62,628 nt of DNA from contig CAZXLT010000004.1 of NCBI GenBank assembly GCA_964641545.1, positions 1 through 62,628 on the forward strand, in the 5' to 3' direction. This stretch comes from an uncultured Candidatus Saccharibacteria bacterium (GTDB taxonomy: Bacteria; Patescibacteriota; Saccharimonadia; Saccharimonadales; AWTP1-31). The translations under genes were made by a program, and so were the position numbers. The notes beneath the pieces are model-generated. The model had not been told where the DNA came from, did no database searches, and saw nothing but the letters and a program-made list of their open reading frames with translations. Shown piece by piece: positions 1 through 62,628 of this stretch. The first letter of the stretch is position 1; every line of letters begins with the position of its first letter.

Positions 1-127
1 CTAAACTCACCAAGTTGGTTCCTCTTCCGCAAAAACCATTCCCGCTTTATGCGGGGTAAACGCAAAACCTGCGCAACGATTCCCTAAAACAAGAAAACAA
101 CAGGGGTGATTGTATCATATCTTTGAA

Positions 128-159
128 CAAAAAAACAGCGCCGTGATTTTGCGGCGCTG
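128..159 (-). terminator. Intrinsic terminator downstream of the VWA surface protein gene
   Basis: 8-bp stem cagcgccg (136-143)/cggcgctg (152-159), followed on the minus strand by a T-run (135-128), just past the stop at 178. Confidence 0.75.
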
Positions 160-177
160 CTGCTGTTTATGTGAGTA

Positions 178-3100
178 TTAGTTTTCTGATTTTCGTGGAG
201 CCAGACCAAGTAGTGCGATGAGCAGTGTCATGCTGACGACTGAGATTGCTGTGAGCACTTTTGCGTAGCTTTGACCGGTCTCTGCAAGCACTGCCGGTGT
301 GCTGGCGGCAAGGACTTTGCCAATGCTTAGGCTGTGGCTGTCCTGAGCGCAAACTGGGTCACGCTCTTCTTTTGGTTGGTCGATGATGATATTCTCGAGA
401 CGGTACAGAATGATCTCTTCGTCCTCTTCGGCTTCATACCCACAAGCCTTTACTGTGTTGTCGACATTTGCTGTTTGGTTGGCAGGGATCGTGTAGTTGG
501 CTTTGTACACCCACGTTTCTGTTAGGTCGAGTTGGTCATTCAGGTTAGTGTCACCAGATACATAATTTGCGCTACCGGTGATTGAATCAACAACTGTAAG
601 CTCACCAACTGGCACGTCTCCTGTATTGGTCACGGTAAACGTGTACGTTACAGTGCTTCCTGCGAGTGCGGATGCTGGACCATCCTTCACAGCCTTGATT
701 GAGGCGTGGAGGACATCAAGCGTATGTGTGTCGGTGTCGGTAACTGTAGTGTCGTCGCAATCCGTACCACTTGCTGTAACTGTATTCGTTACATCTGCAG
801 ACTGCTGGGTAGGGATTGTGTACGTTGCCGTGCAATATGTTGACTCGCCTGGATCAAGCTCCGTGTCTCCGCAAAGTTCGTTTTCGGCAATGTCGTCGTC
901 GATACCTACATTCTTTAGTTTAGTATCACCAGTGTTGGTTACGGTGAAGTTGTAGACAACTACATCGCCTTCATGGGCAGTTGCTGGTCCACTCTTTTCA
1001 ACCTGAATACTTGGATGAGGAATATCGTTGTTTATGATGGTGCAGTACTTGGTTTCACCAAGTGCAATTGTGCCTGTACAGCCACCACTCCTTGTCTGCG
1101 TATATCCTTCGTGCTCTAATTCGTCTACATTGTAGCTGCCTTCATTCAAACCAACTGACACATAGCTGCTGCTGCCAGGAAAGTTTGGTAGGCTGGCTGA
1201 ATTTCCTGAGACTACCATCGTGAAGTCACTTGCAGTTCTCGTTCCGCTATTGTCGTTGATAACGACTTTCTTTACTTTGAGCTTGGGCTGAATAGCTTGG
1301 TTATTGACTGTGCAGTTGGCGTCACCGTCAAGACTTAGCAGCAAGCTGATGATCCCTTTATCGTACGTACAATCACCGGATACTCCAGTGAACTGGTAGC
1401 CTGCTTGTTGATTTTCTGAGATGACGTGTACACCTGCATCAAACTGAGTTGCAACACCGTGGGTTACTGAGTTGCCATCTACGAATAGAGGAAACGCGGT
1501 TGGAGCGAGGGGAGTTCCATATGGGTTTGAAACGCTCTTGTTAACAGTAATCTTACCGGCTTGGTCATCGTTTGTGATAGTGCAGACTACGGTTTGGTTA
1601 GCGCCCAGAACAACTGGGTGTGCAACAACTTGGTCATTAGCTTGGTCGACACATTTAAGTTCGGTTTGGGTGTAACCGCTTTTAACACCTTCGCTTACAG
1701 AGTATGTTCCGGTTGGCAGTGAATAGCTGGTGCCGCTCGCGGAGCCAGAAGCCGGGCTGCCACTTACATCACTGGCACCTTGCTTTACATGGAGAGTAAA
1801 ATCATCTGCCGTTGCAGTCCCACCATTGTTATTTACGACCTTCTTTTTAACTTTCAGGGTACCGGTGTCGCGTGCATTACACAGTGTTATTTCGGCTGTT
1901 TGGTTTGCGGTTACGCTAACGGCAACTGGCAAGGTTGTGCCTTGGGGGTTGCTGCACGACTGTTGTGCGCTGTTTGCCGTTGGGTACCAGCCTGTGAAGT
2001 GGTAGCCTGCAATATTATTTTCGCTTACGTTGTGGTTGCCTGTTGAGGCATTGCTGACGGTCGAACCCATAGTATTCGACCCAGATCCATCAAGTGCCCA
2101 GCGGAAACCGAGGTTGTTAGCTTCGGTGTTGCCTCCCTCGTAGATGCCGTTACCATCAGCATCAACTTGCTTGTTAACTTTTACTGAGCCTTTGCTTGGC
2201 TTGTTAATGAACACGCACGATACGATATTTTCATTCGCCACGCTGACACCAACTACGCTATTTCCTTGTACTGAACCATTGCTTGCAGCACCATCACAAC
2301 TAGCATAGATAAGGTCGTAGCCAGCTTGAGGTGTCTCGTTAACACTATATGTTCCGGCGTCAACTTTGACGGCTACAGTTTGACCGCTTACGCCAGTAAC
2401 AGCTGGTGCTGGGTTGCTTGGGGTTCCATTGATATCGAATGTCCAGTTTTGACCAGGTGTTTGGTCTCCCTTGGTGTTGAGGTCGCCATCTTGGTCGATA
2501 ATTTTCTTTGTCGTAATGGTGCCACCACACGTTTGCTTGGCGAAGGTTGCAAGATCGTCCGCAAGTTCGTCAAATTCTGAGGTAATGACATCTGAGGTTA
2601 GAACATTACCAGTGTTGACATTTGGTCCGGAAATAGCTTGCAAGCGAGTGGTAGTTGAAAAACCAATGCCTAGAGCAAGAATACGGCTCCCACCACTTTT
2701 AATGCTGTCAGCTTGTGTTACTGCGGGCGCCAGATGGGCGTTTGGCTGATCATTATCAAATGGACCTGCAGAGCTGATGGTTGGGTCACCATCAGAAGCA
2801 AAGAGTATAAGGTTTGGGTTGGTGCGATTTGGTAAAGTGCTGTTAGCTTTGATGAGGCCATCTTCCCAGTTTGTGTACTGAGGGTTAGGGGAGATGGGTG
2901 TATTAGGAATGCCATTGATAGCAGCATTTACGGTGGCAGTATTAGCGGTAAAACCTTGCAGTACGCTTGCGCTAGTTCCAAAAGAAGTAACCGAAAATTG
3001 AGTTGGCGTACCAGCCAGCGCATTAGTAAAGTCGGTCATGGCTGACTTCATTTGGGTTAACTCGCCGTTATTAATGCTGGATGAGCGATCAATAACAATA

Positions 3101-3303
3101 GCGATGTCAAGACCGCAGGACTGAGTTAGTGTTGGATTTGCAACCGGCTGATTTACTGCAGCATGCGCTGTTGCTGGATTTAGCAACAATGCTAGGGGAG
3201 CAAATGTTTGAATCCCTACAAAAGCAGCTGCTACTGCTGCACTCTTAGCTCGTTTAAGAAAGCTCCGTACTTTCGATGAGCGTTTATAATTTGCACGCAC
3301 CAT
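178..3303 (-). CDS. Cell-surface adhesin-like protein: signal peptide, VWA domain, prealbumin/SpaA-like and DUF11/DUF7507-like repeats, C-terminal LxxTG anchor
   Basis: MIDAS DRSSS plus SDGDP; repeated beta-rich modules (G.L.V.K.V...G, KSGP..A..G..V.Y.FTVTNTGD); C-terminal LAETG + hydrophobic helix + RK tail; SD AGGAGG upstream. Confidence 0.8.
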   Translation of the reverse strand: MVRANYKRSSKVRSFLKRAKSAAVAAAFVGIQTFAPLALLLNPATAHAAVNQPVANPTLTQSCGLDIAIVIDRSSSINNGELTQMKSAMTDFTNALAGTPTQFSVTSFGTSASVLQGFTANTATVNAAINGIPNTPISPNPQYTNWEDGLIKANSTLPNRTNPNLILFASDGDPTISSAGPFDNDQPNAHLAPAVTQADSIKSGGSRILALGIGFSTTTRLQAISGPNVNTGNVLTSDVITSEFDELADDLATFAKQTCGGTITTKKIIDQDGDLNTKGDQTPGQNWTFDINGTPSNPAPAVTGVSGQTVAVKVDAGTYSVNETPQAGYDLIYASCDGAASNGSVQGNSVVGVSVANENIVSCVFINKPSKGSVKVNKQVDADGNGIYEGGNTEANNLGFRWALDGSGSNTMGSTVSNASTGNHNVSENNIAGYHFTGWYPTANSAQQSCSNPQGTTLPVAVSVTANQTAEITLCNARDTGTLKVKKKVVNNNGGTATADDFTLHVKQGASDVSGSPASGSASGTSYSLPTGTYSVSEGVKSGYTQTELKCVDQANDQVVAHPVVLGANQTVVCTITNDDQAGKITVNKSVSNPYGTPLAPTAFPLFVDGNSVTHGVATQFDAGVHVISENQQAGYQFTGVSGDCTYDKGIISLLLSLDGDANCTVNNQAIQPKLKVKKVVINDNSGTRTASDFTMVVSGNSASLPNFPGSSSYVSVGLNEGSYNVDELEHEGYTQTRSGGCTGTIALGETKYCTIINNDIPHPSIQVEKSGPATAHEGDVVVYNFTVTNTGDTKLKNVGIDDDIAENELCGDTELDPGESTYCTATYTIPTQQSADVTNTVTASGTDCDDTTVTDTDTHTLDVLHASIKAVKDGPASALAGSTVTYTFTVTNTGDVPVGELTVVDSITGSANYVSGDTNLNDQLDLTETWVYKANYTIPANQTANVDNTVKACGYEAEEDEEIILYRLENIIIDQPKEERDPVCAQDSHSLSIGKVLAASTPAVLAETGQSYAKVLTAISVVSMTLLIALLGLAPRKSEN

Positions 3304-3405
3304 ACCAACCTCCTGTTATTTCGTAAATAAACCCTATAAGTTCAATATCCCACCTAGTTGGCAAAAAAGCAAGTATTATTGTTTGATAAGCTTAAGCGTA
3401 TTCTA

Positions 3406-4923
3406 TTAGATCTCATGCAACAGCGTGATATTTGCACCCAGCTTGTTTAAGCGGTTGGCAAGGTCTTCGTATCCACGATTAATAGAATAAACGTTTCGCA
3501 ACATAGAGACCCCCGGTGCAGCTAGCATGCCGATGAGTAGTAAAACAGCTGGACGGAGAGCAGGAGGGCATACAATATCGGCGGCGACAAATTTAGTCGG
3601 ACCATCCACAAAAGCGCGGTGTGGGTCTGCTAAGGTCACGTTTACATTCAACTTGCGTAACTCCGTGTAGTACAGCGCGCGTTCTTCGTAGACCCAGTCG
3701 TGAATAAGCGTTCGACCTTTGGCAACGGCGGCGATAGGTACAAAGTACGGAAGGTTATCTATGTTAACCCCTGGAAAAGGACGGGCATAGATTTTTTCGT
3801 CTAAGGCTACCAGTTCACCATTGTGTTTGTGAATAGTAATGTCGCATAAGTTGGTGTGTCCGTTTTCTGCCTTGTAAGGTTTACTTTGTGTAACCTTCAG
3901 CCCCATTTTCCTTAATTTCAGCAGCTCAAGTTCTACAAACTCAATCGGACTTCGCTTGATAGTCAGTTCAGAGTTGGTTGCAACAGCAGCGGCAATAAAC
4001 GTCATAGATTCTATTGGGTCTTCGCTCGGCGCATAGGTGATGTTCTTTTTGATTTCCTTTACGCCGGTGACGCGTAGGGTGCTGGTTCCTACACCTTCAA
4101 TCTTTACGCCTAGCCGACGCAGGAAGAAGCATACATCCTGAACCATGTAGTTGGCGCTGGCCATTTTAATAATAATTTCCTTGTCAAAGCGTGCTGCTGC
4201 CATCAGTAGGTTCTCGGTTGTCGTATCGCCCGATTCGTACAGGATAATCTCGGGTGTGTGTTTCTTGTTGACGGTTACATTGTAGTGGCCGGTCTTGGCA
4301 ACAATATTTACGCCAAGCTCTTCCAGGGCGAATAGATGGGGCTGTACTGTGCGCGTACCGAGCTTACAGCCACCTGCATAAGGTATTTTGAATTCATCGA
4401 ATAGATGCATTAGTGGTCCAAGCATCATCAGTACGCTTCGGGTCTTGCGTGCAGCAACTTTATTCATCTTGTCCAGTTCAAGCTTTGCTGGCGGCTTAAT
4501 TTCTAGGTCATCACCAACCCATTTAACATGAACGCCGACGCTAATGAGCACTTCGATAATGCGATTTACTTCCTCGATACGGGGCATTTGTTTTAGTCGG
4601 GTTGTCCCTTTGTTTAACAGAGATGCAAACAACAAAGCAACGGCTGCGTTTTTTGAAACTTTTGTGTCGATGCTTCCTTTGAGCTCATGACCACCTTCAA
4701 CACGGAAGTTAAGAGAACTCCCGGATATATTAATAATAGGCTTGTTTAATACATCACTAATGCGTCCAAGGGTTTCCAGGCTAAGATTCTGTTTGCCATG
4801 TTCAATACGGTTGACCGCTGATTGACTGGTGTGGAGCAGGTGCGCAAAAGCAGCTTGCGTGAGGCCTCTCTCTTGTCGTATCTGATAAATTAATTGACCA
4901 ATTTTTTCGTTGGTTGTTGCCAT
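3406..4923 (-). CDS. murA: UDP-N-acetylglucosamine 1-carboxyvinyltransferase with N-terminal XRE-type HTH
   Basis: SKNAA, GGCKLGTR (catalytic Cys loop), RPFPG, LRPA motifs; the first ~65 aa are an XRE HTH (IRQERGLTQAAFA..TSQSAVNRIEHG). Confidence 0.9.
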   Translation of the reverse strand: MATTNEKIGQLIYQIRQERGLTQAAFAHLLHTSQSAVNRIEHGKQNLSLETLGRISDVLNKPIINISGSSLNFRVEGGHELKGSIDTKVSKNAAVALLFASLLNKGTTRLKQMPRIEEVNRIIEVLISVGVHVKWVGDDLEIKPPAKLELDKMNKVAARKTRSVLMMLGPLMHLFDEFKIPYAGGCKLGTRTVQPHLFALEELGVNIVAKTGHYNVTVNKKHTPEIILYESGDTTTENLLMAAARFDKEIIIKMASANYMVQDVCFFLRRLGVKIEGVGTSTLRVTGVKEIKKNITYAPSEDPIESMTFIAAAVATNSELTIKRSPIEFVELELLKLRKMGLKVTQSKPYKAENGHTNLCDITIHKHNGELVALDEKIYARPFPGVNIDNLPYFVPIAAVAKGRTLIHDWVYEERALYYTELRKLNVNVTLADPHRAFVDGPTKFVAADIVCPPALRPAVLLLIGMLAAPGVSMLRNVYSINRGYEDLANRLNKLGANITLLHEI

Positions 4924-5066
4924 GTAACAACAATTATATCCCGCATGATATACCAGTCAAGCTAAAAAAGCATAAGAAATTTACAGTTTTTTGTCTGCTA
5001 CAATAAGGTCATGATCTAACTTTTTCTACTTTAAACGGCAAAAGTTATTAGATTTGGGAGAAGAAC

Positions 5067-6326
5067 ATGAAGGACAAAACGATTGAGGAGTTAATTAAGG
5101 CCGAGGCTAAACGACAAGCCGAAGGCTTGGAAATGATTCCGAGTGAAAACCACACATCGGCGGACGTATTGGCGGCGCTCGGCTCACGTCTGACTGACAA
5201 ATATTCCGAAGGATATCCCGGTCAACGCTATTACGGAGGGTGTGAAGTTGTTGATAAGGTTGAGAATCTGGCACGGGACCGGGCAAAAAAATTATTTGGC
5301 GTAACACATGCCAATGTTCAGCCATACTCTGGAAGTCCGGCAAATCAAGCGATTTATTTTGCTCTCGTTGACCCGGGCGATACGGTCATGGGGATGAGCT
5401 TGTTTTACGGCGGCCACATGACGCACGGTCTAAAGGTCAATTTTTCGGGTACCTTGTACCGCTCTGTACAGTACACAACCAACAAAGATGGATTCATGGA
5501 TTACGATGCGATTGCAACTTTAGCGCAGAAAGAAAAACCAAAGCTAATCGTGGCAGGTACCACTGCCTACCCACGCATTATTGACTGGAAAAAACTCCGC
5601 GTTATTGCTGACTCGGTGGGTGCATTTTTAGCTGCAGATATTTCCCATATTACCGGGCTAATTATTGCGGGCGTACATCCTGCTCCGTTTGGAATTGCTG
5701 ATGTTACTATGACAACCACGCATAAAACTTTACGTGGTCCACGTGGTGCGTTATTGCTGGCAAACGGTTTACCGTCGAACCCGCTCAAGAAACCAGAGCG
5801 AACTGCAGAAAACATTCCATCACTACTTGATAGAGCAATTATCCCAGGGCTTCAAGGTGGACCACATAATCACCAGACAGCCGCAATCGCTGTTGCTTTG
5901 CAAGAAGCATCGCAGCCGGAATTTAAAGAATACGGAAAACAAATTGCAAAGAATGCCAAGAAGCTATCCAAAGAGCTCATGAATCGTGGGTACAATCTTG
6001 TCACCGGAGGAACGGACAATCACCTGATGGTTGTTGATCTGACCAACAAAAATCTGAGTGGCAAAGAGGGCGAAACCGCATTAGGTAAGGCTGGCATTAC
6101 GGTCAATAAGAATACGGTGCCGTTTGACCCCCGTTCCCCATATGATCCAAGTGGTGTCCGGCTCGGAACACCAGCTCTAACAACCCGTGGTATGAAAGAA
6201 CCAGAGATGATTATGGTCGCAGATTGGATCGATCAGGCGCTGAGTGCTTCTACAAACGAAAAAATGCTCGCTAAAATTCATAACGAAATCAAGGCATTTG
6301 CTGCAAAATTCCCGCTACCTTCCTAG
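5067..6326 (+). CDS. glyA: Serine hydroxymethyltransferase
   Basis: IPSEN, YSEGYPGQRYYGG, NVQPYSGSPAN, TTTHKTLRGPRG (PLP lysine), GGTDNHL, SGVRLGT. Confidence 0.97.
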   Translation: MKDKTIEELIKAEAKRQAEGLEMIPSENHTSADVLAALGSRLTDKYSEGYPGQRYYGGCEVVDKVENLARDRAKKLFGVTHANVQPYSGSPANQAIYFALVDPGDTVMGMSLFYGGHMTHGLKVNFSGTLYRSVQYTTNKDGFMDYDAIATLAQKEKPKLIVAGTTAYPRIIDWKKLRVIADSVGAFLAADISHITGLIIAGVHPAPFGIADVTMTTTHKTLRGPRGALLLANGLPSNPLKKPERTAENIPSLLDRAIIPGLQGGPHNHQTAAIAVALQEASQPEFKEYGKQIAKNAKKLSKELMNRGYNLVTGGTDNHLMVVDLTNKNLSGKEGETALGKAGITVNKNTVPFDPRSPYDPSGVRLGTPALTTRGMKEPEMIMVADWIDQALSASTNEKMLAKIHNEIKAFAAKFPLPS

Positions 6327-6850
6327 GTGATTCCAAATAGACCAAGTGAAAAGCCTTTGCTGAGACCTTGCTTGGGTTTTGGCGGCATGCCAAAATTGAC
6401 AAGCGTGCGCACGTCCTGAAAAAGGACGTCACGAAAAACGCGCATTGCACCGATCGCGACACCATCATCTTCAAGGCGATCACGTAAAGCAAGCTCGGAT
6501 AACCCGGTCAACACAAAAGGATGCTCAAACTCACGCATGCCGGTAATTTCTAGCATTCGTTGACGTCTTGATTCCTGCTCGACAGCTACTGTATCGGCGA
6601 GTACTGAAGCGCGAAGTGATGTGTCTGCATCCCAGCATAATATTTCGGATGCAACGGCTTCAACACCTGTTGCGAGCACACCCGCTCTTTTCCGGACCAC
6701 ATCGTAAGCAGTAGGCTTGTCGTTACTTACTGTAAAAAATGTAACCGAATCAAAAAACTCCCCACGGGGAGCTTCAAGCCCGGCAATTGCTTGAGCGACG
6801 TCAGCAGAGAGAATAGTAGGGTCAATGGCTCTCTCTGGCACCGACAACAT
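6323..6850 (-). CDS. Hypothetical protein
   Basis: Open frame convergent on glyA; start placed at ATG 6850 because TACAAT lies 7 nt upstream (the ORF track extends it to 6919). Confidence 0.5.
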   Translation of the reverse strand: MLSVPERAIDPTILSADVAQAIAGLEAPRGEFFDSVTFFTVSNDKPTAYDVVRKRAGVLATGVEAVASEILCWDADTSLRASVLADTVAVEQESRRQRMLEITGMREFEHPFVLTGLSELALRDRLEDDGVAIGAMRVFRDVLFQDVRTLVNFGMPPKPKQGLSKGFSLGLFGIT

Positions 6851-7032
6851 AAGCACGATTGTACGTCTGTTTTGCCAGCCTGCCAAGAAACTTACCAAAA
6901 ATAACAACAAGAGCAGCACAGGGTGTTCAAACCTACGTTCGGTTGATTCCGTCTCGCGAATCCTTTACGCATGCTAGGGCTTTGTTAAGAGGTGATGAGA
7001 CCAGAAGCATATACCAATTACATGCCAGCCAA

Positions 7033-8058
7033 TTAAGCTGTCTCAGGTTCTTGTACTAGCTTAATTTCAAACTTTTCTTCCACCTGTTGTTGAATGAACT
7101 TCTTAAATTTCAGTAAATCTTTCGTACTTTTAGCACGCTCATTTACGAGCACCAGCGGTTGCAGATGCCAGGTTGCCATGCCGGTTTTCTTATCGTGATA
7201 GTCCTTTAATCCTGCTTGCTCAATAAGCCACGCGGCAGAAATCTTATACTTATTATCTTGTGTCTTCCAATTCGGAGCACCGGGGTGTTTTTTTATAAAT
7301 CCTTTGAAGAACGAAATAGAAACAATTGGATTTGCAAAGAATGAACCGGTATTGGCAACCTTGGCGGGGTCTGGAAGCTTTGATGTACGGATCGCTATAA
7401 CTACCTGACGAAGTACCTTTGGTGTAACCACCTGAATTTTATGGTCATGTAAGTACTGCGACACTGCAAGGTAGTACGGTGGTCGTGGGTTTATGCGTGA
7501 TAGCAAAAACGTAAGTTCAACGATTAAAAATCTGTTTTTATCCTTGGTTTTAAATCTGCTGGTACGATAACCAAACTCACAGTCTTCAGCATTAATTGTT
7601 ACGAAACGTTCGTGCTCAGTGTCGTATGCCTCTAGGCTCACGAGGGTTTGTGACATGTCTTGACCATATGCACCAACATTTTGGATTGGTGTAGCCCCGG
7701 CCGTTCCGGGAATAAGACTTAGTGCCTCAATACCATGTAGACCTGCGGCAACTGTTCGTTGTACGCACTCGTCCCAGTTCTCTCCTGCCCCCATAGTAAC
7801 GTAGCTGTAGTGTTCGTCTTCGGGTACTATCTTAAAGCCGCTGATTCTATTGACGATAACAAGTCCTGCAAATCCATCATCGGTCCATATGATATTACTC
7901 CCGTTGCCGATAACTTTGACAGGTAGTTTCTGCTCTTTGGCCCACTGTACTGCGTTGGTGAGTTCATGCTTATCACCAGCCTCAACCAAATGTTTAGCTT
8001 TGCCCCCCAGACGCATTGTGGAATGTTGTGTAAGTGGTACGCCGTTTTTAACCCTCAT
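7033..8058 (-). CDS. murB: UDP-N-acetylenolpyruvoylglucosamine reductase
   Basis: IGNGSNIIW, LSLIPGTAGATPIQNVGAYG, FGYRTSRFK, NTGSFFANP, QPLVLVN, LVQEP. Confidence 0.95.
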   Translation of the reverse strand: MRVKNGVPLTQHSTMRLGGKAKHLVEAGDKHELTNAVQWAKEQKLPVKVIGNGSNIIWTDDGFAGLVIVNRISGFKIVPEDEHYSYVTMGAGENWDECVQRTVAAGLHGIEALSLIPGTAGATPIQNVGAYGQDMSQTLVSLEAYDTEHERFVTINAEDCEFGYRTSRFKTKDKNRFLIVELTFLLSRINPRPPYYLAVSQYLHDHKIQVVTPKVLRQVVIAIRTSKLPDPAKVANTGSFFANPIVSISFFKGFIKKHPGAPNWKTQDNKYKISAAWLIEQAGLKDYHDKKTGMATWHLQPLVLVNERAKSTKDLLKFKKFIQQQVEEKFEIKLVQEPETA

Positions 8059-8123
8059 GCTTATATAGTATACGTGAAAATTTCGGCTTGCACTGTTTGC
8101 AGTTTGGGAGGTAATATTGTGTC

Positions 8124-8693
8124 ATGAACAGGGAGAAAGCCTCACGCCGGCCGTATCGTCAACTGGGCAGCAAGCTTCGTTCAGTGCGTGAGCGACAGAA
8201 ACAAAGCGTTGCGGAAGTGTCTGGTGCTGTTGAAATAGACAATGCATTACTGGAAAAAATTGAGTTAGGGCATGAACGCCCCAGCGAGGATATCCTGATG
8301 CTAATTATTAGCTACTTTGACATTAAAGAAGATGAGGCTGCTGTGTTATGGCAACTCGCTGGCTACAACGAAGAGCCTGGGCAGGATGAAGCAAAGACAA
8401 CGTTTGAGCTCAATCAACCTGTTGCCATGCTCATGCCAGTTGATTTACGAATTGTATATTCAGATATGGTGCATGTGGCGGTTAATAAATTTGGCGTGGT
8501 TATGAATTTTATGCAAAGTGGCGGCAAAGGAAGCCAGCCGCTCGCTATATCACGGATTGGTATGAGCAAAGAGCACGCCCAAAGCGTTGCTGATCTTTTG
8601 CAACAGTCGCTCTATCCTGAGCCGAATACACCGAAAGCTCTGCCTGGGCCTTCGGAAAAAAGAGCTAAGAGACGTCACGACAATGGTTCTTAG
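8124..8693 (+). CDS. XRE-family HTH protein with DUF3467-like C-terminal domain
   Basis: N-terminal HTH (LRSVRERQKQSVAEVSGAVEID...LEKIELG); C-terminal VYSDMVHV...MNFMQ...SRIGMSKEHA. Confidence 0.7.
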   Translation: MNREKASRRPYRQLGSKLRSVRERQKQSVAEVSGAVEIDNALLEKIELGHERPSEDILMLIISYFDIKEDEAAVLWQLAGYNEEPGQDEAKTTFELNQPVAMLMPVDLRIVYSDMVHVAVNKFGVVMNFMQSGGKGSQPLAISRIGMSKEHAQSVADLLQQSLYPEPNTPKALPGPSEKRAKRRHDNGS

Positions 8694-9201
8694 GCCAGGG
8701 GGTAGCTCCAGTTCACAAAGCGAAAGGGCACCGAACTCTGAGGATGACCAAAACGCTCGAACTAGAACGGCTTTTGAAAGACTATTTGCTCGCGACAGAA
8801 ACAAGGAACCAAAACAACGCCTAACGTTTACTGAATTCACCGGGCGTGCTGTTGTCTCGGGTGTTGTTTCCGTCGTACTTATACTAGTGGCAGGAAACGA
8901 ATTTAGCGCGCGTACTGATGGTTTAGCGAATCGAATGGACAAAATCATCGATCTTGGTGCGGATTTACAAGAGCAGACAACGGAGGTGGTAGAGACATTC
9001 TGCGCGGGCATAGAAGAAACGGGAGCAAAAATGGACGGCGTGAGTAGTACAGGAAGAAGATTTATTCGCGAGATCAATGCCTTAAGAGAGCAGCTTGGTA
9101 TAACGACAACTAGTACCAGCAGTACAACAGTCGTCCCTGCAGCTGTTGCGGCGCCGACTACCACAACTACAACGCTTGCGCCAAATCAGTACTGCAATTA
9201 G
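8683..9201 (+). CDS. Hypothetical single-pass membrane protein with Thr-rich tail
   Basis: ATG overlapping the end of the upstream gene; TM segment AVVSGVVSVVLILVAG; competes with a 204-aa antisense ORF. Confidence 0.5.
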   Translation: MVLRPGGSSSSQSERAPNSEDDQNARTRTAFERLFARDRNKEPKQRLTFTEFTGRAVVSGVVSVVLILVAGNEFSARTDGLANRMDKIIDLGADLQEQTTEVVETFCAGIEETGAKMDGVSSTGRRFIREINALREQLGITTTSTSSTTVVPAAVAAPTTTTTTLAPNQYCN

Positions 9202-9217
9202 GTGCTATACTGCTGGT

Positions 9218-9604
9218 ATGACCGAAGCATTTCGGAAGTTCGCTCAAAAAGTTTCAGTAGTCGTTGGTTCTGCCCCAACGTTTGTTCTGGCTTTTATGAT
9301 AATTGTGGCATGGGCATTCACTGGGCCAATTTTTGGATTCTCTGACACGTGGCAGCTTGTTATCAATACAGGCACAACCATTGTTACATTTCTAATGGTT
9401 TTTTTAATTCAAAATACTCAAAACCGGGATGCCCGAGCCATGCAGCTTAAACTTGACGAACTGATCGAGACGCAAAAAGGCGCTTCGCACCAGTACGTTA
9501 ACCTAGAAGATCTATCAGATAAAGAGTTAGACCGCTTACACAATCATTTTCAAGAACTGCACGATCGTATAGAAAAACACCGCAAGCAACGAAAAAGCTC
9601 ATAA
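9218..9604 (+). CDS. Low-affinity iron permease (Fet4-like) family small membrane protein
   Basis: WAFTGPIFGFSDTWQLVINTGTTIVTFLMVFLIQNTQNRD...QLKLDELI family signature; TATACT 6 nt upstream of ATG 9218. Confidence 0.85.
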   Translation: MTEAFRKFAQKVSVVVGSAPTFVLAFMIIVAWAFTGPIFGFSDTWQLVINTGTTIVTFLMVFLIQNTQNRDARAMQLKLDELIETQKGASHQYVNLEDLSDKELDRLHNHFQELHDRIEKHRKQRKSS

Positions 9605-9633
9605 AATTTGCTCTGTTAACTTCGGTCACAAGG

Positions 9634-9642
9634 TGGTATAAT
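9634..9642 (+). promoter_or_regulatory. Extended -10 promoter for tRNA-Arg
   Basis: TGgTATAAT 10 nt upstream of the tRNA. Confidence 0.65.
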
Positions 9643-9652
9643 CTGCGCTTAT

Positions 9653-9729
9653 GCACCCGTAGCTCAATTGGATAGAGCGTCTGTCTTCGGAACAGAAGGT
9701 TAGGGGTTCGAGTCCCTTCGGGTGTACCA
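9653..9729 (+). tRNA. tRNA-Arg (anticodon TCG)
   Basis: Acceptor GCACCCG/CGGGTGT, D-arm AGCTCAATTGGATAGAGC, anticodon arm TCTGT-CT TCG GA-ACAGA, T-arm GGTTCGAGTCC, encoded CCA. Confidence 0.95.
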
Positions 9730-9875
9730 AATTAAAGTCCCTAGCAAAGCTAGGGTTTTTAATTTGGTTTATTCGCGCAGCGAATCCGAACCCTAGGGTT
9801 CGGTCGGCAAAGCCAAGCGCATGAGCTTGCTCAGAGCATGGCTGTAATCGTGTGGCTGTCCCTTCGGGTGTACCA
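9730..9875 (+). repeat. tRNA-associated palindromic mini-element A, ending in an exact 18-bp copy of the tRNA-Arg 3' end
   Basis: gtcccttcgggtgtacca at 9712-9729 and 9858-9875; perfect palindrome ccgaaccctagggttcgg; core shared with element B at 24.1-24.3 kb. Confidence 0.8.
9739..9760 (+). terminator. Intrinsic terminator after tRNA-Arg
   Basis: ccctagc-aaa-gctaggg followed by TTTTT. Confidence 0.8.
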
Positions 9876-10016
9876 TTTTACGGATCAGAGTAGTTTCGTT
9901 TAGCCAAAGACCAACGCAAAAATCGTATCTGTTGGTGCAGTTCGAATCCCTATTGCCCAAGCGGTTGTGTTTATCTATATGTGCCATTGTACAATGTTCA
10001 GAAGTAAGGAGATATT

Positions 10017-10418
10017 ATGGCAACTGCAGGCAACGAACTTATTATCCGTACATTTGAAGTAATTGAGCCTGGAGATTGCTTAATGCTCACGGGTGGTACT
10101 TTTCCTGGTCAAAATGATGAAGCCACTGTACAAATTGATGTTGCTCATATTTTTCCTTTCATGAATGTGTTTGCCACTGCGCTCGGCAACAGAAAACAGG
10201 CTGACGAACATCCAGTACGAGATAATCCCTTGGGTATTACCGACGAACATGCTGAGGAAACTATGAAAAGGAATGACAGCAGGTTTCGCTTTGACGCTGC
10301 AGACCCGTGGTTTAGAGTTGCTTCCAGAGCCGCATTATTAGGAGAAATCGAGGTTGATATGGTGGCTGTAGGTGCCAATATTCAGCCAGATTTTTACTTT
10401 GTGACCAAACCAAAATAG
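10017..10418 (+). CDS. Hypothetical protein
   Basis: 133-aa ORF with SD AAGGAG and an upstream TACAAT. Confidence 0.7.
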   Translation: MATAGNELIIRTFEVIEPGDCLMLTGGTFPGQNDEATVQIDVAHIFPFMNVFATALGNRKQADEHPVRDNPLGITDEHAEETMKRNDSRFRFDAADPWFRVASRAALLGEIEVDMVAVGANIQPDFYFVTKPK

Positions 10419-10470
10419 TTCTAACCTGTGCAAGAACGCTCGACCACATTGCTCATGGTAGACTGGTCTT

Positions 10471-10806
10471 ATGAAGAAATCTACAAAGTGGCTATTGCTA
10501 GTTATTATCGCATTTATACCGTCATTCTTTGTTACACGATCCGAAACTCGATATAATGCGAGTCCATGTCTATATACTGAAGTTTGCCAGGAAAAAACTT
10601 TAGGCACTAAGAAAATAATAAACTACGGTTTCCCGGCAAGTTATGGTCAGTCCACGGAATTTATTCCAATCGACAGCTCAAAATTTGGATTAGTAGACCA
10701 AGGCGGGGACAAGAACTACACACTAATAATTGCGAATATACTTTTTTGGACTCTAATTCTTGACAATTTACTTATGTTCTTAGTCAAGCGAAGGTCTGGG
10801 AAGTAG
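10471..10806 (+). CDS. Hypothetical membrane protein
   Basis: N-terminal and C-terminal hydrophobic helices. Confidence 0.6.
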   Translation: MKKSTKWLLLVIIAFIPSFFVTRSETRYNASPCLYTEVCQEKTLGTKKIINYGFPASYGQSTEFIPIDSSKFGLVDQGGDKNYTLIIANILFWTLILDNLLMFLVKRRSGK

Positions 10807-11030
10807 TAGAGTTGTAAGTTCCAGGATGATGCTGTGTCGATGAAAGCGGCGGAGTACGATTCTGGCATCTGCTCCGATTTTGTGTATTGCTCATGATAAA
10901 CAACGCACCAGCGTGTATGCTTAATTGATTGGGAAATGTACGACGCACTATGCTTACACGAGTGCAAAATGAACTATTGAAATTTATTAAAACGGCGTAT
11001 AGTATTACGGCACTTAATAGGGAGGCCGCG

Positions 11031-11657
11031 ATGGTCGCCAACCACATTGAACGAAGACGCGCTGTAAACAAACTAGCTGAAGAATACTTAACGTCTCGAC
11101 CGAACTTGAATAGAGCTCATGAACCACTAGGTATATTTTTCCTAGCATGTACGGGCGCGGGTAAAACTACAATTACCAAGCAACTGGTTGCACGTTGTCG
11201 GGTAACGTATCTTTCAAACGATGAGGTCAAGGAGCTCCTTAAAAGACATCCTGAGACAAGCCAACACAATATTCACTTCAGTGAAGTGGTGGTGGCGACG
11301 TGGGTGAAGATTATGGATGGCTTACCCAACAAAGCGGTTATCTTTGATACAAGCATCATTGCTCATTACAGACGACCAGGAAGCTATTGGGAAATGGTGG
11401 GCGAACGTGACGTGAAACGGTTTGTAATAAATCTTGAGCTTAGTGCTGAACAGCTGCGAGCACGTGTGCTGCTCCGCGGAGAGGAAACCACGTTAACCCT
11501 TGGCTATCTTCAACAACAGATGATTGACTACAAGCGAACGCAAGAAAATATAAAAGCGGACTGGACTAAACGCGGTAGTTTTTCTGAGTACGACGTTAAT
11601 CGCTTAGTCAGTAATCTTCCTGTACGCTCTGCACGTTCTGTGATACCGATTGCTTGA
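11031..11657 (+). CDS. P-loop kinase-like protein (AAA_33-like)
   Basis: Walker A-like ACTGAGKTT, YLSNDEVK, VIFDTS; SD GGGAGG before ATG 11031 (the ORF track starts at 10929). Confidence 0.65.
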   Translation: MVANHIERRRAVNKLAEEYLTSRPNLNRAHEPLGIFFLACTGAGKTTITKQLVARCRVTYLSNDEVKELLKRHPETSQHNIHFSEVVVATWVKIMDGLPNKAVIFDTSIIAHYRRPGSYWEMVGERDVKRFVINLELSAEQLRARVLLRGEETTLTLGYLQQQMIDYKRTQENIKADWTKRGSFSEYDVNRLVSNLPVRSARSVIPIA

Positions 11658-11689
11658 AAAATCAAAAAATACTTCTATAATAGGCCGAT

Positions 11690-12601
11690 ATGTTGAGGAG
11701 AGTTGAAAATTTAAGACATTCGACCGCTGACCCAGTGGTGAGGGCTGCGGCTATGGCGTATTACGGTTTAGACCCACGCCACGGAGTTACAGAAGTTGCC
11801 CCAACTCTTGAACGTGTACGTGACTCAATGGATGATACGCCGGTCCAACCCCAGCATCGCTTATTACTAGCTTCAGCAATAACGGAACTTGCACTACGCC
11901 CAAGGGAAACACCCAAACGACGCTCCCGGGCAATTAGAGCTGCACGTAGGCTTCTATTGCCATTCGACGAATGGACCGATGGAAGTATAGGCAAAGATGT
12001 TGACGTCGATACTGCAGTTGGTGCACGCCGGCTCAACGAAACAGGCCGGATTATTAGTGACTCTAGTAAAAGTACTCGTGTCGAAGCTGCACGAATGAAT
12101 GCTCATCTGCTTGAGCAACTTATAGCCGCCAGCACCAATGACTCGTTGAAGCGAGAGCAGCGCGAAGGGTCTTTAGGTCAGGCATTTCGACAAAGTGTTT
12201 TGTGCTTGCTGAGTGGTCCAGAAGCAGCGGAACGAGGCTTAGCTGCGTATGGAGCATTTGAACGGCAAGATACCAATGTCACATATGTCCCAGAAGGTAG
12301 ATATCAGTGGTCTGTTACAGTTGAGTCAGACGGGACTGACCTGCCTGTGGGTGAATATAGAGTGCAACCAACCCTAGGTCTAGCAGGCAACGGAATGAAA
12401 CTGCATCCTGATCTCGCCGTTGTCTCAGCCGTAGTCCACTTAGGTGATAACCCATACATGAATGAACGGCTAGCAGTTGGGAGGGCAATTCTTGATGGTA
12501 CTGACTGTGCTGTTGAGCAAGGTCTTAACAATGTAGTGCATGTTCTTGAGCAAACTGGTCCAGTTGCATCGGCTCGGATCGTCTTTCCGAATGCAGCCTA
12601 G
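11690..12601 (+). CDS. Hypothetical protein
   Basis: 303-aa ORF; TTGAAA-16-TATAAT promoter 8 nt before the ATG. Confidence 0.7.
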   Translation: MLRRVENLRHSTADPVVRAAAMAYYGLDPRHGVTEVAPTLERVRDSMDDTPVQPQHRLLLASAITELALRPRETPKRRSRAIRAARRLLLPFDEWTDGSIGKDVDVDTAVGARRLNETGRIISDSSKSTRVEAARMNAHLLEQLIAASTNDSLKREQREGSLGQAFRQSVLCLLSGPEAAERGLAAYGAFERQDTNVTYVPEGRYQWSVTVESDGTDLPVGEYRVQPTLGLAGNGMKLHPDLAVVSAVVHLGDNPYMNERLAVGRAILDGTDCAVEQGLNNVVHVLEQTGPVASARIVFPNAA

Positions 12602-12616
12602 GGTACAATAGCTGCA

Positions 12617-13876
12617 GTGAAGAATTTCGAAGAAGTTAAAAATCTGCTTGGTCAGCACGTTGCGAAACCCGGCATGTTTAAGAAAAAGTACAATCTTGAT
12701 ACCATGCGGCATCTTTTAGATGCCTTAGGTAATCCCCAGGAGCAGTACAAGACGGTGCACATTGCTGGAACCTCCGGCAAAACATCAACCGCTTATTACA
12801 TGACCGCTCTCCTGCATAGCGTTGGGCAGAAGGTAGGGCTGACAGTATCGCCCCACATAGATGAGGTGAATGAACGAGTGCAGATAAATCTTGTACCGTT
12901 GGAAGAAGCAGAGTTTTGTAAAGAATTCACAGAGTTTATAAAACTAATAAACAAGTTAAGTATTAAACCTAGTTACTTTGAATTGCTGGTCGCTTTTGCG
13001 TACTGGGAATTTGCTCGTCAAGAAGTTGATTACGCGGTAGTAGAGACGGGCTTGGGAGGTTTGCTTGATGGTACAAATACTATTTCGCGCCGCGACAAAG
13101 TTTGTATCCTTACGGATATTGGCTTTGACCATGCTGAAATTTTAGGAAATACTCTCTCAAAAATTGCCTCACAAAAGGTGGGAATTGTGCAGGCTCACAA
13201 CGCGGTTATCACTTACAACCAAGACGACGATATTATAAAAGTATACCGTATGCACGCCGCTAGGCAACACGCACAACTAGTAATCGCAGAAGAACCGAAT
13301 AGTAACGAAAAGGATGATTTGCCACTGTTCCAGCAGCGAAATTACTGGCTGGCGCTACAAGCATTCGAGTATGTTGCGCAACGGGACAGTCTACCAGGCA
13401 TCGATAACCACAAAGCCAAAAAAGTACAACAAACGCGTATACCGGCACGAATGGAGGAAGTCGTCCACAAAAACAAGATAGTGATAGTTGATGGGTCGCA
13501 TAATTCGCAGAAAATGCACGCGCTTGTGGCCAGCTTCCGTAGTAAATACCCAGAAACCAAGATTCCCATCTTACTCTCTATTGTAAGTGATAAGCAACCA
13601 GAATTGCGTCAAATTCTGCAAGAAGTACGACCAATTGCCAAACGTATTATTGTAACTGCATTTGCATCTGCACAAGACATGCAGAAGCGAGCAATTGACC
13701 CACAAGTCATTAAAGGCGAGGCCGATAGTTTGGGCATTGCAACGCTCGTAGAGCCAGACCCTAAACAGGCATTTGGCAGGTTATTGGCTGAACCAGAACA
13801 TATAATTCTTGTTACGGGATCGTTCTACTTACTGAACTCTATCCGACCCATCCTATTGGAGGAAAAGCGTGATTAG
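12617..13876 (+). CDS. folC: Folylpolyglutamate synthase / dihydrofolate synthase (Mur ligase fold)
   Basis: HIAGTSGKTST, SPHI...ERVQIN, YFELL, VVETGLGGLLDGTN, IGFDH, VDGSHN, LVTGSFYL. Confidence 0.92.
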   Translation: MKNFEEVKNLLGQHVAKPGMFKKKYNLDTMRHLLDALGNPQEQYKTVHIAGTSGKTSTAYYMTALLHSVGQKVGLTVSPHIDEVNERVQINLVPLEEAEFCKEFTEFIKLINKLSIKPSYFELLVAFAYWEFARQEVDYAVVETGLGGLLDGTNTISRRDKVCILTDIGFDHAEILGNTLSKIASQKVGIVQAHNAVITYNQDDDIIKVYRMHAARQHAQLVIAEEPNSNEKDDLPLFQQRNYWLALQAFEYVAQRDSLPGIDNHKAKKVQQTRIPARMEEVVHKNKIVIVDGSHNSQKMHALVASFRSKYPETKIPILLSIVSDKQPELRQILQEVRPIAKRIIVTAFASAQDMQKRAIDPQVIKGEADSLGIATLVEPDPKQAFGRLLAEPEHIILVTGSFYLLNSIRPILLEEKRD

Positions 13877-14351
13877 ATTTATCGCCGCAATAGACGCTGG
13901 GCGTGGACTAGCTAACGAGCATGGAATCCCATGGCAGGGCAAAATTCCTTCGGATGTTGCTTACTATCGCCGGGCAATACAGGATGGGCTAAAACTCATG
14001 GGGTTTGGGGTCTACAAAGAAATAAGCAAGCCATTCCCCAACGGGATTAACTATGTTGCTACTCGGAAAACCGAAAAATTGCGTCGTGGGTTTGAAAACG
14101 TAGAAGATGCTCGCCAATTTTTGCTGACTCACGCCGATGAGGACGTGTGGAATTTGGGTGGCGCATTGCTATTTGAGGATACATTTGACTTGGCAGACGA
14201 ACTCTACCTAACAATATTGGAGGGTGATTTTGAGTGTACAAAATTTTTCCCAAAATATAATGAAAAGTTTGAGCAGGTCTCTACCGGCAAACCAATAACT
14301 GAGAACGGTATCTGTTTTAGATTTACAAGGTGGAAGAAGCGTCGTAGTTGA
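13869..14351 (+). CDS. folA: Dihydrofolate reductase
   Basis: IAAID..RGL....GIPW..IPSD, VWNLGGA, ADELYLT, TKFFP; overlaps folC. Confidence 0.85.
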   Translation: MIRFIAAIDAGRGLANEHGIPWQGKIPSDVAYYRRAIQDGLKLMGFGVYKEISKPFPNGINYVATRKTEKLRRGFENVEDARQFLLTHADEDVWNLGGALLFEDTFDLADELYLTILEGDFECTKFFPKYNEKFEQVSTGKPITENGICFRFTRWKKRRS

Positions 14352-14373
14352 CTGTAAGGCGTGGTATTATCTT

Positions 14374-15588
14374 CTATTCTCGGCGCAAAGCATCTATTGG
14401 GTTGATCTTTTGGGCACGTCGAGCAGGGAAGTAGGCAACCGCTAGTCCGACGGCAACCATGAACACTACAAGCGATAATATAAGCCATGGGGGCATGTAG
14501 AACACATCAAATGTTTCGTCGACACGCTCTGCGGTGCTTCGATTGATGAATGCGTTTACAATCCGCCCGCCTGTAAATGCGAATAGGACACCCGATAGCG
14601 CACCAATAATAGAAAGCATGACTGCCTCCAGCATGAATAGTCGTCGCATATCTTGGCGCCTACCGCCCAAAGTGACCATAAGACCAATTTCTTTCGTACG
14701 CTCTAACAAAGATATGGTGAGCGTGTTAAACATACCGAGCAGTGCAACAACAATGCCAATTGCACCAAAACCTGCGAGGATAATGTTAAAAAACTTAAAA
14801 AGTTGATTTATCTGCTCGAGGGTGTCAACAGGTGAACTTGTTTGGAATCCACTCGACTCGATTTGTTTACGTAGTGCGGGGATGTTATCGGCATTGTCGG
14901 CAATTACCTTTGCTTGTTTATAAGTGGGAACCCCCGCAACAGTAAAGATGCCTGCTGGTACAAATACTTCATTATTTTGTCCTGAATCAATGATACCAAC
15001 AATTTTAAAGCCGCTCTTTAGTTCATTGGCTTGAGTGGCATTTTGTAGTGGAACAGTAATTTCTATTGTTCGATTCAAAGCTTTGTTCGGGTCATTCAGT
15101 CCTATTGCCTTGAGCGCTGCAGTACTAATGACAGCGGCCTTATTGTCTTCATTTTTCAGCAATCGTCCCTTGGTAATATTTAAAGTTGTCATTTCCTGAA
15201 ATGCTTGATCAATTCCATAGATTACCGAATCGATACCGCCTCCGCTCAAACTTATGCTTGCAGGAAAAGAGTATGCGGACCCAATTTGCTCAATATGTGG
15301 AAAGCCTTTTATTTTATTCATTGCCTGACTGTCGAGTTTGACGATTTTGGAGTTTGGGCTTGTTATCTCGACAGATTTGATCGATGTGTCACCGATAACA
15401 TTTTGTGTAACTAGACGTTGGAGCCCAAGACCGAAAGATACCAGAAAACCGATGGAGCCGATGCCAATTACAATTCCAGTCATCGTCAGAGTTGAGCGAA
15501 GTTTTTTGCTTGTTATATTTTTCCAGGACAGATAGAACAAGTTTTTATACTGAATACGTGGTCTTCGGTTTTTGTCTATTTCATCCAT
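14374..15588 (-). CDS. MacB/FtsX-family ABC transporter permease
   Basis: KLRSTLTMTGIVIGI, MFNTLTISLLERTKEIGLM, PARRAQKINPIDALR. Confidence 0.92.
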   Translation of the reverse strand: MDEIDKNRRPRIQYKNLFYLSWKNITSKKLRSTLTMTGIVIGIGSIGFLVSFGLGLQRLVTQNVIGDTSIKSVEITSPNSKIVKLDSQAMNKIKGFPHIEQIGSAYSFPASISLSGGGIDSVIYGIDQAFQEMTTLNITKGRLLKNEDNKAAVISTAALKAIGLNDPNKALNRTIEITVPLQNATQANELKSGFKIVGIIDSGQNNEVFVPAGIFTVAGVPTYKQAKVIADNADNIPALRKQIESSGFQTSSPVDTLEQINQLFKFFNIILAGFGAIGIVVALLGMFNTLTISLLERTKEIGLMVTLGGRRQDMRRLFMLEAVMLSIIGALSGVLFAFTGGRIVNAFINRSTAERVDETFDVFYMPPWLILSLVVFMVAVGLAVAYFPARRAQKINPIDALRRE

Positions 15589-16357
15589 TTTGCTTCACCC
15601 TTGCTAGTCGCTCAACGCGGTGCTTCATTTCATCAAAAAGTTCCTTAGTTGTTTTTTTGATGTCATCGTTAACCATCTGCTGACAGTGACCATCAACAAT
15701 ATGGATAAGCTGATCGGCCAGTGGTAAATACTCCATATTGTGCGTAACGAGGATTACATTTTTCTTAAGGTCGGTATTGTAACTTCTAAGCAGTGCCATG
15801 ACCATGTCGCCATTACGGCTATCTAAACTTCCTGTGGGCTCGTCGGCAATAATAAACTGAGGATCTGCAACAATTGCACGCGCTATAGCTACACGCTGTT
15901 GCTCACCTCCAGACAGCAGTAGCGGACTCTTTTTGGCGAATGTCGCCATATCGACGCGCTGCAGTGCATCCATCGCAGTCTTTGCTGCAGCAGAACGAGT
16001 ATAGCCTAAAAAGAGTAGGGGTATGGAGACGTTCTCGATAACATTGAGGCTGTGTACCCAGTAATTTGACTGATACACAACACCAATTCGTTTGGCTCTA
16101 AAATAGGCTCGTTGCTCCGGATTATACTTATAAATGTCTCGTCCCTCAAAGAAAACGGTTCCGGCAGTTGGGCTTTGTATACCACTAAGCACGTTAAGTA
16201 GTGTTGACTTACCAGACCCTGATCTACCAAATATTATATTGAAGCTGCTGGGCTGGATCGTAAAGCTGCTTTGATGCAGAACTCTAACGGTTTCTTCGCC
16301 TACCTTAAATGACTGTTCAATGTTGTCGACCTTAACGATTGGGCTTCCGTTTTGCAT
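15581..16357 (-). CDS. ABC transporter ATP-binding protein (LolD/MacB type)
   Basis: GRSGSGKSTLL, LSGGEQQRVAIARA, IIADEPTGSLD, VTHN. Confidence 0.95.
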   Translation of the reverse strand: MQNGSPIVKVDNIEQSFKVGEETVRVLHQSSFTIQPSSFNIIFGRSGSGKSTLLNVLSGIQSPTAGTVFFEGRDIYKYNPEQRAYFRAKRIGVVYQSNYWVHSLNVIENVSIPLLFLGYTRSAAAKTAMDALQRVDMATFAKKSPLLLSGGEQQRVAIARAIVADPQFIIADEPTGSLDSRNGDMVMALLRSYNTDLKKNVILVTHNMEYLPLADQLIHIVDGHCQQMVNDDIKKTTKELFDEMKHRVERLARVKQNG

Positions 16358-19300
16358 TTACAGCCCAAACGCTTTCCGTAGTGTATTGAGAACAATATTG
16401 AGGACGCTGTCTGACGCGCGCTCAATAATGGCAGCCTGTCCTGGTGCAGCCGTGAGGTTACGCGCTTTGTCGCGAGATTCTGGTGAAATGCTATAGACCT
16501 TACTTGGCGGCAAGTCTGACACGATAACGAGATGCTCGGTTGTGAGTTGTGCGTCCTCGGCGGTTCGATTATTAAAGGTTTTTACATTAGAACCCTCTGC
16601 AAATGCAACTTGACTGGTGGAAGGCTCGTCAGTTTTCCATGATACGACGATCTGACCACGCGCTTCTGCGCCAGATCCACGAACCGTGGGTTCAATGACG
16701 ACTTCGCTTATTGCTGGTGGGCGCGTATCGAGGGCGGTTTTGAATGTTTGCCTATCCGACACTGCCAGATTTCCGCTTGCATCCCGACTTTGAGCAAGCA
16801 GGAAATACTCACTTTCATCTTGCAGGCTGCGTATAATTATTTCGTGGGACGTCTTAATTTCGCTGTTCTGAATATTTGTTCCGTTGCTGCCGATTTTTCC
16901 ATACTGGAGTGTTGCATCAGTTGGAACGTTAGTTTCCCAGGTCACTTTTTGCGTGCTGGTTGGCTCGCCGCTTATTGGCTGGAAGCGCAAGTTAGAAATT
17001 TGTGGACGTGGTGGGGTCGTAAACGAGAATATGCTACTTGTATATGTTCCGCCTTCCGAATCGTACATTGTAAGTCGGTAAAAATATTTAGTTCCATCAT
17101 CTATTCCATCTATATCGATGTCGTAGGTTGATTGCTGCGATGACGTATTAATTGACTTTATGCCGCCAAAGGAATCGCTTTTACCATAGTTCAAATCAAT
17201 CTTAACCGCATCTTTGACAGTGAACTGAATTGTTGCGTTACTGAGTCCTATAGCAAGTGTATTTACTTCTTTAAGTACCGGAGCCGGTGCTGTTTTAAAG
17301 CTGTACTCTTGACTTGATCCTGTGTTTCCATCTTCATCTGTCCATTTTGCTTTGAAGTAATACGTTGTGCCCGCTGCCAGGTTATCTAGACTGATTTCGT
17401 GAGATGTGACTTGGTTTGAGTTACCAACCTCTGACTGACTATATTCACCACTTGATGTGCCTATTGCAATTTTGCTGTCAGAGTTACGATCGGTTGACCA
17501 ACGTATTGTAGCGCGTTTGGTTGTTACTGCGCTGACTGCGGGTTCGCTAGTAGCGCCCGCCGGCGAGGTGAATTTGCCAGTTGGTGTTTTTGATGCGACT
17601 GAGGTTTCGGCGCCGCAGTTGTTGGCGCTGTCACAAGCTTTGACTTTGTATGAGTACTGGACCTGTGAAAGACTGCCGTCAACGAAGGAAGTACTGCTAC
17701 TTGTCCCGACTTGGGAGTAGCTTCCGCCAGTTGAGCGATAAATGCGGTATGAGTTAATTCCTGCTCCGGCATCACTTGGCGCATCCCAGGTAACGGCAAG
17801 CCGCCAGTTGCTTGTAGCCTTGACTGAAACATCGGCAACATCAATATTGTTTGGTATTCCGGGTGCCGCGGTATTTGCGGTAAAGGTCGTCGATGCGTAA
17901 CTTGAGTAGTTGATGGCATTAAAGTCATCTTTGGCAACAACATAAAAAGTATTGGCTCCCGGCTGCGTAGCAAATGCACCTGCAGTGAGCTCGGTAACGC
18001 CTTCGTCCGTGAACGTACAGTTGTTAGCTGTAGGGGTGGTGTTGACCGTATAGCAGTAACGCAGTTTGTCCGCCTCACCTGTTGTTGTGTTGAATGTTGC
18101 AGGGGCATTCCACTCAAAAGCGAACGAGTTAGTTGTATTTGTCGTGGGTGATGCACTGACGTTTTGTGGTTCACTTGGCGCGCCACTCGTGTTTATTTTG
18201 ACAGCAGCGCTTACATAGCTTGTACTAACATTGCCTGCATTATCCCAGGCTCTAAAATAAACGGTGTTGATACCATCTTCTAAATTAGAAAAGTCCGGAC
18301 TTGAAATGGTGGTATAACTGCCATCATTGCTGAGTAAATCGTCAATATCACCATCGCCAGTATGTGAGTCGCCATACCATGTAGAATTATTAATTTTGTA
18401 TTGCAGGCCTGCAAGACCAGAGTTGCTGTCAGCGGGTGCACCAGTACCACTGCTTGGCCACGTTAAGGTTACTGTCTTGGTATTAATAAACTGGGATGGT
18501 GCCGAAACATAGCCCGGGTTGCTCGCCGGAGTATTGTCGAATCGGAATTGGAACTGTGCGGCGGGTTCGTCAGTTACATTACCCACCACATCCACGGCCA
18601 GCATTCGCAAATAATAGGGTGAGCTTGACGTTGATAGTGCGGTTTGCAATAAGCCGGCAGTTGCGAGGTTTAGTGAGGTCCCCGATACAATGAACGGACA
18701 GCTATTGTTGTTTACTGGACTTGTTCCTAAAAGTCCTTTGGTGGTCGTTGGGTCGGCAGTATTATCGGTCCCTAGGTATACACAGTAGCCAAGTAATCCG
18801 GAGCCTCCTGCATTGTCTGCTCCCGCGGTCCACTCAAAATAGGGACTTGCTCCATTAGTCCATCCGTTTGAAGATACGCTTGCACCGCCACTAGCTTTTT
18901 TCATGCTCAAACTAGAGGCATTTGTAGTTGGGCCAATAATGTCGTAAGCATCGTACTCCAAACTAAAACTTGTAAAGACAGGTGTATTCCCGCTCGATTG
19001 GGTTAACGTAACCTCGTACTGTATGTATCTATAACCATCGGTGACGCAGCTGTTATTAGAGATGTCTGCTCCAGAACTAATTGCACTACACGACCCAAAA
19101 GCCGTAGCGCCACTCATGTCTGAATTGGATGACGTACGAACTTTTACTTGTGTCGACCCAGGAATTGTCGTGCTGTAACTCAGTACCCCCCAATCTCCTC
19201 CGTAGCCTGGGTCAAGTATTGCAGAAGTCAAATACCCACTAGATTCGTACCTATAAAGGCTTACATTATCTACGTATATCGTTTTTCCTTGTTTTGCTAG

Positions 19301-21262
19301 CACGCCGAAACCACGCTTGGCGTTCACTCCGGTGATTGTAGCGGTAAGCTTATACCATCCTGGGCTGCTTGTTGAACTAAATGATGTGGTTAAGGATCTT
19401 CCGTTACTGTATAGTTCAGCATCACTGCTAGTAACTTGCGTACCATCTTTATAGACGTAAGCCTCAAGTTGATGTACGTCGGTGTTGCCAATGTTGATTG
19501 GCTGAGTCAATGTCCCACCTTGAGAATTATTCTGTATTACAAAAAGCGTGCTTGTAGTTGAGTTAGTAAAGAGCCCGCTTGCTATATCCTTTTTACCGTT
19601 GCCATCAATGTCGATAAATGTGAAGCTACGTATCGCTGAATTACCCGACAAGGGATCGTTCTGCTTGGTAAATGTACTATTGCCGTTATTCATAAATACC
19701 CTAATACTTGAGCTGTTGCCGGCAAGCGCAAAGTCTTGATAGCCATCCCCGTTAATGTCTGCGTGTTCGAATCTCTGCGCATTACCTATAGCAGTTGCAG
19801 ACTCGGTTGTGTCTGTTTGGCTGCCTATGCCACCAGAAGTGCCTTTAAATACGGTTAAGTAGTTTGTGAGATTGCCGGTTCCTCCGGTGCCAGAGTAACG
19901 AGGCAGTATTATATCGTCCTTACCGTCGTTATCAGTATCAAAAACATCTGCCGTATAGTTTTGCATGCCGCTTGTACCGCACGTTGTGAGCGTAACATTT
20001 TGTTTCGTCAGCGTGCCCGAGCCATCGTTGCTAAAATAATCAAAGGAGCACGTTGCATAAGCAGGGATAACAACCTCGTCTTTGCTATCTCCATTTAGGT
20101 CTCCAAGCGCTGGTCTCAACCCGACATTTAGCGCACTAGGTGTGTTTGTAAGCGCCAGTATGTTGGCCGCACCATTAAATGCTCCCGAACCAGTATTGAT
20201 AAAAGTGTAAAGACTAGCAATACCACTACAGGTAACTGCAATATCCAAATAAGTATCACTATTTATGCGACCTAGATCAATTCCGCATTGACGAATTCCC
20301 CCGGAGCCACTCTGAACAGTGTAGGTTGTAGACGTGGTAAAGCCTCCACTACCGTTGTTTAGAAACACGCTTATGTACTGTGCCGTCCAGTAGCTCACTA
20401 CCAAATCGGCAAATCCATCGTTGTTGAGGTCTGCGGCACGAATGTCCATTGGATTTGTTACTTGCCCGTTTAGTGTCGTGAAAGAACCAAGAGTACCATC
20501 GCTATTGGTGATAGCATAGGAGACGTTAGCCGTAGTGTTGCCATAATGTGCAATTGCAAGATCCTCGCGACCATCCCCATTAATGTCCCCTCCATCTTGG
20601 GCAAACGGATAAGTGCTCGCAGTGTTATATGTTGCGGTTTGTGTGAAGTGTTGCCCGTTTACGTTCGGTCCGGTGATCTTTGCTGAACCTGAGGCAGAGT
20701 AGCTCTGGGAGGTGTCATGACTATTACCAAAGCCGTTCCAGCCAGTAATATTGCTATCAAATGTTGAGTTGGTAAATTTGTTACTTTGTCTTGAAAGCTG
20801 AAGCTGGTTCGCGGTCGAGGTGTCAATATTGGTTGCGGCGTTGTATTGGTTTGTAGTGCTTGTGCCTGTGCCCTGATCCCAGTTTGTCTGCGCCCATGTG
20901 CTCGATGCAAAGACAGGACGGGTAAGTGCACCGATAACTATGCCACTAACTAGAAAAACATACACACCGAGTATTGCAAGGTGAACCACCTTGTGCCAAC
21001 GCCAGCCGTGCCATGTTCGGTACCAACTCCAACGTTCGATAATGTAGGCATGCGGGCGTTGAGCGGTATGATAATGGGCAACCTTTGCTCCCCTGATGAT
21101 AGGCTGGGATGTTTGTTTGGCAACATGAATTGTCCGCTTTGCAGCACGGTGTGTTGCCGTAACAGCTGTTTTAGCATGCTTAACTAGCCGCGGACCATGC
21201 GTATTAGCGGCATTCTTGAGGCGTCGTAGCCTCTGTTTTTTTGATGTTTGTTGCAGTGTCAT
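16358..21262 (-). CDS. Giant membrane-anchored surface protein with FG-GAP/VCBS repeats and C-terminal FN3-like domains
   Basis: N-terminal TM; repeated D(I/L)NGDG..D motifs; FN3-like modules (ATIRWSTDRNSD..GTSSGEY, LAAGTTYYFK). Confidence 0.8.
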   Translation of the reverse strand: MTLQQTSKKQRLRRLKNAANTHGPRLVKHAKTAVTATHRAAKRTIHVAKQTSQPIIRGAKVAHYHTAQRPHAYIIERWSWYRTWHGWRWHKVVHLAILGVYVFLVSGIVIGALTRPVFASSTWAQTNWDQGTGTSTTNQYNAATNIDTSTANQLQLSRQSNKFTNSTFDSNITGWNGFGNSHDTSQSYSASGSAKITGPNVNGQHFTQTATYNTASTYPFAQDGGDINGDGREDLAIAHYGNTTANVSYAITNSDGTLGSFTTLNGQVTNPMDIRAADLNNDGFADLVVSYWTAQYISVFLNNGSGGFTTSTTYTVQSGSGGIRQCGIDLGRINSDTYLDIAVTCSGIASLYTFINTGSGAFNGAANILALTNTPSALNVGLRPALGDLNGDSKDEVVIPAYATCSFDYFSNDGSGTLTKQNVTLTTCGTSGMQNYTADVFDTDNDGKDDIILPRYSGTGGTGNLTNYLTVFKGTSGGIGSQTDTTESATAIGNAQRFEHADINGDGYQDFALAGNSSSIRVFMNNGNSTFTKQNDPLSGNSAIRSFTFIDIDGNGKKDIASGLFTNSTTSTLFVIQNNSQGGTLTQPINIGNTDVHQLEAYVYKDGTQVTSSDAELYSNGRSLTTSFSSTSSPGWYKLTATITGVNAKRGFGVLAKQGKTIYVDNVSLYRYESSGYLTSAILDPGYGGDWGVLSYSTTIPGSTQVKVRTSSNSDMSGATAFGSCSAISSGADISNNSCVTDGYRYIQYEVTLTQSSGNTPVFTSFSLEYDAYDIIGPTTNASSLSMKKASGGASVSSNGWTNGASPYFEWTAGADNAGGSGLLGYCVYLGTDNTADPTTTKGLLGTSPVNNNSCPFIVSGTSLNLATAGLLQTALSTSSSPYYLRMLAVDVVGNVTDEPAAQFQFRFDNTPASNPGYVSAPSQFINTKTVTLTWPSSGTGAPADSNSGLAGLQYKINNSTWYGDSHTGDGDIDDLLSNDGSYTTISSPDFSNLEDGINTVYFRAWDNAGNVSTSYVSAAVKINTSGAPSEPQNVSASPTTNTTNSFAFEWNAPATFNTTTGEADKLRYCYTVNTTPTANNCTFTDEGVTELTAGAFATQPGANTFYVVAKDDFNAINYSSYASTTFTANTAAPGIPNNIDVADVSVKATSNWRLAVTWDAPSDAGAGINSYRIYRSTGGSYSQVGTSSSTSFVDGSLSQVQYSYKVKACDSANNCGAETSVASKTPTGKFTSPAGATSEPAVSAVTTKRATIRWSTDRNSDSKIAIGTSSGEYSQSEVGNSNQVTSHEISLDNLAAGTTYYFKAKWTDEDGNTGSSQEYSFKTAPAPVLKEVNTLAIGLSNATIQFTVKDAVKIDLNYGKSDSFGGIKSINTSSQQSTYDIDIDGIDDGTKYFYRLTMYDSEGGTYTSSIFSFTTPPRPQISNLRFQPISGEPTSTQKVTWETNVPTDATLQYGKIGSNGTNIQNSEIKTSHEIIIRSLQDESEYFLLAQSRDASGNLAVSDRQTFKTALDTRPPAISEVVIEPTVRGSGAEARGQIVVSWKTDEPSTSQVAFAEGSNVKTFNNRTAEDAQLTTEHLVIVSDLPPSKVYSISPESRDKARNLTAAPGQAAIIERASDSVLNIVLNTLRKAFGL

Positions 21263-21352
21263 TAACCCTCACTAATGCGTGCCGAAAAAGCTCACGTTTA
21301 GTATAGCAAAAAAAAGTCAGTTACAACAGGTTAATTCCAGGGGTATGACAAG

Positions 21353-21778
21353 TTATATGACGTCGAATGTGTTTTTTGCCTCCGCAAATGATTTTTTAAT
21401 GATTTTTTTGAGTACTTTTATGTCGATGTCGGCTAGTTTTTTGATATATAAACACGAAACACTCGTCTTATGTTTACCGAGTTTTTCCAATTCTTGCGTA
21501 AGGTTATTAAAGCCCGGCATCATGTAAAGCGTAAGACTTTGTTTGCGTGGAGAGAAGCCAGTCAACGGCCAGTCTCCTTCTTGACTACTGCGCTCAGACT
21601 TGTAGTGATACATGCCATAGCCGACAATTGCGGTTCCCCACATTGCGGGTTTCTCGCCGGTAATTTCTGCAAAGACCTTGAGCAATTCTTTGCAGTCAGC
21701 TCGTTTTGTATTGTCTGGGATGCTATTGATAAAATCTTCTACACTTGCATCGTTCTTGAGGGTTTTGAGTTCAGCCAT
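21353..21778 (-). CDS. DUF1801 (YdhG-like) domain protein
   Basis: MWGTAIVGYGMYHYK, GFSPRKQSLTLY, LGKHKTSVSCLYIKKL. Confidence 0.88.
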   Translation of the reverse strand: MAELKTLKNDASVEDFINSIPDNTKRADCKELLKVFAEITGEKPAMWGTAIVGYGMYHYKSERSSQEGDWPLTGFSPRKQSLTLYMMPGFNNLTQELEKLGKHKTSVSCLYIKKLADIDIKVLKKIIKKSFAEAKNTFDVI

Positions 21779-21850
21779 ACGGTTAGTATGCAGAATAAAA
21801 TAGTCACCGTCAAAGTGCTAGCTTGTTTACAAATTGTAGTCTTTGTCAAG

Positions 21851-22405
21851 CTATGCTGGGTCGGGTTTGGTGATCGCGGTCATAGTATGGTCCAGATCAG
21901 GCAGCGAACCATCGTCGCGCAGAGCCCTAAGCTCGCCTATATAGTCCCTGACGATATCACCAACGTGAGCAGGGAAGCCATATGCATACGGGTCGTACGC
22001 ATCATATTGCTTTTCTCCTCCGTTGGGACCATGTGTAACTTCTACTACTTCAGTTAAGACTGGCAGATGGAGTGTGCCTCTGCAGCAGCCTCGAGTTCCA
22101 GGTTCCGCTGGAACTATACCTGTAACACTATACGTGTCGAGCGTAAACCACTTGCCACGTTCTGTATACGAGCCATCTGGTCCATAGACGCCAGCGCTGG
22201 TACTAAATGCGCCAACAGGAATCGTTTCAGCAAATCTTCGTTCGAATTCAGCACTCGTTTTATGATTCCACCGAAATTGATCGCGCCCATCATATTCTCG
22301 TGCTGCCGCAACAATTGAGCCGCCTAATTCACCAATTAGCACGCGTGCATTTTGCTGCTGCATTTCGTGCAGAAGAGCTACTTGTTCACCAAAAGAAACT
22401 GACAT
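21851..22405 (-). CDS. Hypothetical protein
   Basis: Start placed at ATG 22405 (TGcTATAAT 7 nt upstream); the ORF track extends it to 22462. Confidence 0.6.
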   Translation of the reverse strand: MSVSFGEQVALLHEMQQQNARVLIGELGGSIVAAAREYDGRDQFRWNHKTSAEFERRFAETIPVGAFSTSAGVYGPDGSYTERGKWFTLDTYSVTGIVPAEPGTRGCCRGTLHLPVLTEVVEVTHGPNGGEKQYDAYDPYAYGFPAHVGDIVRDYIGELRALRDDGSLPDLDHTMTAITKPDPA

Positions 22406-22526
22406 GCTATATATTATAGCATAAGTATAAGAATTATGCAAGCATAAGAAGAGCCCTTGCACAAGGAATTTAAATGTAGGGGGTTAAGATCTTTAGTGTG
22501 CTGTTCGCGTTTTGTAAATACTCTAA

Positions 22527-23339
22527 CTATTGCGTGGTGCCCTGGGCGAATGCTGGGGTCATATCCTTCATCAAGCACCCGGCCGGATCTTGTTTGCTCG
22601 TGTCGTAAAGTTCGAGACCAGAGGCAGACTCCCACTCATTCTGCATGTCAACAAGCTGCTTTTCCCAGGATGCTTTTACTTCATTGTCCAGCAGTGCTGT
22701 GGGGCAAATGTGCGTATCGTCTTGACCATTCTTGTTTTTGTTCACCTGGAACTCAAATCTCAGCAGACCGTTATTTTGCCGTGCTGGTGAACCAAGTACT
22801 TGACCAACCTTAACCGCATCACCTTTTTTTACCTGCAAATCTACAAGATGATCATAGCCGATAATCCAGTTTGATTGTTCGTTCGTCATCAAAAACACTT
22901 CTGCGTCATTACTATCTGGCTGTTCTTTTATGAAGCCAACAATGCCATCTATAGCGGCGATAATTTTGGTGTTTTCCTTAACAGATGCAAACTCGAAGTT
23001 AGGGTTATGCCGCACGGGTGTTCCCGGCAATATATCACCAAAAACATAAAATCCCTTATGTCCACTTTCTTTAAATTCACGAGTAGCCTGGGTGTTAATG
23101 TCTACACTGTCAAGGTTTGTGATGCCCAGGTTTTGTATAACCAAATCAGCCTCGTTATCGCCAGATTTTGTTTGCTGATTATTGCCCCCATTTGCTGTCA
23201 CATCGTTTTTGTTATTATCCTGCTTGCTTTTAATAAATAAGCCTGCAAAAACAACAGCTCCAACGAGCAGCAGTACGATAATGACTTCGACGACGGAAAA
23301 TCCTTTTTGATTTTTTAATGTTTGTTGTAATTTATTCAT
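22527..23339 (-). CDS. Prepilin-leader protein with degenerate M23/LytM-like domain
   Basis: KG-FSVVEVIIVLLLVG type IV prepilin motif; AAIDGIV, YDHLVDLQVKKGDAVKVGQVLG M23-like core. Confidence 0.7.
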   Translation of the reverse strand: MNKLQQTLKNQKGFSVVEVIIVLLLVGAVVFAGLFIKSKQDNNKNDVTANGGNNQQTKSGDNEADLVIQNLGITNLDSVDINTQATREFKESGHKGFYVFGDILPGTPVRHNPNFEFASVKENTKIIAAIDGIVGFIKEQPDSNDAEVFLMTNEQSNWIIGYDHLVDLQVKKGDAVKVGQVLGSPARQNNGLLRFEFQVNKNKNGQDDTHICPTALLDNEVKASWEKQLVDMQNEWESASGLELYDTSKQDPAGCLMKDMTPAFAQGTTQ

Positions 23340-23473
23340 AGCCTAACAATACCGCAAATGGTTGAACACCTGCAAGCACAAAAGTCTTTCATTAAGTTTA
23401 CAATACCATTTTTGTGGGGTCCTAAAATTGGAAGGTCGCCCGGGATGCTATTGCAGCTATAAATAAGGATGTT

Positions 23474-23603
23474 CTATGTAGCCCGCGTTCGATTGCCACG
23501 TGGGTTGTGTTCGACCTCAGCCAATCCAAGTTTCTCTAACAATGTCGGTACGTACATCCCGAACCTCCCACGGAAATTCTTTTGTGCCTTTTTCTTGTGA
23601 CAT
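23474..23603 (-). pseudogene. Internally deleted, frameshifted remnant of a DUF6855-like gene
   Basis: Frame 1 MSQEKGTKEFPW joins out of frame to RGRFGMYVPTLLEKLGLAEVEHNPRGNRTRAT*; both match my recollection of the two ends of this family. Confidence 0.6.
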
Positions 23604-23628
23604 AACCTTTGCCTTCACGATATATAAT

Positions 23629-24063
23629 TTATTCGCTATTGAACGACTCTTTGTAGTTTGATCGAAATGCATTTGTAATCATTTCTTTAAGCACATCAAG
23701 ATCTACATCACTCAGAGATTTTATATACAGGCAGCCCTTGCCAACTTTATGAAGCCCAAGTTTTTTCAGCAATTCATTATTAGTTGTCATAAGGTCATAC
23801 ATCACAAGCCCATAAATAGTTAAGGCTTGCTTTCTAGGAGAAAAGCCAACTCGTAACGAGTCGCCTTCACGCCCCGACGGGTATTTGTAATGATAACTAC
23901 CATAACCAACTATGCTCGGACCCCACATAGCTGGCTCTTCGCCAGTACAATCTTTAAAAATTTCCAAGAGACGTAAACTATCTTGTTTCTTAGATTCACC
24001 TTCTACTGAATTTATGAAATCCAGGACGCTCGCGTTATTCTTCTGAGTTTTAAGCTCTGCCAT
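23629..24063 (-). CDS. DUF1801 (YdhG-like) domain protein, second paralogue
   Basis: MAELKTQKNN start, MWGPSIVGYGSYHYKY, GFSPRKQALTIY, GKGCLYIK; TACAAT 6 nt upstream of ATG 24063. Confidence 0.88.
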   Translation of the reverse strand: MAELKTQKNNASVLDFINSVEGESKKQDSLRLLEIFKDCTGEEPAMWGPSIVGYGSYHYKYPSGREGDSLRVGFSPRKQALTIYGLVMYDLMTTNNELLKKLGLHKVGKGCLYIKSLSDVDLDVLKEMITNAFRSNYKESFNSE

Positions 24064-24077
24064 ACTGTTATTGTAAC

Positions 24078-24103
24078 AAAAAACAGAGGCTGTTGCCTCT
24101 GTT
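24078..24103 (-). terminator. Intrinsic terminator distal to element B
   Basis: 9-bp stem aacagaggc/gcctctgtt with a 4-nt loop and a T-run on the minus strand. Confidence 0.75.
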
Positions 24104-24120
24104 CTAAGTATGACAAGGAT

Positions 24121-24286
24121 TGGAGGGCTACTGGGATCGCTTCGCTCTTTCGTTCTGTCATGCTCGAAGCAAGCTTCTGCGCGTGCCATCCATTTCACCG
24201 AACCCACTTTTGCCGTGAAAAGATCAGGGTTCTCGAATCCGGGGGCTACTATTAAAAAGACCCCAGACAAGCTGAGGACATTTCAA
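24121..24286 (-). repeat. tRNA-associated palindromic mini-element B, ending in a near copy of the tRNA-Lys 3' end
   Basis: Minus-strand TCCCAGTAGCCCTCCA (24136-24121) vs tRNA end TCCCAGTGGGCCCTCCA; 21/26 core identity with element A. Confidence 0.78.
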
Positions 24287-24363
24287 TGGAGGGCCCACTG
24301 GGACTCGAACCCAGGACACGTGGCTTAAGAGGCCACTGCTCTAACCAACTGAGCTATGGGCCC
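24287..24363 (-). tRNA. tRNA-Lys (anticodon CTT)
   Basis: Acceptor GGGCCCA/TGGGCCC, anticodon arm GTGGC-CT CTT AA-GCCAC, T-arm GGTTCGAGTCC, encoded CCA. Confidence 0.95.
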
Positions 24364-24422
24364 GGAATCGGGCTTAACCGAGAAATGTTAGCACACTACC
24401 CCTGTAAAAAGCAAGCGTTTTG

Positions 24423-25154
24423 CTAGTTCCTGAAACGCATTTCCAAGCGTTCAACAGGTGCGTACCAGCCTTGATCAAGCACATACGACTGGAATTTCTT
24501 ATCAACTCCAGTCATAACTGCCAGACCGACAACAATGAATAATGTTCCAATAATGCGTCGGAGTTTACCGTTTGGATCTGCCAATAAGCCAAGGCGGCGT
24601 GTGACTTTTTGGCCTAACAAGCCGATGAGCAGTAATGTTCCTGCCAGACCAAGTGCATACGTGATCAAATATACAAATCCTTGGGCAAATGACTTTGGCA
24701 AAATTATGGCAACTATCAAAGCGTATGTTGGGCTGCAACTGCTAAATACGGGCCCAAGTGATGCTCCTAGCAAAATATCTCCGGCATAACTATTTTTTTG
24801 AAAAGCTTTCCCGTAAGCTTTGTTTGATGCGGCATACAGTCCGGTTGCGAGCATGAATTTCTCCCACAAAATAGGGAAGACAATGCTAATCCCAAACAAT
24901 AGTACGATTCCACCCGAAACAATGCTCCAAAACATCTGTGGGATGCCCAACAAGGCTGTACTCGCCTTGAGGAGTAGTGAGAATACTATGACTGAAACAC
25001 CAAGACTGGCAGCAATAACTGGAGCGCGGTAGTTTCGCCTCTTTTTCTCGTCACCAAGACTTGCTCCGCCAACTACGATTGGAAGCAGAGGTAAAATACA
25101 CGGAGCGGCCACCGTTAAAACACCTGCAAAAAACGAGGCGATGAGTAACGTCAT
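24423..25154 (-). CDS. ccdA: Cytochrome c biogenesis CcdA / DsbD-like membrane disulfide reductase
   Basis: AGVLTVAAPCILPLLP and GPVFSSCSP redox cysteines; six TM helices. Confidence 0.88.
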   Translation of the reverse strand: MTLLIASFFAGVLTVAAPCILPLLPIVVGGASLGDEKKRRNYRAPVIAASLGVSVIVFSLLLKASTALLGIPQMFWSIVSGGIVLLFGISIVFPILWEKFMLATGLYAASNKAYGKAFQKNSYAGDILLGASLGPVFSSCSPTYALIVAIILPKSFAQGFVYLITYALGLAGTLLLIGLLGQKVTRRLGLLADPNGKLRRIIGTLFIVVGLAVMTGVDKKFQSYVLDQGWYAPVERLEMRFRN

Positions 25155-25639
25155 TGAAGTAAGTTTTTAACTACAGAATCCAGAGTTGGTTCTTCATATG
25201 CAACATACTTCTCGGCACTATTTGCGTTTTCATCTAGTTTTACGACGGTGGTTTGTATGGTTACGCCGAATTTTTGCCGAAGCGCTTGGTTAGTATCGTA
25301 GTCTACTTTAAAAATCGTTACACCTTGTGGTATATCGCTCGCCGTAATGCTTGCTTCAAGTTGCCGGCACTGCGGGCACCATGGGGCATGAAAAAACAAC
25401 AATCGTGTTCCGCTGGTTTGTTCTAACAAAGATTCATTGTAATCAACGTATTTTCCAGAGTCGGCTGGAATTGTCGCCGAACCGTTTGAGTCGGTTGGTT
25501 GTGTTGCCGCGGTCGGCATAGAAATGCCTTCGTCATTGATTCGATTCTTGACGGGCTTCGGTTTTGAGATTAGCCAAAGGCCACTAACTGCCACCACTAA
25601 AACCAGCATGCCCACTAGAAGTTTTACTGGCTTCGTCAT
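25151..25639 (-). CDS. Membrane-anchored thioredoxin
   Basis: FFHAPWCPQC motif, KVDYD, QTT; N-terminal TM; translationally coupled to ccdA. Confidence 0.88.
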   Translation of the reverse strand: MTKPVKLLVGMLVLVVAVSGLWLISKPKPVKNRINDEGISMPTAATQPTDSNGSATIPADSGKYVDYNESLLEQTSGTRLLFFHAPWCPQCRQLEASITASDIPQGVTIFKVDYDTNQALRQKFGVTIQTTVVKLDENANSAEKYVAYEEPTLDSVVKNLLQ

Positions 25640-25673
25640 TAGTCCCAGTATACCATCATGGCCTATGGTCAAA

Positions 25674-26831
25674 TTAGTCTATATTGAAGTCTGTACTGCT
25701 GTCGGGTGTTGGAGTGTAGTCAAGCGAGTCGGTGCTTGGATAACGAGTGTCGTAATCTTGTAGTGTTGGAGTAGTGGTATCGCCAAAACCCGATGAATTT
25801 CCAAGCTTGCTAAAAGTCGAAGCAATAAGCGCAACGTACGCTATAACTAGCACTACTAACAACACCATAATTCCGATATTGAGCCAGTTTGTCCAATGGA
25901 CCTTTGGTTTGGTTGCGCCACTAGCCTTTAGGGCTTTTAGGTCAAAGTAACGCGCTGTCATTGGTGCTTGACCAACGGCGGGCGTTAACAGGCCGATTCC
26001 ATTGCTTCCACCCGTAAGCATCCCCCCAGCGATAAAGGTTCCGATGATTTCTACAAAATGCCCAGAGGCAAGCTCTTTGCTGCGTTTCATGGCTGCGACA
26101 GGTCCAAGATTTTCGTCTAACATGGCAAGGTACGAGAACGACAACCAAACAGATGCAATAATGCCTGGGATGATGAATAGCACAAGCCCAACGCCGATGA
26201 TTAAAATCATTAACAGCGTAAGCAGAAATAGAGGCCAAAATTTCTTTGTTGCATCTGTAACAAGTTGCTTTGAGGTGACTGTTTGTTCTTGGTAGCTTCT
26301 GATTCCAAGTAGAGAAAATGCTCCGTTCGCGATGACACCAATAAACAACACCATAACTACTGAAAGTAGTGCGGATACAATAGGTGCCACTCTGCTAAAT
26401 AGTAGCGAGGCTAAGAAAAACGCGATTACTATCAGAATAATGAATAATCCCACTAGCAGCGAACTCATTGGATTAATTTTTAGAATTGTTACTACCCCTC
26501 GGAGGCTCGATTTGTACGGGTTAGACTCGTAGTCCGTCGTAGGGGAATGGTGCGCTTGTGGCGGCACAGGTTGTGCTGGAGCTGTAGGTGCTGCATATGT
26601 TTGGTGCTGCGAGTAATGAGCCTGGTGCTGAGAAGGTGGCGATGACGGAGAAACTGGCATTGGAGGTGGTGGAGTTGGAGAAGGAGGGTAGGGATCTTGC
26701 TGGGCTGGCGCCGTCATGGGTTGCGACACTGGGACCTCACCGTACGCATAGCCTTGCGGTTGCTGTGGGGGTAAATTTTGAGGCGTGGGCGATGCAGGGT
26801 CTAACGGGGTTTGATATGGGTCGTTGTTCAT
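25674..26831 (-). CDS. Membrane protein with Pro/Gln-rich N-terminus
   Basis: Low-complexity P/Q N-terminus, several TM helices, GLVLFIIPGII...A(M)KRSKEL motif common in a CPR membrane family. Confidence 0.7.
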   Translation of the reverse strand: MNNDPYQTPLDPASPTPQNLPPQQPQGYAYGEVPVSQPMTAPAQQDPYPPSPTPPPPMPVSPSSPPSQHQAHYSQHQTYAAPTAPAQPVPPQAHHSPTTDYESNPYKSSLRGVVTILKINPMSSLLVGLFIILIVIAFFLASLLFSRVAPIVSALLSVVMVLFIGVIANGAFSLLGIRSYQEQTVTSKQLVTDATKKFWPLFLLTLLMILIIGVGLVLFIIPGIIASVWLSFSYLAMLDENLGPVAAMKRSKELASGHFVEIIGTFIAGGMLTGGSNGIGLLTPAVGQAPMTARYFDLKALKASGATKPKVHWTNWLNIGIMVLLVVLVIAYVALIASTFSKLGNSSGFGDTTTPTLQDYDTRYPSTDSLDYTPTPDSSTDFNID

Positions 26832-26932
26832 AGCTTTCCTTATTAGGTAATTTACATTCAGCATAGCACAATGCTTACGCTAAAGAACTCACTCCATTTC
26901 ATACTCTGTTAATCATGATAAAATTAAGCTCA

Positions 26933-27748
26933 ATGAAACTATTAAACGGCAGAGAATTAGCAGGCTTTATCCAGGAACGTCAAGCACAGCAGGTACGCTC
27001 TTTGAAACAGGGGAGTAACGTGTCGCCAAAACTAGCAATTATTCGCACCAATCCTGACCCAGTTGTCGATAGCTACATGAAAATGAAGCAAAAATACGGT
27101 GACGAAATCGGCGTTGTTGTCGAGGTTCACACTATTGAGCAGTCACGAGCGCTCGATCAACTACAGCAACTCAACCAAGATGACTCAGTTCATGGAATCA
27201 TAGTACAAATTCCCCTTCCCGACCGCTCTCAGACGACGGAGATATTAAACGCAGTGTCGGCAAGTAAAGACGTAGATGGATTGGCGATAAATTCCGAGTT
27301 TGATCCTGCAACCCCGATGGCAATTAGCTGGTTGCTCGCCGGTTATAATATTGATCTTCAAGGAAAAAAACTCGTCATTGTTGGGCATGGGCAGTTGGTG
27401 GGCCGTCCCTTAAAACGTATGTGGGAACAATCTGGATTGAAGGTTGAGGTGGCAGATAAAACAGTACAGAATCTGGGCGAATTAACACGCAGGGCAGATG
27501 TGCTTGTGTGTGCGACAGGTGTCCCGGGTCTTATAACAAGTGACATGGTGAACCCCGAAGCAGTGATTGTTGACGCTGGCGTTGCCACCGACAGCAATGG
27601 TCTGATTGGTGACGTTGCAGCTAGCGTACGTGAACTACCGAACATTACCATCACCCCAGAAAAGGGTGGTGTTGGTCCACTTACTATTTGCGCTTTGTTC
27701 GAGAACGTAATTCACTCCGCAAGAAAGCAGGCACATGGCACTCGCTGA
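26933..27748 (+). CDS. folD: Bifunctional methylenetetrahydrofolate dehydrogenase/cyclohydrolase
   Basis: HGIIVQIPLP, KDVDGL, PATP, VGRP, DAG, ITPEKGGVGPLT; TGaTAAAAT 8 nt upstream favours ATG 26933. Confidence 0.93.
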   Translation: MKLLNGRELAGFIQERQAQQVRSLKQGSNVSPKLAIIRTNPDPVVDSYMKMKQKYGDEIGVVVEVHTIEQSRALDQLQQLNQDDSVHGIIVQIPLPDRSQTTEILNAVSASKDVDGLAINSEFDPATPMAISWLLAGYNIDLQGKKLVIVGHGQLVGRPLKRMWEQSGLKVEVADKTVQNLGELTRRADVLVCATGVPGLITSDMVNPEAVIVDAGVATDSNGLIGDVAASVRELPNITITPEKGGVGPLTICALFENVIHSARKQAHGTR

Positions 27749-28433
27749 GCAAGACTTTATAATAGATGCAGCCTTCAAGGAGGGCATTTGGCGAGTTGGT
27801 ATTGATCCACCGATTACGTTTGCTAGCGGAAAAGAAGCAAACAATAAAGTTGACTGGGAGGGGTTATTTAGCTTTCCAGAAGATCCGTCTAATCTGAATG
27901 CCGGCATTAACTTCGAGTTGTCGGCCGCCGGTAGTTTAGTCGCAGGAGTGCTGCTGGAAGTTGTTGACCAGTATGCACCCGATGCTGTTGGCGGTGTACC
28001 TACTGGCGGGCAACGCTATGGACGATGGGTTGCCCGGGAACTCGGTATCCCGTTTATAAGAACCGAGAAGGACACAAACGAACCGGGAATCAAGACGTAC
28101 AGATTTGCCGACGAAACTGAGCGCGCTAAGGCCATGGATAGCCGCCGATTAGCCGTAATCGAGGATGCCACAACTGAATTCACATCATTGGTGGGATACT
28201 TGGCGTTGATTCTTGAAACGCCTGGGGAGCGGGAAGTCGGGATTCGTGCGATACAGCGGCGTGATGATGGAGCCAATGAACTTGAATTGCCAGAAGCGGT
28301 GGATATTGAATGGCTCATTGAGCTTGCCATGCCCAACATGATGACGGCAGAGCACCCGGCCTTTCGCCGCTGGGGCCATCTCGCAGTTGGTACATTTAAA
28401 CCTGAGGTTGCAGCGCTGCGCGCAGAATCGTAA
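27735..28433 (+). CDS. Divergent type I phosphoribosyltransferase-like protein (PyrE-like fold)
   Basis: VGGVPTGG...VARELGIPF and a PRPP-loop-like LAVIEDATT. Confidence 0.55.
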   Translation: MALAEQDFIIDAAFKEGIWRVGIDPPITFASGKEANNKVDWEGLFSFPEDPSNLNAGINFELSAAGSLVAGVLLEVVDQYAPDAVGGVPTGGQRYGRWVARELGIPFIRTEKDTNEPGIKTYRFADETERAKAMDSRRLAVIEDATTEFTSLVGYLALILETPGEREVGIRAIQRRDDGANELELPEAVDIEWLIELAMPNMMTAEHPAFRRWGHLAVGTFKPEVAALRAES

Positions 28434-29685
28434 ATAATTCAGGCGGCATTTGGTGTTTGGATAAGTCGTGGTAGCTGTACCCTTCTGGAATTTCAAAAGA
28501 ATACTTAACATGTTTAGTTTTATCTTGCACAAGCTTCATTGCTGCGCGCGACTCTTTAATTCCGCCGACACAGTCGAGTGGCTTGTCCCCTTCTATGCCG
28601 AGCAAGTTTTTGTATGCTATTTCTAAAGCTGGTTCTTCAAGCAGGTTCTTACCCCAAATGGGATCGAGTTTTGTGCGGTCGACAAAAGGGGAAAGAACTA
28701 AATAGGTAAACGCACATTTTGCGCACTCACCACACCAAGACATGTGATCGCTCGATAAAACGAAGGCGCGGTTACATGAACTGAAGACGTCTTGATACTT
28801 ATCAAACGCAACGCGTGCAAAAGTCTCGGCTATAGCTACCTCGCTTAAAGGGCGGAGGAATGAGTAGTAACGTTGTGTGTCTTTGAAATGTGCACCAAGC
28901 AAGTCTTGGTAGGCAACCTCGTAGTCGGACGATTTCGAGTACTGGTGGTTAATAGGATGTCCCTGGTATGAAAGTGTTGGTTCATCGGCCGAGCTCTCAT
29001 TACTTACTACTACATCTCGATAGCCTGTTAGTATTGCAACAATCGTGCCCACGCAGCCAATAATTGCCGAAATCGGGATGTGCCCATTCAGAGCATCAAT
29101 CTTATTTAAATCGAGTAATTCTTTATCTAGTGCTCGCTTAACGTAAAAATGAGGTAAGCCAATTCGTCCAACTAACGGTTCTAGCTGTTCGCGGTGGTTC
29201 AGGCTCCATGTTGCAACCTTAGGCTGGTCGCGCAGAAGTTCAACAGATACTAACGAATCCTTTCCACCACCGAGCCCTATTAACAGCCCTTGTGCGTCTG
29301 AGCAAGGCGTTGGCTTAATCTGGTCTACATTGTTCGGAAATTCTACTGGTGTACCAGGGTCTAGCTGGTTTACATAGAAAAACTCACCCAGACCCTTTTG
29401 CCATGTATTGCTAAAAAAATCAGCCGAAGATTGGTCGAGCTGCCCAGCTTGAATCACAATTTCGTCCGCCAAGTACGCCTTGTAGTAGGAAACCCCTGCC
29501 ATGAAAAATAAGTTTTGCAACGCGCGGTCTAGTGCTTTTTTATTGAGGTCGCCAACGACTTCAAAATCGAAGTGATACTTTTCGGTAAATTCTAGTATTT
29601 CGTCAAAGCCGTACACCAGGCTTAGTTCGTTGGTGTCTTCGTCGAAAGTATAGGATTTGAACACAAACGTTTTGTATCTACTCAT
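28396..29685 (-). CDS. murL: UDP-MurNAc-L-Ala-L-Glu epimerase (MurL family)
   Basis: LGGGKDSLVS, NGHIPIS, VSNESSA, NHQYSKS, FSSCN, WCGECAKC, KPLDCVG; coupled to murD. Confidence 0.85.
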   Translation of the reverse strand: MSRYKTFVFKSYTFDEDTNELSLVYGFDEILEFTEKYHFDFEVVGDLNKKALDRALQNLFFMAGVSYYKAYLADEIVIQAGQLDQSSADFFSNTWQKGLGEFFYVNQLDPGTPVEFPNNVDQIKPTPCSDAQGLLIGLGGGKDSLVSVELLRDQPKVATWSLNHREQLEPLVGRIGLPHFYVKRALDKELLDLNKIDALNGHIPISAIIGCVGTIVAILTGYRDVVVSNESSADEPTLSYQGHPINHQYSKSSDYEVAYQDLLGAHFKDTQRYYSFLRPLSEVAIAETFARVAFDKYQDVFSSCNRAFVLSSDHMSWCGECAKCAFTYLVLSPFVDRTKLDPIWGKNLLEEPALEIAYKNLLGIEGDKPLDCVGGIKESRAAMKLVQDKTKHVKYSFEIPEGYSYHDLSKHQMPPELFTILRAALQPQV

Positions 29686-31013
29686 AGTTCGTTTACCGCA
29701 TTTTTAAATCTATTACCACGATCCTCAAAATCTTTAAACATATCAAAACTAGCAAATCCTGGCGACAACAGCACCGCATCGCCCGGTTTTGCTACTCGAT
29801 GAGCGCTCTGCACAATTTGCTCCATATCCTTAGAAGCAAGAATTTCATAGTTTTTAAAATTGCTTTGCTCCAGGCTTTTAGCAAGCTTTTCTGCCACCTG
29901 CCCAATCAGAAAGACTTTGCGCAGTTCACTCCGCTTATCGGCAATTGCTTCACCGAGTTCCTCGATTGGTAGCCCGCGGTCGTACCCCCCTGCGATAAGA
30001 ACCTTGTGCCCCGAAATTGCGTTAAGCGCCGCAATACATGCACCAATCGCTGCAGCAAACGAATCGTTATAGTAGGTTACACCGTTAATTTCTCGCACAT
30101 TTTCAAGGCGATGCGGAAGGTTCTTGAAATTGCGCAACACTTTTTTTATAACTTCTACATCACCGTCAATCAGTTTCCAGGTAGCTGCAATAGCTGCGCA
30201 CACATTTTCCAGGTTGTGGCGACCAAGTAGGGCAACATCGTGTACGTTGCAGACGATTTCGTCGTCATAGTATATCTGCTCATTCAGTATGTACGCACCA
30301 GTTTTTTCTTCTGGAAGCTGGTGTTCTGCAGGTACTTCATACGAAATTTTTAAGGCAGGAGATACGCTTACTACCTCACCCGAAAGATCGTTCTTTCTAT
30401 TATAGATGGCCAGATCTTCGTCGTTTTGGTATTTAAAAATATTTTGTTTGGCCTGTAAGTATTCGGCCAAGCTGTCGTGCCAATCCAGGTGTTCAGGTGT
30501 GACGAGTAAGCAAACGGCCACCGGCGGAGACACGTGCAGGTCGATCAACTGAAAATTCGCGAGTTCCAACACCACGTAATCCTGCTCTGTTAAGTTTTCT
30601 TTCAGCAGCTCTAAGGGGGAAATACCGATGTTGCCTCCCAAAAACGTTCGCTTACCCGCTGCTTTTAACAGCTCAGTAATAAGCATCGAAGTTGTTCCCT
30701 TACCTTTGCTACCTGTCACGCCGATGATCGGGCAGGGGCAATTGCGAAAAAACTCTTCCGTTACAGTTGTTACTTTTCTCAGAATTCGCTCGCCATTGGC
30801 TTTTACGATGTGTTTAGGATGCAGACCAGATGTACGAACGATTAAGTTAAATCGGTCTAAATTATCCAGGTACTGCTCGCCAAGCTGAGAATCTACGCCG
30901 GAAGGAATTTCTACATTCGGATCTCGGTCGCAAATAGTAATTTCGTTGCCCGGACCCCAATAATCAAAGGCAGAGCGTCCCTGCCTCTCGTATCCTACTA
31001 TTGCTATTCGCAT
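29682..31013 (-). CDS. murD: UDP-MurNAc-L-Ala glutamate ligase (MurD; probably the L-Glu-adding MurD2 type)
   Basis: GVTGSKGKGTT, GGNIG, VLELANFQL, HLDWH, HNLEN, HRLE, NDS, LSPGFASFDMFKDFEDRG. Confidence 0.93.
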   Translation of the reverse strand: MRIAIVGYERQGRSAFDYWGPGNEITICDRDPNVEIPSGVDSQLGEQYLDNLDRFNLIVRTSGLHPKHIVKANGERILRKVTTVTEEFFRNCPCPIIGVTGSKGKGTTSMLITELLKAAGKRTFLGGNIGISPLELLKENLTEQDYVVLELANFQLIDLHVSPPVAVCLLVTPEHLDWHDSLAEYLQAKQNIFKYQNDEDLAIYNRKNDLSGEVVSVSPALKISYEVPAEHQLPEEKTGAYILNEQIYYDDEIVCNVHDVALLGRHNLENVCAAIAATWKLIDGDVEVIKKVLRNFKNLPHRLENVREINGVTYYNDSFAAAIGACIAALNAISGHKVLIAGGYDRGLPIEELGEAIADKRSELRKVFLIGQVAEKLAKSLEQSNFKNYEILASKDMEQIVQSAHRVAKPGDAVLLSPGFASFDMFKDFEDRGNRFKNAVNEL

Positions 31014-31037
31014 GTAACTATTATGACCGATGTTTAT

Positions 31038-31406
31038 CTATTTGGCGAGTTGCTTCTTCACTAAATCTGCTACTTGCCGTGGGGTCATATCTGCTTTCAA
31101 AATAACTGCCGAAACACCAAGATCTTTGACCTCTTTTGGAATTTCCTGTTCACCCATGTTCGTCAGAATTATGACCTTCATATTCTTGCCCCAGCTACTG
31201 GCGCGGAGTTTGGCAAGCATTTCGCCACCAGTCATTTCGGGCATCATAAGGTCGAGCAGCACAATGTCCGGTTTCATTTTCTCGGCCAAATCAAGCCCAA
31301 GTTTACCGTTTTCTGCAGTGTCAACATCGTAACCGTCTGCCTCGAACTTGATGCGGTACATCTGACTGATCGCTTGATCATCCTCAACTATTGCTACTTT
31401 TGCCAT
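31038..31406 (-). CDS. Stand-alone response regulator (receiver domain only)
   Basis: IVEDD, LLDLMMPEMTG (phospho-Asp), LTN, K; no output domain. Confidence 0.92.
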   Translation of the reverse strand: MAKVAIVEDDQAISQMYRIKFEADGYDVDTAENGKLGLDLAEKMKPDIVLLDLMMPEMTGGEMLAKLRASSWGKNMKVIILTNMGEQEIPKEVKDLGVSAVILKADMTPRQVADLVKKQLAK

Positions 31407-31497
31407 ATGTTAATGGTACGAAAAGTTGTGTGTTACCACAAGTGCCCGGATGAAAGACCCCTCGTCTATATAAGAAACTGCGTTACGCTACAGGCGC

Positions 31498-33030
31498 TTA
31501 ACGCCGTGATTCTTGGTCTGGTTTGATTAACACATAACACACAGGAAACTTTGAAGTTCCCTTAGACACGTCTTTTGTCAGCTGTGTGACTTCAGTGCCA
31601 CTGGCCTCGATCTCTTTCACCCAGGCAACAGGAACAAGCAGGATAGCACCCTCTCGTGCCACTCTTGCGAATTCTGGAAGGCAGCCGAATAGTGTGCCGA
31701 TGCCTCCTTCATTGAGGTTTTTGCCGTATGGTGGGTCGCCAAAAATATAATCAACACTCTGTGACTTGAAGGGTAGCTCCTGCCCCCTCGCGGTGACATG
31801 ACCTGCTACTCTGGTAAAATCCGGTTTATACCAAGAAGGTAGGTCGTCGAACAGTAATTGTGAGGCTTGCCGGTTTTGCTCGGCAGCGTACCAGTTGTGT
31901 TTCCCATTTAAATCAACTCCTCCGCTATATGATTGATCGGCGTAGATTGCAGTCCTAGGAACCCCACGGGCAACAAGCAAGTTTAAGAGCGTGCCTGAGC
32001 CCGCAAAGGGATCAAGTATATCTTTATCTTTTAGCAATACACTGAGTGTAGGCCATCCTTCGGCAATTTTATAGAACTCCGGGCTCCAGGAGTGCGTCTC
32101 CTCGTCCAGCATAAGTTCTGCCTCGTCAGGAGATTCAGAGTCTGAACTTAGGAAGAATCGTGGGATTCGCCGCATCATCAAGCCGTACCAACAATCAATG
32201 ATGGCTTTTTTCAGGTCCTGGCGAATCAAAGTAAGGCCTTCGTTGTTTACGGTTATGCCCAATCGTTCTATACCGTATTCGATTGCTTCAATCTGGTGTT
32301 CATAGTGTAACAAGTCCCGAGAATGGATTTTTTCACGTAAATCAACGCCAAGTGTCAACAGTCTTTTAAGGGTTGCCCGCAGCGCATTAATTTCCCAATC
32401 CGGTGCTTCATGCAGATGGCTTTCATCATCAAAAAGATAAGCGATGATTTCCTCTGTCGTGAACTGGCTCGTGTCGAATGTGAACGATTCATGGTTTGGT
32501 CTTTCAGGGGGTGTCTCGCTATCAATGATTGTTCTTAACCCTTGGTCATGTTGTGCGCGACGCTCGAGTTTCTGAATATAATCAATAAAGTCTGGGTCGG
32601 GCGAGTCGCCAAAAACCTGAGCTATATCTTTGTGCTCGCGTTGCAGAACGCGTTTTGCACTAAATAGTGGCGGAGTCTGTAAGTCGATTGAGACTACTGG
32701 ACGCTCAGGGGATATATGTTGAGGTCCAGCCGTAGTCGCAAGTTTTCCATCTACAATGCATCTTCCCGCTGCAGGCAATGCCTCGCCATAAATTTTTGCA
32801 TCGAAGTGATGAGGGTCATTAATTTCGCTCAGTCTCTCTTGGAGCCCGGCTTCATTGGTTACATCCAGCAATCCACGCAACATTTTGCCTACTGCTAATG
32901 AGTAAACTTCAGTGCCATGTAACTCTTGAATGCGACCTGCAATTGATTCGGCAAGCGTAGTAGAGCCGCAGCCAGGTCGCTCTGCAGATATTAGTACCAC
33001 AACATTTGGGTCGTGAAGAAATGAAGACAT
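31498..33030 (-). CDS. Fusion of an archaeal-type cytidylate-kinase-like domain and a SAM-dependent amino-methyltransferase domain
   Basis: N-terminal ISAERPGCGSTT, IVDGKLA, KRVLQRE, FDTSQFTTEE; C-terminal motif I DPFAGSGT and motif IV DPPYG. Confidence 0.7.
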   Translation of the reverse strand: MSSFLHDPNVVVLISAERPGCGSTTLAESIAGRIQELHGTEVYSLAVGKMLRGLLDVTNEAGLQERLSEINDPHHFDAKIYGEALPAAGRCIVDGKLATTAGPQHISPERPVVSIDLQTPPLFSAKRVLQREHKDIAQVFGDSPDPDFIDYIQKLERRAQHDQGLRTIIDSETPPERPNHESFTFDTSQFTTEEIIAYLFDDESHLHEAPDWEINALRATLKRLLTLGVDLREKIHSRDLLHYEHQIEAIEYGIERLGITVNNEGLTLIRQDLKKAIIDCWYGLMMRRIPRFFLSSDSESPDEAELMLDEETHSWSPEFYKIAEGWPTLSVLLKDKDILDPFAGSGTLLNLLVARGVPRTAIYADQSYSGGVDLNGKHNWYAAEQNRQASQLLFDDLPSWYKPDFTRVAGHVTARGQELPFKSQSVDYIFGDPPYGKNLNEGGIGTLFGCLPEFARVAREGAILLVPVAWVKEIEASGTEVTQLTKDVSKGTSKFPVCYVLIKPDQESRR

Positions 33031-33112
33031 AGTATAGTATTCTATAGCATTTATTTAATAACACGTCAATAAAGTTTGATAATTACTTGTTTTCTGGTAT
33101 AGTACCGCTGTT

Positions 33113-34312
33113 ATGGTGAATAAAGATGTATGCCCTGTTGGGAATGGTGGTGAAGCTGGACTTGCTGTTGCTGCGGACTCCGTGTTAGCGGCCGAACGAG
33201 CTCAGCTTTTTAATTGGTATATTAACGGTGGTTTTCGAGGTTGTCTGTTTAACAAGTTGGCGGCACGGGATGCTAAGCGAGATGATTTTCCTTGGGATGT
33301 TGAGGTATTTAGCGGTGATTTTGACTCCTTGACTACCGGTGATTCGGGAGCATCCTTGATAGAAAGCTTTCGAAGGGTAATTGATGACGAACAGAGTGAT
33401 GCAGCACTTGCCTCATTTGTTTTCCCGGATATTACCGATCCAGTCGACTACGGCCGTCTTTTGAGGTTTTTAACGAGAGAAGCTCCGGACGTTTTTAAGC
33501 TATTCCCTATCGAGGATTGTGAAGTGTTAGAAGTGGATGATGACATCCAAGAGTTTGTGGGAATTCAGTTTAGGATCCGTCTAGGCGCTACGCCTGATGG
33601 AGAGGATATATTCTCATATCCCATGATCTATAGCCCGGATGGCTTCACGACATTCGCGCGACGGTACGACAAGTTTAAAATCACTTTCAATCCTCGAACA
33701 CGTAAGGAGAATCCCGAGACGCCAGACACATACATCGGCGTTGATGATATTAACTTAGGTTTACCTGATTCGCTCTTCGACAGATTGCTCGAGAGAAGTC
33801 TCGAAGTTAACAGAGATGCACATTCGTTCAGTGGCAAACTTCAAGATGGTGAGCAAGGATATAGCAGAGGACTTTTTCGCGCCCATAATGCGTTAGTGTT
33901 GCCGCTGGACGCATGGGAGGCGAGCGATGATGTTTTAGACGACCAAGAAGCGGGTCGAAAGTCTGATCGAGAGTTACCAGCGACGGAATTGGGAGGTCTT
34001 GTCGTCAAGGCGAGTGCGGACACCACGGAAGACGATACCGGCGGTAGCCAGGCTGAATTGGTTCGTGAAGATTCACAATCAACTGCTGCACAACCCGAAA
34101 AAGGTTCTAGAAAGCAAAGGGGAGACGGGGGGTCGGCTGCAAAAAAACCCGCAACAGGCGCGACAGAAGATGGCTATGTACATCAAAAAGGCAAACGCGG
34201 GCATCCTATGACTCAAGTTAAACGCAATCTTGCGCAGCAAGGAAAGCTTAACGCAAAAAAACCCATGTCGCCGGAACAGCGCAAAGCACGAAGAAAGAAG
34301 AGGAAGCGTTAG
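33113..34312 (+). CDS. Hypothetical protein with acidic linker and basic C-terminal tail
   Basis: 399-aa ORF; TGgTATAGT just upstream; tail KARRKKRKR. Confidence 0.7.
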   Translation: MVNKDVCPVGNGGEAGLAVAADSVLAAERAQLFNWYINGGFRGCLFNKLAARDAKRDDFPWDVEVFSGDFDSLTTGDSGASLIESFRRVIDDEQSDAALASFVFPDITDPVDYGRLLRFLTREAPDVFKLFPIEDCEVLEVDDDIQEFVGIQFRIRLGATPDGEDIFSYPMIYSPDGFTTFARRYDKFKITFNPRTRKENPETPDTYIGVDDINLGLPDSLFDRLLERSLEVNRDAHSFSGKLQDGEQGYSRGLFRAHNALVLPLDAWEASDDVLDDQEAGRKSDRELPATELGGLVVKASADTTEDDTGGSQAELVREDSQSTAAQPEKGSRKQRGDGGSAAKKPATGATEDGYVHQKGKRGHPMTQVKRNLAQQGKLNAKKPMSPEQRKARRKKRKR

Positions 34313-34313
34313 C

Positions 34314-34907
34314 ATGGCAGGTAATTTAGAAGAAATGGCATCCTTTCGAGGGACAAATTTTTTACTTTTACCACATGAATTGGCGCTCGTTCATCGTGAC
34401 TATGAAGCTTTGGCTAGGGTGCAGCAACAGCACGGCGAGCTTTTGGGTGAGGCGATGGGTCAATCTTCCGAGACCTATCATGACAATGCACCTGCCGAAG
34501 CAGTTATTGATGCGCAAACTGTGTTGATGAGGCGAGTACAACCACTGCAGAGAATTTTTCGAAACCACACTGTTGTTGACTATCCTGAAGAAGACAGTGC
34601 TCTCGCAGCGCTAGGTAGCACAGTAGAGGTTTCGATTAATTCAGGAGAAGCTTTTGGTGTCCAGATTGTTGGGTATCTTGATAAGTCATTTGATGACGAT
34701 GACATTGAGCAAGCTAACTACGACTCTGCGCTTGGTGTTGCACTGCTCGGCGAAATGGCTGGGGACGTTATCGAAGCAGATATCCATGGCAGCAAACACC
34801 AGCTCGAGATTATTCGGGTTGATCAGCGTCGGGTCGTTCAGCACTACGCACCTTTATTAATCGATAAAGCATTACGGCACCTTGCAGGTCACAAAGTATC
34901 GTGGTAA
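34314..34907 (+). CDS. Divergent GreA/GreB-family protein
   Basis: Coiled coil with tip QSSETYHDNAPAE; C-terminal LGSTVEVS...YDSALGVALLG...GDVIE. Confidence 0.7.
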   Translation: MAGNLEEMASFRGTNFLLLPHELALVHRDYEALARVQQQHGELLGEAMGQSSETYHDNAPAEAVIDAQTVLMRRVQPLQRIFRNHTVVDYPEEDSALAALGSTVEVSINSGEAFGVQIVGYLDKSFDDDDIEQANYDSALGVALLGEMAGDVIEADIHGSKHQLEIIRVDQRRVVQHYAPLLIDKALRHLAGHKVSW

Positions 34908-34920
34908 TTAATAGTACGGA

Positions 34921-35331
34921 ATGAAAATTGTAGGTTGTTTTTTAGAGTACGATGGCAAATTTGTTATCTTATTGAGACATAGCCATAAGCCCCGAGGCGG
35001 TACCTGGGGGCTGCCAGCTGGCAAGGTTGAACCTGGTGAGGATGAAAAAACAGCTTTGTTGCGAGAATTGTATGAAGAAACAGGCTATCGGGGCAGTGAG
35101 CGAGAGCTTGAGCACCTTGGCGATTTTACATTTGGCACAGGAAAGCACGCCTACCAATTCTTGTGTTACAGAATCAAACTCTCGCATTCGTTTGATATTG
35201 TCCTGGAAGAATCTGCACACGCTGATTTTCTGTGGGTTTCTGGGCAAGAATGTTATGCAAGGAACGACCTTATTGAAGATCTGCACAGTTTGTTAGAGAA
35301 GCTCGACCTAAATAAGCCATCAAACAAATAG
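34921..35331 (+). CDS. NUDIX hydrolase
   Basis: Nudix box WGLPAGKVEPGEDEKTALLRELYEETG. Confidence 0.93.
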   Translation: MKIVGCFLEYDGKFVILLRHSHKPRGGTWGLPAGKVEPGEDEKTALLRELYEETGYRGSERELEHLGDFTFGTGKHAYQFLCYRIKLSHSFDIVLEESAHADFLWVSGQECYARNDLIEDLHSLLEKLDLNKPSNK

Positions 35332-35391
35332 TTGTTGCTGATTTTCTGTGGGCTACTAATCAAAGTCTATAGATGGGCTCTTAGGGGATAG

Positions 35392-35937
35392 CTATACTTT
35401 CCGGGTCTTACGAGCTAAGCGTTTCAAAATATTGCTGTTATTGGACTTTTCTTTCTTGCGACCTTCCCACTCCATAGATTCAAAAACTGCCGTAACGAGT
35501 GCACAAACAGGTTCGTCTACGCATTTAATACCCTGAACTGCCATGTTTATTGGACCAAATTTCATTTTTCGGTTTTCTTGCAATCCACGCAAACTATTTT
35601 CAATATCGGCACGCACTTCGGCCTCACTGTGCCCTTCGTGCTCTACAAGCAGCCCTTTGTTCGTCTTGGGGTCTTGGATCCATCCAATGCCAGCCCAAGC
35701 TTCTTGGTTGCGTTGCATAGTACGCATTTGCGCCATAACAACGTACAGGCGGTCGCCCCAATCACCTACAACGGGTAGGGTCATGTCTTTTTCTTGAACA
35801 ACATCACTGTTTGGCGGCAAAACTGAGCTAAGGTAAATCAAGTTAAAATTTGCCACACCTGCGTTTACTAACGCCTGGTCAAACGCGGATAATTCCGTTG
35901 GACCAACGCCGGTCCCTTTACGAACGCTTATTTTCAT
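35392..35937 (-). CDS. pdaD: Pyruvoyl-dependent arginine decarboxylase
   Basis: AFDQALVNAGVANFNLIYLSSVLP (Ser-Ser self-cleavage site), AGIGW, LLVEH. Confidence 0.88.
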   Translation of the reverse strand: MKISVRKGTGVGPTELSAFDQALVNAGVANFNLIYLSSVLPPNSDVVQEKDMTLPVVGDWGDRLYVVMAQMRTMQRNQEAWAGIGWIQDPKTNKGLLVEHEGHSEAEVRADIENSLRGLQENRKMKFGPINMAVQGIKCVDEPVCALVTAVFESMEWEGRKKEKSNNSNILKRLARKTRKV

Positions 35938-36014
35938 TTTGATCTTTATTTTATCACTTTCAAGAACAATTTAGCACATTCCAGCATAATTTTGCAATTT
36001 CTGCACACGAGCAT

Positions 36015-36935
36015 ATGATACATACCAGTATGTCCTGGTTTTATCTTGCGCTTCTGGCTCCACTCATATTCGCGATTGTTAATCTTATCGACGATAACTT
36101 ACTCAAATCAATGTACAAGGGGCCTTACGTCGCAACAATGATATCTGGTCTGTTTGGAGCGCTTCCGTTGCTTAGTTTGCTTTTTATCAACTGGCAGCCA
36201 ATAGGTCCTGGCAATACCCTTCGAATGGTAGTTGCGGGTTTTCTGACGACTTTATATTACTTTTTCTATTTCAAAGCACTGGGTGTTGAATCGCCGTCTG
36301 TTGTTATCGCTTTATTGGCACTTATCCCGGCTACACTACCCATGCTCTCTGCGGTTTTTTTAAACGAGCGATTAAGCGCACAGCAAGTAGCGGGTTTAAT
36401 AATTCTTCTTACCGCCTCTTTTCTCATGTCGGCATCCTTTGATGAGTTCAAAAAGCCCAAGTTTTCAAAAGCGCTTCCCGCGATTCTCACCATAGTAGCC
36501 CTTGTAAATGTTATTTCTCTGCTCACTAAACAGGTGTATAACCAAGTGGATTTCTTCCCTGCATATATGATGTTTACCGCTGGGGTAGGCTTAGGTGGAG
36601 TGTACTTCATGCTTATTATTGGTTTGACTAAACATCAACACGATCTATCCGTGTTTCAGCGACGTCTTCGTCACATAGTGCCAGTTTTTATAGCCGTAGA
36701 ACTGATTGGAATTTTGGCTGAGTATGTGTCAAATCTGGCTGTTAGTAGAGGACCTGTTTCGCTTGTTCGTGTAATCGAAGGCGTTCAACCAATGTATGTT
36801 CTCCTTATTGCTTTAGCTCTTGCACCGTTTTGGCCAAGACATTTTCGTGAAGCATTCGAAGGGCGTATTACATTTAAATTTTTCCTTATCCTCGTAACGA
36901 TCGGTGGGCTAGCACTTGTCCAGTCGGCTGGTTAG
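36015..36935 (+). CDS. EamA/DMT family transporter
   Basis: Ten TM helices in two repeats; FLNERLS, GPVSLV. Confidence 0.85.
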   Translation: MIHTSMSWFYLALLAPLIFAIVNLIDDNLLKSMYKGPYVATMISGLFGALPLLSLLFINWQPIGPGNTLRMVVAGFLTTLYYFFYFKALGVESPSVVIALLALIPATLPMLSAVFLNERLSAQQVAGLIILLTASFLMSASFDEFKKPKFSKALPAILTIVALVNVISLLTKQVYNQVDFFPAYMMFTAGVGLGGVYFMLIIGLTKHQHDLSVFQRRLRHIVPVFIAVELIGILAEYVSNLAVSRGPVSLVRVIEGVQPMYVLLIALALAPFWPRHFREAFEGRITFKFFLILVTIGGLALVQSAG

Positions 36936-36982
36936 TCTTATACACATGGCATGTATACTAATTGTGTTAATCTGGAATAAAA

Positions 36983-38287
36983 ATGCGCGTACTATTTGTT
37001 TCCCATGATTTGCTAGCAGGCTACCTTGCGGTACATATCAAAAACGAAGGCCACGATGTTAAACTTTTTATCGAGGATAAAAAAAGACGTGACAACTTGG
37101 ATGGTCTGGTAGAAAAAACCAACAATTGGAAAAAAGAATTAAAGTGGGTCGGTAAAGACGGGTTAATCATTTTTGATTATGTTGGTTTTGGAAAAGATCA
37201 AGACATGTTACGAAAGCAAGGCTATAAGGTTTTTGGGGGTTGCGAGGCGGGGGATATGCTTGAGAATGACCGAAAGTATGGTCAAGAAATTTTCCGTAAA
37301 GCCGGCATGAATATTTACGAGACCGAAAAATTTTACTCGCTTGAACAGGCAGAAGTCTTTATAAAAAATAATGAAGGTCCGTGGGTGATCAAACAGAATG
37401 AAAACGCTGATAAAAGTTTTAATTTTGTTGGCAATTATTACGATGGACGCGATGTTCTTAGGCTTCTTAAGATGTACGACAAGACACTCCCAAAGAAAGA
37501 GATGTATCCGTTCTATCTGCAAAAAAAGGCTGAAGGGATTGAGATTGCGTGCTGTAGGTACTTTAATGGTCACGATTGGGTCGGACCTATTGAGTTGAGC
37601 GTAGAGCACAAGAAGTTCTTCCCAGGGGATCTGGGGCCTACAACAGGTGAGATGGGCACGTTAACGCAGTACACGGATAATGAGAAAAATAAACTTTTTC
37701 AAAACACATTATTAAAAATGACAGATTACTTACGGTCGATTAATTATCGGGGTGTGTTTGATATTAACTCTATAGTTGATGAAGATAACGTATATCCCCT
37801 CGAAGCGACAGCGCGGTTTGGTAATCCTATCTGCCACTTGCAAAGTGACTTTTACTACAACAAATGGACCGAATACTTGTATGCAGTAGCGTCTGGGCAA
37901 AAATATGACCTAAAGTGGAGAAAAGGGTTCGGCATAGTGCTGTTTTTGGTTGTCCCCCCGTTCCCGTATACCCAGGATTTAAATAGCCACAGGCCCAAAG
38001 GTACTCACATATATTTTGACGATGTTAGTGAAGAAGAGATGGAGCATATCCATTTTGAAGATGTTAGTGTTCGTCATCTCGGAGGTGAAAAAGAGTACTA
38101 TATTTCAGACAATAGAGGTTATGTATTATACGTTACGGGTACGGCACCAACAGTTCAGCAGGCGCAAGACAAGGTTCATAAACTTGCGGGCAAAATATTT
38201 ATCCCGAAAGTTATGTATAGGCATGATATTGGCACAAAATACATACGTTCAGACCATGAGGCATTAAAGAAGTGGGGTTATTTGTAG
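36983..38287 (+). CDS. PurD-like ATP-grasp amide ligase (divergent)
   Basis: LENDRKYG, WVIK, EHKKFFPGDLGPTTGEMG, LEATARFGNP, YRHDIG; lacks the PurD N-terminal GSGGREH loop. Confidence 0.75.
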   Translation: MRVLFVSHDLLAGYLAVHIKNEGHDVKLFIEDKKRRDNLDGLVEKTNNWKKELKWVGKDGLIIFDYVGFGKDQDMLRKQGYKVFGGCEAGDMLENDRKYGQEIFRKAGMNIYETEKFYSLEQAEVFIKNNEGPWVIKQNENADKSFNFVGNYYDGRDVLRLLKMYDKTLPKKEMYPFYLQKKAEGIEIACCRYFNGHDWVGPIELSVEHKKFFPGDLGPTTGEMGTLTQYTDNEKNKLFQNTLLKMTDYLRSINYRGVFDINSIVDEDNVYPLEATARFGNPICHLQSDFYYNKWTEYLYAVASGQKYDLKWRKGFGIVLFLVVPPFPYTQDLNSHRPKGTHIYFDDVSEEEMEHIHFEDVSVRHLGGEKEYYISDNRGYVLYVTGTAPTVQQAQDKVHKLAGKIFIPKVMYRHDIGTKYIRSDHEALKKWGYL

Positions 38288-38348
38288 ATGTTTAAGCAAA
38301 AGAGGCATTGACAACCAAATTTTCAAGCGTTACTGTTGGTCTGACACT

Positions 38349-39176
38349 ATGAAGACAAAAGAAAACTCCTCCAGACTGCGGAATCTCGTCCTGTTTGCAT
38401 ACGGTGCATATCTAGTTGCCTGGGTAGCCCTCCAGTTTACAACAGAGCCAGATAGCAGTGTGCGTGAGTTATGGGCCGACACATATGGTGTGGTTGCATT
38501 AATAGGTGCCGTTGGGGGTCTAGGTTTTGCAAAAAAATGGGGAGGGCTTAAAAGCTCTTTAGGCAAAGCAATTACATTCCTAAGCATAGGGTTATGCGCA
38601 CAAGTCTTCGGTCAGATTGTATATACGTATTACTTCTACGCACAAAATGTAGAAGCACCATACCCCTCAATTGGTGACATTGGTTTCTTTGGCAGCATTC
38701 CATTCTATATTTTGGGTGCATGGTTTTTGGCAAAAACAATAGGATTTAGATTTTCTTTACGACAAACATCCGCGAAGCTACTCAGTTTTATAGTGCCTGC
38801 CATTGTACTGGCGCTGACCTACAAAACATTCTTAGATGATTATGTGTTCGCAGATACAGACAAGCTTGTAGTATTCTTGGACTTCGGTTATCCACTAGGA
38901 CAGGCAGTTTTCGTATCCATTGCATTGCTAGCATATCTAGTTTCGCGGAAGTTACTTGGCGGAACAATGCGCAACAAAGTACTGATTATCTTGCTTGGAT
39001 TAGCCGTGCAATACGCTGCTGACTTTAACTTCTTGCACCAAACGATACAAGAATCATGGCAAAATGGTGGTTATGGTGACATGCTCTATATGACAGCATA
39101 CCTATTGGTGTCCCTTGGCTTAATTAGCTTGGGACACTTTGAGCTGGGCACTACAGAGGCCAAGGAGGCGGAGTAA
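38349..39176 (+). CDS. Stand-alone 7TM membrane sensor-like protein
   Basis: Seven or more hydrophobic helices; PYPSIGDIGFF and DFGYPLG motifs typical of bacterial 7TM receptor domains. Confidence 0.7.
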   Translation: MKTKENSSRLRNLVLFAYGAYLVAWVALQFTTEPDSSVRELWADTYGVVALIGAVGGLGFAKKWGGLKSSLGKAITFLSIGLCAQVFGQIVYTYYFYAQNVEAPYPSIGDIGFFGSIPFYILGAWFLAKTIGFRFSLRQTSAKLLSFIVPAIVLALTYKTFLDDYVFADTDKLVVFLDFGYPLGQAVFVSIALLAYLVSRKLLGGTMRNKVLIILLGLAVQYAADFNFLHQTIQESWQNGGYGDMLYMTAYLLVSLGLISLGHFELGTTEAKEAE

Positions 39177-39454
39177 TGGATGTTTATGGGCAGATCGCTG
39201 CCAAAATTATCGAGCAACAAGAGGGAATCATCGGCCCGGTCGCGATAGAACAAGCTAAAACCGTTTCTGGGCTCAAAATCGACTGGGCTAAAAAGCAGGT
39301 CACTGTCAGCGGTGACGAGGCTGCTGTTATTGACAAACTGGTTTCCAAGTATAAGGAGTTGTTCGGACAAATCTCGGTTGAAGTCTGCAAAGAAGCAGCC
39401 AGCAAGTTTGCGAGCCAGTTAACTGGCGAAAAATTACCAAAATCTCTCAAGTAA
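39176..39454 (+). CDS. Small conserved hypothetical protein
   Basis: 92 aa, coupled to the 7TM gene (TAATG overlap); KIIEQQEGIIGPVAIEQA and YKELFGQISVEVCK. Confidence 0.8.
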   Translation: MDVYGQIAAKIIEQQEGIIGPVAIEQAKTVSGLKIDWAKKQVTVSGDEAAVIDKLVSKYKELFGQISVEVCKEAASKFASQLTGEKLPKSLK

Positions 39455-39538
39455 TTTTATAGTTACGTAATCTTTAAAATCAGCTCGGTTGAATGGGCTG
39501 ATTTTGCTATAGTATTAGGGAAATAAGCATAAGCATCC

Positions 39539-42358
39539 GTGACTATATCAACCTTTATTTTAATAATTTCATCAATCGGTGGGTTAGCGTTCCCGGCCGT
39601 ACTTTTAGGTAGGGATCGCCGTTCTAAGGCGCATCAAAATTTGTTGTTGTTCTCTCTGGCACTTGTTGGCTGGATGAATGCCAGCTACCAAGTTGACCAC
39701 ATTGGTCCATACCAGCTAAAGCTTTGGTTTACGCACCTTAGCTATCTTTTAGGACTTACTATTGTATTAACTCTATACCGTTTTACCTGGTACTACCCGC
39801 GAAAGCGCCTCCCGCAAACAGAGGTGTGGCAAGCATTTTATGTGTTGCTGGTTGTGGTATCTGGCCTCACACTTTTTACTCGTTTAATCATTAAAGATAT
39901 TGAGCCCACTGAAACCATTACAAACATTATTCCAGGGGTTTTGTATTGGTTTTATGTGGTTTATTTTGCCGTTGCCTTTACGTTTGCCATGCTTCGCTTG
40001 TGGTGGGAGCGGCGACAAACTGAAGATATTCTGATCCGTACTCAAATTGGCTACTTCCGTCTTGGGCTGGTTGCTGGCGGTGCCTTTGGCTTGATGACTG
40101 CTGCTGTTCTGCCGGTGTTAGCTCCTCAGTGGGAAACTGTCACATATGCACCGCTATCTTCGCTGATTATCATTATTCCAATGGCTTTGGCATTTATGAA
40201 GAGCCATCTGATGGATGTTCGTCAGTTGATGGTGCGAATCTTGGCGTATCTCCTTAGCTTTATGAGTGTGTTTGGCTGCCTGGCAGTGTTTGTAGGTGTG
40301 ACTGGATTCCAGACCACCAGACCTGGTCGCTGGATTGCTTTAGGGCTAACTGGGGGGTTGCTGTTGTTTACGAACCAGCTGGTAGAGGGATTTGATGCAA
40401 TTCTGAGGAAATACCTGTTCCGGGATGCATATCAGGGAAGAGAGTTGCTGGCACGGTTCAATAGTATCCTCTCTAGTAAAGCTGACCTGGCTCAGATACT
40501 CGCAAAAACTGCACAGTTAATAGAAGAAGCCTTAGCGGTAGAATACGCTGTATTTGGAGCACGAAAAGGCGAAGATATCATTGGGCGGGTTGCTAGTGGA
40601 CATGGCAAATTGCCGAAAGAACTCGATATTGCACGCTTAAGTCCGCAGTTCTTACATACTCGCAAGCGATTTATTCACATACGTGATTTATCGGCGAAGC
40701 ACAAAATTGTACGCAGTAACCTGTTGCGTAACAAAATTGGACTGGCTGTCCGTATATCCAAGACCAATGAACAGGGTAATCAGCTAGGGTTTTTAATTAC
40801 GGGAGTGCGTAAGAACGGTCGCCCGTATACTCGACAAGACATCAAATTCATAACAGCTATAGTAGATGGCTTGGGTCCGATTATCGAAAAATCTCTGACT
40901 GTAGAGCAGGATTTCGAGCATGTAACGCAGGAGATGTACCGCAAAAACCTGGAGCTGGTAGAAACCAACCGTACATTATCCCTGTTGCGCGCTATAGATG
41001 CACTGGTTTTGGAATCGCAAGACTCCCTTGAGGTGCTCACCACGGCAATTGCTAAAGCAATCAGTGGAAATAGTAATTTTACCTCTGTTGCTATTTTTGC
41101 TCGGATGCCAGGGAAGTCTGATCTGGAACTGTTTGGACGTAGTCTGCCAGGAGAATCGGGGGGCGCAAAAGAAGTGGAACTGCCCACAATACTACTGGAT
41201 ACGGAAGATTCGTGGTTATCGGGTGAGGAAAGAAGTTTACGGCTGCATGTAGAAAGCGAGGATCTGGCGCATCATCGGCATCTTGGGCTAACAAAAACCA
41301 ACATTACTCAGCTTTACAACAGTGGCGAAGTGCACATGGTGTATCTGCTAAAACTGCAGGCTCGTCAAAAAGTGGTGGGTGCTATGGCAATTGGTTTTGT
41401 AAATGACAAAGAGGCCTTGTCGCAAGAAGACATTGGTTTGCTAGAACGGCTCAGTGACGCTGTGGGTGTGGCTGTTGATAACCGCTTGCTGTTTGAGGAA
41501 AACAAGCGCGTGCTGGCAAAGTTGCAGAAAACCAACGACAAACTGCGTGCACTAGACGAAGCCAAAGACGAGTTCATCAGCATGGCCTCACACCAATTAC
41601 GTACGCCGCTAACCTCTGTTAAAGGCTATGTCAGTATGGTGCTGGAAGGTGATGCTGGCAAGATACCCAAGGCTCAGCATGATCTGTTGGGGCAGGCATT
41701 CGCCAGCAGCCAGCGCATGGTGTATCTGATAGCTGATCTGTTAAACGTATCGAGACTTCGTACGGGTAAGTTTGTGATCGAGAACAAACCTACACAACTA
41801 GCAGAGGTGGTAGAAACTGAACTGAGTCAGTTACAAGAAGCTGCAAAGAGCAAAAAACAGACGTTGACGTATAAGAAACCAGGCAAATTCCCAGAGCTCA
41901 TGATGGACGAAACGAAGATTCGGCAAGTAATTATGAACTTCACCGACAATGCCCTGTACTACACGCAGCCGGGCGGCAAGATAGCAGTTAATCTGGAAAA
42001 CAAAGGAAAAACCATTGAATTTACAGTGGTAGATAACGGTATTGGCGTGCCGAAAGCCGAGCAGCACAAGCTCTTTGGCAAGTTCTACCGTGCCGGTAAC
42101 GCCCGCAAAGCACGCCCAGATGGGACGGGGTTAGGGTTGTTTATGGCTAAGAAGGTCATTATTGCCCAGGGCGGTTCAGTTATTTTTAAAACGGCCGAAA
42201 ACAAAGGCAGCACTTTTGGCTTTAGCTTCCCTGTTGCCAAGCTAAAAGTAACGCCTAAAGCGCTGGCAGAGGCGCAAAAAGCATCGAGCTCAACACCAAT
42301 GACTACTGCAGCCGATAAGCCTGTAAAAACCCCCGCAGAAAACCCAGAGAAGTCATAA
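39539..42358 (+). CDS. Sensor histidine kinase (N-terminal 7TM, two GAF-like domains, HisKA, HATPase)
   Basis: H-box FISMASHQLRTPL, N-box NFTDNALYY, G1 DNGIGV, F-box LFGKFYR, G2 GTGLGL. Confidence 0.93.
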   Translation: MTISTFILIISSIGGLAFPAVLLGRDRRSKAHQNLLLFSLALVGWMNASYQVDHIGPYQLKLWFTHLSYLLGLTIVLTLYRFTWYYPRKRLPQTEVWQAFYVLLVVVSGLTLFTRLIIKDIEPTETITNIIPGVLYWFYVVYFAVAFTFAMLRLWWERRQTEDILIRTQIGYFRLGLVAGGAFGLMTAAVLPVLAPQWETVTYAPLSSLIIIIPMALAFMKSHLMDVRQLMVRILAYLLSFMSVFGCLAVFVGVTGFQTTRPGRWIALGLTGGLLLFTNQLVEGFDAILRKYLFRDAYQGRELLARFNSILSSKADLAQILAKTAQLIEEALAVEYAVFGARKGEDIIGRVASGHGKLPKELDIARLSPQFLHTRKRFIHIRDLSAKHKIVRSNLLRNKIGLAVRISKTNEQGNQLGFLITGVRKNGRPYTRQDIKFITAIVDGLGPIIEKSLTVEQDFEHVTQEMYRKNLELVETNRTLSLLRAIDALVLESQDSLEVLTTAIAKAISGNSNFTSVAIFARMPGKSDLELFGRSLPGESGGAKEVELPTILLDTEDSWLSGEERSLRLHVESEDLAHHRHLGLTKTNITQLYNSGEVHMVYLLKLQARQKVVGAMAIGFVNDKEALSQEDIGLLERLSDAVGVAVDNRLLFEENKRVLAKLQKTNDKLRALDEAKDEFISMASHQLRTPLTSVKGYVSMVLEGDAGKIPKAQHDLLGQAFASSQRMVYLIADLLNVSRLRTGKFVIENKPTQLAEVVETELSQLQEAAKSKKQTLTYKKPGKFPELMMDETKIRQVIMNFTDNALYYTQPGGKIAVNLENKGKTIEFTVVDNGIGVPKAEQHKLFGKFYRAGNARKARPDGTGLGLFMAKKVIIAQGGSVIFKTAENKGSTFGFSFPVAKLKVTPKALAEAQKASSSTPMTTAADKPVKTPAENPEKS

Positions 42359-42380
42359 TATAGGCATTAGCAAAATAACA

Positions 42381-42409
42381 TTGACAAAATAGCACTTTTG
42401 CTGTATTGT
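42381..42409 (+). promoter_or_regulatory. sigma70-type promoter, probably leaderless
   Basis: TTGACA-17 bp-TATTGT, 7 nt before ATG 42417. Confidence 0.75.
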
Positions 42410-42416
42410 ATACCCC

Positions 42417-43328
42417 ATGTCTTATATGGAGTTTTTACCCCTTGCAGGTGCTGGCGTTGGTTATGCGGCAGGACAATTTGCAGAGTACCGTGCCGTTGCA
42501 AACATCGAAGGGCACAGTGCTGCACTTGCAAATGTTTGGCAGCATGCGCGTGAAGCAATAGCTCCTAGCCGTGCTAAACAAGTTGGTGCAAAAGCACTTG
42601 CCCCGCTGGCTTTAGTCGGTGGTTTGGCTGGCTTTGCAAACACAGCTGCGTGGATTCCAGAAGAAGGTCCGGAACTGGTGCCTCCAACTGTAGCAGTCGT
42701 GATTGATCACTCGTATGCAACAACACTCGATGAAGGTAAGGCTCATAAACAAATTGACAGTGTCGCAGAAGTCTTTGCAGATACTGAAAGCGTAAAAGCA
42801 CAGGCAGTAATTGCCGGTGGTGGGGTATTCGAGCTGGCTAAAATTACAGATGTAGCCAAGGACGAACCGTTTGGTGCTGCACCGATGCCTCAAGCCTTTA
42901 ATGCCGCGCTCGAACAGGTGACTGCCGCCAACCAGCAAAAGGCTGGCAAGATAGGCGAAAGTACAAACGCAATTGTGGTTGCAACCAATGGAAACGGTAT
43001 CGGAGCCCCAGATGAGGTTATTTCGCGTGCAAACGAGGCAGGAATACCGGTTTTTGTCGTTAACGCAGAAGGTAAAGCAACCAATCCGGCTGCTGGTGAA
43101 GAGTTTAAGGAAATAGCCAAACAAACCCAAGGAAAAGTTTGGACAACTGATCAGAAGAACCTAGATGAAGTTGTTGAAGACATCACAAAAAAACTTGTTC
43201 CAAGCACCGAAAAAGACCCAACAACAGCTGATTGGATTGAGAGACTTGTCTACGCAATAGGCTTTACAACACTGTTGCCGGTTTTGTACCGACGACGAAG
43301 TCAGTTAACCCATCGGGCGATGAAGTAA
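42417..43328 (+). CDS. Membrane-anchored VWA-domain protein
   Basis: VVIDHSYAT MIDAS-like, VVATNG, IPVFVV, EIAKQTQGK; TM helices at both ends. Confidence 0.7.
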   Translation: MSYMEFLPLAGAGVGYAAGQFAEYRAVANIEGHSAALANVWQHAREAIAPSRAKQVGAKALAPLALVGGLAGFANTAAWIPEEGPELVPPTVAVVIDHSYATTLDEGKAHKQIDSVAEVFADTESVKAQAVIAGGGVFELAKITDVAKDEPFGAAPMPQAFNAALEQVTAANQQKAGKIGESTNAIVVATNGNGIGAPDEVISRANEAGIPVFVVNAEGKATNPAAGEEFKEIAKQTQGKVWTTDQKNLDEVVEDITKKLVPSTEKDPTTADWIERLVYAIGFTTLLPVLYRRRSQLTHRAMK

Positions 43329-43346
43329 GGATTACGAGTAAAGGAG

Positions 43347-44447
43347 ATGACTATGCATGTAACAGGAACACCAGACCAATTCGGCGGCGGGGCAATGCCA
43401 GTGCCAGGGTTAGAAATCTATCGAACCATGCCAGCCGGTTATATTGACGGTAAAACATTTAATGATCGTGGTATGGATGCGCTCGCACCAGTTCTTTTAG
43501 GTGAGCGAGTTGCTGCCATGGCAGTTTTAACAACTGCAGTACTTGGTAAAACCGTATCACTGTTCGGTATACCTGGTGGTGCTAAAACTACGCTTGGTCG
43601 TGACGCGTATCGAATTATTGATGGTGTGTCGGCTGCTGACGTTGCCGTTATCCCTTCGCAAGCCGACCTCAAGCCCCAACAGGTTATTGGTGGTTGGGTT
43701 GGAACAGAAAGAACTGTTGATGATGCTGAGGGCAGCCGAACAGAAAAAACTGGGACAAGAATTAAAGGTCTTGTCCAACCAAACACAAAGTGGATATTTG
43801 CCAACGAGTATAACCGTACTGCTCCCCATGCCGTAGGTGCGCTACTTGAGGTATTAGAGAATAACACGCTCGAAAACTCCGAGGGTACATTTAAGCTCGA
43901 TTTACAAGGTGGGGTCTTCACGAGTAACCCAGATGAAATTGGTGAAAACACCTTTAAGACATCAAAGGCTTTAGCACGACGTTTGAAGCTTGGTGCTCGT
44001 ATGGGTTCCGAACCAGCAAACGAGATTGAAGAAGCAGAACTCGATGCGGATATCGATAAAATGGCAGATGGCTGGGAAGCTGCTCCAGAAGATATTCGAC
44101 CGGTAATAAGCATTGACAACCTTCGCTACTTACGCGTAGCAATGCAAGGGCTCCACATAGATGCAACGACCAAAGTAAAGCATTTTCGTCCAGCGGTTAA
44201 AGGCTTTGTGGAGGTAATGAAAGCTATGGGTATCCAAGAAGCTCACAGAAGTACTGCGGGCGAAATGGCAAAAACTGCTCGAGCTATCGCTATGCTTGGT
44301 GGTGAACCCCAGGTTACGCCTCGTGCAATTCACTGGGCCGTGCATTTCATGGTCAATGGTCGTCTGGGTGCGTTAAAACGCGACAGTGGGACCCTCGCAC
44401 CCGAAGCAATCAGCCGAATCGCACAACACGCGCAGCTACACATCTAA
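43347..44447 (+). CDS. MoxR-family AAA+ ATPase (divergent)
   Basis: GIPGGAKTT, DLKPQQVIG, FANEYNRTAPHAVGALLEVLE, TSNP, TARAIAMLGG..VTP. Confidence 0.8.
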   Translation: MTMHVTGTPDQFGGGAMPVPGLEIYRTMPAGYIDGKTFNDRGMDALAPVLLGERVAAMAVLTTAVLGKTVSLFGIPGGAKTTLGRDAYRIIDGVSAADVAVIPSQADLKPQQVIGGWVGTERTVDDAEGSRTEKTGTRIKGLVQPNTKWIFANEYNRTAPHAVGALLEVLENNTLENSEGTFKLDLQGGVFTSNPDEIGENTFKTSKALARRLKLGARMGSEPANEIEEAELDADIDKMADGWEAAPEDIRPVISIDNLRYLRVAMQGLHIDATTKVKHFRPAVKGFVEVMKAMGIQEAHRSTAGEMAKTARAIAMLGGEPQVTPRAIHWAVHFMVNGRLGALKRDSGTLAPEAISRIAQHAQLHI

Positions 44448-44477
44448 CGGCATTACTGCATAATTTGGAAATAACAC

Positions 44478-45287
44478 ATGCTACACCGTACCAATCAAGC
44501 AATGACCGAACTTGCCGCGAACAGCCCATACGGGGCGGGTGTTCACTTTGCTGATCATGTCCGTGCAGGGGCGGATGGGTTGGTAATAGGAGAAACCGAG
44601 CTCAATTACGCGTTGCATGACCCAGGTGATGTCATGCACGACTCCATAATGGCGGAAGTAACAGGCTTGGATTATGTCCCTATAACGATTCCGCAACACC
44701 CGGTTCATGTAAACATGGTTGTCGACAGAAACGTTGACAGGGGTGACTCACCAGAAATTGCTGAAGCCAAAACATGGGCTATTGACCGCGTGCAGGCAGA
44801 AATACGTGACTCTCGTCCAGACGGTAATGATACTGTGTCGTTATTTTACATTGATGGCGAAGGTTTATTCCGACCAACCGAAGGCGAAGAGCCAATTACG
44901 TCGCCGGAAGACCTTCTAGAAATATGCGGCCGAGGGCTTACCTTTGTTGTGAGTGACTTTAACAGATTGGGTTCAGCAGCTTTTACTGGACAGACGCTTG
45001 ATAGACCGGTCGTTGGTGTTCGTGTTAATCATGCAGCAGAATTAGGAGTTCCCCCAGGTAAGGGAACAATCGATGTAGGCGGCGGTGCCGAATTAAATAC
45101 CGACAACCCCGAGCAACTAGCGGCATTTAACGACGCATTAGCAGAGTATCACAGCGGAGTTGACGCCGAATTAGCTCGCGCAGGGCTGCTTGTTGCACGC
45201 ATTGCTGTGCAGCCTTGGGTCCCGGGTGGTTTGGATATGCCGCAGGTAGATGAAGCAATCGCTGCACAGGTTAAACGCTTACGCTAA
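44478..45287 (+). CDS. DUF58-like MoxR partner (divergent)
   Basis: Position after moxR; GAGVHF, NMVVD, FVVSDF motifs. Confidence 0.5.
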   Translation: MLHRTNQAMTELAANSPYGAGVHFADHVRAGADGLVIGETELNYALHDPGDVMHDSIMAEVTGLDYVPITIPQHPVHVNMVVDRNVDRGDSPEIAEAKTWAIDRVQAEIRDSRPDGNDTVSLFYIDGEGLFRPTEGEEPITSPEDLLEICGRGLTFVVSDFNRLGSAAFTGQTLDRPVVGVRVNHAAELGVPPGKGTIDVGGGAELNTDNPEQLAAFNDALAEYHSGVDAELARAGLLVARIAVQPWVPGGLDMPQVDEAIAAQVKRLR

Positions 45288-45306
45288 AACAAGCATAAAA
45301 ATAATA

Positions 45307-45335
45307 TTGACAAAAATAACAATGAGTGATATCAT
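45307..45335 (+). promoter_or_regulatory. sigma70-type promoter
   Basis: TTGACA-17 bp-TATCAT. Confidence 0.75.
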
Positions 45336-45423
45336 AAGCAAGTTAAAAACCTTTCTCTTGGGAATCATTAATTTCCAGAGGTGGGAAATGAGTAACTAAG
45401 GTGTCGAGGAGAGTTTAATTATT

Positions 45424-46722
45424 ATGACAACCCCAGAACAAATGACATTAGCAACTGGTCACCAATCACTTGGTCAGTTTGAAGCGCATCAAGGTTTTGC
45501 AGATGCCCCTGCGCGACGCGTTGGTCGTGGATTACGGCTAGCAGGTGGTGTTGTGATCGGCCTAACACTTGGTCTAGCACTCGCCAGTTGTTCTTCTGGT
45601 GGAGAAGGCGATACGGATGGTCGTGGAGACGGCACAGAACAAGTTATTCCTGGCTGTGAAGAATATGTACAGGATTTAGCAGCTGCTAATCCTAGACTGT
45701 ATAGTTCTGAAGCTGCCTTTCCAAAGCTTAAGGGTGTTGATGGTCCAAAAGATGTCCAGGATGCAGTAGACTCGCTGTACGATAAGGATGGTCCGCTCGG
45801 TGGAAAAGGTGATTATGCATCATTAGCTGGTGGCATGGCACTTATTGGTGAGCAAGCTGCCGATGGCAAGCCGGCTGCCGACCCTTCATATAGCGTTATA
45901 GGTACTTTCGCAAGCAAGAGCGGTGAATATGCTGCACCAGAAGGTGGTCAAGCAAAAGCCCGTGAAGACTGCGAAAAACTACGTGAAGTTATGAACCAGA
46001 CAGCTGTTTGGGACCCCGAATGGGCTCACGAAGGTGATACCCTAACACTTGCTAACTTCCACCACGACGAAGACGATGGTAAAGAAGATGGTTTTGGACC
46101 TTTTGAAATCACTGGTCTGTCACTCGACCCACGTGTTGCCGAAGAAACCATGAAGGTTATTGCCTTTCGTCTAGACTCAACATCTCGAAAAATCGATGGA
46201 TTTACAGAGTGGGCATACGAGCCAAAAACTGGTCTGTGGTACACAAAGGGCATCCACCCAGAAGCTGGTCAAGGGGTAGACCTTGACGGTAAGCAGGTAG
46301 CTCCAGTGCAACCACAACCAAGCGAAGAAGGTCCAGAAGTCTCACAAGGCGGCGCAAGCGACGACACAGAGGCTAATGGTCCTAATGGTGACGACGGTAC
46401 TTGTGGCGTAGCCGGCGGTGAATGTGAAGGTGATGCCCCTGGCGGTGGTGGCCACGGTGGCGATACAACACCTACAACCGGCGTAACACCTACAACCGGC
46501 GTAACACCTACAACTGGTGCAACACCTACAACTGGTGCAACACCTACAACTGGTGCAACACCTACAACCGGCGTAACACCTACAACTGCACCTCGCACAA
46601 CTACAACTGCACCTCGCACAACTACAACCGAAGGACCAAAGAGCTGTGAACCTGGCGATACAGATCCGGCTTGTCCTCAACCACCACGTGCTACGACAAC
46701 AACTAACCCAATTTTTAGATAG
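45424..46722 (+). CDS. Putative lipoprotein with Thr/Pro tandem-repeat tail
   Basis: Hydrophobic stretch ending in lipobox LASC; acidic Gly-rich linker; (TPTTG[V/A])x6 + (APRTTTT)x2. Confidence 0.72.
   Translation: MTTPEQMTLATGHQSLGQFEAHQGFADAPARRVGRGLRLAGGVVIGLTLGLALASCSSGGEGDTDGRGDGTEQVIPGCEEYVQDLAAANPRLYSSEAAFPKLKGVDGPKDVQDAVDSLYDKDGPLGGKGDYASLAGGMALIGEQAADGKPAADPSYSVIGTFASKSGEYAAPEGGQAKAREDCEKLREVMNQTAVWDPEWAHEGDTLTLANFHHDEDDGKEDGFGPFEITGLSLDPRVAEETMKVIAFRLDSTSRKIDGFTEWAYEPKTGLWYTKGIHPEAGQGVDLDGKQVAPVQPQPSEEGPEVSQGGASDDTEANGPNGDDGTCGVAGGECEGDAPGGGGHGGDTTPTTGVTPTTGVTPTTGATPTTGATPTTGATPTTGVTPTTAPRTTTTAPRTTTTEGPKSCEPGDTDPACPQPPRATTTTNPIFR
46468..46629 (+). repeat. Coding tandem repeat: six 18-bp units plus two 21-bp units
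   Basis: acacctacaac(c/t)gg(c/t)g(t/c)a x6 (46468-46575), a partial unit, gcacctcgcacaactacaac(t/c) x2 (46588-46629). Confidence 0.92.
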
Positions 46723-46746
46723 TCAGAAGGATTTAAGGAGATAACG

Positions 46747-47901
46747 ATGAACAAATTTTCAACAATCGCCAAAGCAGCTGCCGTATCGGCAACCGCCCTT
46801 TTGGCTGCAGTGTTTGCAACCACCGGTGTTGCACAGGCAACCATCCCGTACGATGGTCCGAACACACCAAACAGCCCAGTCCCTGCATTTAACCAGTACA
46901 CTGGTACGCCAGTTTCTGGTGACGAGCCTGACTTCCTACGTGGAAAAGTCGATGGCGACACAGGTGACAGCAAGAACGATGTAAGCAGCACCTGCGAAAC
47001 AGGTAAGCGCTTCCGACTTCGTGTGTATGTTCACAACAACGCCAGTGTTGCTGGCAACCAAGATGGCAACGGCCCAAGTGTTGCACACAACACCAAAGTA
47101 AAAGTTAACGGTGTTGAAGGTGCGCAAGGCTCTAGCTTTGTTCCTTCAGCTACTATTTCAGCAAGCAACGCCGCAAGCGTAAGCGACACCATGAACATTA
47201 CCTGTTCTGACGGTAAGCAAGTTAGCATGAAATATGTCCGTGGTTCTGCACAACAGTACAGCGGCACAACTGGTACTGTTGGCATCTCAGATGACATCGT
47301 GCTTGGCAACGGCGCCGCTATTGGTAGCAAAGCTGTTGACGGCAAAATGTACGGTTGTTGGGATGAGCGTGTGTGGGTAACGCTGGTTGTAGAAGTTAAG
47401 GAAGTTCCAAAAGAAGTTCCTAGCTCAGCGATCTGTATTGTAGATGACAAGTTCTTCAAAGTAGTTGGTCGAACAGTAACGATTACTGTAGATGCCCAAC
47501 TGCAGAACGCTACCAAAACTGGTAAGTACGAAATCAACTGGGGCGATGGCTCTGCTGTAAGCACTAAGCAATCAGACAGCCATACCTATACTGCTGACGG
47601 TAGCTACACTATCAACGCACGAGTTGAGGTAAAGCTAGCCGATGGTACCGTAAAGTGGGTGAGCGGCGGTAGCTGTACGCAGCAAGTTACCTTTAAACAA
47701 GGCAACCCAACCTGCCCAATTCCTGGCAAAGAACACCTGCCAGTCGATAGCCCCGAATGTAAGAAAGTTACAACTGTAACTCCTCCTGCAAACGGTAAGC
47801 TGTCAGACACTGGTCCTGGCGACACTGCTGGTTTGTTCGCCGGTGTAAGCGGCCTTGGTGCTGCTGTACACAACTTCGTTACTCGACGCCGTCGTAAGTA
47901 A
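46747..47901 (+). CDS. Secreted PKD-domain protein with C-terminal LxxTG anchor
   Basis: Signal peptide; PKD motif YEINWGDG...HTYTADGSYTI; LSDTGPG + hydrophobic helix + RRRRK; SD AAGGAG. Confidence 0.82.
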   Translation: MNKFSTIAKAAAVSATALLAAVFATTGVAQATIPYDGPNTPNSPVPAFNQYTGTPVSGDEPDFLRGKVDGDTGDSKNDVSSTCETGKRFRLRVYVHNNASVAGNQDGNGPSVAHNTKVKVNGVEGAQGSSFVPSATISASNAASVSDTMNITCSDGKQVSMKYVRGSAQQYSGTTGTVGISDDIVLGNGAAIGSKAVDGKMYGCWDERVWVTLVVEVKEVPKEVPSSAICIVDDKFFKVVGRTVTITVDAQLQNATKTGKYEINWGDGSAVSTKQSDSHTYTADGSYTINARVEVKLADGTVKWVSGGSCTQQVTFKQGNPTCPIPGKEHLPVDSPECKKVTTVTPPANGKLSDTGPGDTAGLFAGVSGLGAAVHNFVTRRRRK

Positions 47902-47922
47902 CACACCTAGCTGTGACAAGCA

Positions 47923-47951
47923 AAAAGAGAGCTCAACACGAGCTCTCTTTT
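47923..47951. terminator. Bidirectional intrinsic terminator
   Basis: 12-bp stem aaaagagagctc/gagctctctttt between convergent genes. Confidence 0.85.
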
Positions 47952-47966
47952 ATTTTCTAGGTTACT

Positions 47967-48470
47967 TTAGTTTTGTTTCGGTCCAGTCCCTTCAACGTAA
48001 TCATCTTTGGTAATTAGACCGACATTAAAGACATTTATCTTCCATTTGCCATCTTCCTTGACAACGGTGGCTAAGAACGGCGTGCCTTCTGCTTTGCTAT
48101 CTTCGGTCGTAATGCGTCCTGTAATTGCGCCTGACTTTTTGCCAAGCTTGGTGGCTACTATTTTTGCTTCGGTTTCTGATCTAGCTTCGCCAGCATCGGT
48201 TGATGCAGCAAGCGTAACTCCTGGTAATTGTTTGAGAGCCTTCGATTCTAAAGAAGCGAGCCTTTTGTTGTCACCCTTAGATTGAGCTTCGTAATACGTT
48301 TGAACTAGACGGTTAACCTGTGCATTGCTAGAAAAGTATGACCGATAGCTGATTCCTCCCAGGGCAACAAGGAGGGTAAGAGACAATAACCCAATACTGA
48401 TATTTTTTAAACGCCCTTTGTTATTGTCAGCGAACCCATTATATTGATTTGTGTAATTTTGTGTAAACAT
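47967..48470 (-). CDS. Membrane-anchored NTF2/DUF4878-like protein
   Basis: N-terminal TM; LVQTYYEA...VVKEDGKWKI. Confidence 0.6.
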   Translation of the reverse strand: MFTQNYTNQYNGFADNNKGRLKNISIGLLSLTLLVALGGISYRSYFSSNAQVNRLVQTYYEAQSKGDNKRLASLESKALKQLPGVTLAASTDAGEARSETEAKIVATKLGKKSGAITGRITTEDSKAEGTPFLATVVKEDGKWKINVFNVGLITKDDYVEGTGPKQN

Positions 48471-48478
48471 AATACTCC

Positions 48479-50125
48479 TTAAGGTCTGGTTGCCATGTAG
48501 GCTTTATTTGAGGTCTTAAGGCCGGGGACCAGTGACTCCACAGCCGCCTGGCTGATGTTTTCGGTCCATGCATCAGTAGTTACCCAGCTATTTCTAAAGC
48601 CACCTCCACTTGGGTTACGTACACTCTTTTGTGCTTTACAGATGCCGTCTCCCGCAAAAGTATATCCTGCAAACGTCCAAAAAGTAGCTTTATTGTCTAT
48701 CGCCGGATATAGAATGGACACACAGTAACCCGTTTTCCCAGGAGTTATACCACCATCATTAGCTCCGAAAACAGGATTAGCACCGTTCCTTTCGAAGTCC
48801 AAACTAACTACGTATGCACGAGGTAAAACCGATATTTTAGTGGGATCTCCTTCTTGGAGTGTATTTACTGCCGCTGCAAAGTCGGCAAGTTGTTGGTCGC
48901 GTTGTCTTTGTTGTTCCTCAGCGCGCTCGACTCGTTGCCGTTCTTGCTCTTGTCGTATCGTTGCTACCATAGCGTCGGCATCGTTCTTGGCTGCAGCCTG
49001 GGCTGCAAGCTTAATGTGGTTCCATATAACATCGGTTACGATTCCGTTGTAACTGCCCTGCGGAAGCCCAGTAATAACACTGGTAACGTTGATGGTATAG
49101 CGTAGATAGTCGTCTAACGCAGCATCAAAGTTTGCATCGCTAAACTTGATCTGTGCTTTTACCGCTTCACGGTTGGCTGCTGGAGCTAACACGATTAGGT
49201 AGTATTTGAGCTGTTTGACACAGTCTCCCTTAGACCCGACCTTTAGTGGAGTTGTTGCACAGTCTACAGCCGGGGCAGGTGGTGTGGCAGGCGGTGTTGT
49301 TTTTGGAAGTGTGGTAACAGGAGTTTTAGGAGTTGCGGGTGGCGTCTTTGGAGTTGTTGATACGGCGGGCGGTACAATGCCCGTGCATTTATTTCCTCCG
49401 TTGTAGTAGGCAGTTGAGAACATGATTATGTCCCATAAACGTGGGGAAACTACATTGGCGTAGCCGGTAGACTTTGCTTCGTCACCCAGGTTGCCGGCTG
49501 CAACTGTCCAGGCTATGTATGAATTGGTGTTGTCGTCGAAATTCTTTCCGCCAGTAAGTGGTTGTTTGTTGTAGCACTTCTTTACTACGACATTCATTGC
49601 TGCATTAAGTAAGCTTACGCAGTCCCCGTTGCTTCCTGTGTGAAGATTCTGGTCTTTGCAGGCAACGGGATTATCGGCTGGCGCTGGGGTAGGGGCAGGC
49701 GCAGGTGTTGGTGTGGGTGGCGGTGCCGGTGGGTGAAGTTTGGCGTCTACAAAGTCTTTAAGCGTGTTATAGATACATGGAGTAACGCCGTTTGCGGGCA
49801 CATAGGTACCGCAGCCGTTAAATAGTCCAACATTATTAAGGTTGAGCAGTGTTTGGTTAAGCGTTCCATCAAACCCAGGGTTGCCGGCATCGTTGGCATT
49901 GGCGCTTACCGCAATGTTAGCGAGGTTCTTCACAATCTTTACGCAGTCGTGCGTCATAAAGACTTTTACGTTGCTATCCGTACAGGCGTCTGGTGTTGCA
50001 GCACTCGAAAAATTTAAAACGTAAATTCCAACACTGGCAACAACCGCGGTCGAAATAACCATCATAAACTTACTAAATCTGCTTGAAGCTCTTGAACGAA
50101 GGGTTTGTTTTTTCTTTTTGGGCAC
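48479..50125 (-). CDS. Secreted protein with peptidoglycan-binding-like repeats and Pro/Thr linkers
   Basis: N-terminal TM; LHTGSNGDCVSLL and LKVGSKGDCVKQLK resemble PG_binding_1 helices; Gln/Arg coiled coil. Confidence 0.6.
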   Translation of the reverse strand: MPKKKKQTLRSRASSRFSKFMMVISTAVVASVGIYVLNFSSAATPDACTDSNVKVFMTHDCVKIVKNLANIAVSANANDAGNPGFDGTLNQTLLNLNNVGLFNGCGTYVPANGVTPCIYNTLKDFVDAKLHPPAPPPTPTPAPAPTPAPADNPVACKDQNLHTGSNGDCVSLLNAAMNVVVKKCYNKQPLTGGKNFDDNTNSYIAWTVAAGNLGDEAKSTGYANVVSPRLWDIIMFSTAYYNGGNKCTGIVPPAVSTTPKTPPATPKTPVTTLPKTTPPATPPAPAVDCATTPLKVGSKGDCVKQLKYYLIVLAPAANREAVKAQIKFSDANFDAALDDYLRYTINVTSVITGLPQGSYNGIVTDVIWNHIKLAAQAAAKNDADAMVATIRQEQERQRVERAEEQQRQRDQQLADFAAAVNTLQEGDPTKISVLPRAYVVSLDFERNGANPVFGANDGGITPGKTGYCVSILYPAIDNKATFWTFAGYTFAGDGICKAQKSVRNPSGGGFRNSWVTTDAWTENISQAAVESLVPGLKTSNKAYMATRP

Positions 50126-50285
50126 GCTAGTAATACCTTTTTATTTTTTTATTCTTACCGTTATGATCCACCAATCAGAAATATTTGTCAAACCGCATGT
50201 GGATAAGTGACTAGCATTCTAGGCAAAAGTGTGGTATTGTAAAACTAAGCTAGAGTAATCGTGACTGACCGCTCTTCTCGTTGAT

Positions 50286-50317
50286 AACTCCCCGTGCATA
50301 AGGGGAGTTTCTTTTTT
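50286..50317 (+). terminator. Intrinsic terminator of a short intergenic transcript
   Basis: aactcccc/ggggagtt stem followed by TCTTTTTT. Confidence 0.7.
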
Positions 50318-50327
50318 ACCCCTGTTA

Positions 50328-50336
50328 TGCTATAAT
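50328..50336 (+). promoter_or_regulatory. Extended -10 promoter upstream of the structured leader and tRNA-Glu
   Basis: TGcTATAAT. Confidence 0.65.
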
Positions 50337-50475
50337 CAATCGGTATTTTCCCATGGGGTCCCCAAGTCGAGGGGATTCGACTTGGGGAGAGGAACTGGCT
50401 TGGTGGGTTTGCAAGTAGTGCCAAGCAAACTTGTTTTGTTGGCACTATGACAAACGCACCTTCACACGGTGACGA

Positions 50476-50550
50476 GGCCTCATCTTCTAACGGTTAGGAA
50501 TCCGGGTTTTCATCCCGGCAATAGGGGTTCGATTCCCCTTGAGGTCACCA
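50476..50550 (+). tRNA. tRNA-Glu (anticodon TTC)
   Basis: Acceptor GGCCTCA/TGAGGTC, anticodon arm CCGGG-TT TTC AT-CCCGG, T-arm GGTTCGATTCC, encoded CCA. Confidence 0.93.
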
Positions 50551-52225
50551 TAAGGGAATTATTAGCTCTAAGGAGCGCAAATATCGGATTCACCCCTGTA
50601 AAAAGGGGTGTTTTTTGTGTTCCAGAATTTATATCATCGTAACTGGGTGCTTTATCGAATAACGCGGCGAAAAACAGTGCTTTTTTAACCGGATCAATCT
50701 GTTTTAGTAATAATTCGTCGAGGTGTTCGACAAAATATTTGACGCGCGCCAGGACTCGGTCAATCGGAACGGGTTTCTTAGCCTCTAGTTCCACTTTCCG
50801 AGCCTCAAGCTCATTAACTTGCTGTTCGATCCTCATAAGATCCTCCTCCATGTATTTAATTGCTGTACTGCTTGAAAGCATTCTAAGTTTGTCTAACGCT
50901 AGTGTTGCTTGGCCTTGCAAATCAGAAACCTTGGCATCAATTGATTCAATTTGCATCTTGTATGATGCATTGGACTTCTCCCAAGATGCTTCAATGATCT
51001 TAAACAAGGCATCAAGCTTATCCGGTGCGATAGTTAAACCAGAAACAAACTCTGCAACCCTAGTTTCTAAATCTTCTTTAGTCACTCTGAAGTAGTGGCC
51101 ACGCTTGTTGCAGTGATATGCCGGATAGTATTTGCCACTCTTGCCCCGTGAGGCGCTGCCTAGCAGCGGTTTGTTACATTGTGGACACATAATGACCTTT
51201 CGGTATGCAAAGTCGCCGTTTCGACGACCCTTGTTTGCTAGATGTTCTGGAGGTGCCTTGTCGAATACGTAGACTTTGTTATTAACACCCTCTACGATTG
51301 TTCGTTTGCCACCGTTCGCTTTATTAAACGCTTCTACAGACACTAAACCTTTAAAGACACACTTAACCGGCTCGTTGTTAGTCCACTTTTCCATATTCAC
51401 ACCTGCATAAATAGGATTACGGACTAACCGCCATAAGTGCTTGGATGTCAGTTTTGTGCCACCTACTTTTTTAACAACTTTGCTCGTATCAGTCTTACTA
51501 CGTATGTATTTAATGCGACCCTGATATCCGCTCTCATTGAGCATCTTGGCTATTTGGCCATCACTATATTTGCCAAGTGCTCGGAGCTCAAACATACGAA
51601 TTATAAACTTAGATTCTTCAGGGTGAGGGACAAGGATTGTTCGTTTACCGTTTTGAGTGTCTATTTTTTCACTCATAAATCCAAAAGGCGCCTGTCGCAT
51701 CCAGTAACCCATTTGGGTGTAGCGGATTTCGGCACCGATCATACGACTCATAATATCTCGAAGTTCGTCTTTGGATCGTTCAGCTTCAAGAATCTCGGAC
51801 TTTTTACTAGGCGAGTACACACTCCACTTATACTCGAAGCCGAGGTGATCGAGTGTATTAACTGTCTGTGAACTTATTACACCGTAAATGTCTATGAGAC
51901 GTACATTGTTTGCCTCTAACTGGTTTTTAAGAAGGTCATACGACAGTGAACCACCACGGGTAAATCGATCGATCGACTTGATAATAAATAAATCTATTCC
52001 ATTCTTTGGGTCTACGCAGTAATCGATAGCTTCTTGCATCGGTTGCTGTTCCTTACTGGCTGACTCTAGGAATACAAAGAATTTTTTAATTGTGATGCCT
52101 TTATTCTCGGCAAATCGCTCAGCTTGTTCTTTTTGGGCTTCTGGGGAATCACCATCAGTACCTTGCTTTGTAGTCGATACACGAATAGCGACAACGGCAT
52201 TCGTGCCTTTTACGCTGTCTTGCAT
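50510..52225 (-). CDS. Large serine recombinase (resolvase + recombinase + zinc-ribbon + coiled coil)
   Basis: AIRVSTTKQ (catalytic Ser), SIDRFTR, APFGF, NPIYAG, CPQC...YHC; the C-terminus reads antisense through tRNA-Glu. Confidence 0.9.
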   Translation of the reverse strand: MQDSVKGTNAVVAIRVSTTKQGTDGDSPEAQKEQAERFAENKGITIKKFFVFLESASKEQQPMQEAIDYCVDPKNGIDLFIIKSIDRFTRGGSLSYDLLKNQLEANNVRLIDIYGVISSQTVNTLDHLGFEYKWSVYSPSKKSEILEAERSKDELRDIMSRMIGAEIRYTQMGYWMRQAPFGFMSEKIDTQNGKRTILVPHPEESKFIIRMFELRALGKYSDGQIAKMLNESGYQGRIKYIRSKTDTSKVVKKVGGTKLTSKHLWRLVRNPIYAGVNMEKWTNNEPVKCVFKGLVSVEAFNKANGGKRTIVEGVNNKVYVFDKAPPEHLANKGRRNGDFAYRKVIMCPQCNKPLLGSASRGKSGKYYPAYHCNKRGHYFRVTKEDLETRVAEFVSGLTIAPDKLDALFKIIEASWEKSNASYKMQIESIDAKVSDLQGQATLALDKLRMLSSSTAIKYMEEDLMRIEQQVNELEARKVELEAKKPVPIDRVLARVKYFVEHLDELLLKQIDPVKKALFFAALFDKAPSYDDINSGTQKTPLFTGVNPIFALLRANNSLMVTSRGIEPLLPG

Positions 52226-52368
52226 CGTTTCTTCCTCCGCCTGGTATTAAACTCAGACGCTACAAGCTCATACAAAAGATCAGCCACCACCCGCAATTTG
52301 TCTGGCTCTGAAAGTTTACAGCCTTCTGGTTGCTTATCTATGTTCTTTGAACCCTTGATTCTCCCCAT
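52210..52368 (-). CDS. Small basic protein coupled to the recombinase (not in the ORF track)
   Basis: 52 aa MGRIKGSKNIDKQPEG...RRRKKRCKTA*; overlaps the recombinase start. Confidence 0.6.
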   Translation of the reverse strand: MGRIKGSKNIDKQPEGCKLSEPDKLRVVADLLYELVASEFNTRRRKKRCKTA

Positions 52369-52566
52369 ATTCACCCTCTGAGACACTATCCTTATATAAG
52401 ATAGTATACTATACGTAATATGGATAGTTCAATACTATTAAGACCGTATTATTGTCAACATATTATAAAACTACGGTGTTTTATATAATCTTATGTATTA
52501 ACAGATTAAAATCAGTATTTATTCCTCTTTCTATTATATATAATATAAAGATCTTAGAGAATATAG

Positions 52567-53361
52567 GTGGGAGAAAAGCCACGAGAAGTACGAGCCAAAG
52601 CCATGCCAAGAAAATCACAATTCAATACCCTCAATGATAAACAGATACATTTGTTAAAACTTACATACAAATTTCGCTTTGTCACAGCTCCATTACTAGC
52701 CAAGTACAAAGACTTAAAGAGTCGGAGTTCAATGTATACGACATTAGAGCGTTTAGCTGAGCAAGAGTACCTAGGTAAGTTCAAAACAAAAAACGAGGGC
52801 TTTCAAAATAAAGGCACTCGTTACTACCTCACCACAAAAGGACTCAGTTATCTCTCCTCAAACCACGGCATTGGCGCCCATATGGCAAAAGCTATTGGCG
52901 GCAACCGAAACGTTACTGAACGCTTCAAAGACCAGCACATTGCCGACTTACGCCTCTACCTTCAAATTGAAGACACTTATCCAGGTCAATTTGAAATCTA
53001 CACCCGCACAGAAATTGCTGGCCAGAAACACTTTCCTACACCACTACCAGACCTATACTTAATGAGAAGTAAGCCAGTAGACGATAAGCTTAATGAATTC
53101 TTTTTGTTTGATATAACCTCTAAGCCATTTTACGAGTTCAAAAAGGATTTTCCAAAACTAATCGAGCACCTCGACACGGAAGTTTGGGAGAAGAAGACTG
53201 GCCGACCTTATCCTGGAGTTTTATTAGTATGTGCAGACTCAAGGCAAGAGTTCGTAGTACAAAAATATGTCTCTGTAACCCTAGAAAATACTGGTATCGA
53301 AGAACTAAAAGTTCAGACGTTTTCTTCACTAACTAATTTAACAAATGTGAAATATCTATAA
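52567..53361 (+). CDS. Replication-relaxation family protein
   Basis: LLKLTYKFRFVTAPLLAKY..LERLAEQEYL wHTH-like N-terminus; PLPDLYL nuclease-like core; the start may be ATG 52603. Confidence 0.75.
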   Translation: MGEKPREVRAKAMPRKSQFNTLNDKQIHLLKLTYKFRFVTAPLLAKYKDLKSRSSMYTTLERLAEQEYLGKFKTKNEGFQNKGTRYYLTTKGLSYLSSNHGIGAHMAKAIGGNRNVTERFKDQHIADLRLYLQIEDTYPGQFEIYTRTEIAGQKHFPTPLPDLYLMRSKPVDDKLNEFFLFDITSKPFYEFKKDFPKLIEHLDTEVWEKKTGRPYPGVLLVCADSRQEFVVQKYVSVTLENTGIEELKVQTFSSLTNLTNVKYL

Positions 53362-53368
53362 GTAACAA

Positions 53369-54529
53369 TCAAACTTTGTTTTTAAATGTAGATCGGTAAA
53401 TGAAATATACTGGCAACAAACAGATATTACAGACCAATATGGATACACTCGGACTAAATCGGTCGGCAAGATAACCCGCAAAAACTAGGAAGACTGCTAA
53501 AAGTACACTAGTTACAAGTGAGTTGAGCGAGTCCATTGTTGCCCTTTGAGCGTCGGTGAACTCCTGATGTATTAGGTGCTGTTTAGCAGTATCTGTTGGT
53601 CCATAGGGAGCGCCGTGGAGCATCATGACAAACGGTGATGCAGCCGACGACAGGATCAAGGCGACAAACGAAACGATCCGCGAGAAGATCTCGCCGGCTA
53701 GGATAATAGTCGACGACTTGAATCGCTTCATAAACCGGTCACTGTTCTTGAAGCCAATGGTGCTCCAAATGTAGTTAGCAGAAAGCAAGCTGCCAACCCA
53801 AGAAAGTGGTACATATTGTCGGTAATATGCGGGCATCATGTTCCAGGACGCCCCACCAACACTTCCACTCAGGATTGAAGCAATGCTCAACATTCGCAAG
53901 TGTGTATTCTTTTTGTAGTATCGGTAAACATCGCCTAGGTGACTAAACACGTTGCCAGAAAGTGGTGAATGCCTGGGAGGCTCAATCATAGTGAATGTCA
54001 CCAGCACTGCCAGTGCCTGTGGCACGACCGAGATCCAAAGCACCAAGATGTAGGAGATCGAAGCCAACATCGTTCCTGCAATGGCCGAAATAATGCCCCC
54101 AACCTCAAGAGCAATGTTAGTCTTGCTGTAGTGACTATGAAAGTCATCTTTTACTCCAGCAGACCGAGCCGAGTCGTAGATGAGCGCGTTATTGTTACCA
54201 CTAAACAAGGCGAAGCTTAAACCCTGCATCGCTGCACCAACCAGCAGGATCCAGTAATTGGTTGTCGTGGCATAGATTAGCAGCCCAGCTAAGCTAGCCA
54301 GGGCACCGGCTTGCATACTAACAACTCGGCCAATACGATCAGACACAACACCGGTTGGAATCTCTAATACCGCCTGAGAAATTTGGACGAACGCCCAAAC
54401 ACTAGTACCTTTAGCGAATGAATTTAAGACATGCGAAAGATACAGCACCAGCACAATGTAGTAGGGCTGTACATTTGAAAGAAAGGTAAATCGGAACAAT
54501 GCCCCCATATTGTGTTTCAGTAAGTTCAT
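53369..54529 (-). CDS. MFS transporter
   Basis: LEIPTGVVSDRIGR motif A, FALFSGNNNALIYDS, RATMDS; about 12 TM. Confidence 0.9.
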   Translation of the reverse strand: MNLLKHNMGALFRFTFLSNVQPYYIVLVLYLSHVLNSFAKGTSVWAFVQISQAVLEIPTGVVSDRIGRVVSMQAGALASLAGLLIYATTTNYWILLVGAAMQGLSFALFSGNNNALIYDSARSAGVKDDFHSHYSKTNIALEVGGIISAIAGTMLASISYILVLWISVVPQALAVLVTFTMIEPPRHSPLSGNVFSHLGDVYRYYKKNTHLRMLSIASILSGSVGGASWNMMPAYYRQYVPLSWVGSLLSANYIWSTIGFKNSDRFMKRFKSSTIILAGEIFSRIVSFVALILSSAASPFVMMLHGAPYGPTDTAKQHLIHQEFTDAQRATMDSLNSLVTSVLLAVFLVFAGYLADRFSPSVSILVCNICLLPVYFIYRSTFKNKV

Positions 54530-55989
54530 AGTTTTAGTTCCTTGGTCGGTTTCAATTTCTTAGCAAAGTATTTGTCATGCGATGCAAACAAGATTGCACC
54601 GCGGTACTGCTGCAAGGCTGTTTCTATCTGTTCCCTTGTTGGAATATCCAGATGGTTGGTTGGCTCGTCCAGAATCAACAAATGGTGTGAGGCAAGCAGT
54701 AACTTTGCAAATCCAAGCTTTGCCTGCTGGCCACGAGATAGTTCGCTGACCTGTTTGTTCAGATCGTTTTTGGTAAGACCTAGGCTGCGGGCTTCGCGAA
54801 AGATGTTGGTCATCTGTGCTTCAGTTGCAGTTAAGTTCTCTAGCCCTGTCGAATCATGGTCTAGACCATCTACATCCTGAGAGAAATAGCCAACACTAAT
54901 ACCAGTTCCAAAAGTGACTTCACCTCTGTCGGCTTGGTTTCTACCTGCAGCAATTGTTAGTAGGGTTGTCTTGCCACTGCCGTTCTGTCCTTGGGTGTGA
55001 ATACGTTCACCCCCTCGAACTTCAAGGTCAACGTTCGAGAGCACTGGCTCCGGAAATCCCTTATATATTCCGTTTAATCGCAATACCAACTTATTACTAT
55101 CTACTTCACCACCAAGTACAATACGGTAGTCTTTGGCGAATTCGGGTCTTTCTATCTCGTCTAGTTGGCCTAGTCGCTTTTCTAATGCTCGTGCTTGCTG
55201 GCCAAACTTGTTAGTTACTCTGTTTCTAAAGAAATCTCGTTGGTACTTGTCGCCGTCGGATCGTTTGATGTGTTCGTGGGTGTGCTTTCCTTTTTCTCTT
55301 TGATCTCGGATTGCTTTGGTTAGTTGGTTGCGCTCATCGACATTCTGTTGGTAGCGTGCTCGTACGGCTGCTTCTTCTAGCTCTTTCTGTTCACGGTAGA
55401 AATCGTAATCTCCTCCATACTGGGTTAGCCTGCCGTTATGTAGCTCAGCAATTTTAGTTGCCGTGCTGTTAACAAACGTCCGGTCGTGACTAACTAACAA
55501 CACAGATCCGTCGTAAGTACTGATGAAGCCCTCTAGCCAATCTAGACCAGCGGCATCTAAGTTATTGGTAGGCTCGTCCAGAAGCAACAAAGACGGTTCG
55601 GGGTCTTGAGCCAAGACCACAGCAAAAGCTAGCCGAGTCTTTTGGCCGCCGCTTAATGTGCTTACGGCAGTACTCTGTTTTTTAGAACCTAGGCCAATCC
55701 TTTCTAGGGCGTAGTTAATCTGCCACGACTGAGCCGTAGCCGAAAAGCTTTCAGCGATTGTTTTCCCAAGTACTGCTTCCTGTGGGACATAGCCAATAAC
55801 ACCAGTGGCTTGAACGCTTCCGGAATCTGGCTTTAGTACTCCTCTTAGAATCTCCAATAGAGTTGTCTTACCAGCTCCGTTTTCGCCAATTAGAGCAACC
55901 ACCTCACCATGGTTAATGGCCAAGTTGACATCCTCAAGGACTGATTTGTTCGGGAATGATTTGTATATATGACGTAAGTTAAATGCCAT
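54526..55989 (-). CDS. ABC-F family ATPase (ribosome-associated; possible ribosomal protection protein)
   Basis: Two ABC cassettes (GENGAGKTT/LSGGQ/LLDEPTNNLD; GQNGSGKTT/LSRGQ/LDEPTNHLD), no TM, long interdomain linker; SD GGAGG before ATG 55989. Confidence 0.9.
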   Translation of the reverse strand: MAFNLRHIYKSFPNKSVLEDVNLAINHGEVVALIGENGAGKTTLLEILRGVLKPDSGSVQATGVIGYVPQEAVLGKTIAESFSATAQSWQINYALERIGLGSKKQSTAVSTLSGGQKTRLAFAVVLAQDPEPSLLLLDEPTNNLDAAGLDWLEGFISTYDGSVLLVSHDRTFVNSTATKIAELHNGRLTQYGGDYDFYREQKELEEAAVRARYQQNVDERNQLTKAIRDQREKGKHTHEHIKRSDGDKYQRDFFRNRVTNKFGQQARALEKRLGQLDEIERPEFAKDYRIVLGGEVDSNKLVLRLNGIYKGFPEPVLSNVDLEVRGGERIHTQGQNGSGKTTLLTIAAGRNQADRGEVTFGTGISVGYFSQDVDGLDHDSTGLENLTATEAQMTNIFREARSLGLTKNDLNKQVSELSRGQQAKLGFAKLLLASHHLLILDEPTNHLDIPTREQIETALQQYRGAILFASHDKYFAKKLKPTKELKL

Positions 55990-56006
55990 TACTTTATCCT
56001 CCAAAT

Positions 56007-56149
56007 AGAAAAACCGAGCAGGCAGACAAATGTCACGCACGCTCGGTTTTCAGAAGTTAGGTAATGAAATCAAATCAATAGCAAAGCTACGCCGTTAGCG
56101 TGACATCTTTAGCTGTTGATTAGATCTATCATTGGTATACAAACTCCTT
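56007..56149 (-). promoter_or_regulatory. Ribosome-dependent transcription attenuator of the ABC-F gene
   Basis: SD AAGGAG (56149-56144), leader ORF MIDLINS* (56132-56109), antiterminator 9-bp pair 56098-56106/56030-56038, terminator stem 56041-56050/56010-56019 with U-tract. Confidence 0.75.
56109..56132 (-). CDS. Leader peptide MIDLINS
   Basis: ATG ATA GAT CTA ATC AAC AGC TAA downstream of an SD, upstream of the attenuator hairpins. Confidence 0.55.
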   Translation of the reverse strand: MIDLINS

Positions 56150-56161
56150 TAAGTTTCCGCA

Positions 56162-56190
56162 ATAATAGCATAACCGATACTGCTTGTCAA
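56162..56190 (-). promoter_or_regulatory. sigma70 promoter of the ABC-F/MFS operon
   Basis: TTGACA-17 bp-TATTAT with extended TG. Confidence 0.85.
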
Positions 56191-56232
56191 CTATTTAGCT
56201 GGGCAACTATACCTTGAAGTACATACCGATAT

Positions 56233-56272
56233 CTTGTCTACTTGATCAGCGCTAAGTCAGGTTCTTTACTCT
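56233..56272 (-). repeat. Diverged copy of the 3' end of the VirD4-like gene (second copy at 59544-59583)
   Basis: 36/40 identity; both copies encode SKEPDLALIK*. Confidence 0.88.
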
Positions 56273-56497
56273 ACTTTGTTTTTGTTCCTCGATATATTGC
56301 TCATATAAAAAACCAGCAAAGTCACGTGCACTTCTTTTTATAGCCAATTTTTCCTTAGCTTTTTTGAGAGATTCTTTTGCCATTAAATCTAAGGTTTCAA
56401 TTACGTCAAAAATATCTTCATCGGTCATACCCAATGCTGAAGAACCTAATATTTCACGAGCTTCTTCTACTGATATCATCGGCTTAATATAGCTCAT
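56252..56497 (-). CDS. Small hypothetical protein
   Basis: 81 aa, MISVEEAREILG..MTDEDI pattern; last gene of the cargo operon. Confidence 0.7.
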   Translation of the reverse strand: MSYIKPMISVEEAREILGSSALGMTDEDIFDVIETLDLMAKESLKKAKEKLAIKRSARDFAGFLYEQYIEEQKQSRVKNLT

Positions 56498-57012
56498 TAA
56501 TCTATTCTTATTACTCCAATTAGAGCCTGAGTTTTTTTCGTTGGGTCTTTAAAGGTAAAGCCATCTTCTTTAATGTCGTCACGCCCCTCATAGCGATGAA
56601 GCACTTCTTGCATTTGATTGGCGTCGTAAATGGTAAGTATATCTATCCTCACTGCGCGACCATGGAAACCTAACGCACTATGGTAAAAACCATATACTAC
56701 GTCGGCAAATATAGAGCTACCCTCGGTGACGGTATGTGGAAAGGCGAAAAGATCAATGTGTTTGCCTTCAACATTTTCATAGCGATCACCTTTGCGAGTT
56801 GAATCATATCGATCAGTACCGGTTGTTTTAATGATATTGATCAACTCATCCACTGTCTTGCCGGTGTGTTCTGAGGAAGCTACGCCACGAACGAGAATTG
56901 ATTTGCCCATAAAGTTTTCTTTTATTACTGCGTCCACGATTTTACCCAGCGCCTCATGGTCGGGAACAATATCAACTGTGTATTGTGGCAAATCCAAGTT
57001 AAGAAGCTTCAT
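56497..57012 (-). CDS. Hypothetical protein
   Basis: 171-aa ORF in a tightly coupled operon. Confidence 0.75.
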   Translation of the reverse strand: MKLLNLDLPQYTVDIVPDHEALGKIVDAVIKENFMGKSILVRGVASSEHTGKTVDELINIIKTTGTDRYDSTRKGDRYENVEGKHIDLFAFPHTVTEGSSIFADVVYGFYHSALGFHGRAVRIDILTIYDANQMQEVLHRYEGRDDIKEDGFTFKDPTKKTQALIGVIRID

Positions 57013-57496
57013 ACGACAACTCTTGAATCTGTTTAGCTAAGTCTTTAACCGATCGATTACCATCAATAACTAGATCAATAAGCCCGCCCTTTTGTAGGCG
57101 TTTGAAAGTATCAAGCTGAAGTTTCAGCCATGGAGATGCGTCCTGATAGTTTTCAATACTCATTCGATTGTTATTTCTCTCGGCTAGCTGTTCGATCGTG
57201 AGATCTAAGAGAATAATTTTAAATCCTTTATCTCGCGCCTCTTTGATCAGCTCGTCAGGTACATAGCTTGCAAAGTACACTACTTGGGGTCGAGAAATGA
57301 TTTCTTTGGTTGTCTGGGGAACAAGAATCTCATTCTTCAACTTATCATCAGGCCAGACATCATTGTTGGCCTTCATAACTTCCTCATCAGTCTCAGCAAT
57401 GTTGAGCTTAGTATGTTCGCGTAAATACCTCATAAGTGTGGATTTGCCACCAGCAGAGGGGGCCAAGATAAGTAGTTTTTTTGTCTTGATCATCAA
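56999..57496 (-). CDS. Small P-loop kinase-like protein
   Basis: LILAPSAGGKST Walker A, IILLD..IEQLAERN, LVIDGNRSV. Confidence 0.75.
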   Translation of the reverse strand: MMIKTKKLLILAPSAGGKSTLMRYLREHTKLNIAETDEEVMKANNDVWPDDKLKNEILVPQTTKEIISRPQVVYFASYVPDELIKEARDKGFKIILLDLTIEQLAERNNNRMSIENYQDASPWLKLQLDTFKRLQKGGLIDLVIDGNRSVKDLAKQIQELSYEAS

Positions 57497-57500
57497 AGTC

Positions 57501-57893
57501 TTAATCTTTCCTAATTATCGGTATGGCTGACTCGGGTATTTTACGCACTTTTACGGTCTTTTCGTCCTGAATGGATTGTTTCATTAAGCGATGTAAACCA
57601 TCAAGAATAAGCCACCGTTCTTTCCACCACATAATGTCGATTGGAAAGGTAACATCTGACCGCATAGTGCGCTCGTATTCCTCGGGATACAAGTCGGGAT
57701 GATCGATTACTTCACTTGGCTTAACATCGTAGTATCCATCAGGCTTCGACCATATAAAGGGGATATCAAAGTGCCAGGTCAAGTCACTAATTGGCATTTC
57801 TTCGGCTGGGACATCCAATTTCCATACTTTTCGTTCATCCCAACTAAAATCAAAACCTACTTCCTTAATAATTTCTGGTAACTCATGGCTCAT
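57501..57893 (-). CDS. Hypothetical protein with ParB/sulfiredoxin-like motif
   Basis: FPIDI..WLILDGLHRL resembles the ParB-N DGHHR motif. Confidence 0.55.
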   Translation of the reverse strand: MSHELPEIIKEVGFDFSWDERKVWKLDVPAEEMPISDLTWHFDIPFIWSKPDGYYDVKPSEVIDHPDLYPEEYERTMRSDVTFPIDIMWWKERWLILDGLHRLMKQSIQDEKTVKVRKIPESAIPIIRKD

Positions 57894-58273
57894 AGAACTT
57901 TGTCTAGGAACTGTTTGAGTGCTTCCATGTCCTCTTTTGTATGATCGTAAAAGTATGTTGTAATACCTATTGACTCAGCAGTCTTAGCCGCTTCAGCATT
58001 ATGTTCAAAATAGACTACATCTTCTGGCTTGAGACTGTATTTTTCTAGAAGGATTTTAAAGTATTCTGGGGCGGTCTTCTCAGGATTATGTTTCAGTGTA
58101 AAGACCTCATAAGGTACCTGGTCTAGTCTAAAATGCTTGAACTGTTCATCATTTGCGCCAGTTAAAACTATCTTTTTATTAGGGTATGTCTCTAGAAGTT
58201 TGTACATAGATTCAAGTATGCTACCATCTTCTAGCACTAATCCATTTATTGCATCTACGAGTATTGTTTTCAT
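57890..58273 (-). CDS. HAD-superfamily hydrolase-like protein
   Basis: MKTILVDAIN motif I, VLTG, KHNPEK, VVYFEHN..A..AESIGI. Confidence 0.75.
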   Translation of the reverse strand: MKTILVDAINGLVLEDGSILESMYKLLETYPNKKIVLTGANDEQFKHFRLDQVPYEVFTLKHNPEKTAPEYFKILLEKYSLKPEDVVYFEHNAEAAKTAESIGITTYFYDHTKEDMEALKQFLDKVL

Positions 58274-58857
58274 TTTTGCTCCTTTACCGTAATACCACTC
58301 TTATCAAGTAGTTTGTAGTTATCGTTACTTGTTTCAAGAATAGCGTATGCACAATCGTCAACGTCAATCTCACCTAATTTCAAGACATCTCTAAATATAA
58401 GGCGTATTGGTCCACCGTGAGTGACTACGGCAATTTTGTCAGCTTGTTCACGCCTCAAAGATTCTAAAGCATTTGTTATACGTTTCTGGAATGGTTCGTA
58501 TTCCTCAGCACCCTCAACGGCGGCGTGTACATTCTTTAATATCTCAACTTGATCCGGATAAGTTTTTAAAGCCTCATCCTTTGTCATACCAGTTAAGATT
58601 CCATAGCCATTGCGTTCTCTAAAGTCTTCAACAGTTCTAGTAGCTAGCCCTAGCTTTTTGGCAATCAATGTAGCCGTTTCTTGCGCGCGAATTCGTGGGC
58701 TAGCCAATAGTAAGTCAATACCTTTGTCTGCTAACACATCAGCAAGTTGTGAAGATTGTTGTTTTCCTAAATCCGTTAGATGATCATCATAATCACCACC
58801 ATAACGATTTTCTAAGTCACCAGTTGTTTGACCATGTCTCGTTAGATATATAATCAT
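58270..58857 (-). CDS. Histidine phosphatase family protein
   Basis: YLTRHGQT, ASPRIRAQET, RERNGYG, VVTHGGPIR. Confidence 0.92.
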   Translation of the reverse strand: MIIYLTRHGQTTGDLENRYGGDYDDHLTDLGKQQSSQLADVLADKGIDLLLASPRIRAQETATLIAKKLGLATRTVEDFRERNGYGILTGMTKDEALKTYPDQVEILKNVHAAVEGAEEYEPFQKRITNALESLRREQADKIAVVTHGGPIRLIFRDVLKLGEIDVDDCAYAILETSNDNYKLLDKSGITVKEQK

Positions 58858-59507
58858 TTCTCGTCCCTCAATTTTTTATACAGATTTTTAAGATCCTCAA
58901 TGATTGTTTTGTAATCATGGGCATCAACATATTCCCAAGCTTTAACATAGCTGCCACTGCCCGCATATTCTTTAACCTCAGCTTTATCGCGCTCGTAACG
59001 TTCTGGGTCTTTCATGATATCTAGCCATAAATACTTGCACATTGCATGGACAGGTATATGAACTAGTGTTTTTAGATCGTGCTCTTTGCCATACATTTTT
59101 GCCCAGTCTTCTGAGATAAAGTACTTAGGTGCCTCTTCGTACTCTCTGAAGACACTGTTGTCGGTGAGGATAACGTGGGAGAGTTCGTGGGCTAAAACAT
59201 CCACAAACCGTTCGGGCTTGCCTCTAAAATTCATAATAACTGGATTAGATTGAGGTATGAATAACGGCACGCAGGTTACATCAATAACGGGTAGGTAAAA
59301 ATCTACACCAAGCATAGCCTGTAGAGCCTCAAGAATCTGTTTTTCTTTTGCATTCCAAGCCTGCCAGTACTGGTATGTTTTATTGAAGTAGTATCTATCG
59401 TCTTCTAGCTTGAATTTGAACTTCTCCGCTAGCTCAGGCGACATTGAATGTGCTAAAAGTTGCCCATAGCTAATTCGTATTTCAGGAATTTTTGTATCGT
59501 TACTCAT
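58854..59507 (-). CDS. Hypothetical protein with HExxH motif
   Basis: VLAHELSHVIL; TATAAT 7 nt upstream of the ATG, first gene of the cargo operon. Confidence 0.7.
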   Translation of the reverse strand: MSNDTKIPEIRISYGQLLAHSMSPELAEKFKFKLEDDRYYFNKTYQYWQAWNAKEKQILEALQAMLGVDFYLPVIDVTCVPLFIPQSNPVIMNFRGKPERFVDVLAHELSHVILTDNSVFREYEEAPKYFISEDWAKMYGKEHDLKTLVHIPVHAMCKYLWLDIMKDPERYERDKAEVKEYAGSGSYVKAWEYVDAHDYKTIIEDLKNLYKKLRDEK

Positions 59508-59548
59508 ATCTGTAATTATACCTCAGAATAATCTTTTCGGTAACTTGT

Positions 59549-62155
59549 CTACTTGATCAGTGCCAAGTCTGGTTCTTTGCTCTGTCGCTTAGTTGCATTC
59601 GTCTTTTTTACCAGGGTTAGTTCGTCTTTTGGTTTCATTGGTTTTTCTGGCTGAACTTTAATTCCATATTCCTTGCGAGAGTGGTTAATTGCAGCATTAG
59701 CCACCTCACCACTTCCTTCACTATCAAGAAGGACTGTAACGCCGGACATTGGCTCCTGGGCATTAACAGCAGCAATTCTCGCATAGAAACTATACGCCGG
59801 TAAGTTGGCAATTTCTCCTTGCTCCAAATATCTATTGAACAATGGCAATATCAAACGTTCGTCTGACGGACTTCCTGATCGAAAACATATAACCGTCCCG
59901 ACGTTCGCCAGAATAATATCAACAAGTCTTTGCTGATCCTGCTGACTGGTAGATTGTTCTGCCATGGTCAGGTATAACTTATACTTCCTAGCTTCAGACA
60001 GCATCTGTACAAAACTCATCGTCGCAAAGTTTTGAAACTCATCCACATATAAGAAGAATGGCTGGCGACCGGACTGTTTTTGTCGTGCTCGACGAAGTGC
60101 GGCCACCTGCAACTTTGCTAATACAGTCGTACCAAATAACGCTGAGGTATCTTCGCCAAGTAAACCTTTCGAAAAGTTACAAATTAAGATCTTGCCCGAG
60201 TCGAGGATGTTATCAAAGTCGATGGTCGACTTTTCTTGCTCAAGGATTCGCTTTGCAGATGCAGAGAATAGAAACCGGCCAATCTTAGCTGTAATACCGG
60301 CTGACATTTTGACTCTTTGAAACTCACCAGCCTTACCTAGCTCGTTACTCCAAAAGTTCTTTAAGTCTTCGTCCTCTAAGTTTTTTACCGTGTTTCGACG
60401 AAACTTCGCGTCGTTAAGCAGTCGGAAAATAGTAAAGAGTGTAGCGCCTTCTAGCGTTAATGCGGTTTGGATTGAGTTACGTAAAACATACTCAATTCGG
60501 TGGCCTCCACTATCGTCTTCGGAGAATATCTTTCGTAGTACGGAAATCGTTGACTCGGTTATTAAGTCTTTCTCGCGAAGTAACTCGTCGCCCGTTAGGC
60601 TAGGATCAAGTTCAAGTAAGTTAACGCCAATTGGGTGAGCAAGATCATCGGGGTTCAAGTAGATGACGTCCTTGATTCGTTCCTTGGGCAGGTGGTGCAG
60701 GATCGTTTCCGCCAAGTCACCGTGAGGATCAAGCACTGCAAGACCTTTGCCGCTATTAATATCCTGCATGATTCCGAATAGCAGCATTGTTGTCTTACCA
60801 TTACCTGTACCACCAATAATGTACACATGGCGTTCTCGCTCAGCCAACGATAGCCCAACAGGAGTAACACTACCATGGTGTTGGTTTTCTCCCAGTACAA
60901 TATCCAGCTTTGCACCATTTTTGAGTGAAACAGGTGCGGGCAGTGTTTTACTGAGAGACTTCACAACGTTTTCAGTCTTCGCACCGATTGAGTGTGGGAA
61001 GTGGAATAAACTGGACACTTCGCTAGCGGCTAAAATGTTAGAGTTCTTTGTAAGCGTTTCGGGCATACGATTCACAAAACTAAAATGTTGGAGCTGTCGC
61101 ATGCGCTTGGTACGGACACGTTTAATTTCCAGTGCCTGATATTTTGCCACAGAATAAGATGACAGTGCCGACACAACGCCATGCAATCTCTGCTTCATTT
61201 CGGCGCTACTATTAACTTTTATTGCTGCTCGGATTTCAACACGGAACAATGGTTGGCTTAGTTTATGGTGAATTGACTCGATCAGCTCTTGCTCAAACTT
61301 GCTTATAGTTCGAGCTGGCTTCACACCTTGGATGACTTGTTTCTGGTGGTACAGATCGCGTTGCAACATCTGGTTGCCATCATTCGATGCCCCGTGATTC
61401 ATATAGGTAATAGTGTTTGTAATGGCAGATAAAATATTACCGATGGATTTTATGACTAGTCCACCAACAGATTTCCGGGATGAGTTATGTAGATGTGCTC
61501 TTACATCTTCGTTGGTTAGGATCTTGTTGCCTAGAGTGTACGCTTCAGCAACTTTGACAGGAACTGCTACGAGTTGGAAAGCCATTAGCTCTTCTGGTTC
61601 AAGCTGAGTCATAGTATTGGCAAGATATGCAATCGGGTCATGAGCAGACAAACTATCTACTTCGTGCAATGGATAGGCGAAATGTTCCTTTTGTCTAAAT
61701 GTGACTGTTTTAGCTGAATTAAGATTCGCTACATAGTCCTCTGTTTTTCTCACCTTAACGTCAGGTAGGTAGGCGTGAATAGTGTGCTTAAAAACTGTAG
61801 CCTGATCATCCGGGACACGTGCCAAAAAGCGAATACCATGCTCCCGCGTAGAAACAATCTCAAGTGACACGACTGAGTCACGACGTAGTAATCGATCAAG
61901 GAATGGTTTACTTGAGCCAAGACCATGAAGTACTGCAAACAACTCTTGGGTTGCTTGTGGTGTTCTGTCATCGAAAGCTGGTGGTGTTAGCTCAAAGATC
62001 GTGTATGACTCATGGAAAATGTGCCGAATATTGAGAATCCTCACGATGCCTTTGGTCACCCACGCAATGATAAAGATCAGCAGCAACATTAATCCTATCC
62101 AAGGCAAAAGTCCTGCAAAATTCTTTAGCCAATCAACTATGTGAAGCGGATTCAT
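59549..62155 (-). CDS. VirD4/TraG/HerA-like coupling ATPase with N-terminal TM
   Basis: RERHVYIIGGTGNGKTT, LDPHGDLA, KILICNFSKG, FFLYVDEFQNF, EARKYKL, LANVGTVICFR. Confidence 0.88.
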   Translation of the reverse strand: MNPLHIVDWLKNFAGLLPWIGLMLLLIFIIAWVTKGIVRILNIRHIFHESYTIFELTPPAFDDRTPQATQELFAVLHGLGSSKPFLDRLLRRDSVVSLEIVSTREHGIRFLARVPDDQATVFKHTIHAYLPDVKVRKTEDYVANLNSAKTVTFRQKEHFAYPLHEVDSLSAHDPIAYLANTMTQLEPEELMAFQLVAVPVKVAEAYTLGNKILTNEDVRAHLHNSSRKSVGGLVIKSIGNILSAITNTITYMNHGASNDGNQMLQRDLYHQKQVIQGVKPARTISKFEQELIESIHHKLSQPLFRVEIRAAIKVNSSAEMKQRLHGVVSALSSYSVAKYQALEIKRVRTKRMRQLQHFSFVNRMPETLTKNSNILAASEVSSLFHFPHSIGAKTENVVKSLSKTLPAPVSLKNGAKLDIVLGENQHHGSVTPVGLSLAERERHVYIIGGTGNGKTTMLLFGIMQDINSGKGLAVLDPHGDLAETILHHLPKERIKDVIYLNPDDLAHPIGVNLLELDPSLTGDELLREKDLITESTISVLRKIFSEDDSGGHRIEYVLRNSIQTALTLEGATLFTIFRLLNDAKFRRNTVKNLEDEDLKNFWSNELGKAGEFQRVKMSAGITAKIGRFLFSASAKRILEQEKSTIDFDNILDSGKILICNFSKGLLGEDTSALFGTTVLAKLQVAALRRARQKQSGRQPFFLYVDEFQNFATMSFVQMLSEARKYKLYLTMAEQSTSQQDQQRLVDIILANVGTVICFRSGSPSDERLILPLFNRYLEQGEIANLPAYSFYARIAAVNAQEPMSGVTVLLDSEGSGEVANAAINHSRKEYGIKVQPEKPMKPKDELTLVKKTNATKRQSKEPDLALIK

Positions 62156-62622
62156 TGACTAGCTCCAAGTGCTGGCTTGGCATTCAGATCTAGCCAAGGC
62201 ACGATTTGTTGTTCATGGATGAAGTTATACTTTGTCGCGTCAGATGCCTTTAGAGTGCGACTACTCTGTATATCCCAGCCGACCCAGTTCATCTCCGAAA
62301 TGGTCCATTCTCCAGTAATAGGATTAACACTTTCTACATATGCCACGTGTCCTTCTTTGCCGGCAGTCGTCTGCATTATTGCGCCCGCGCTCGGTGTATG
62401 ATCTACGAGATAATTCATTTTCTGAGCCCGTTCTGCCCAAGTGTTAGCATTACCCCAAGTGTTTGGGATCGCACTACCGACTTGTAGTCGTCGAAGTGCC
62501 GCCCAGTAAGTGCACCAACCATAGTCATATGTCACCTGCGCATTGGCTGGCTGATCAAAAAGGCTGAAGACGCTAAGGGCGTCAACATTGGCAACTGAAA
62601 TGAAAACTACAATAGGCATCAT
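62152..62622 (-). CDS. CHAP-domain cell-wall hydrolase (may extend past the window edge)
   Basis: YGWCTYW catalytic Cys, WGNANTW, GHVAYVE catalytic His, ISEMN. Confidence 0.88.
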   Translation of the reverse strand: MMPIVVFISVANVDALSVFSLFDQPANAQVTYDYGWCTYWAALRRLQVGSAIPNTWGNANTWAERAQKMNYLVDHTPSAGAIMQTTAGKEGHVAYVESVNPITGEWTISEMNWVGWDIQSSRTLKASDATKYNFIHEQQIVPWLDLNAKPALGASQ

Positions 62623-62628
62623 AGTCAG

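What the first reader, a model, noticed from the sequence alone, without database searches (positions are those of the whole stretch)
9712..9875. Homologous palindromic mini-elements bracketed by copies of their own tRNA 3' end (element A, tRNA-Arg)
128 bp after tRNA-Arg, its last 18 nt recur exactly (9712-9729 = 9858-9875), as at the attL/attR ends of an integrated element, but no gene lies between. The insert is stacked hairpins: terminator, attcgc/gcgaat, and the perfect palindrome ccgaaccctagggttcgg. The same architecture follows tRNA-Lys at 24.1-24.3 kb. The two share an ordered core: GAACCCT...GGGTTCGGT...GCGCA-nn-AGCTTGCT-nn-GAGCATG-n-C (21/26 identical, 9817-9842 vs 24182-24157). Each copy ends in the 3' end of its own, different tRNA. 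This suggests a non-autonomous element family that targets tRNA 3' ends and duplicates them: a miniature satellite mobilised in trans, or a relic recombination/att module. I do not know of a description of this family.
Basis: partly seen in the sequence, partly recalled or inferred. Interest (0 to 1): 0.75.

Follow-up and report, generated by a model that had tools for sequence, protein, structure and literature searches.

The report
tRNA-linked structured repeat module (Saccharibacteria)
Behind two tRNA genes of this Saccharibacteria genome sits a small, gene-less, strongly folded module that ends in a copy of that tRNA's own tail; it belongs to a large, conserved, undescribed family built like the unexplained "tRNA-linked repeats" known in E. 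coli since 1978.

Summary
The last 18 nt of tRNA-Arg(TCG) recur exactly 128 nt downstream. The same layout, with a decayed copy, follows tRNA-Lys(CTT), and the two inserts share a 24-nt core.

The core is not a chance match. One scan of 185,579 species genomes found it in 84 places (about 1 expected), nearly all Saccharibacteria. About 50 of these lie 83-125 nt behind a same-strand tRNA of at least 14 identities. Each is followed by a copy of the cognate tRNA's positions 59/60-76.

The unit has six parts: a CCA-inclusive terminator, a small hairpin, a T-arm-like hairpin, a conserved core hairpin, a variable hairpin and the tRNA end. In the core hairpin 8 of 13 pairs covary (0 of 500 shuffles).

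- No gene, terminal inverted repeat or nearby recombinase was found.
- The family shows presence/absence between species, tandem arrays and cargo cassettes.
- Orthologous copies evolve more slowly than the flanking genes (92% versus 76% identity), so this is not a dead relic.

The E. coli tRNA-linked repeats (RttR, RrA/B/F) have the same T-loop-split build but no sequence homology.

Most likely this is a TLR-type module, installed by recombination at the tRNA 3' end and acting as a folded RNA. The mechanism is unproven, and three tools (whole-genome search, genome download, sequencing reads) were closed.

The parts
9653..9729 (+). tRNA-Arg(TCG), intact. Its last 18 nt (9712-9729) are direct-repeat copy 1.
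   Evidence: ARAGORN; Rfam tRNA model, 69 bits; repeat search.
9726..9768 (+). Extended terminator hairpin ACCAAATTAAAGT-CCCTAGC-AAA-GCTAGGG-TTTTTAATTTGGT. Its outer stem pairs the tRNA's terminal ACCA with TGGT.
   Evidence: Terminator scan on both strands and fold. In the family, 41 of 54 module-bearing tRNAs have the ACCA paired, against 19 of 62 other tRNAs. Empty orthologous sites lack this hairpin.
9771..9785 (+). Hairpin 2, ATTCG-CGCAG-CGAAT. Its sequence varies across the family but the hairpin is always present.
   Evidence: Sequence; folds of 30 family members.
9786..9803 (+). Hairpin 3, the palindrome CCGAACCCT/AGGGTTCGG. The right arm copies the T-stem 5' strand plus the T-loop start (..GGGTTCG) of the tRNA. 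The left arm is its complement.
   Evidence: The right arm matches the cognate tRNA better than non-cognate tRNAs (8.8 against 7.7 of 12). Hairpins 2 and 3 fold better on the tRNA-sense strand in 43 of 48 copies.
9811..9843 (+). Conserved core hairpin: AGCC-AA-GCGCA-TGAG-CTTG-CTCA-GAGCAT-GGCT. The core pattern itself is at 9817-9840.
   Evidence: 93.6% of cells are paired, 8 of 13 pairs show compensatory changes, and 0 of 500 shuffles reach this. It keeps invariant C.A and G.A mismatches and a bulged A.
9844..9857 (+). Short 3' linker (GTAATCGTGTGGCT). It stands where most family members carry a variable third hairpin.
9858..9875 (+). Direct-repeat copy 2: an exact copy of tRNA positions 59-76, including CCA.
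   Evidence: The family-wide boundary is at positions 59/60 to 76.
24287..24363 (-). tRNA-Lys(CTT), the host of the second module.
24121..24286 (-). Second module (element B). It has a terminator (stem 24261-24277), a T-arm-like hairpin GAGAACCC..GGGTTCGG (about 24198-24234), the core (24159-24182) and a decayed copy of the tRNA end (24121-24137).

Best explanation
Both window elements are members of a large family of tRNA-linked structured modules that spans Saccharibacteria. The family is the functional and architectural counterpart of the E. coli tRNA-linked repeats (TLRs).

**Build.** Each unit of 146-207 nt sits directly behind an intact tRNA gene on the same strand. It consists of:
- a terminator that pairs with the tRNA's CCA end;
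- a small hairpin;
- a partial copy of that tRNA's 3' third, split in the T-loop by a conserved insert (core hairpin plus a variable hairpin).

The unit therefore ends in tRNA positions 59/60-76.

**Shown here.** The family, its tie to the cognate tRNA, the base-paired core, purifying selection, presence/absence between species, and tandem and cargo arrays.

**Inferred.**
1. The unit arrives by conservative site-specific recombination at the tRNA 3' end, done by an enzyme encoded elsewhere.
   - The tRNA-proximal terminator then comes from the element.
   - The distal tRNA-end copy is the displaced host end.
2. The unit is kept because it acts as a folded RNA.
   - It would be trimmed at the duplicated tRNA end, as reported for E. 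coli RrA/B/F and suggested by the RefSeq span of RttR.
   - The invariant core hairpin would be a protein-binding handle.
For: **Family**
- 84 exact core hits against about 1 expected, nearly all in Saccharibacteria.
- 50 hits lie 83-125 nt behind a same-strand tRNA of at least 14 identities. Each is followed by a cognate copy of the tRNA end: 15 match 18/18 and 5 more match 17/18.
- 40 of 113 tRNAs have a downstream copy of their end, against 3 upstream controls. 39 of those 40 also carry the core.

**Structure**
- Covariation in the core hairpin.
- A second subfamily shows A-U to G-C and C-G to U-A swaps.
- Sense-strand folding preference for hairpins 2 and 3.

**Selection**
- L023 and L071 are 92% identical in the module and 76% in the flanks.
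- Other orthologous pairs behave likewise.

**Insertion**
- Empty orthologous tRNA sites in L002, L003, L045 and L065.
- Tandem and cargo arrays bounded by the same repeat.
- Position 59 of the distal copy differs from the tRNA in 9 of 28 copies, and identity is best at positions 62-66. This suits an att identity block rather than a target-site duplication.

**RNA precedent**
- E. coli TLRs end in 18-19 nt of the upstream tRNA or rRNA.
- rrA/B/F are transcribed by read-through of terminator T1 and processed beside the repeat (PMC8144298).
- The tyrV TLR has the same T-loop-split build, and RefSeq RttR ends at the CCA of the repeat.
- 10 of 29 modules have a second terminator after the distal copy.
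Against:
- A strong terminator stands between the tRNA and the module, and no promoter-like site lies inside either window copy.
- No recombinase was identified. None lies in or near the units.
- No excised circle, empty allele of the same strain, phage copy or plasmid copy was found.
- The strand preference of the core hairpin itself is ambiguous.
- GNA triloops and a two-base TT loop would also suit folded single-stranded DNA.
- There is no sequence homology to the E. coli TLRs beyond a 14-nt match.
Confidence: 0.5

Rival explanations
1. The module works only as DNA. It is the cis-acting recombination site of a gene-less cassette, like an integron attC site, a CIME or an IMEX. A recombinase encoded elsewhere recognises it as folded single-stranded or cruciform DNA. 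The tRNA 3' end plays the part of attI or attB. The module has no RNA function, and its conservation reflects selection for continued mobility.
For: - Direct repeats bound every unit.
- Tandem arrays exist, and cargo cassettes are bounded by the same repeat.
- Structure is conserved through covariation.
- GNA triloops (GCGAAGC, GCGCAGC, GCGTAGC) and a TT mini-loop are typical of stable DNA hairpins (the link to DNA stability rests on my own knowledge).
- Folding is strand-specific.
- There is no promoter, and a terminator lies upstream.
Against: - Copies persist at orthologous sites under purifying selection, with no sign of recent spread inside genomes.
- Cargo cassettes exist without a module next to their repeat, for example in L016.
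- No integrase, transposase or reverse-transcriptase family occurs twice among 122 neighbouring ORFs.
- The same core hairpin sits in a larger structured, RNA-like locus away from tRNAs.
- E. coli units of the same build are expressed as RNAs.
Confidence: 0.25
2. The module is part of a programmable system. The invariant hairpin is a protein handle. The tRNA-matching segments act as guides: the antisense left arm, the sense T-arm piece and the 17-19-nt tail. They direct a recombinase, transposase or nuclease to the T-loop region of tRNA genes, in the manner of IS110 bridge RNAs or IS200/605 omega RNAs.
For: - A constant scaffold is interleaved with segments identical or complementary to the cognate tRNA.
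- The tail is free: it shows no cognate internal pairing.
- The universal T-loop TTCGA lies next to the matched segment.
- The family uses at least 14 different tRNAs.
Against: - No effector gene is adjacent to any copy.
- The intact tRNA beside each module would be a self-target.
- The T-arm piece matches the cognate tRNA only partly.
- Lineages track tRNA type over long times rather than retargeting freely.
Confidence: 0.1
3. The module is an inert relic: the joined arms of a once larger integrase-bearing island whose genes were deleted. It now drifts neutrally.
For: - Partial tRNA copies are the classic scars of integrative elements, and tRNA-linked islands with remnants are well known (tycheposons, bioRxiv 10.1101/2020.12.28.424599).
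- The window's tRNA-Lys copy and many relatives have decayed distal repeats.
- A variable gene islet follows the tRNA-Arg unit.
Against: - The 27-nt core is nearly invariant across very divergent genomes.
- Compensatory changes keep the hairpins.
- Orthologous modules evolve more slowly than neighbouring genes.
- No full-length parent carrying the module next to an integrase was seen in 84 loci.
Confidence: 0.05

Closest known systems
E. coli tRNA-linked repeats (TLRs): the tyrT/tyrV 178-bp repeats (RttR) and rrA/rrB/rrF behind 5S rRNA (Egan & Landy 1978 and Rudd 1999, as cited in PMC8144298)
   Same: - They lie directly behind a tRNA or rRNA gene on the same strand.
- Each unit is about 100-180 nt, with 1-5 units per locus.
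- The last 18-19 nt are identical to the 3' end of the upstream gene.
- The tyrV unit, read here, also contains a copy of the T-stem 5' strand plus GGTTCGA, then a 67-nt GC-rich hairpin insert, then tRNA positions 58-76. This is the same T-loop-split partial tRNA copy.
- The rrn units sit between two terminators, as do a third of the Saccharibacteria copies.
   Different: - There is no sequence homology. Only a 14-nt match was found, and the CACGCGCAG..CGAGCATG core is absent.
- The E. coli tyrV unit pairs an internal antisense segment with the repeat. The Saccharibacteria units do not.
- The Saccharibacteria family spans a whole phylum-level lineage and at least 14 tRNA identities, and it sits in cassette arrays with cargo genes.
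Integrative elements and islands at tRNA genes, including tandem accretion and remnants (for example tycheposons of Prochlorococcus, bioRxiv 10.1101/2020.12.28.424599)
   Same: - Partial tRNA 3' copies flank the inserted DNA.
- Successive insertions pile up at one tRNA.
- Variable gene content lies next to the tRNA.
   Different: - These elements carry a tyrosine recombinase and att sites of about 40 nt. The present units carry no gene at all.
- The identity block here is 17-19 nt with a fixed start in the T-loop.
- A conserved folded module fills the unit.
CIMEs (cis-mobilisable elements) and IMEX elements: att-flanked elements without their own recombinase (comparison from my own knowledge)
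   Same: - Bounded by att-like repeats.
- No recombination genes.
- Would have to be moved in trans.
   Different: - CIMEs are kilobase-sized deletion products of known ICEs or IMEs. IMEX elements use the host Xer system at dif.
- No parent element or enzyme is known here.
- The units are 146-207 nt and structurally conserved.
Integron gene cassettes with attC sites (comparison from my own knowledge)
   Same: - A structured, imperfectly palindromic site lies at the distal end of a unit.
- Structure is kept through covariation.
- Units form arrays at one entry point.
   Different: - No intI-attI platform is present.
- attC sites conserve structure rather than sequence, whereas this core is nearly invariant.
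- The repeats here are 17-19 nt of a tRNA end, not 7-bp core sites.

Membership tests
tRNA-linked repeats (TLR architecture, E. coli) | Lies immediately downstream of a tRNA or rRNA gene on the same strand. | tested here: met
   In 50 copies the distance from tRNA end to core is 83-125 nt. Both window copies fit.
tRNA-linked repeats (TLR architecture, E. coli) | The last 18-19 nt of the unit are identical to the 3' end of the upstream gene. | tested here: met
   18/18 in window copy A; 15 copies at 18/18 and 5 more at 17/18.
tRNA-linked repeats (TLR architecture, E. coli) | Sequence homology to the E. coli TLR units. | tested here: not met
   Only short matches were found: a 14-nt exact and a 17-nt near-exact match, best E-value 0.004. 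The resemblance is in architecture, not in sequence family.
tRNA-linked repeats (TLR architecture, E. coli) | Transcribed with the upstream gene and processed beside the repeat. | not testable with these tools
Integrase-borne integrative element or genomic island at a tRNA gene | Flanked by a full tRNA and a partial tRNA 3' copy. | tested here: met
Integrase-borne integrative element or genomic island at a tRNA gene | Encodes its own integrase between the repeats. | tested here: not met
   No ORF lies in the 128-nt interval. Six cargo ORFs in arrays show no recombinase domain. No integrase family occurs twice among 122 neighbouring ORFs.
CIME (cis-mobilisable element) | Derived from, and mobilised by, a related autonomous element that uses the same att site. 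| tested here: inconclusive
   No parent element was seen in the 84 loci, IMG/VR, INPHARED or PLSDB.
MITE | Terminal inverted repeats and a short target-site duplication. | tested here: not met
   Terminal inverted match is 5.1 of 10, against 4.7 in controls. The repeat is 17-19 nt with a variable first base.
Integron cassette / attC | An adjacent integron integrase and attI platform. | tested here: not met
   No integrase was detected in the ORFs checked beside the tRNAs. Units lie behind many different tRNAs.
Any Rfam RNA family | Match to a curated covariance model. | tested here: not met
   Only tRNA models matched.
IS110 bridge RNA / IS200-605 omega RNA | Encoded next to its recombinase or nuclease gene within the element. 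| tested here: not met
   No such gene lies within or beside the units.

The most novel reading that the evidence does not exclude
The Saccharibacteria modules and the E. coli tRNA-linked repeats would be two instances of one unrecognised mechanism. In it, a small folded nucleic acid enters the T-loop of a spare tRNA 3' copy. Its constant hairpin serves as a protein handle. Its tRNA-matching segments serve as guides. Together they would form a programmable, tRNA-directed insertion or recombination system with no enzyme encoded in cis.
Probability: 0.12. Interest if true: 0.9.

Novelty: new variant of a known kind. Interest (0 to 1): 0.7.

Why it matters
- A nearly invariant folded module recurs behind many different tRNA genes. 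It spans a whole candidate-phylum lineage with tiny genomes, yet it is absent from Rfam and from the literature I could search. Such genomes rarely keep non-coding DNA without a reason.
- It has the same odd T-loop-split architecture as the E. coli tRNA-linked repeats, whose origin and role have been open since 1978. The old puzzle therefore looks general rather than an E. coli curiosity.
- The family offers hundreds of independent copies for comparative analysis.
- The modules also mark the entry points of variable gene cassettes. This bears on how these epibionts, which have few classical mobile elements, exchange genes.

Tried and rejected
**Searches that found nothing**
- Rfam gave no family for the modules. 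It also gave none for the larger RNA-like loci that share the core.
- IMG/VR viral contigs had no copy of either core subfamily. INPHARED phages and PLSDB plasmids had no match.
- JGI metagenomes had no empty-site allele of copy A and not even an identical tRNA-Arg.
- Exact-protein look-ups of the window's flanking genes, taken at my ORF starts, were not on record.
- Contigs of the closest relatives break inside the tRNA, so they could not show the site.

**Ideas tested and dropped**
- MITE: no terminal inverted repeats.
- Staggered-cut target duplication, casposon-like: position 59 of the distal copy often differs from the tRNA, and there are no terminal inverted repeats.
- Reverse-transcription stop at m1A58, which would explain an 18-nt copy as in retroviral primer-binding sites. 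The same mismatches at position 59 argue against it, some identities start at position 58, and no reverse transcriptase lies nearby.
- A minihelix in which an internal segment pairs with the distal tRNA end: no cognate complementarity above background.
- Recent transposition within a genome: same-genome copies are no more alike than others.
- Hammerhead or other known ribozyme: the core motifs do not fit and Rfam is silent.

- The genome search, the fetch from genomes and the look-up of sequencing runs.
- As a result, copy number in the window's own genome, enzyme co-occurrence and transcription could not be examined.

Full report
**Observation**

tRNA-Arg(TCG) lies at 9653-9729. Its last 18 nt recur exactly at 9858-9875 and nowhere else in the window, even with 3 mismatches allowed. 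None of 100 shuffles gave two matches.

The 128 nt between the copies hold:
- a terminator-like hairpin at 9739-9755 with a T run, scored on both strands;
- the small hairpin ATTCGCGCAGCGAAT;
- the perfect palindrome CCGAACCCTAGGGTTCGG.

They hold no credible ORF.

tRNA-Lys(CTT), on the minus strand at 24287-24363, has the same layout with a decayed second copy at 24121-24137. The two inserts share GCGCANNAGCTTGCTNNGAGCATG, found only at these two places. The four variable bases are two compensatory pair changes.

**The family**

The window comes from a Saccharibacteria genome. The neighbouring genes have their best relatives there, and synteny with a Saccharibacteria MAG is clear.

One scan of one genome per 185,579 species found 84 stretches holding the 20-specified-base core. 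My estimate of the chance expectation is about one. Nearly all hits are Saccharibacteria, and several genomes have 2-4 hits.

- In 50 cases the core lies 83-125 nt behind a same-strand tRNA.
- The tRNA identities are Met, Asp, Ser, Pro, Glu, Arg (three anticodons), Tyr, Leu, Lys, Gly, Asn, Ala, His and Thr.
- Mostly 16-47 nt after the core comes a copy of the cognate tRNA's end. Fifteen copies match 18/18 and five match 17/18. Others keep only the 5' part of the copy.
- Across all tRNAs in the fetched loci, 40 of 113 have a downstream copy of their own end, against 3 in the upstream control. 39 of the 40 also carry the core.

The duplication and the module therefore belong together.

**Anatomy**

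From the tRNA outward, the unit consists of the following parts.
1. A very stable terminator whose outer stem pairs the tRNA's ACCA with a downstream TGGT. This pairing is present in 41 of 54 module-bearing tRNAs and in 19 of 62 others.
2. A short variable hairpin.
3. A longer hairpin. Its right arm copies the cognate tRNA's variable-loop and T-stem 5' strand plus GGTTCG (up to 13 nt exact). Its left arm is the complement.
4. A linker and the core hairpin.
5. A variable third hairpin.
6. tRNA positions 59/60-76.

The unit is thus a partial copy of the tRNA's 3' third, split in the T-loop by an insert of about 70-100 nt.

The three bases before the core are almost invariant (CAC), although the search pattern did not ask for them.

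On 84 distinct copies, 93.6% of cells in the core hairpin are paired, and 8 of 13 pairs show changes on both sides. No shuffle of 500 reaches this, and slid controls give 17-34%. The hairpin keeps an invariant C.A pair, a G.A pair and a bulged A.

A second subfamily (CGC..GTTTAC..ACG) swaps A-U for G-C and C-G for U-A.

Hairpins 2 and 3 fold better on the tRNA-sense strand in 43 of 48 copies. The core itself is ambiguous on this point.

There are no terminal inverted repeats. No internal segment is complementary to the distal tRNA end beyond background.

**Evidence for insertion and arrays**

- At the syntenic iron-permease/tRNA-Arg(TCG) locus, two related species have the tRNA and a terminator but no module. 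Synteny breaks right after the tRNA.
- One of these genomes carries the family elsewhere: L067 is from the same assembly as L002.
- In the syntenic Gly-Arg(TCT)-His region, different genomes carry modules behind different tRNAs. Empty Arg sites in L045 and L065 also lack the CCA-inclusive terminator, so that terminator comes with the unit.
- Tandem units and cargo-bearing arrays occur in L009, L016, L042, L047, L052, L063, L077 and L082. Their cargo genes include a methyltransferase, a RibD_C protein and unknowns, but no recombinase.
- Among 122 ORFs within 4.5 kb downstream, no integrase, transposase or reverse-transcriptase family occurs twice.
- None of the 20 ORFs I checked around the two window modules shows a recombinase domain.

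The first base of the distal copy (position 59) differs from the tRNA in 9 of 28 well-kept copies. Identity is best at positions 62-66. This fits an att-type identity block better than a staggered-cut duplication.

**Not a relic and not a recent burst**

- Copies behind different tRNAs in one genome are no more alike (0.48) than copies from different genomes. The window's own two copies score 0.37.
- The closest pairs are copies behind the same tRNA type in different genomes.
- L023 and L071 share synteny at 76% identity, while their modules are 92% identical. Other orthologous pairs show the same trend.

The units are therefore old residents under purifying selection.

**Link to a known puzzle**

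PMC8144298 states the following:
- There are 22 TLRs at ten loci, with one to five per locus.
- Each ends in 18-19 bp identical to the 3' end of the upstream tRNA or rRNA.
- Their function is unknown.

I then read the K-12 tyrV locus. It has three 178-bp units. Each unit has four parts:
- GGGGAAGGAT, which is antisense to the repeat;
- CTTCGACCAAGGTTCGA, a copy of the variable arm, T-stem 5' strand and T-loop;
- a 67-nt GC-rich insert of small hairpins;
- AATCCTTCCCCCACCACCA, tRNA positions 58-76.

RefSeq's ncRNA rttR spans unit positions 8-178 and ends at the CCA of the repeat.

So the T-loop-split architecture is shared. Sequence is not: only a 14-nt match was found (E-value 0.004).

Ten of 29 Saccharibacteria copies also have a second terminator after the distal copy. 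Window copy A does not.

**Reading**

The most economical account has two layers. Neither layer is proven.
1. *Arrival by site-specific recombination at the tRNA 3' end, done in trans.* The repeats, empty sites, arrays and the element-borne terminator support this.
2. *Retention because the unit acts as a folded RNA.* Purifying selection, covariation, sense-strand folding, constant co-orientation with a strongly transcribed gene, a tRNA-type 3' end and the E. coli precedent support this.

The main rival is a DNA-only recombination site that works as folded single-stranded DNA. It is favoured by the GNA triloops, the upstream terminator and the lack of a promoter.

A programmable-guide reading is possible but has no effector.

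**Limits**

I could not count copies in the window's own genome, look for co-occurring enzymes or test transcription.
- The family sample was ascertained by an exact core pattern. Conservation of the 20 specified bases is therefore partly by selection of the sample. The flanking CAC, the covarying pairs and the architecture are not affected by this.

Noticed in passing
L033:2275-2640 (+), L072:1250-1560 (-), L015:1080-1364 (+): The same core hairpin, within the block CATGAGGAGCAC-core-CGACGAAATG, sits at the tip of a larger rod-like structured region of about 300 nt. This region is not next to a tRNA: it lies between gyrB and an AAA gene, or behind ValRS. The three copies share long-range pairings. 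Rfam gives no match. It may be an undescribed housekeeping RNA that shares a protein-binding hairpin with the modules.
   Followed up: partly
L068:4380-4660: A mirror-image variant. A 24-nt copy of the 5' end of tRNA-Ser (GGAGGGGTCGCCTAGTGGCCTATG) is followed by the core and then, about 70 nt after the core, by the intact tRNA-Ser. The module can therefore sit in a 5' partial copy upstream of a tRNA.
   Followed up: no
L021:270-480 and the minus strand near 6161 (MAG labelled Polyangiaceae): Two copies of the core or a near-core lie inside a long GC-rich hairpin, next to GCGAGCGAAGCGAGCGAGC and a tandem repeat CATCCCCTGACAGCGAG. This is either a related element outside Saccharibacteria or a chance look-alike.
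   Followed up: no
window 9937-9962: GGTGCAGTTCGAATCCCTATTGCCCA looks like a decayed T-arm plus 3' end of a different tRNA, 60 nt after the unit. L002 has a similar relic (GTGGGTTCGAACATCCGACGCCA) after its tRNA-Arg terminator. Both look like scars of other integration events.
   Followed up: no
window 10017-12601: Four ORFs lie between the tRNA-Arg unit and the folC/DHFR-like genes: three without Pfam matches and one AAA_33. In relative L002 they are replaced by an unknown ORF, a NUDIX gene and an HSP20 gene. This is a variable islet next to the tRNA.
   Followed up: partly
L001, L090, L091 (Logan contigs of 79-82% relatives): All three contigs end inside or at this tRNA-Arg gene. This suggests a repeat or a polymorphism that breaks assemblies at this site.
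   Followed up: no
ORFs within 4.5 kb downstream of modules in the fetched loci: T4SS pilin/TrbC-type genes (4 loci) and ImpB/MucB-type polymerase genes (3 loci) recur near the modules.
   Followed up: no
L092 (E. coli K-12 tyrV repeats) against L086 and L006: A 14-nt exact match, CGAGCGCCAGCGAG, links the E. coli TLR insert and two Saccharibacteria modules. Both are built from GCGAAGC/GCGCAGC-type mini-hairpins.
   Followed up: partly
window 21353-21778 and 23629-24066 (- strand): Two DUF1801 paralogues lie downstream of the tRNA-Lys unit, on either side of the pilin-like M23 gene.
   Followed up: no

Follow-up and report, generated by a model that had tools for sequence, protein, structure and literature searches.

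Element B lies on the minus strand of the window, the whole stretch of 62,628 nucleotides of Saccharibacteria DNA that we analyzed, in the region between the gene for tRNA-Lys(CTT) and the next gene, which encodes a protein of 144 amino acids (Table 1). The unit ends in a second, imperfect copy of the tRNA tail, which is found 151 nt downstream of the original and differs from it by one substitution and one missing base. The unit contains no open reading frame, and Rfam searches of the B region, at the gathering threshold and at an E-value of up to 10, matched the tRNA alone. A preliminary description of this DNA had named the tRNA tail and its near copy, the terminators, the GAACCCT stem with its inner stem, and the core; all of these parts are in place.

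Table 1. Features in and around element B (positions are those of the window)
Feature	Positions	Strand	Sequence or remark	Basis
tRNA-Lys(CTT) gene	24287..24363	-	CCA encoded	ARAGORN; Rfam tRNA, 71.1 bits
tRNA-Lys tail (last 17 nt)	24303-24287	-	TCCCAGTGGGCCCTCCA; the repeated block	
Terminator 1	24253..24277; stem 24277-24261	-	CCTCAG-CTTGT-CTGGGG + TCTTTTT	Terminator scan
Diverged antisense T-arm-like segment	24225..24245	-	CCCCCGGATTCGAGAACCCTG	Sequence reading; duplex test
Hairpin H1	24197..24232	-	GAACCC/GGGTTC, variable tip; GAACCCT at 24232-24226, GGGTTCGGT at 24205-24197	
Inner stem of H1	24222-24207	-	CTTTT-CACGGC-AAAAG	
Core hairpin	24156..24188	-	TGGCA-C-GC-GCA-GAAG-CTTG-CTTC-GA-GC-A-TGACA	Covariance model R1; covariation counts
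Mini-hairpin	24139..24145	-	GCGAAGC, directly ahead of tail copy	Sequence reading
Imperfect tail copy	24121..24136	-	TCCCAGTAGCCCTCCA = TCCCAGT-AGCCCTCCA, 16 nt; tRNA positions 60-76	
Terminator 2	24078..24101	-	CAGAGGC-AACA-GCCTCTG + TTTTTT	Direct reading; absent from terminator-scan list
Next gene, 144 aa	ATG at 24063		Downstream of terminator 2	

Several parts of B are partial copies of a tRNA or recur in other elements. The 3' strand of hairpin H1, TGGGTTCG, is a copy of tRNA positions 50-57, that is, of the 5' half of the T-stem and the start of the T-loop. The antisense T-arm-like segment resembles CCCGGAC-GAGAAC of a related module behind a tRNA-Phe gene (L030) and also GGAUGAGAACC of the Escherichia coli RtT, and the GCGAAGC motif occupies the same place in the modules C21b and L042 and in the E. 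coli tyrT TLR1 as it does in B. The core hairpin of B consists of three helical segments with a CUUG tetraloop on a G-C closing pair, an RCA/GA internal loop, a bulged C and a bulged A, and it has one G·A mismatch in the basal helix.

A second element of the window, A (9730-9875, behind tRNA-Arg(TCG)), aligns with B at 73% identity. A degenerate pattern of 24 nt drawn from the core has exactly two matches in the window, A and B, with 0.00 expected, and B (24206-24155) reaches 57.7 bits with R1, a covariance model built on the 50-nt core (E-value about 1e-11, rank 11 of 57). The pattern counts and the model score together show that the likeness of the two cores is not due to chance, and the proposal that B is homologous to A and part of a conserved family holds.

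A family of cassettes at tRNA 3' ends

About 10 of the 35 tRNA genes of the source genome (G000; 934 kb in 29 contigs, 45.5% GC) have their own last 17 to 23 nt copied again at a distance of 106 to 190 nt. They comprise the genes for tRNA-Arg(TCG), tRNA-Arg(GCG), which has two tandem units, tRNA-Lys(CTT), tRNA-Lys(TTT), tRNA-Ser(GGA) and tRNA-Gly(GCC), a tRNA cut by the start of contig C7, a tRNA-Glu-type pair on contig C8 and, at 2.67 kb, tRNA-Asn. The modules of this genome contain at least three unrelated inner sequences. Type 1 is represented by A, B, C21b, the module at the start of C7, the one on C8 and the one at tRNA-Asn on C1; type 2 stands behind tRNA-Lys(TTT) (C7:46253-46455) and tRNA-Gly(GCC) (C20:270-475); and type 3 is the first unit on C21 (C21:1898-2020, 106 bp, behind tRNA-Arg(GCG)).

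Types 2 and 3 obey the same tail-copy rule, with an inner sequence that is unrelated to type 1, and in type 3 a small hairpin stands between tRNA positions 44-56 in antisense and a T-loop-to-CCA copy. The units behind tRNA-Arg(GCG) are different modules arranged in tandem. At tRNA-Asn (C1:63275-65947), 2.5 kb of cargo separates the tRNA and its terminator from the type-1 module and tail copy; it encodes an ECF-type sigma factor, a putative anti-sigma protein, a secreted coiled-coil protein and a 225-aa protein without an assigned function, and no recombinase. In many contigs (C3, C6, C7, C11, C17, C20, C22 and C24) a tRNA gene lies at or close to an end; such repeats, or strain differences 3' of tRNAs, may be where the assembly breaks.

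Searches with R1 found at least 7 type-1 copies in the source genome and about 298 copies in 42 of 61 genomes of the same order, with a maximum of 21 per genome. The core was found in 36 of the 50 sampled genera of the order. Among 151 genomes drawn from the phylum, R1 matched solely the source genome and one other genome of the same order, and the core was absent from the approximately 144 genomes outside it. The linkage to tRNA genes is close: 38 of the 62 core matches in the fetched loci have a same-strand tRNA end no more than 130 nt upstream (chance expectation, well below 1%), and most of the remaining matches lie at contig ends, are second tandem copies or have cargo between tRNA and module. 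The tRNAs that carry type-1 modules represent 17 anticodon types and 13 amino acids. Type 1 is a family of gene-less folded cassettes attached to tRNA 3' ends throughout this order of Saccharibacteria.

The anatomy of the cassette was read from about 40 modules. It lies on the tRNA strand, flanked by two terminators, and runs from the terminator of the tRNA through an antisense T-arm-like segment, H1, the core and a short variable piece to the tail copy. The stem of the tRNA terminator mostly starts at the CCA (CCAnnn...nnnTGG), the antisense segment reads ...TTCGAACC or GAGAACC, and the variable piece 5' of the tail copy is often a mini-hairpin, GCGAAGC or GGAC-GAAG-TCC. The 3' strand of H1, GGTTCG, which corresponds to tRNA positions 52-57, is nearly invariant in 57 copies. 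In about one-third of the modules the sense copy in H1 (positions 44-57) is 8 to 10 nt long and cognate to the neighboring tRNA, and in that third the 5' strand of H1 is complementary to its tRNA copy. Among 29 loci, the first position of the tail copy is 59 in 14, 61 in 8 and 58 in 5; the copy ends exactly at the CCA, and position 58 is mostly T. With the tail copy covering positions 59-76, the copy in H1 and the core between them, the module reads as the 3' third of a tRNA with about 55 nt inserted at A58, and an inverted partial tRNA copy precedes that third.

Two general rules were tried and rejected. A full antisense copy of the cognate tRNA occurs in only about one-third of the modules (7 of 37 at rank 0), and B is not among them; identical terminators on both sides, as expected if duplication of the terminator were general, occur in 1 of 36 modules. 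For the family as a whole, the closing helix with the cognate tail shows a weak advantage (-9.0 versus -7.7 kcal/mol, p=0.06).

The core hairpin and the decay of B

We aligned 57 copies of the core over its 11-pair hairpin (626 cells) and compared the alignment with slid and shuffled controls. The hairpin, of 33 nt, is built from a 5-bp base, a bulged C, 2 bp, the RCA/GA internal loop, 4 bp and the CUUG loop, with a bulged A. Standard pairs fill 95.4% of the cells compared to 72.6% in the shuffles, and 10 of the 11 pairs have changed on both sides (142 cells). The score was reached by none of 500 shuffles, and the slid controls were paired at 32 to 38%. Invariant or nearly so are the CUUG loop closed by G-C and the bases C31, A32, G51, A52 and A55. 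CUUG tetraloops closed by G-C are a well-known motif of RNA, reportedly the subject of work by Jucker and Pardi in 1995. By eye, the junction and core had also suggested a hammerhead or a K-turn; both readings were rejected, as the positions proposed for G·A pairs show Watson-Crick covariation. The core is a selected structure, strongly conserved with compensatory variation.

G-U pairs outnumber A-C pairs in the core by 20 to 5 (p=0.004, with cells that are not phylogenetically independent), which suggests that the structure is read on the tRNA-sense strand, whether this is present as RNA or as single-stranded DNA. This strand signal belongs to the core hairpin only; whole modules fold equally well on either strand (20 of 37 favor the sense strand, p=0.8).

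The preliminary description had taken the variable insert within a conserved stem of B for covariation in a structured RNA or single-stranded DNA, and had asked whether homologs might lack covariation or conservation altogether. Compensatory variation in the family is real, and its clear location is the core hairpin (24188-24156 in B). The stem that had drawn attention is a different matter: GAACCC/GGGTTC is conserved in sequence and does not covary in the subfamily of B, and what varies in H1 is its tip only.

Outside its core, B is poorly kept. The extension of terminator 1 that pairs with the CCA in well-kept relatives is degenerate. Its 5' segment, CCCGGAT, is like that of the tRNA-Phe module (CCCGGAC) and does not pair with the tRNA-Lys tail, and a closing helix is absent: pairing with its own tail yields -5.5 kcal/mol versus a mean of -7.2 kcal/mol for foreign tails (rank 21 of 35). 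The 131-nt module of B folds no better than shuffled sequences (z=+0.85), whereas its relatives A, C21b and L030 and the well-kept L005 and L016 reach z-scores of -1.4, -2.0, -1.5, -3.9 and -5.1, respectively. In the sample compared, the closest relative of B shares 76% identity and stands behind other tRNAs, and modules behind tRNA-Lys(CTT) in other genera are no closer to it.

The decayed periphery and the lack of a close relative in the sample mark B as an old, solitary copy. Its imperfect tail copy, the missing closing stem with its own tail and the poor fold also bear out the earlier view that it is older than A. Because the tail copy and closing helix have decayed and the core is intact, B is probably no longer under full selection. 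B thereby shows how a copy decays, with the periphery lost first and the core last. In itself it is an ordinary decayed member of the family and adds little beyond this pattern.

Gain and loss of modules and their proposed explanation

The turnover of modules among congeners is real. Two congeneric genomes with identical tRNAs, G010 and G020, differ in occupancy at the tRNA-Phe, tRNA-Pro(TGG), tRNA-Gly(TCC), tRNA-Asn and tRNA-Trp genes, and the tRNA-Asp module of G020 has its core and tail copy deleted. At the Phe locus, the terminator of the empty site resembles the one that follows the tail copy, so that the terminator next to the tRNA would be the incoming one; contrary to this, the empty-site terminator of the Pro-TGG locus resembles the one ahead of the module. 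The module at tRNA-Gly(TCC) in G020 has a body of 87 nt flanked by a perfect repeat of 60 nt, which covers positions 58-76 and the whole terminator and is the sole case of its kind among 36 modules. In the congener comparisons, the region 3' of tRNA terminators is a hot spot for indels. For B, no orthologous empty site was found by way of the flanking proteins, exact-protein look-ups, congener DNA or a metagenome junction pattern.

Three further loci are of interest in this context. At C8:6633-6808 of the source genome stands a tail copy, TCCCCTTGGGCTCACCA, that has no tRNA; after it come a terminator, a type-1 module and the native tRNA-Glu tail in an exact copy. Two differences in the left copy would disrupt the acceptor stem, and this copy is unable to pair with the 5' strand of the native tRNA-Glu; the locus is probably a displaced downstream part of the tRNA-Glu locus. 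Its arrangement is as predicted by a Campbell-type gain of a unit made of tail, terminator and module. In G010 (C22:17160-18000; L090), a coding-like insert of 278 nt lies behind tRNA-Trp, with a degenerate T-loop-to-CCA copy as its boundary; in G020 the orthologous tRNA-Trp gene has a type-1 module instead, so different inserts use the same site. Finally, in our window (50476-52225), the minus-strand ORF of a large serine recombinase of 571 aa (50510-52225) ends inside the plus-strand gene for tRNA-Glu(TTC) (50476-50550). It seems to belong to a serine-recombinase island that integrated in the tRNA-Glu(TTC) gene, and no module follows it. The source genome has four large serine recombinases, three of them next to tRNA genes (on C4, C20 and C22).

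As the best explanation on the whole, we favor with some confidence that B is a decaying or partly decayed member of a family that is the Saccharibacteria counterpart of the tRNA-linked repeats (TLRs) of E. coli. The cassette would be transcribed in the sense of the tRNA, by polymerases that pass terminator 1 or that start at a site of the cassette itself. Its core hairpin would be a protein-binding or otherwise selected RNA motif, and the tail copy would give the cassette RNA a tRNA-like 3' end. We hypothesize that ordinary homologous recombination or template switching at the 3' block of the tRNA accounts for the gain, loss and multiplication of the unit of tail, terminator and module. The tRNA gene would be the left recombination arm and the 18-nt tail copy the right one, and the cassette would need no enzyme of its own. 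Such a route would also account for the exact end of the repeat at the conserved CCA.

Could B instead be a miniature integrative element, or an attL/attR scar, moved as a small circle by a recombinase supplied in trans, such as a large serine recombinase, a phage-type integrase or Xer? We consider this unlikely. Direct repeats of the tRNA 3' block do flank the unit, as they do at tRNA integration sites of the T-loop type, and such an element would fit the tandem array of different modules behind tRNA-Arg(GCG), the 2.5 kb of cargo at tRNA-Asn, the foreign left and native right tail copy on C8, and the position of three of the four large serine recombinases beside tRNA genes, one overlapping tRNA-Glu in the window. 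However, units of 106 to 190 bp without an ORF would form a circle that is very small for double-stranded recombination, 18-bp repeats are not what serine recombinases produce, and protein-binding arms would not account for a covarying hairpin with an RNA-type CUUG loop.

The distribution of recombinases also speaks against such an element. We counted matches to PF00589 (tyrosine recombinases), PF00239 (serine recombinases) and PF00078 (reverse transcriptases) and compared them with the number of modules in 61 genomes; module number did not correlate with any of them (rho of 0.08, 0.19 and 0.18, respectively). Nearly every genome has one Xer-like tyrosine recombinase regardless of its module count. 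Two module-rich genomes (G051 with 19 modules and G060 with 13) gave no tyrosine recombinase match, and in most of the others the Xer-like gene is the only one; four genomes with at least 5 modules (12, 9, 7 and 6) have no serine recombinase, and 11 module-free genomes carry at least two. Hence, a recombinase-driven mini-element is not supported. The suggestion of the preliminary description that a serine or tyrosine recombinase could excise B lacks support on the same counts, as copy number tracks neither enzyme family and the unit contains no ORF.

Next in order is the possibility that B is a functionless by-product of replication at tRNA terminators, formed by palindrome extension and template switching, with the likeness among modules due to descent or gene conversion. 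Sense and antisense partial tRNA copies do surround hairpins, folding of the whole module shows no strand asymmetry, one young copy has the perfect 60-nt duplication of tail and terminator, and indels are concentrated behind terminators. Against this, a core has been kept over about 298 copies, with compensatory double changes, an invariant loop and invariant bulge bases; G-U pairs exceed A-C pairs (20 versus 5); and the cassettes persist in streamlined genomes of about 0.9 Mb with few other repeats. We regard this origin as improbable and retain the reading of B as a decayed member of the TLR-like family.

Retroviruses copy the tRNA block 59-76 up to m1A58, and the tail block of the modules runs from position 59 to the mature CCA end, with mainly a T at position 58 of the copy. 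A self-addressed RNA-guided or retro-mobile element, with an antisense T-arm or 18-nt tail that targets or primes on its tRNA, is nevertheless far-fetched: antisense and sense tRNA segments are cognate in about one-third of the modules, but the cognate antisense segment is missing in the other two-thirds, B included; the source genome has no RVT_1 match, like 48 of its 61 relatives, and in the 13 that have one it is uncorrelated with copy number; and the TLRs linked to 5S rRNA in E. coli obey the same 18-bp rule without a T-loop (PMC8144298). The last two points also led us to reject a stop of reverse transcriptase at m1A58 as the origin of the 18-nt block.

Comparison with E. coli TLRs and other tRNA-linked elements

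Integrative elements that use the tRNA block from the T-loop to the 3' end reportedly belong to the P4-type sites described by Williams in 2002. The attL/attR duplications of tRNA genes share with the family a direct repeat from the T-loop region to the CCA, tandem accretion and occasional cargo; unlike these, the inserts of the family measure 106 to 190 bp and contain a covarying hairpin, with no nearby integrase and no correlation with recombinases. Cis-mobilizable elements (CIMEs) and elements of the IMEX type, which use a recombinase borrowed from the host, are likewise nonautonomous units bounded by attachment-site repeats, but they need a known recombinase and a defined site, neither of which was found for the family. 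A tRNA-primed retroelement would share the 18-nt block 59-76, but G000 contains no RVT_1 domain. As regards the bridge RNAs of IS110/IS1111, there is no ORF of the size of a DEDD recombinase next to the B unit.

The closest resemblance is to the TLRs of E. coli, which are said to go back to Egan and Landy in 1978 and to Rudd in 1999 and which include the RtT RNA of tyrT-tyrV and RrA, RrB and RrF behind rrnA, rrnB and rrnD. Each of the 22 TLRs of E. coli K-12 lies behind a tRNA or rRNA gene, between two terminators, repeats at its end the last 18 to 19 bp of that gene without mismatch, and has no assigned function (Stenum et al. 2021, PMC8144298). Read-through transcription reaches the three TLRs downstream of rRNA operons, and these three bind both Hfq and CsrA in vitro (PMC8144298). 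A preprint on the E. coli mobilome describes elevated coverage at the tyrT-rttR region and no circular DNA there.

We read the tyrT-tyrV locus of E. coli directly (L041; NC_000913, 1286640-1287640). Its repeats TLR1-4 all show, in this order, GGGGAAGG-(G/A)TGAGAA-CCTTCGA, the antisense of tRNA-Tyr positions 68 to 47, then a loop of 2 to 3 nt, AAGGTTCGA (sense 50-58), a core of about 63 nt and AATCCTTCCCCCACCACCA (sense 58-76). In the consensus structure of Rfam RtT (RF00391), the antisense segment is paired with the tail copy. Antisense positions 47-68 and sense positions 50-58 ahead of the RtT core place this core at A58 of a partial tRNA copy, a reading of the sequence that we did not find stated in PMC8144298.

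The family and the TLRs of E. coli have much in common and share one building plan, insertion point included. Both are gene-less, 100 to 180 nt long, situated just downstream of a tRNA or rRNA gene and in its orientation, with dual terminators and tandem copies, and both repeat at their 3' end the last 18 to 19 nt of the upstream gene, of which B has a 16-nt imperfect copy. Both also contain an antisense T-arm, a short hairpin ending in AGGTTCGA (tRNA positions 50-58), a core at A58, a mini-hairpin of the GCGAAGC type and the tail copy. B has the TLR placement, downstream of tRNA-Lys in the same orientation and with two terminators, and the inner order of antisense T-arm, sense 5' half of the T-arm, core and tail copy. 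The two groups differ in the sequence and fold of the core, which is the CUUG hairpin in Saccharibacteria, in the phylum of the host and in the far larger number of tRNA loci occupied per genome (about 10 of 35 in the source genome).

The RF00391 model had no match in B (24050-24400, E-value of up to 10), and none of 41 relatives scored above the cut-off of 45 bits, compared to 133 to 138 bits for the E. coli control. The best score in the relatives, 24.5 bits over the full length, came from a tRNA-Val module that carries GGATGAGAACC, as RtT does. Because the model is unmatched, we file the family as built like TLRs and not as RtT. Judged by its layout, the family appears to be the Saccharibacteria counterpart of the TLR kind known from E. 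coli and a new variant of it, of which we found no printed description in the literature searched.

The TLRs of E. coli have been without an explanation since 1978. The family adds hundreds of diverged copies in tiny, streamlined genomes, a covarying RNA motif that can be used as bait in pull-down experiments, and a precise anatomy common with RtT, with the core at A58 and a tail copy of positions 59-76; the differences in occupancy among congeners allow gain and loss to be tested. Moreover, some Saccharibacteria can be cultivated and are naturally transformable, so the function and spread of the modules are directly testable. A wider idea, which we put forward tentatively and hold to be doubtful, is that TLR-type cassettes form one pan-bacterial class of self-propagating tRNA-tail cassettes, with cores at position 58 and a spread that is free of enzymes. 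Such a class would comprise E. coli RtT, RrA, RrB and RrF together with the three module types of the source genome. Each core would be a lineage-specific functional RNA set into position 58 of a partial tRNA copy, and, with the full tRNA gene as left homology arm and the 18-nt tail copy as the right one, a cassette taken up as DNA could enter still empty alleles of its ultra-conserved tRNA gene through plain homologous recombination.

Follow-up and report, generated by a model that had tools for sequence, protein, structure and literature searches.

The window analysed here is a stretch of 62,628 nucleotides from an uncultured Candidatus Saccharibacteria bacterium (GCA_964641545.1 CAZXLT010000004.1:1-62628). 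Between positions 53,369 and 56,190, its minus strand carries the genes of an ABC-F ATPase and an MFS transporter, preceded by a leader containing a short upstream ORF (uORF). The promoter is of the sigma-70 type with an extended -10 element (56162-56190): TTGACA (56190-56185), a 17-nt spacer, TG (56170-56169) and TATTAT (56167-56162), with 11 of 12 matches. Transcription probably starts close to 56155. A Shine-Dalgarno (SD) sequence, AAAGGAG (56144-56150), is found 11 nt ahead of the AUG of the uORF (56109-56132; ATG at 56132, TAA at 56111-56109), which reads AUG AUA GAU CUA AUC AAC AGC UAA and encodes MIDLINS. A consensus promoter, an SD and this leader peptide had been recognized in an earlier reading of the sequence alone (hereafter the sequence-only reading), and all three were found again at the same minus-strand positions.

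Downstream of the uORF, an intrinsic terminator (56005-56050) separates the leader from the SD of the ABC-F gene, GGAGG (55998-56002). The ABC-F ATPase, P0001, is a protein of 487 residues (54526-55989) that starts at the ATG in position 55989, rather than at the GTG in 56040 given in the ORF list. Its stop codon overlaps the start of the MFS gene in the sequence ATGA (54529-54526), which suggests that the two genes are translationally coupled. The MFS transporter, P0002 (386 residues, 53369-54529), scores 65 bits on Pfam MFS_1 (cut-off 33); in NCBIfam it gives weak, partial matches to TetA(P) (31 bits) and MdtH (27 bits), and none to the Mef family. Where the downstream flank is covered, the MFS gene is found 3' to the ABC-F gene in loci of at least 69% identity, and it is absent in more distant clades. 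The organization is that of an attenuator: a translatable short ORF with its own SD, flanked by a promoter on one side and a terminator on the other, and an intrinsic terminator ahead of the gene to be regulated.

Codons 3 to 8 of the uORF constitute the 5' arm of a predicted 70-nt hairpin of about -20 kcal/mol, hairpin A (56062-56133), in which the uORF pairs with CUUUGCUAUUGAUUUGAUUUCAUU and which would play the part of an anti-antiterminator. One nucleotide past the uORF stop codon begins segment a, AGAUGUCACGC (56098-56108), the putative 5' strand of the antiterminator; its 3' half is hidden at the apex of hairpin A by a mini-hairpin, ACGCU/GGCGU. The putative 3' strand, segment a', is GCGUGACAUUU (56028-56038). 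As the sequence-only reading had pointed out, the 9-mer ATGTCACGC (56106-56098) and GCGTGACAT (56038-56030) are exact reverse complements, and the same 9-mer of segment a also stands at the apex of hairpin A. When G-U pairs are included, the a:a' duplex reaches 11 bp (56108-56098 with 56038-56028).

The terminator consists of a basal stem, AAAACCGAGC/GCUCGGUUUU, an apical stem and a U-tract (56013-56009). The 10-bp stem that had been described, AAAACCGAGC (56050-56041) with GCTCGGTTTT (56019-56010) followed by a U-tract, is present, but the partner of the 9-mer does not lie in a terminator loop as had been supposed: in the OFF state, a' is the 5' side of the apical stem. The full hairpin is worth -17.4 kcal/mol (U-tract pairs excluded), compared with -7.8 when only the basal stem is counted. 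Directly 5' to the terminator lies an anti-SD, AACUUCU (56052-56058), which pairs with the uORF SD in the free leader and, in the full-length mRNA, with the ABC-F SD once the terminator has folded between them. In each of the 8 lineages folded, the main SD has a CUUC-like partner in the corresponding position, and the predicted anti-SD:SD clamp adds a second, translational layer of attenuation.

Taken in a single sequence, the 9-bp complement is only suggestive, being marginally unusual: 5.8% of shuffled leaders contain a perfect inverted repeat that is 9 nt long or longer, as might be expected were it a chance repeat beside an ordinary terminator, with no regulation. The 176-nt leader as a whole folds better than 200 out of 200 shuffled versions (z = -3.7). 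It is the comparative data, conservation together with covariation among relatives, that exclude chance. A leader made of promoter, uORF, hairpin and terminator, with compensatory changes, precedes an ABC-F homologue in about 25 loci; all related leaders keep TTGACA-17-TA(A/T)TAT and the preceding TG, though the DNA 5' to the promoter varies. Across the stems of hairpin A and of the terminator, paired cells make up 95% of the alignment (A3), compared to 31-46% in slid controls; 9 pairs show compensatory changes, and the covariation score was matched by none of 500 shuffles. The basal stem of the terminator contributes 12 conserved pairs, 4 of them with compensatory changes.

The sequences of a and a' themselves vary from one leader type to another (for instance AUGUCACGC/GCGUGACAU, GUUGCC(U)GCACG/CGUGCGGCAAC and GUAGUCGCAC/GUGCGACUAC), and their pairing is kept. 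The duplex amounts to -18 to -22 kcal/mol in 11 of 11 leader types (z = -2.7 to -6.5 relative to shuffles), with a mean of -19.5 for cognate and -13.2 for non-cognate combinations. Comparison of cognate with non-cognate duplex energies replaced column-wise counting here, which breaks down as bulges put different leader types out of register. RNAalifold applied to a MAFFT alignment of all leaders recovered the terminator alone, hairpin A being misaligned between clades. No family was matched in an Rfam search with the leader. Since the leader types that share this pairing precede ABC-Fs that are only 54-60% identical, and since the same leader is found before unrelated genes (see below), a fortuitous inverted repeat is refuted.

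Folding of the nascent RNA, that is, before the 3' arm of the terminator exists, gave a consistent picture in 6 of 7 lineages. With no ribosome, hairpin A forms; with a ribosome at codons 1 to 4 or 5, a:a' forms; and with a ribosome anywhere from codon 6 to the stop, it does not. The exception is lineage L110, in which a:a' forms without a ribosome. At equilibrium, by contrast, the full leader carrying a ribosome footprint on the uORF still prefers the terminator. Full-length RNA thus keeps the terminator, and the switch, visible in nascent-RNA folds only, must therefore be kinetic. Folding and covariation together indicate a competing pairing that depends on the position of the ribosome, and it bears on the apical stem only. 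Formation of a:a' removes 9.6 of the 17.4 kcal/mol of the terminator. The mutually exclusive pairing that had been postulated holds to this extent: a:a' competes with the apical stem, but the G+C-rich basal arm stays uncovered, and strict exclusion is not supported. Because a:a' leaves the 5' arm of the terminator free, and an H-type pseudoknot is sterically possible, antitermination is something that we infer.

It could indeed be imagined that a:a' coexists with the basal stem as a pseudoknot, control being exerted mainly on translation through the anti-SD:SD clamp, or on RNA stability or processing. The confinement of a' to the apical part, the GC-rich 5' arm being free, agrees with this model, and loops of 2 nt and 8-10 nt across 11 bp should permit an H-type pseudoknot. 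The clamp, moreover, is conserved, and translational attenuation alone represses in CplR (bioRxiv 10.1101/2022.12.05.519065). Nevertheless, a' overlaps the apical stem, so that a:a' must cost about 10 kcal/mol; the 6-bp GC stem with a 21-nt structured loop that is left would make a poor terminator, and a stalled ribosome is needed for a:a' to appear. We consider a purely pseudoknotted, translational or stability-based control to be quite unlikely, and favor ribosome-dependent antitermination.

What signal would stall the ribosome? The uORF peptides of the relatives are MIDLIN[SRC], (M)IDIINS, MIVIINR, MRGIINS, MTTTIN[SR], MISINS, MIRIAR[AV]K and MAGNIRVK; in one relative (L144) the uORF lacks an AUG. 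Most leader types have 2-3 isoleucine codons out of 7-8, usually with AUA at codon 2, as would be seen in a classical attenuator that senses the supply of isoleucine or its tRNA. This pattern is missing in MTTTINS, MAGNIRVK and MRGIINS, however, the genes controlled are neither isoleucine biosynthesis nor tRNA-synthetase genes, and the isoleucine codons sit at paired positions of hairpin A, which accounts for their conservation. Isoleucine sensing is accordingly very improbable. The macrolide-type arrest motif (+x+; Arg/Lys-x-Arg/Lys) was sought in MIDLINS and is absent. In MIRIARAK, it occupies codons 6-8, and macrolide-type arrest there was rejected as the inducing event, since a ribosome stalled on these codons would hide segment a.

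The same leader is also found before genes other than ABC-F: one for an AadA/ANT(9)-like enzyme, one for an APH(4)-like enzyme and three for P-loop kinases. Genes next to the relatives give generic matches only and indicate no drug class; they include a methyltransferase, an APH/homoserine-kinase-like protein and a monooxygenase resembling a 'tetracycline destructase' that scores below the cut-off. A broader interpretation, put forward tentatively and perhaps somewhat less probable than its converse, is that these leaders make up a modular family of stalled-ribosome sensors, almost confined to this class of Saccharibacteria and exchanged among no fewer than five kinds of cargo (ABC-F alone or with MFS, ANT(9)/AadA-like, APH(4)-like and two kinds of P-loop kinase). 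Carried on tRNA-integrated islands and ICEs, they would form an inducible mobile resistome of ultrasmall epibionts, using an antiterminator directed at the terminator apex and relying on transcription-translation coupling in CPR bacteria.

The operon lies on what the sequence-only reading took to be a mobile element, and the borders agree with this. The last 19 nt of a tRNA-Glu gene, ATTCCCCTTGAGGTCACCA (50532-50550, plus strand), form the core of attL, and an exact 19-bp copy, attR, is found on another contig of the genome (G000:C8:6790-6808), where there is no tRNA. A large serine recombinase with Resolvase and Recombinase domains (50510-52225, minus strand) occupies the tRNA-proximal end of the island. 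Further along are a type IV coupling protein of the VirD4/TraG type (59549-62155, minus strand), then a CHAP-domain gene (62152-62622) just before the end of the contig at 62628. A Replic_Relax match reaches 23.3 bits, under the cut-off of 25.3. Direct repeats, one of them within a tRNA gene, and a recombinase at the border are the marks of an integrative element, and the island, spread over at least two contigs, is by its gene content and repeats a predicted ICE-like element integrated at tRNA-Glu. The presence of such an attenuated cassette on a mobile element in CPR bacteria had been called unexpected, but the ABC-F gene is not an isolated case: homologues occur in 10 of the 26 genomes of the family and in 15 of 401 of the class, some genomes having 2-3 copies.

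P0001 is clearly an ABC-F protein. Pfam ABC_tran matches it in two stretches (172 bits) and ABC_tran_Xtn with 37 bits (cut-off 25.9); both sets of Walker A/B, signature and H-loop motifs are intact, and there is neither a transmembrane domain nor an arm insertion. The interdomain linker is of about 100 residues (102 residues on 76 Pfam profile positions), aligns without gaps with those of VmlR, VmlR2 and VgaA-LC, and is about 25 residues longer than in YheS or Uup. In the AlphaFold model (pLDDT 86.8), it forms a helical hairpin of 46 + 30 residues (helix 195-240, tip 241-247, helix 248-277). The PDB neighbours of the model are all ABC-Fs, the best TM-scores being those of LsaA (0.81/0.80), Sal(B), VmlR2 and VmlR, with 0.69-0.73 for EttA. 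An extended linker, of a length sufficient to reach the peptidyl-transferase centre, with a reduced or absent arm is the structural hallmark of antibiotic-resistance (ARE) ABC-Fs, and the modelled architecture of linker and arm supports the classification of P0001 as ARE-like.

Membership in the vmlR, vga or lsa families, with which the sequence-only reading had compared the locus, did not hold. P0001 remains under the NCBIfam cut-offs for Vga (309 bits for a cut-off of 725), Msr (285/680), Sal (268/725), CplR (250/780), Lsa (210/750) and OptrA (198/1450), and by cut-offs and tree belongs to none of the named subfamilies ARE1, 2, 3, 6, 7 and 8. In a maximum-likelihood tree, the Saccharibacteria ABC-Fs form a clade of their own (100/99) that takes in none of the Vga/Msr, VmlR, Sal-like, OptrA and PoxtA references; the tree included no Lsa reference, so that for Lsa the statement is by score. 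The clade also lies outside EttA/Uup. Weak sisters of the clade are a plasmid ABC-F of Streptomyces clavuligerus, adjoined by a TetR gene, and a Rhizobium ABC-F; no plasmid-borne ABC-F exceeds 33% identity to P0001. Some of the outgroups came from a profile search of genome contigs, which relied on generic ABC motifs and yielded 80 unrelated ABC-Fs of about 30% identity. Some relatives bear the JGI label 'macrolide transport system ATP-binding/permease protein'. Literature searches on ABC-Fs of Saccharibacteria or CPR bacteria found nothing specific. The HMM classification that had been suggested as a check gave a positive answer of little use: P0001 passes NCBIfam NF000355, 'ribosomal protection-like ABC-F' (a single stretch, residues 1-480, scores 409 bits; cut-off 380), but this model gives 480-520 bits to ABC-Fs of 635-646 residues that score next best on EttA/Uup models, above P0001, and was for that reason rejected as an ARE classifier.

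These properties leave some room for P0001 being a housekeeping-type ribosome rescue factor (similar to YfmR, YkpA or EttA), with a leader acting as a general sensor of translation stress, induced by any slow early elongation. P0001 is the sole ABC-F of its genome, its clade falls inside no characterized ARE subfamily, NF000355 has no discriminating power, and EttA, YheS and YbiT resemble its fold nearly as closely. Against this, the gene is missing from 96% of the sampled genomes of the class and from 16 of the 26 of the family, it resides on a mobile island, and its linker has the length found in AREs, with no arm. Furthermore, ANT-like, APH(4)-like and kinase genes stand under this leader as well, and as rescue factors they would make no sense. 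A rescue function appears unlikely, and a resistance function is the one that we retain.

Covariation, the position-dependent folds and the linker together support the proposal of a leader-ORF attenuator with competing pairings over an ARE-like ABC-F and an MFS gene. We find it likely that the locus is a ribosome-dependent attenuator controlling an ABC-F + MFS operon, and that this Saccharibacteria genome carries it on an ICE-like island that has integrated. That the attenuator is real and the cassette one of inducible resistance is probable from the sequence. Most likely, a leader of about 150 nt with a seven-codon uORF would sense drug-stalled ribosomes and switch on the ABC-F and the pump. 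What we infer from this arrangement is that drugs stall the ribosome, that antitermination takes place in vivo, that resistance results, and which class of drug is concerned.

The switch could work as follows. When the uORF is translated and released, or is unoccupied, hairpin A would fold and conceal segment a; the whole terminator would then form, and RNA polymerase would halt at the U-tract. In RNA that is read through, the folded terminator would place the anti-SD AACUUCU on the ABC-F SD. Lincosamides, pleuromutilins and streptogramin A, which act at the peptidyl-transferase centre, arrest ribosomes just after initiation. A ribosome arrested with one of uORF codons 1-5 in the P site would open the 5' arm of hairpin A and leave segment a uncovered, and a would capture a' as soon as it is transcribed. 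The apical stem of the terminator would be lost, the anti-SD:SD clamp would not assemble, and ABC-F and the translationally coupled MFS would be produced. The ABC-F would most likely occupy the ribosomal E site, its long linker dislodging the drug, and the MFS may export it.

Induction of ARE-ABCF genes by stalling on very short uORFs (MIN for VmlR, MAGN for LsaA, MRI for CplR), with transcriptional and translational attenuation acting jointly, has been described (bioRxiv 10.1101/2022.12.05.519065). The closest parallels are vmlR of Bacillus subtilis (ARE2) and cplR of Clostridioides difficile (ARE1), where a very short uORF in a 5' hairpin is also followed by an intrinsic terminator, PLSA-drug arrest just after initiation induces, and both types of attenuation operate through sequestration of the main SD (bioRxiv 10.1101/2022.12.05.519065). 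In the present leader, however, the uORF runs to 7-8 codons, of which 1-5 are the productive ones, and the post-stop segment pairs with the terminator apex and not with its 5' arm. The main SD is not part of the terminator; a distinct anti-SD on the opposite flank of the hairpin clamps it. The leader resembles neither of the two in sequence, and the ABC-F is of a different clade. LsaA of Enterococcus faecalis (ARE3) gives the top global superposition (see the TM-scores above) and resembles P0001 in its size of about 490-500 residues without a C-terminal extension; its uORF consensus MAGN recurs as MAGNIRVK in one relative (L109), yet P0001 falls far below the Lsa cut-off. The streptococcal mef(A)/msr(D) macrolide operons similarly combine an MFS pump and an ABC-F under one attenuating leader on mobile elements, but in the reverse order, the ABC-F being first and the MFS second here; moreover, the MFS has no Mef match, the ABC-F stands apart from the Vga/Msr clade, and MIDLINS lacks the Arg/Lys-x-Arg/Lys motif. 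The clade is also reminiscent of AAF1-6, BAF2/3 and PAF1, lineage-restricted ABC-F groups proposed as unrecognized AREs, in being itself lineage-restricted and uncharacterized; Saccharibacteria and CPR bacteria are not mentioned in that survey (Murina et al. 2019, PMC6723617). The mechanism is of a well-known kind; the leader family and the protein clade are undescribed for Saccharibacteria.

The genomes of Saccharibacteria and other CPR bacteria are tiny; these organisms live as obligate epibionts and are hard to grow, and to our knowledge almost nothing is known about their gene regulation or how they cope with antibiotics. Attenuation of this type is itself established in Firmicutes and Actinobacteria, and the advance is one of breadth and switch design, not of principle. 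The compact leader, of about 150 nt, makes its logic directly testable in laboratory hosts, and an uncharacterized, phylum-specific ABC-F clade joins the candidates for new resistance factors. If our interpretation is right, Saccharibacteria carry drug-inducible ribosome protection on conjugative islands, under a control that depends on coupled transcription and translation, and one sensor RNA has been reused for several resistance-type genes. Should the more tentative view of a mobile resistome also hold, CPR bacteria would possess a working transcription-translation coupling and an unusual antiterminator that seizes the terminator apex in place of the 5' arm, and the resistome would possibly shield these epibionts from translation inhibitors that their actinobacterial hosts or neighbours produce.

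A near-consensus promoter lies on the minus strand of the window (TTGACA, 56190-56185, a 17-nt spacer and TG-n-TATTAT, 56167-56162; 11 of 12 matches). It is followed by a Shine-Dalgarno sequence (SD), AAAGGAG (56150-56144), and a short leader ORF (uORF) of seven codons, MIDLINS* (56132-56109). Right after the uORF stop comes the 9-mer ATGTCACGC (56106-56098, within segment a), whose exact complement, GCGTGACAT (56038-56030, within segment a'), is found inside a terminator made of AAAACCGAGC (56050-56041) paired with GCTCGGTTTT (56019-56010) and followed by a U-tract. The main-gene SD, GGAGG (56002-55998), and the start of the ABC-F gene (55989) come next, and the start of the downstream MFS gene overlaps the ABC-F stop as ATGA. 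The sequence-only reading had described this series of elements, from promoter to ABC-F, and every one of them was found in its place. The complement of the 9-mer, which that reading had put in the terminator loop, folds instead as an apical stem: the full hairpin has a folding energy of -17.4 kcal/mol, versus -7.8 for the basal stem alone. The 9-mer itself stands at the apex of an upstream 70-nt hairpin (hairpin A, 56133-56062, about -20 kcal/mol), with uORF codons 3-8 as its 5' arm. The leader fold beats 200 of 200 shuffles (z -3.7, window sequence alone) and 5.8% of leader shuffles contain a perfect inverted repeat 9 nt or longer; the signal from the window by itself is modest.

Related loci were gathered by genome searches, one metagenome pattern scan and a covariance model of the leader, R1; the ABC-F homologues in public records carry the name Candidatus Saccharibacteria. 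These loci share a TTGACA-17-TAnnAT promoter, an SD, a uORF of 7-8 codons, hairpin A, a terminator whose apex is structured and a main-gene SD, and the DNA upstream of the promoter differs and is unrelated from one locus to another. The uORF peptides in the relatives are MIDLIN[SRC], (M)IDIINS, MIVIINR, MRGIINS, MTTTIN[SR], MISINS, MIRIAR[AV]K and MAGNIRVK. In an alignment of 16 leaders, 95% of the cells of hairpin A and the terminator are paired, versus 31-46% with slid partners; compensatory changes occur in nine pairs, and the covariation score was reached by 0 of 500 shuffles, with a structure derived from one of the aligned sequences. The a:a' pairing is retained in every leader type (-18 to -22 kcal/mol) despite its changing sequence, as in AUGUCACGC/GCGUGACAU, GUUGCC(U)GCACG/CGUGCGGCAAC, GUAGUCGCAC/GUGCGACUAC and CCGCACAAG/CUUGUGCGG. 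Cognate a:a' duplexes average -19.5 kcal/mol, versus -13.2 for non-cognate ones, and stand at z -2.7 to -6.5 against shuffles. The leader matched no Rfam family.

How such a leader might work was approached by folding nascent RNA, the transcript stopping before the 3' arm of the terminator is made. In the ribosome-free fold, hairpin A is made and a' pairs within itself. Centring a ribosome footprint on uORF codons 1 to 4 or 5 makes the long-range a:a' helix the structure of minimum energy; from codon 6 to the stop, the ribosome covers segment a and a:a' is lost. This pattern was seen in six of seven lineages, the exception being the metagenome locus L110, where a:a' forms even without a ribosome. 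By this pattern, the leader would report ribosomes stalled on the first codons of the uORF. Such an early arrest is the behaviour of peptidyl-transferase-centre drugs acting just after initiation and, because of this early stall window, these drugs are the favoured inducers. In all eight lineages folded, an anti-SD of CUUC type directly 5' of the terminator pairs with the main-gene SD directly 3' of it. Since this pairing flanks the terminator, the folded terminator would clamp the ribosome-binding site, and translational attenuation would provide a second layer of control.

The competition between antiterminator and terminator proposed by the sequence-only reading holds insofar as a:a' is conserved and depends on the ribosome in the folds, but strict mutual exclusivity does not follow from them. 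Pairing of a with a' costs the terminator its apical stem, worth about 10 kcal/mol. What is left is a GC stem of 6 bp around a structured loop of 21 nt; the G+C-rich 5' arm of the terminator is not covered. A pseudoknot in which a:a' coexists with this basal stem is sterically possible, and equilibrium folds favour the terminator even when a ribosome occupies the uORF. For these reasons we infer that antitermination by a:a' would be a kinetic effect.

The same early-arrest logic has been described for vmlR (uORF MIN), cplR (MRI), vmlR2 and lsaA (MAGN) (bioRxiv 10.1101/2022.12.05.519065), whose leaders likewise respond to ribosome arrest at the uORF start; the lsaA peptide compares with MAGNIRVK in one relative here. 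Combined transcriptional and translational attenuation, as proposed for the present leader, has been reported for CplR and VmlR.

The R1 search returned one copy in the genome that holds the window (G000), matches in 14 of 401 sampled genomes of the class and almost none elsewhere in the phylum. Several of the matches fall in genomes without the ABC-F. In L143 (G400:C18), the leader (uORF MISINS) precedes an AadA/ANT(9)-like nucleotidyltransferase and abuts a tRNA 3' end, with no promoter of its own between. In L144 (G353:C1), where the uORF lacks an AUG (…AUA AUU AAU AGU UAA), the cargo is an APH(4)-Ia-like phosphotransferase (147 bits), and in L149 (G143:C9; uORF MIDTTQ) it is a uridine-kinase-like P-loop kinase. 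Two metagenome contigs, L110 (Ga0299914_10421183) and L111 (Ga0137457_1024967), combine a uORF (MTTTINS or MTTTINR), hairpin A, a:a' and terminator with an AAA_33 P-loop kinase of ~161 aa, not an ABC-F. All these cargo-gene matches (L143, L144, L149, L110 and L111) are distant and under the family cut-offs. Several of these cargo-type families have members that inactivate antibiotics acting on the ribosome. For this reason the leader would appear to sense translation inhibitors, not amino-acid supply or general stress, and the cargo is the strongest indirect argument to that effect.

The ABC-F protein of the window, P0001 (54526-55989, minus strand), has 487 residues; both of its ABC domains are complete, and their Walker A/B, signature and H-loop motifs are intact. 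Its linker places 102 residues on the 76 positions of the Pfam linker model, aligns gap-free with VmlR, VmlR2 and VgaA-LC, and is about 25 residues longer than those of YheS and Uup; in the alignment, the arm insertion of housekeeping factors is missing. An AlphaFold2 model (mean pLDDT 86.8) shows two helices of 46 and 30 residues forming a hairpin whose tip is at 241-247, and the model's top two-way TM-scores are with LsaA (0.81/0.80), Sal(B), VmlR2 and VmlR, those of EttA, Uup, YheS and YbiT being somewhat lower. P0001 passes the cut-off of NCBIfam NF000355, "ribosomal protection-like ABC-F" (409 versus 380), but this model is not discriminating, because it scores ABC-Fs of 635-646 aa, whose next-best models are EttA/Uup, at 480-520 bits, above P0001; it was rejected as an indicator of antibiotic-resistance ABC-Fs (AREs). 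With the family-specific models for Vga, Msr, Lsa, Sal, CplR and OptrA, P0001 came nowhere near any cut-off. Among plasmid-borne ABC-Fs, none is more than 33% identical to it. In a maximum-likelihood tree with Vga(A)LC, Msr(A/D/E), OptrA, PoxtA, EttA, Uup, VmlR- and VmlR2-like, Sal-like and other references, the Saccharibacteria proteins form a single clade (100/99) outside all named references, with only long-branched Streptomyces and Rhizobium proteins as weak sisters. The likeness to vmlR, vga and lsa drawn earlier does not therefore extend to the protein, which lies outside these families by family-model scores for Vga and Lsa and by the tree for Vga and VmlR. P0001 is best described as ARE-like by architecture, yet in no characterised ARE family. 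G000 (934 kb, 29 contigs) encodes no other ABC-F and no EttA/Uup/YbiT/YheS-type factor, its next-best matches being ordinary ABC proteins of 595 and 617 aa. The CPR, to which the Saccharibacteria belong, is unmentioned in a 2019 ABC-F survey (PMC6723617).

Such an attenuator-controlled gene on a mobile element had been called unexpected in CPR, but the ABC-F is not a one-off there: 10 of 26 genomes of the family have homologues (2-3 copies in some), as do 15 of 401 sampled across the class. A close homologue (E <= 1e-80) is absent from most genomes of the class. The MFS gene (53369-54529, minus strand, in the window) follows the ABC-F in loci of at least 69% identity whose downstream flank was covered, and not in more distant clades.

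The proposal of a mobile-element setting was supported. The operon is flanked on one side by a tRNA-Glu with a large serine recombinase next to it and a weakly matching Replic_Relax gene, and on the other by a VirD4-like coupling protein, a CHAP gene and the contig end. The tRNA-Glu 3' end is directly repeated: its 19 bp (ATTCCCCTTGAGGTCACCA) at 50532-50550 have an identical copy on another contig of the genome (C8:6790-6808; L126) that lies outside any tRNA. Within C8:1-6789 are a type III restriction-modification system (N6_N4 methylase and ResIII) and a PLD-like nuclease, with a response regulator after the repeat. The repeats are probably attL and attR of an island that inserted at the 3' end of the tRNA and is spread over at least two contigs. 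A separate 40-nt repeat (36/40 identical) lies just upstream of the leader promoter (56233-56272) and at the 3' end of the VirD4-like gene (59544-59583). Between that gene and the leader, a 165-aa ORF (56999-57496, minus strand) weakly matches P-loop kinases (AAA_18 18.6 bits, SKI 16 bits) and faintly resembles the AAA_33 kinase that follows the leader in L110 (31% over 59 aa, E 0.003).

In a relative of 85% identity (L120; GCA_964536985.1, CAZIBG010000003.1, 3250-14976), the ABC-F-MFS cassette sits in a cluster with a class-A-like beta-lactamase, an RND/MMPL pump, an IS1595 transposase, Replic_Relax, PadR, a SAM methyltransferase, an APH-family kinase and an AAA_33/zeta-like kinase, which looks like a resistance-type island. 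In another (59%), it stands beside TetR and a flavin monooxygenase partly matching tetracycline destructases. The neighbour genes in these two relatives indicate no drug class.

Taken as a whole, the data make it fairly probable that a ribosome-dependent attenuator, both transcriptional and translational, drives an ARE-like ABC-F and an MFS transporter on an ICE-like island, the attenuator being more secure than the resistance function. This kind of mechanism is already known; what is new is the CPR setting, the protein clade, a predicted antiterminator that captures the terminator apex, and a single leader serving several types of cargo.

Follow-up and report, generated by a model that had tools for sequence, protein, structure and literature searches.

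The left copy of a direct repeat in the window (the whole 62,628-nt stretch of DNA analyzed, from a 29-contig Saccharimonadales MAG) is most probably the dead 3' end of a sister virD4 gene, left in an ICE cargo slot within an element that is itself a mosaic. The longest direct repeat in 50000-62628, detected by repeat search, pairs 56227-56272 with 59538-59583 (46 nt, 87% identity); on recomputation, 56233-56272 and 59544-59583 matched at 36 of 40 nt, as a prior sequence-only reading had stated. This 40-nt core was present in only two copies in the 934-kb genome with up to 9 mismatches tolerated. Coordinates of features are listed in Table 1.

Table 1. Features of the ICE-like element and its cargo slot, in window coordinates.
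Feature	Position	Strand	Basis or content
tRNA-Glu	50476..50550	+	last 19 nt (50532-50550) repeated on contig C8
Large serine recombinase, 571 aa, integration module	50510..52225	-	Pfam Resolvase + Recombinase, weak Zn_ribbon_recom
g52, small ORF overlapping recombinase gene start	52210..52386	-	ORF
g264, backbone gene closing cargo slot, convergent	52567..53361	+	weak Pfam Replic_Relax match
MFS transporter, 386 aa, ABC-F operon partner	53369..54529	-	Pfam MFS_1
Predicted ABC-F ribosomal-protection-type ATPase, 487 aa	54526..55989	-	NCBIfam NF000355, 409 bits, cut-off 380
Predicted control region, second cargo block	55990..56190	-	promoter, leader ORF, alternative hairpins, terminator
Degenerate virD4-downstream intergenic piece ACAAGATATCGG...AGGTATAGTT	56191..56237	-	same as DNA after empty-site virD4 stop
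Probable relic of sister virD4 3' end	56238..56284	-	reads QKQS-(5-nt insertion)-KEPDLALIK-stop
g81, small ORF	56252..56497	-	recombinase-linked family; last codons and stop inside relic
g171, large conserved Saccharibacteria family of unknown function	56497..57012	-	280 clusters
g165, P-loop kinase-like	56999..57496	-	weak AAA_18 / nucleotide-kinase matches
g130	57501..57893	-	no family match
g127, HAD-IA-like small hydrolase, weak	57890..58273	-	NCBIfam TIGR01509, E 2e-5, below cut-off
g195, histidine phosphatase superfamily (branch 1)	58270..58857	-	Pfam His_Phos_1, E 3e-40
g217, first cassette gene, 217 aa, HExxH motif	58854..59507	-	no family match
21-nt motif TGAGGTATAATTACAGATATG, putative leaderless promoter/start	59505..59525	-	-10-like TATAAT, 7 nt, ATG of first cargo gene
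Right repeat copy, working virD4 3' end, SKEPDLALIK-stop	59544..59583	-	stop at 59549-59551
virD4-like type IV coupling protein gene, 868 aa	59549..62155	-	T4SS-DNA_transf, TrwB_AAD_bind, TraG-D_C (Pfam)
Approximate left recombination breakpoint in virD4, gene nt ~2262-2298	59858..59894	.	mismatch positions, sliding identity vs L037

The region is an ICE-like element of ~23.6 kb, split over two contigs of the MAG and composed of T4SS genes, the coupling protein VirD4, variable cargo, a relaxase-like gene, a large serine recombinase and tRNA-Glu. The cargo slot lies between virD4, the last backbone gene before it, and the convergent relaxase-like gene g264, beyond which is the recombinase, a protein with both Resolvase and Recombinase domains at one edge of the element, as required of an ICE integrase. 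The 19-nt 3' end of tRNA-Glu recurs in the same orientation as a flanking att-type repeat at C8:6790-6808 of genome G000 (single match, E 5e-4), beyond the helicase/methylase genes of the element, and this site is likely its other end. The T4SS is of conjugative type, with VirD4 in the window and VirB4-like, TrbL-like, pilin, PrgI-like, TraC-like and CHAP genes on a 99.8% identical contig (L031); the window ends in the CHAP gene, and 4.7 kb of the T4SS part is absent from the MAG assembly. The match of g264 to Replic_Relax was weak (E 8e-5, 23.3 bits, under the 25.3 cut-off) and no relaxase above curated threshold was found in the element; many sister elements have a g264 homologue placed between their cargo and their recombinase gene, and homology to the L032 element resumes within the g264 3' end. 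The VirD4 type of this element is patchy among relatives, with several copies in some genomes, and a separate ~34% paralogue is present in every genome. Among the cassette products, g217 gave a weak IrrE-like PDB match (E 0.06) and the AF2 model of g171 (pLDDT 92.8) no significant PDB fold match.

Both repeat copies translate as SKEPDLALIK-stop, and the four differences between them (AGC/AGT, CCA/CCT, TTG/TTA and GCA/GCG) are all synonymous in this frame, as had been proposed. Since only 20 of the 99 possible single changes are synonymous, the probability that four of four would be so is ~0.002. The left copy lies within or beside a relic that starts ~12 nt beyond the 40-mer, at CAAAAACAAAGT (up to window position 56284). 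This extension corresponds to the QKQS of the L037-type VirD4 tail, and a 5-nt insertion, AGAGT, breaks the virD4 frame upstream of the 40-mer. Compared with the virD4 tails of L035, L036, L037 and the window, the relic shows four mismatches in 40 sites in every case, and QKQS is the sole feature that points to an L037-type tail. A target-site duplication was rejected, given that the copies differ at 4 of 40 sites and by a 5-nt indel and that the virD4-side flank is not recipient-like; comparison of sister alleles agrees with the original interpretation of the left copy as the end of a related but distinct virD4.

Close sister elements, with VirD4 94-96% identical, supplied both an allele without the cassette and alleles with other cargo, as the proposal of a cargo-swapping and stacking hotspot behind virD4 predicted. 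In the empty site, which is known from one 3.4-kb contig only (L037), virD4 is joined directly to the ABC-F/MFS module, the virD4 stop running straight into post-relic DNA with 132 of 134 nt identical, and the flanks of the window and of this allele are ~98-99% identical on both sides. Three other cargo sets begin at the same start point behind virD4, among them racemase/aaRS-like genes in L032-L034 and dehydrogenase/HAD genes in L036. The latter element has two stacked cargo blocks with a second relic between them, which is more decayed (a 30/40 match, interrupted by an in-frame stop); behind this relic come the spacer, the 21-mer and a block encoding a peptidase S51. Across 20 loci from more distant members of the family, the 14 kb downstream of virD4 yielded no relic, the recurring boundary mark there being the 21-nt promoter/ATG motif, and relic-mediated stacking may be peculiar to this clade.

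The mosaic structure of the element was evident from mismatches between the window and L037, which amounted to 2.1% in virD4 nt 1-2261 and 20.5% in nt 2262-2607, with third-position divergence of 4.6% upstream of the breakpoint as opposed to 34.5% downstream (Fisher p 1e-18). The ~20% divergence from nt ~2262 to the virD4 stop indicates that the cassette came with a foreign virD4 3' end. The suggestion that the cassette was gained by recombination between sister elements is thus supported, whereas its placement of the exchange at the gene end is not, the left breakpoint being ~300 nt inside virD4 when judged against the empty allele. No donor with the virD4 3' end of the window in another context was found and the empty site comes from a single contig; for these reasons we infer the direction of events.

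The origin of the joint between g81 and the virD4 tail was considered separately. Large serine recombinase genes start 30-120 nt downstream of g81-type genes in 23 of 29 homologous loci, while g81 in the window has no recombinase partner; the joint is probably a deletion joint between co-resident or tandem elements, because a virD4 tail stands where a serine-recombinase gene would normally follow. A tandem-deletion origin is moderately supported, since no contig was found with g81 followed by a recombinase within an element of this family and since 6 of the 29 loci, including the three closest full-length homologues, are without recombinase. Chromosomal copies of g171 occur without g81, and the g171 of L036 is 40% identical. 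The same g81 3' end precedes both relics, in a common stretch of 338 nt at 89% identity (L036 g81 itself is 93% identical and carries an in-frame stop), which indicates that the g81-tail junction arose once and that stacking reuses an old scar, with no fresh relic each time; the scar may thus have served as a short homology arm.

In the history proposed here, the flanks would derive from an element whose virD4 directly abutted an ABC-F/MFS block under attenuator control. A diverged sister would have contributed the 3'-terminal ~350 nt of virD4, the 41-nt spacer bearing the leaderless promoter/ATG motif, and a run of seven cargo genes of which g81 is the last. The left crossover would be ordinary homologous recombination within virD4 and the right crossover would have used the short virD4-tail homology already present behind g81 in the incoming DNA, the g81-tail joint being older than the gain of the cassette. 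One virD4 tail would then still terminate the working gene, the other would persist as a scar, and repeated events of this kind would swap or stack cargo blocks, each with its own promoter.

Features of the 21-nt motif bear on a different account, in which the virD4 tail, the 21-mer or both form a dedicated target for a site-specific recombinase that inserts circular cassettes in the manner of an integron, the repeats being of attL/attR type. The 21-mer is single in this genome, and across 185,579 species it was found in 8 contigs only, all of Saccharibacteria. It stands behind virD4 in close as well as distant sister elements, is identical between elements with VirD4 46-58% identical, and appears again at internal block boundaries. 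Its ATG is joined to at least nine different genes, the blocks have exact boundaries, with homology between elements of different cargo ending at ATGA of the motif, and the neighbor of the relic, g81, belongs to a recombinase-linked family. Against these points, domain searches revealed no recombinase in the cassette and no IntI-type tyrosine recombinase domain among the ORFs between 50.5 and 62.6 kb, and the left breakpoint, measured against the empty allele, falls ~300 nt upstream of the repeat rather than at it. In addition, the L036 relic is decayed, the tail plus spacer folds no better than shuffled sequences (z -0.7 to +0.35) with no attC-type site, and the ABC-F block joins other elements without tail or motif. 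A leaderless promoter/start, as the 21-mer putatively is, would suffice to explain the motif, and -10-like hexamers 6-9 nt ahead of ORF-opening ATGs are enriched genome-wide. Integron-like capture was accordingly judged unlikely, and it is equally doubtful that the 21-mer, alone or together with the virD4 tail, acts as a dedicated site of capture with g81-type small proteins and their serine recombinases as the machinery.

A Campbell-type insertion, in which a circle carrying the cassette and ~40-60 nt of a virD4 end entered the resident tail by a single crossover and thereby duplicated it, is very unlikely. The insert is flanked by direct repeats, every variable site differs between the copies as recombination between donor and recipient predicts, and a stacked donor like L036 could free such a circle via its two tails. 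However, this mechanism predicts a recipient-like virD4 up to the tail, and the 300 nt before the tail are ~20% diverged from L037 while the remainder of the gene is ~98-99% identical, a discrepancy that counts only if L037 represents the recipient.

Selection on the left copy, either as the g81 C-terminus and stop or as a regulatory or terminator sequence before ABC-F, is more improbable again. While g81 ends within the relic in both known cases and the relic is identical across all window-type assemblies, the differences read in the overlapping g81 frame would be V>A, L>Q and stop>W. This frame is therefore not the constraint; such a constraint had been named by the sequence-only reading as grounds for abandoning its interpretation. 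Moreover, L036 g81 ends in a different frame and place and has an internal stop, the relic is without stable structure or terminator, and the ABC-F block occurs in other elements without relic sequence. Chance similarity or an assembly artefact, for which the fragmented MAG and the division of the element between contigs might speak, is next to inconceivable, since the chance of a 36/40 match in a 62-kb window is far less than 1e-6 (binomial estimate) and the identical arrangement is repeated in at least six other contigs from independent assemblies of two projects made with two assemblers (Logan SRR29931264-69 and ENA ERZ27258528).

The second cargo block is of interest for its content and distribution. 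By curated model, its ABC-F protein is predicted to belong to an antibiotic-resistance-type (ribosomal protection) family; scores against the specific Vga/Msr/Lsa/Sal models were below their cut-offs. A leader-peptide attenuator is predicted upstream of ABC-F from a promoter (TTGACA-17-TATTAT at 56162-56190), a leader ORF with SD (MIDLINS-stop, 56109-56132) and alternative hairpins with a terminator (56010-56050), and the -35 box is the common left edge of the ABC-F module in other elements. Cargo modules appear to move between diverged backbones, since the copy of g217 in L065 is 88% identical and follows the 21-mer behind a ~57% identical VirD4, and since ABC-F/MFS are 83-93% identical in elements with 46% VirD4.

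As a mosaic ICE, the element resembles several known systems. SXT/R391 elements reportedly have variable-region hotspots and form hybrids via tandem sister elements (Wozniak et al. 2009; Garriss et al. 2009). Both they and the present element combine a conserved conjugation backbone with fixed intergenic slots of variable cargo, including resistance genes, and show mosaics from recombination of related co-resident elements. In contrast with SXT/R391, the present element belongs to a CPR phylum, the Saccharibacteria, differs in the type of its T4SS, uses a serine integrase where SXT/R391 uses a tyrosine integrase, and carries its slot directly behind the coupling-protein gene, with a gene-end scar and the putative 21-nt leaderless promoter/ATG at boundaries; nor were Bet/Exo-type recombination genes seen in it. 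Accretion of ICESt1/ICESt3, CIMEs and IMEs is reported to occur in streptococci (Pavlovic et al. 2004; Bellanger et al. 2014). There, elements arranged in tandem or nested within one another fuse, and the integration modules inside the composite decay into orphan remnants comparable to g81 without recombinase; the scars, however, are att sites made by site-specific recombination, whereas the present scar consists of a conjugation gene's 3' end, at a joint resembling one formed by deletion or illegitimate recombination. Integron arrays share with this slot a promoter-proximal insertion point, tandem stacking and a short repeat at block boundaries, but here there is no IntI-type recombinase or folded attC site, the blocks are multi-gene operons with their own promoters, and the breakpoint lies inside the neighboring gene. 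Homology-facilitated illegitimate, or short-arm, recombination has reportedly been described in naturally transformable bacteria (de Vries & Wackernagel 2002; Prudhomme et al. 2002); the proposed exchange would resemble it in having a long anchor (virD4 and T4SS genes), a tail arm of at most ~56 nt and a gain of kilobases. With Firmicutes-type (MPF-FATA) ICEs that have large serine recombinases, e.g. Tn5397, the element shares VirB4, T4CP, CHAP hydrolase, pilin-like proteins and LSR integrase.

A survey noted monoderm-type T4SS throughout Patescibacteria, recorded no more than 148 instances of a T4CP close to virB4, found few relaxases and suggested that these systems are mostly non-conjugative (PMC12102498). 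In contrast with that picture, virB4 and T4CP are adjacent here and are accompanied by a recombinase, att repeats and swapped cargo, so that the element behaves like a mobile element and apparently is one. The mechanism is a well-documented example of known mosaic evolution and is not new; the setting is a little-studied phylum.

CPR bacteria, Saccharibacteria included, are difficult to manipulate. The present element can be delimited, and its useful features are a defined cargo slot, natural empty, swapped and stacked alleles, a compact promoter-plus-start motif and a resistance-type ABC-F/MFS block common to diverged backbones, and the slot, the 21-mer and the serine recombinase paired with its tRNA-Glu site are candidate parts for genetic tools. 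Were the capture-site interpretation true, Saccharibacteria ICEs would contain an integron-like platform in which the captured ATG lands exactly behind a leaderless promoter. On the preferred interpretation, that of a dead virD4 end in a mosaic element, ICE mosaicism would be a route of gene flow operating in Saccharibacteria.

Among direct repeats in the 12.6 kb analysed, the longest was a pair of 46-nt copies (87% identical) with a 40-nt core matching at 36 of 40 positions, and no third copy was found in the 934-kb, 29-contig genome with 9 mismatches allowed. An 868-aa ORF with T4SS coupling-protein domains (virD4) ends in the right copy; the left copy is a relic, the dead 3' end of a sister virD4. 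Both encode SKEPDLALIK*, and repeat comparison and translation agreed with the sequence-only reading that all four differences are synonymous in this frame; synonymous changes make up 20 of the 99 single changes possible, giving P of about 0.002 for four out of four. Constraint on the left copy in the overlapping frame of the small ORF g81 was rejected, because in that frame these differences would amount to V>A, L>Q and stop>W. A structured RNA or terminator within the repeat was rejected. At least six other contigs, drawn from two projects, have this arrangement.

Features of the element and their coordinates in the window
Feature	Coordinates	Strand	Remark
868-aa VirD4 ORF	59549-62155	minus	
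Right repeat copy	59538-59583		
21-nt motif	59525-59505	minus	behind virD4
g171	56497-57012		
g81	56252-56497		
Left repeat copy	56227-56272		
Control region of ABC-F/MFS block	55990-56190	minus	near-consensus promoter, leader ORF MIDLINS*, terminator/antiterminator
ABC-F (ribosomal-protection type) and MFS genes	53369-55989	minus	operon
g264	52567-53361	convergent	closes the cargo slot
19 nt of tRNA-Glu 3' end	50532-50550		repeated at C8:6790-6808, same orientation

The names of homologues assign the genome to Candidatus Saccharimonadales. Read on the minus strand from 62628 down to 50476, the gene order is CHAP hydrolase, VirD4, seven small genes (g217 with an HExxH motif, histidine phosphatase, HAD-like, g130, P-loop kinase-like, g171 and g81), relic, ABC-F/MFS operon, the convergent 264-aa gene (g264), a 52-58-aa ORF, a 571-aa large serine recombinase and tRNA-Glu, the recombinase ORF overlapping the tRNA gene on the opposite strand. 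The remainder of the element was supplied by a 99.8% identical contig, L031, and consists of genes for pilin, TrbL-like, PrgI-like, TraC-like and VirB4-like proteins, a DNA methylase and a helicase. In the MAG itself, the end with the methylase and helicase genes is found on contig C8, and the T4SS core, about 4.7 kb long, is absent between contigs C4 and C8. Given the tRNA-Glu repeat on C8, the two 19-nt copies are probably the ends of an element of about 23.6 kb. VirD4 of the window type was present only in some related genomes, sometimes in several copies, while a 34%-identical paralogue was present in every genome. Gene content, the att-like repeat and this patchy distribution are together compatible with a putative ICE. 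A survey of Patescibacteria T4SS noted few relaxases and few T4CP genes beside virB4 and suggested mostly non-conjugative roles (PMC12102498). In the present element, g264 gave a sub-threshold match to Replic_Relax, and many sister elements retain it next to their recombinase. It is a relaxase candidate of a type that might escape standard relaxase typing. Among the cargo genes, g171 is a member of a large conserved family with 280 clusters and invariant His and Asp residues; its AlphaFold model was confident (pLDDT 92.8) and had no significant PDB fold match, so that no function was gained. A defence-system reading of the cassette between the repeat copies was rejected, there being no PADLOC hit.

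The VirD4 90% cluster held six further sequences, 94-96% identical, and their contigs gave four states of the cargo slot behind virD4. L031, L059, L060 and L064 were arranged identically to the window. In the empty-site allele L037, the virD4 stop was followed directly by ACAAGATATCGGTATGTACTTCAAGGTATAGTTGCCCAG..., and this DNA was identical at 132 of 134 nt, into the ABC-F leader, to that behind the window relic. L032-L034 carried Asp/Glu racemase, 246-aa protein, PheRS-alpha-like and AlaRS-like genes without ABC-F/MFS. The stacked allele L036 carried a 2-hydroxyacid dehydrogenase, two HAD hydrolases, a g171 homologue, a g81 that was 93% identical with an in-frame stop, and a second relic (30/40 relative to the window virD4 end, reading S*VPDLALTK*), behind which lay a spacer and a peptidase S51 block. 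The first cargo gene started exactly 42 nt past the virD4 stop in all these sister alleles. A fifth context was noted in L065, where an 88% identical g217 followed a VirD4 of about 57% identity and preceded different genes. Thus, the expectations of the sequence-only reading were borne out by an allele lacking the cassette (L037), by different cargo right behind the virD4 stop (racemase and stacked alleles) and by a cargo block ending in such a relic (L036). A tail-plus-motif scan of JGI metagenome contigs returned only the already known L036, the same patterns were not found in IMG/VR viral contigs, and a search via ABC-F and MFS proteins gave no new empty-site contigs. Among 20 loci of distant family members, no second virD4 gene end was found up to 14 kb downstream of virD4, the sole significant match being the 21-nt motif; mirror-image relics of the g264 3' end were likewise not found on the right side of the slot.

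Comparison of the window with L037 located the breakpoints of a mosaic. Mismatches in virD4 amounted to 2.1% in nt 1-2261 as opposed to 20.5% in the last 346 nt, and at third codon positions of the same segments to 4.6% as opposed to 34.5% (Fisher p 1e-18), a divergence that excludes relaxed constraint on the VirD4 C-terminal linker alone. The 473 nt upstream of virD4 were 99.4% identical and the DNA behind the relic was 98.5% identical. These L037-like flanks, together with the diverged virD4 end, indicate a foreign stretch running from about 59890 down to the relic. Had the repeat arisen by target-site duplication, or by one crossover inside the 40-mer, virD4 would have stayed recipient-like as far as the repeat, which is not the case when judged against L037, the only empty allele known; the earlier view that the left copy is no recent target-site duplication therefore held against this single allele. 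The simplest reading would be replacement by two crossovers, one in virD4 and the other in the short homology between relic and resident tail (at most about 56 nt, including TAGACAAGATA). One empty-site contig was found, and no donor.

The sequence ...GAGCAATATATCGAGGAACAAAAA, the end of g81, precedes both relics. The true start of the relic is CAAAAACAAAG (QKQS), which agrees with the VirD4 tail of L037, KTTQKQSKEPDLALIK, and the window copy has a 5-nt insertion. The window type and L036 shared a stretch of 338 nt at 89% identity that takes in the final 68 nt of g171, g81 and the relic; the two g171 genes were just 40% identical, and the flanking blocks differed on both sides. The shared g81 end and stretch beside so diverged a g171 argue that the joint between g81 and the tail arose once; crossovers in the tail or beside it would since have moved this joint into other contexts, which would make the tail a recurrent recombination point. 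The proposed hotspot that stacks cassettes in tandem stood with one refinement: stacking was seen in L036 and tail crossovers appear recurrent, but a new relic is not made each time, one old joint being shared by both relics.

As to the origin of the joint, g81 itself is rare (two clusters among 5.8 billion proteins), while profile relatives with the signature ISxxEARxILG...TLDxLAK occurred in 37 of 251 Saccharimonadales genomes (homologous loci L086-L114). A gene for a serine recombinase of about 486 aa, a second type used by some members of this ICE family, lay 30-120 nt downstream on the same strand in 23 of 29 g81-like loci fetched; the other six, among them the three closest full-length homologues, precede other genes, three of which have N-termini that are PHP-like or SIR2-like by eye. 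Members of the g81 family may serve as accessory or directionality factors for recombinases; homology of g81 to the element's own small ORF g52 was not seen. In the window, the virD4 tail occupies the place behind g81 where the recombinase gene is expected, and for this reason we infer, with moderate confidence, that the joint formed by deletion or illegitimate recombination between two elements that were co-resident or in tandem. The event would have taken out a recombinase module, along with most of the second element as far as the final ~42 nt of its virD4. Co-residence is plausible since some genomes contain up to seven complete or partial matches to this VirD4 type.

The boundary of the slot on the virD4 side is marked by a 21-mer, TGAGGTATAATTACAGATATG, comprising a -10 box, 7 nt and the ATG that starts g217. 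It was present behind virD4 in all close alleles. Of 401 genomes of the order, 8 contained it, and the controls had no matches; among 185,579 species it was found in only 8 contigs, all from Saccharibacteria. In elements with VirD4 46-47% identical, its first bases are the last virD4 codons and stop (...LEV*), and in L065, L069 and L070 it follows the stop (tail DFDVPEVNA*). L069 and L070, from one MAG (SRP342105_co1_34), share this tail and the motif and differ in cargo; the VirD4 match of L070 is in two pieces (residues 54-723 and 729-835) in different reading frames, and its virD4 may be frameshifted. Apart from the window copy, exact sites were noted at L036:9219 and 12252, in L066 and in L067-L073. 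ICEs with VirD4 identity as low as 46-58% have cargo blocks starting at the 21-mer, which also lies at block boundaries within cargo regions (L036 +3057; G008 +5263 and G010 +743 in two other genomes) and has at least nine different genes fused to its ATG, and homology between elements with differing cargo ends exactly at its ATGA. A generic promoter used genome-wide was rejected as its explanation: the 21-mer occurs once in this genome, and GGTATAAT showed no enrichment. TATAAT, 7 nt and ATG is the geometry of a leaderless transcript; across the whole genome, -10-like hexamers were 3-5 times commoner 6-9 nt before ORF-opening ATGs than at other spacings, a pattern suggesting that leaderless genes are numerous in this Saccharibacterium. 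That the fusions at the ATG are exact leaves a slim chance that the site belongs to a site-specific capture mechanism. The 21-mer is preferably read as a putative promoter and start of the cargo slot.

Movement of cargo was also evident from the ABC-F/MFS block, in which the ABC-F scores above the curated cut-off of the ribosomal-protection family and the control region contains mutually exclusive hairpins and a terminator. Protein identity of this block was 83-93% in elements whose VirD4 was 46% identical, indicating that cargo blocks move between diverged backbones. The left edge shared across elements is the -35 box, and in other elements the block follows unrelated genes without any relic.

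SXT/R391 and streptococcal elements are established cases of cargo hotspots, of hybrid ICEs derived from tandem sister elements and of accretion in which internal modules decay; no description of the present element family was found in the literature. Thus, the Saccharibacterial slot clearly and with good support exemplifies a known evolutionary process, the setting and the boundary motif being new.
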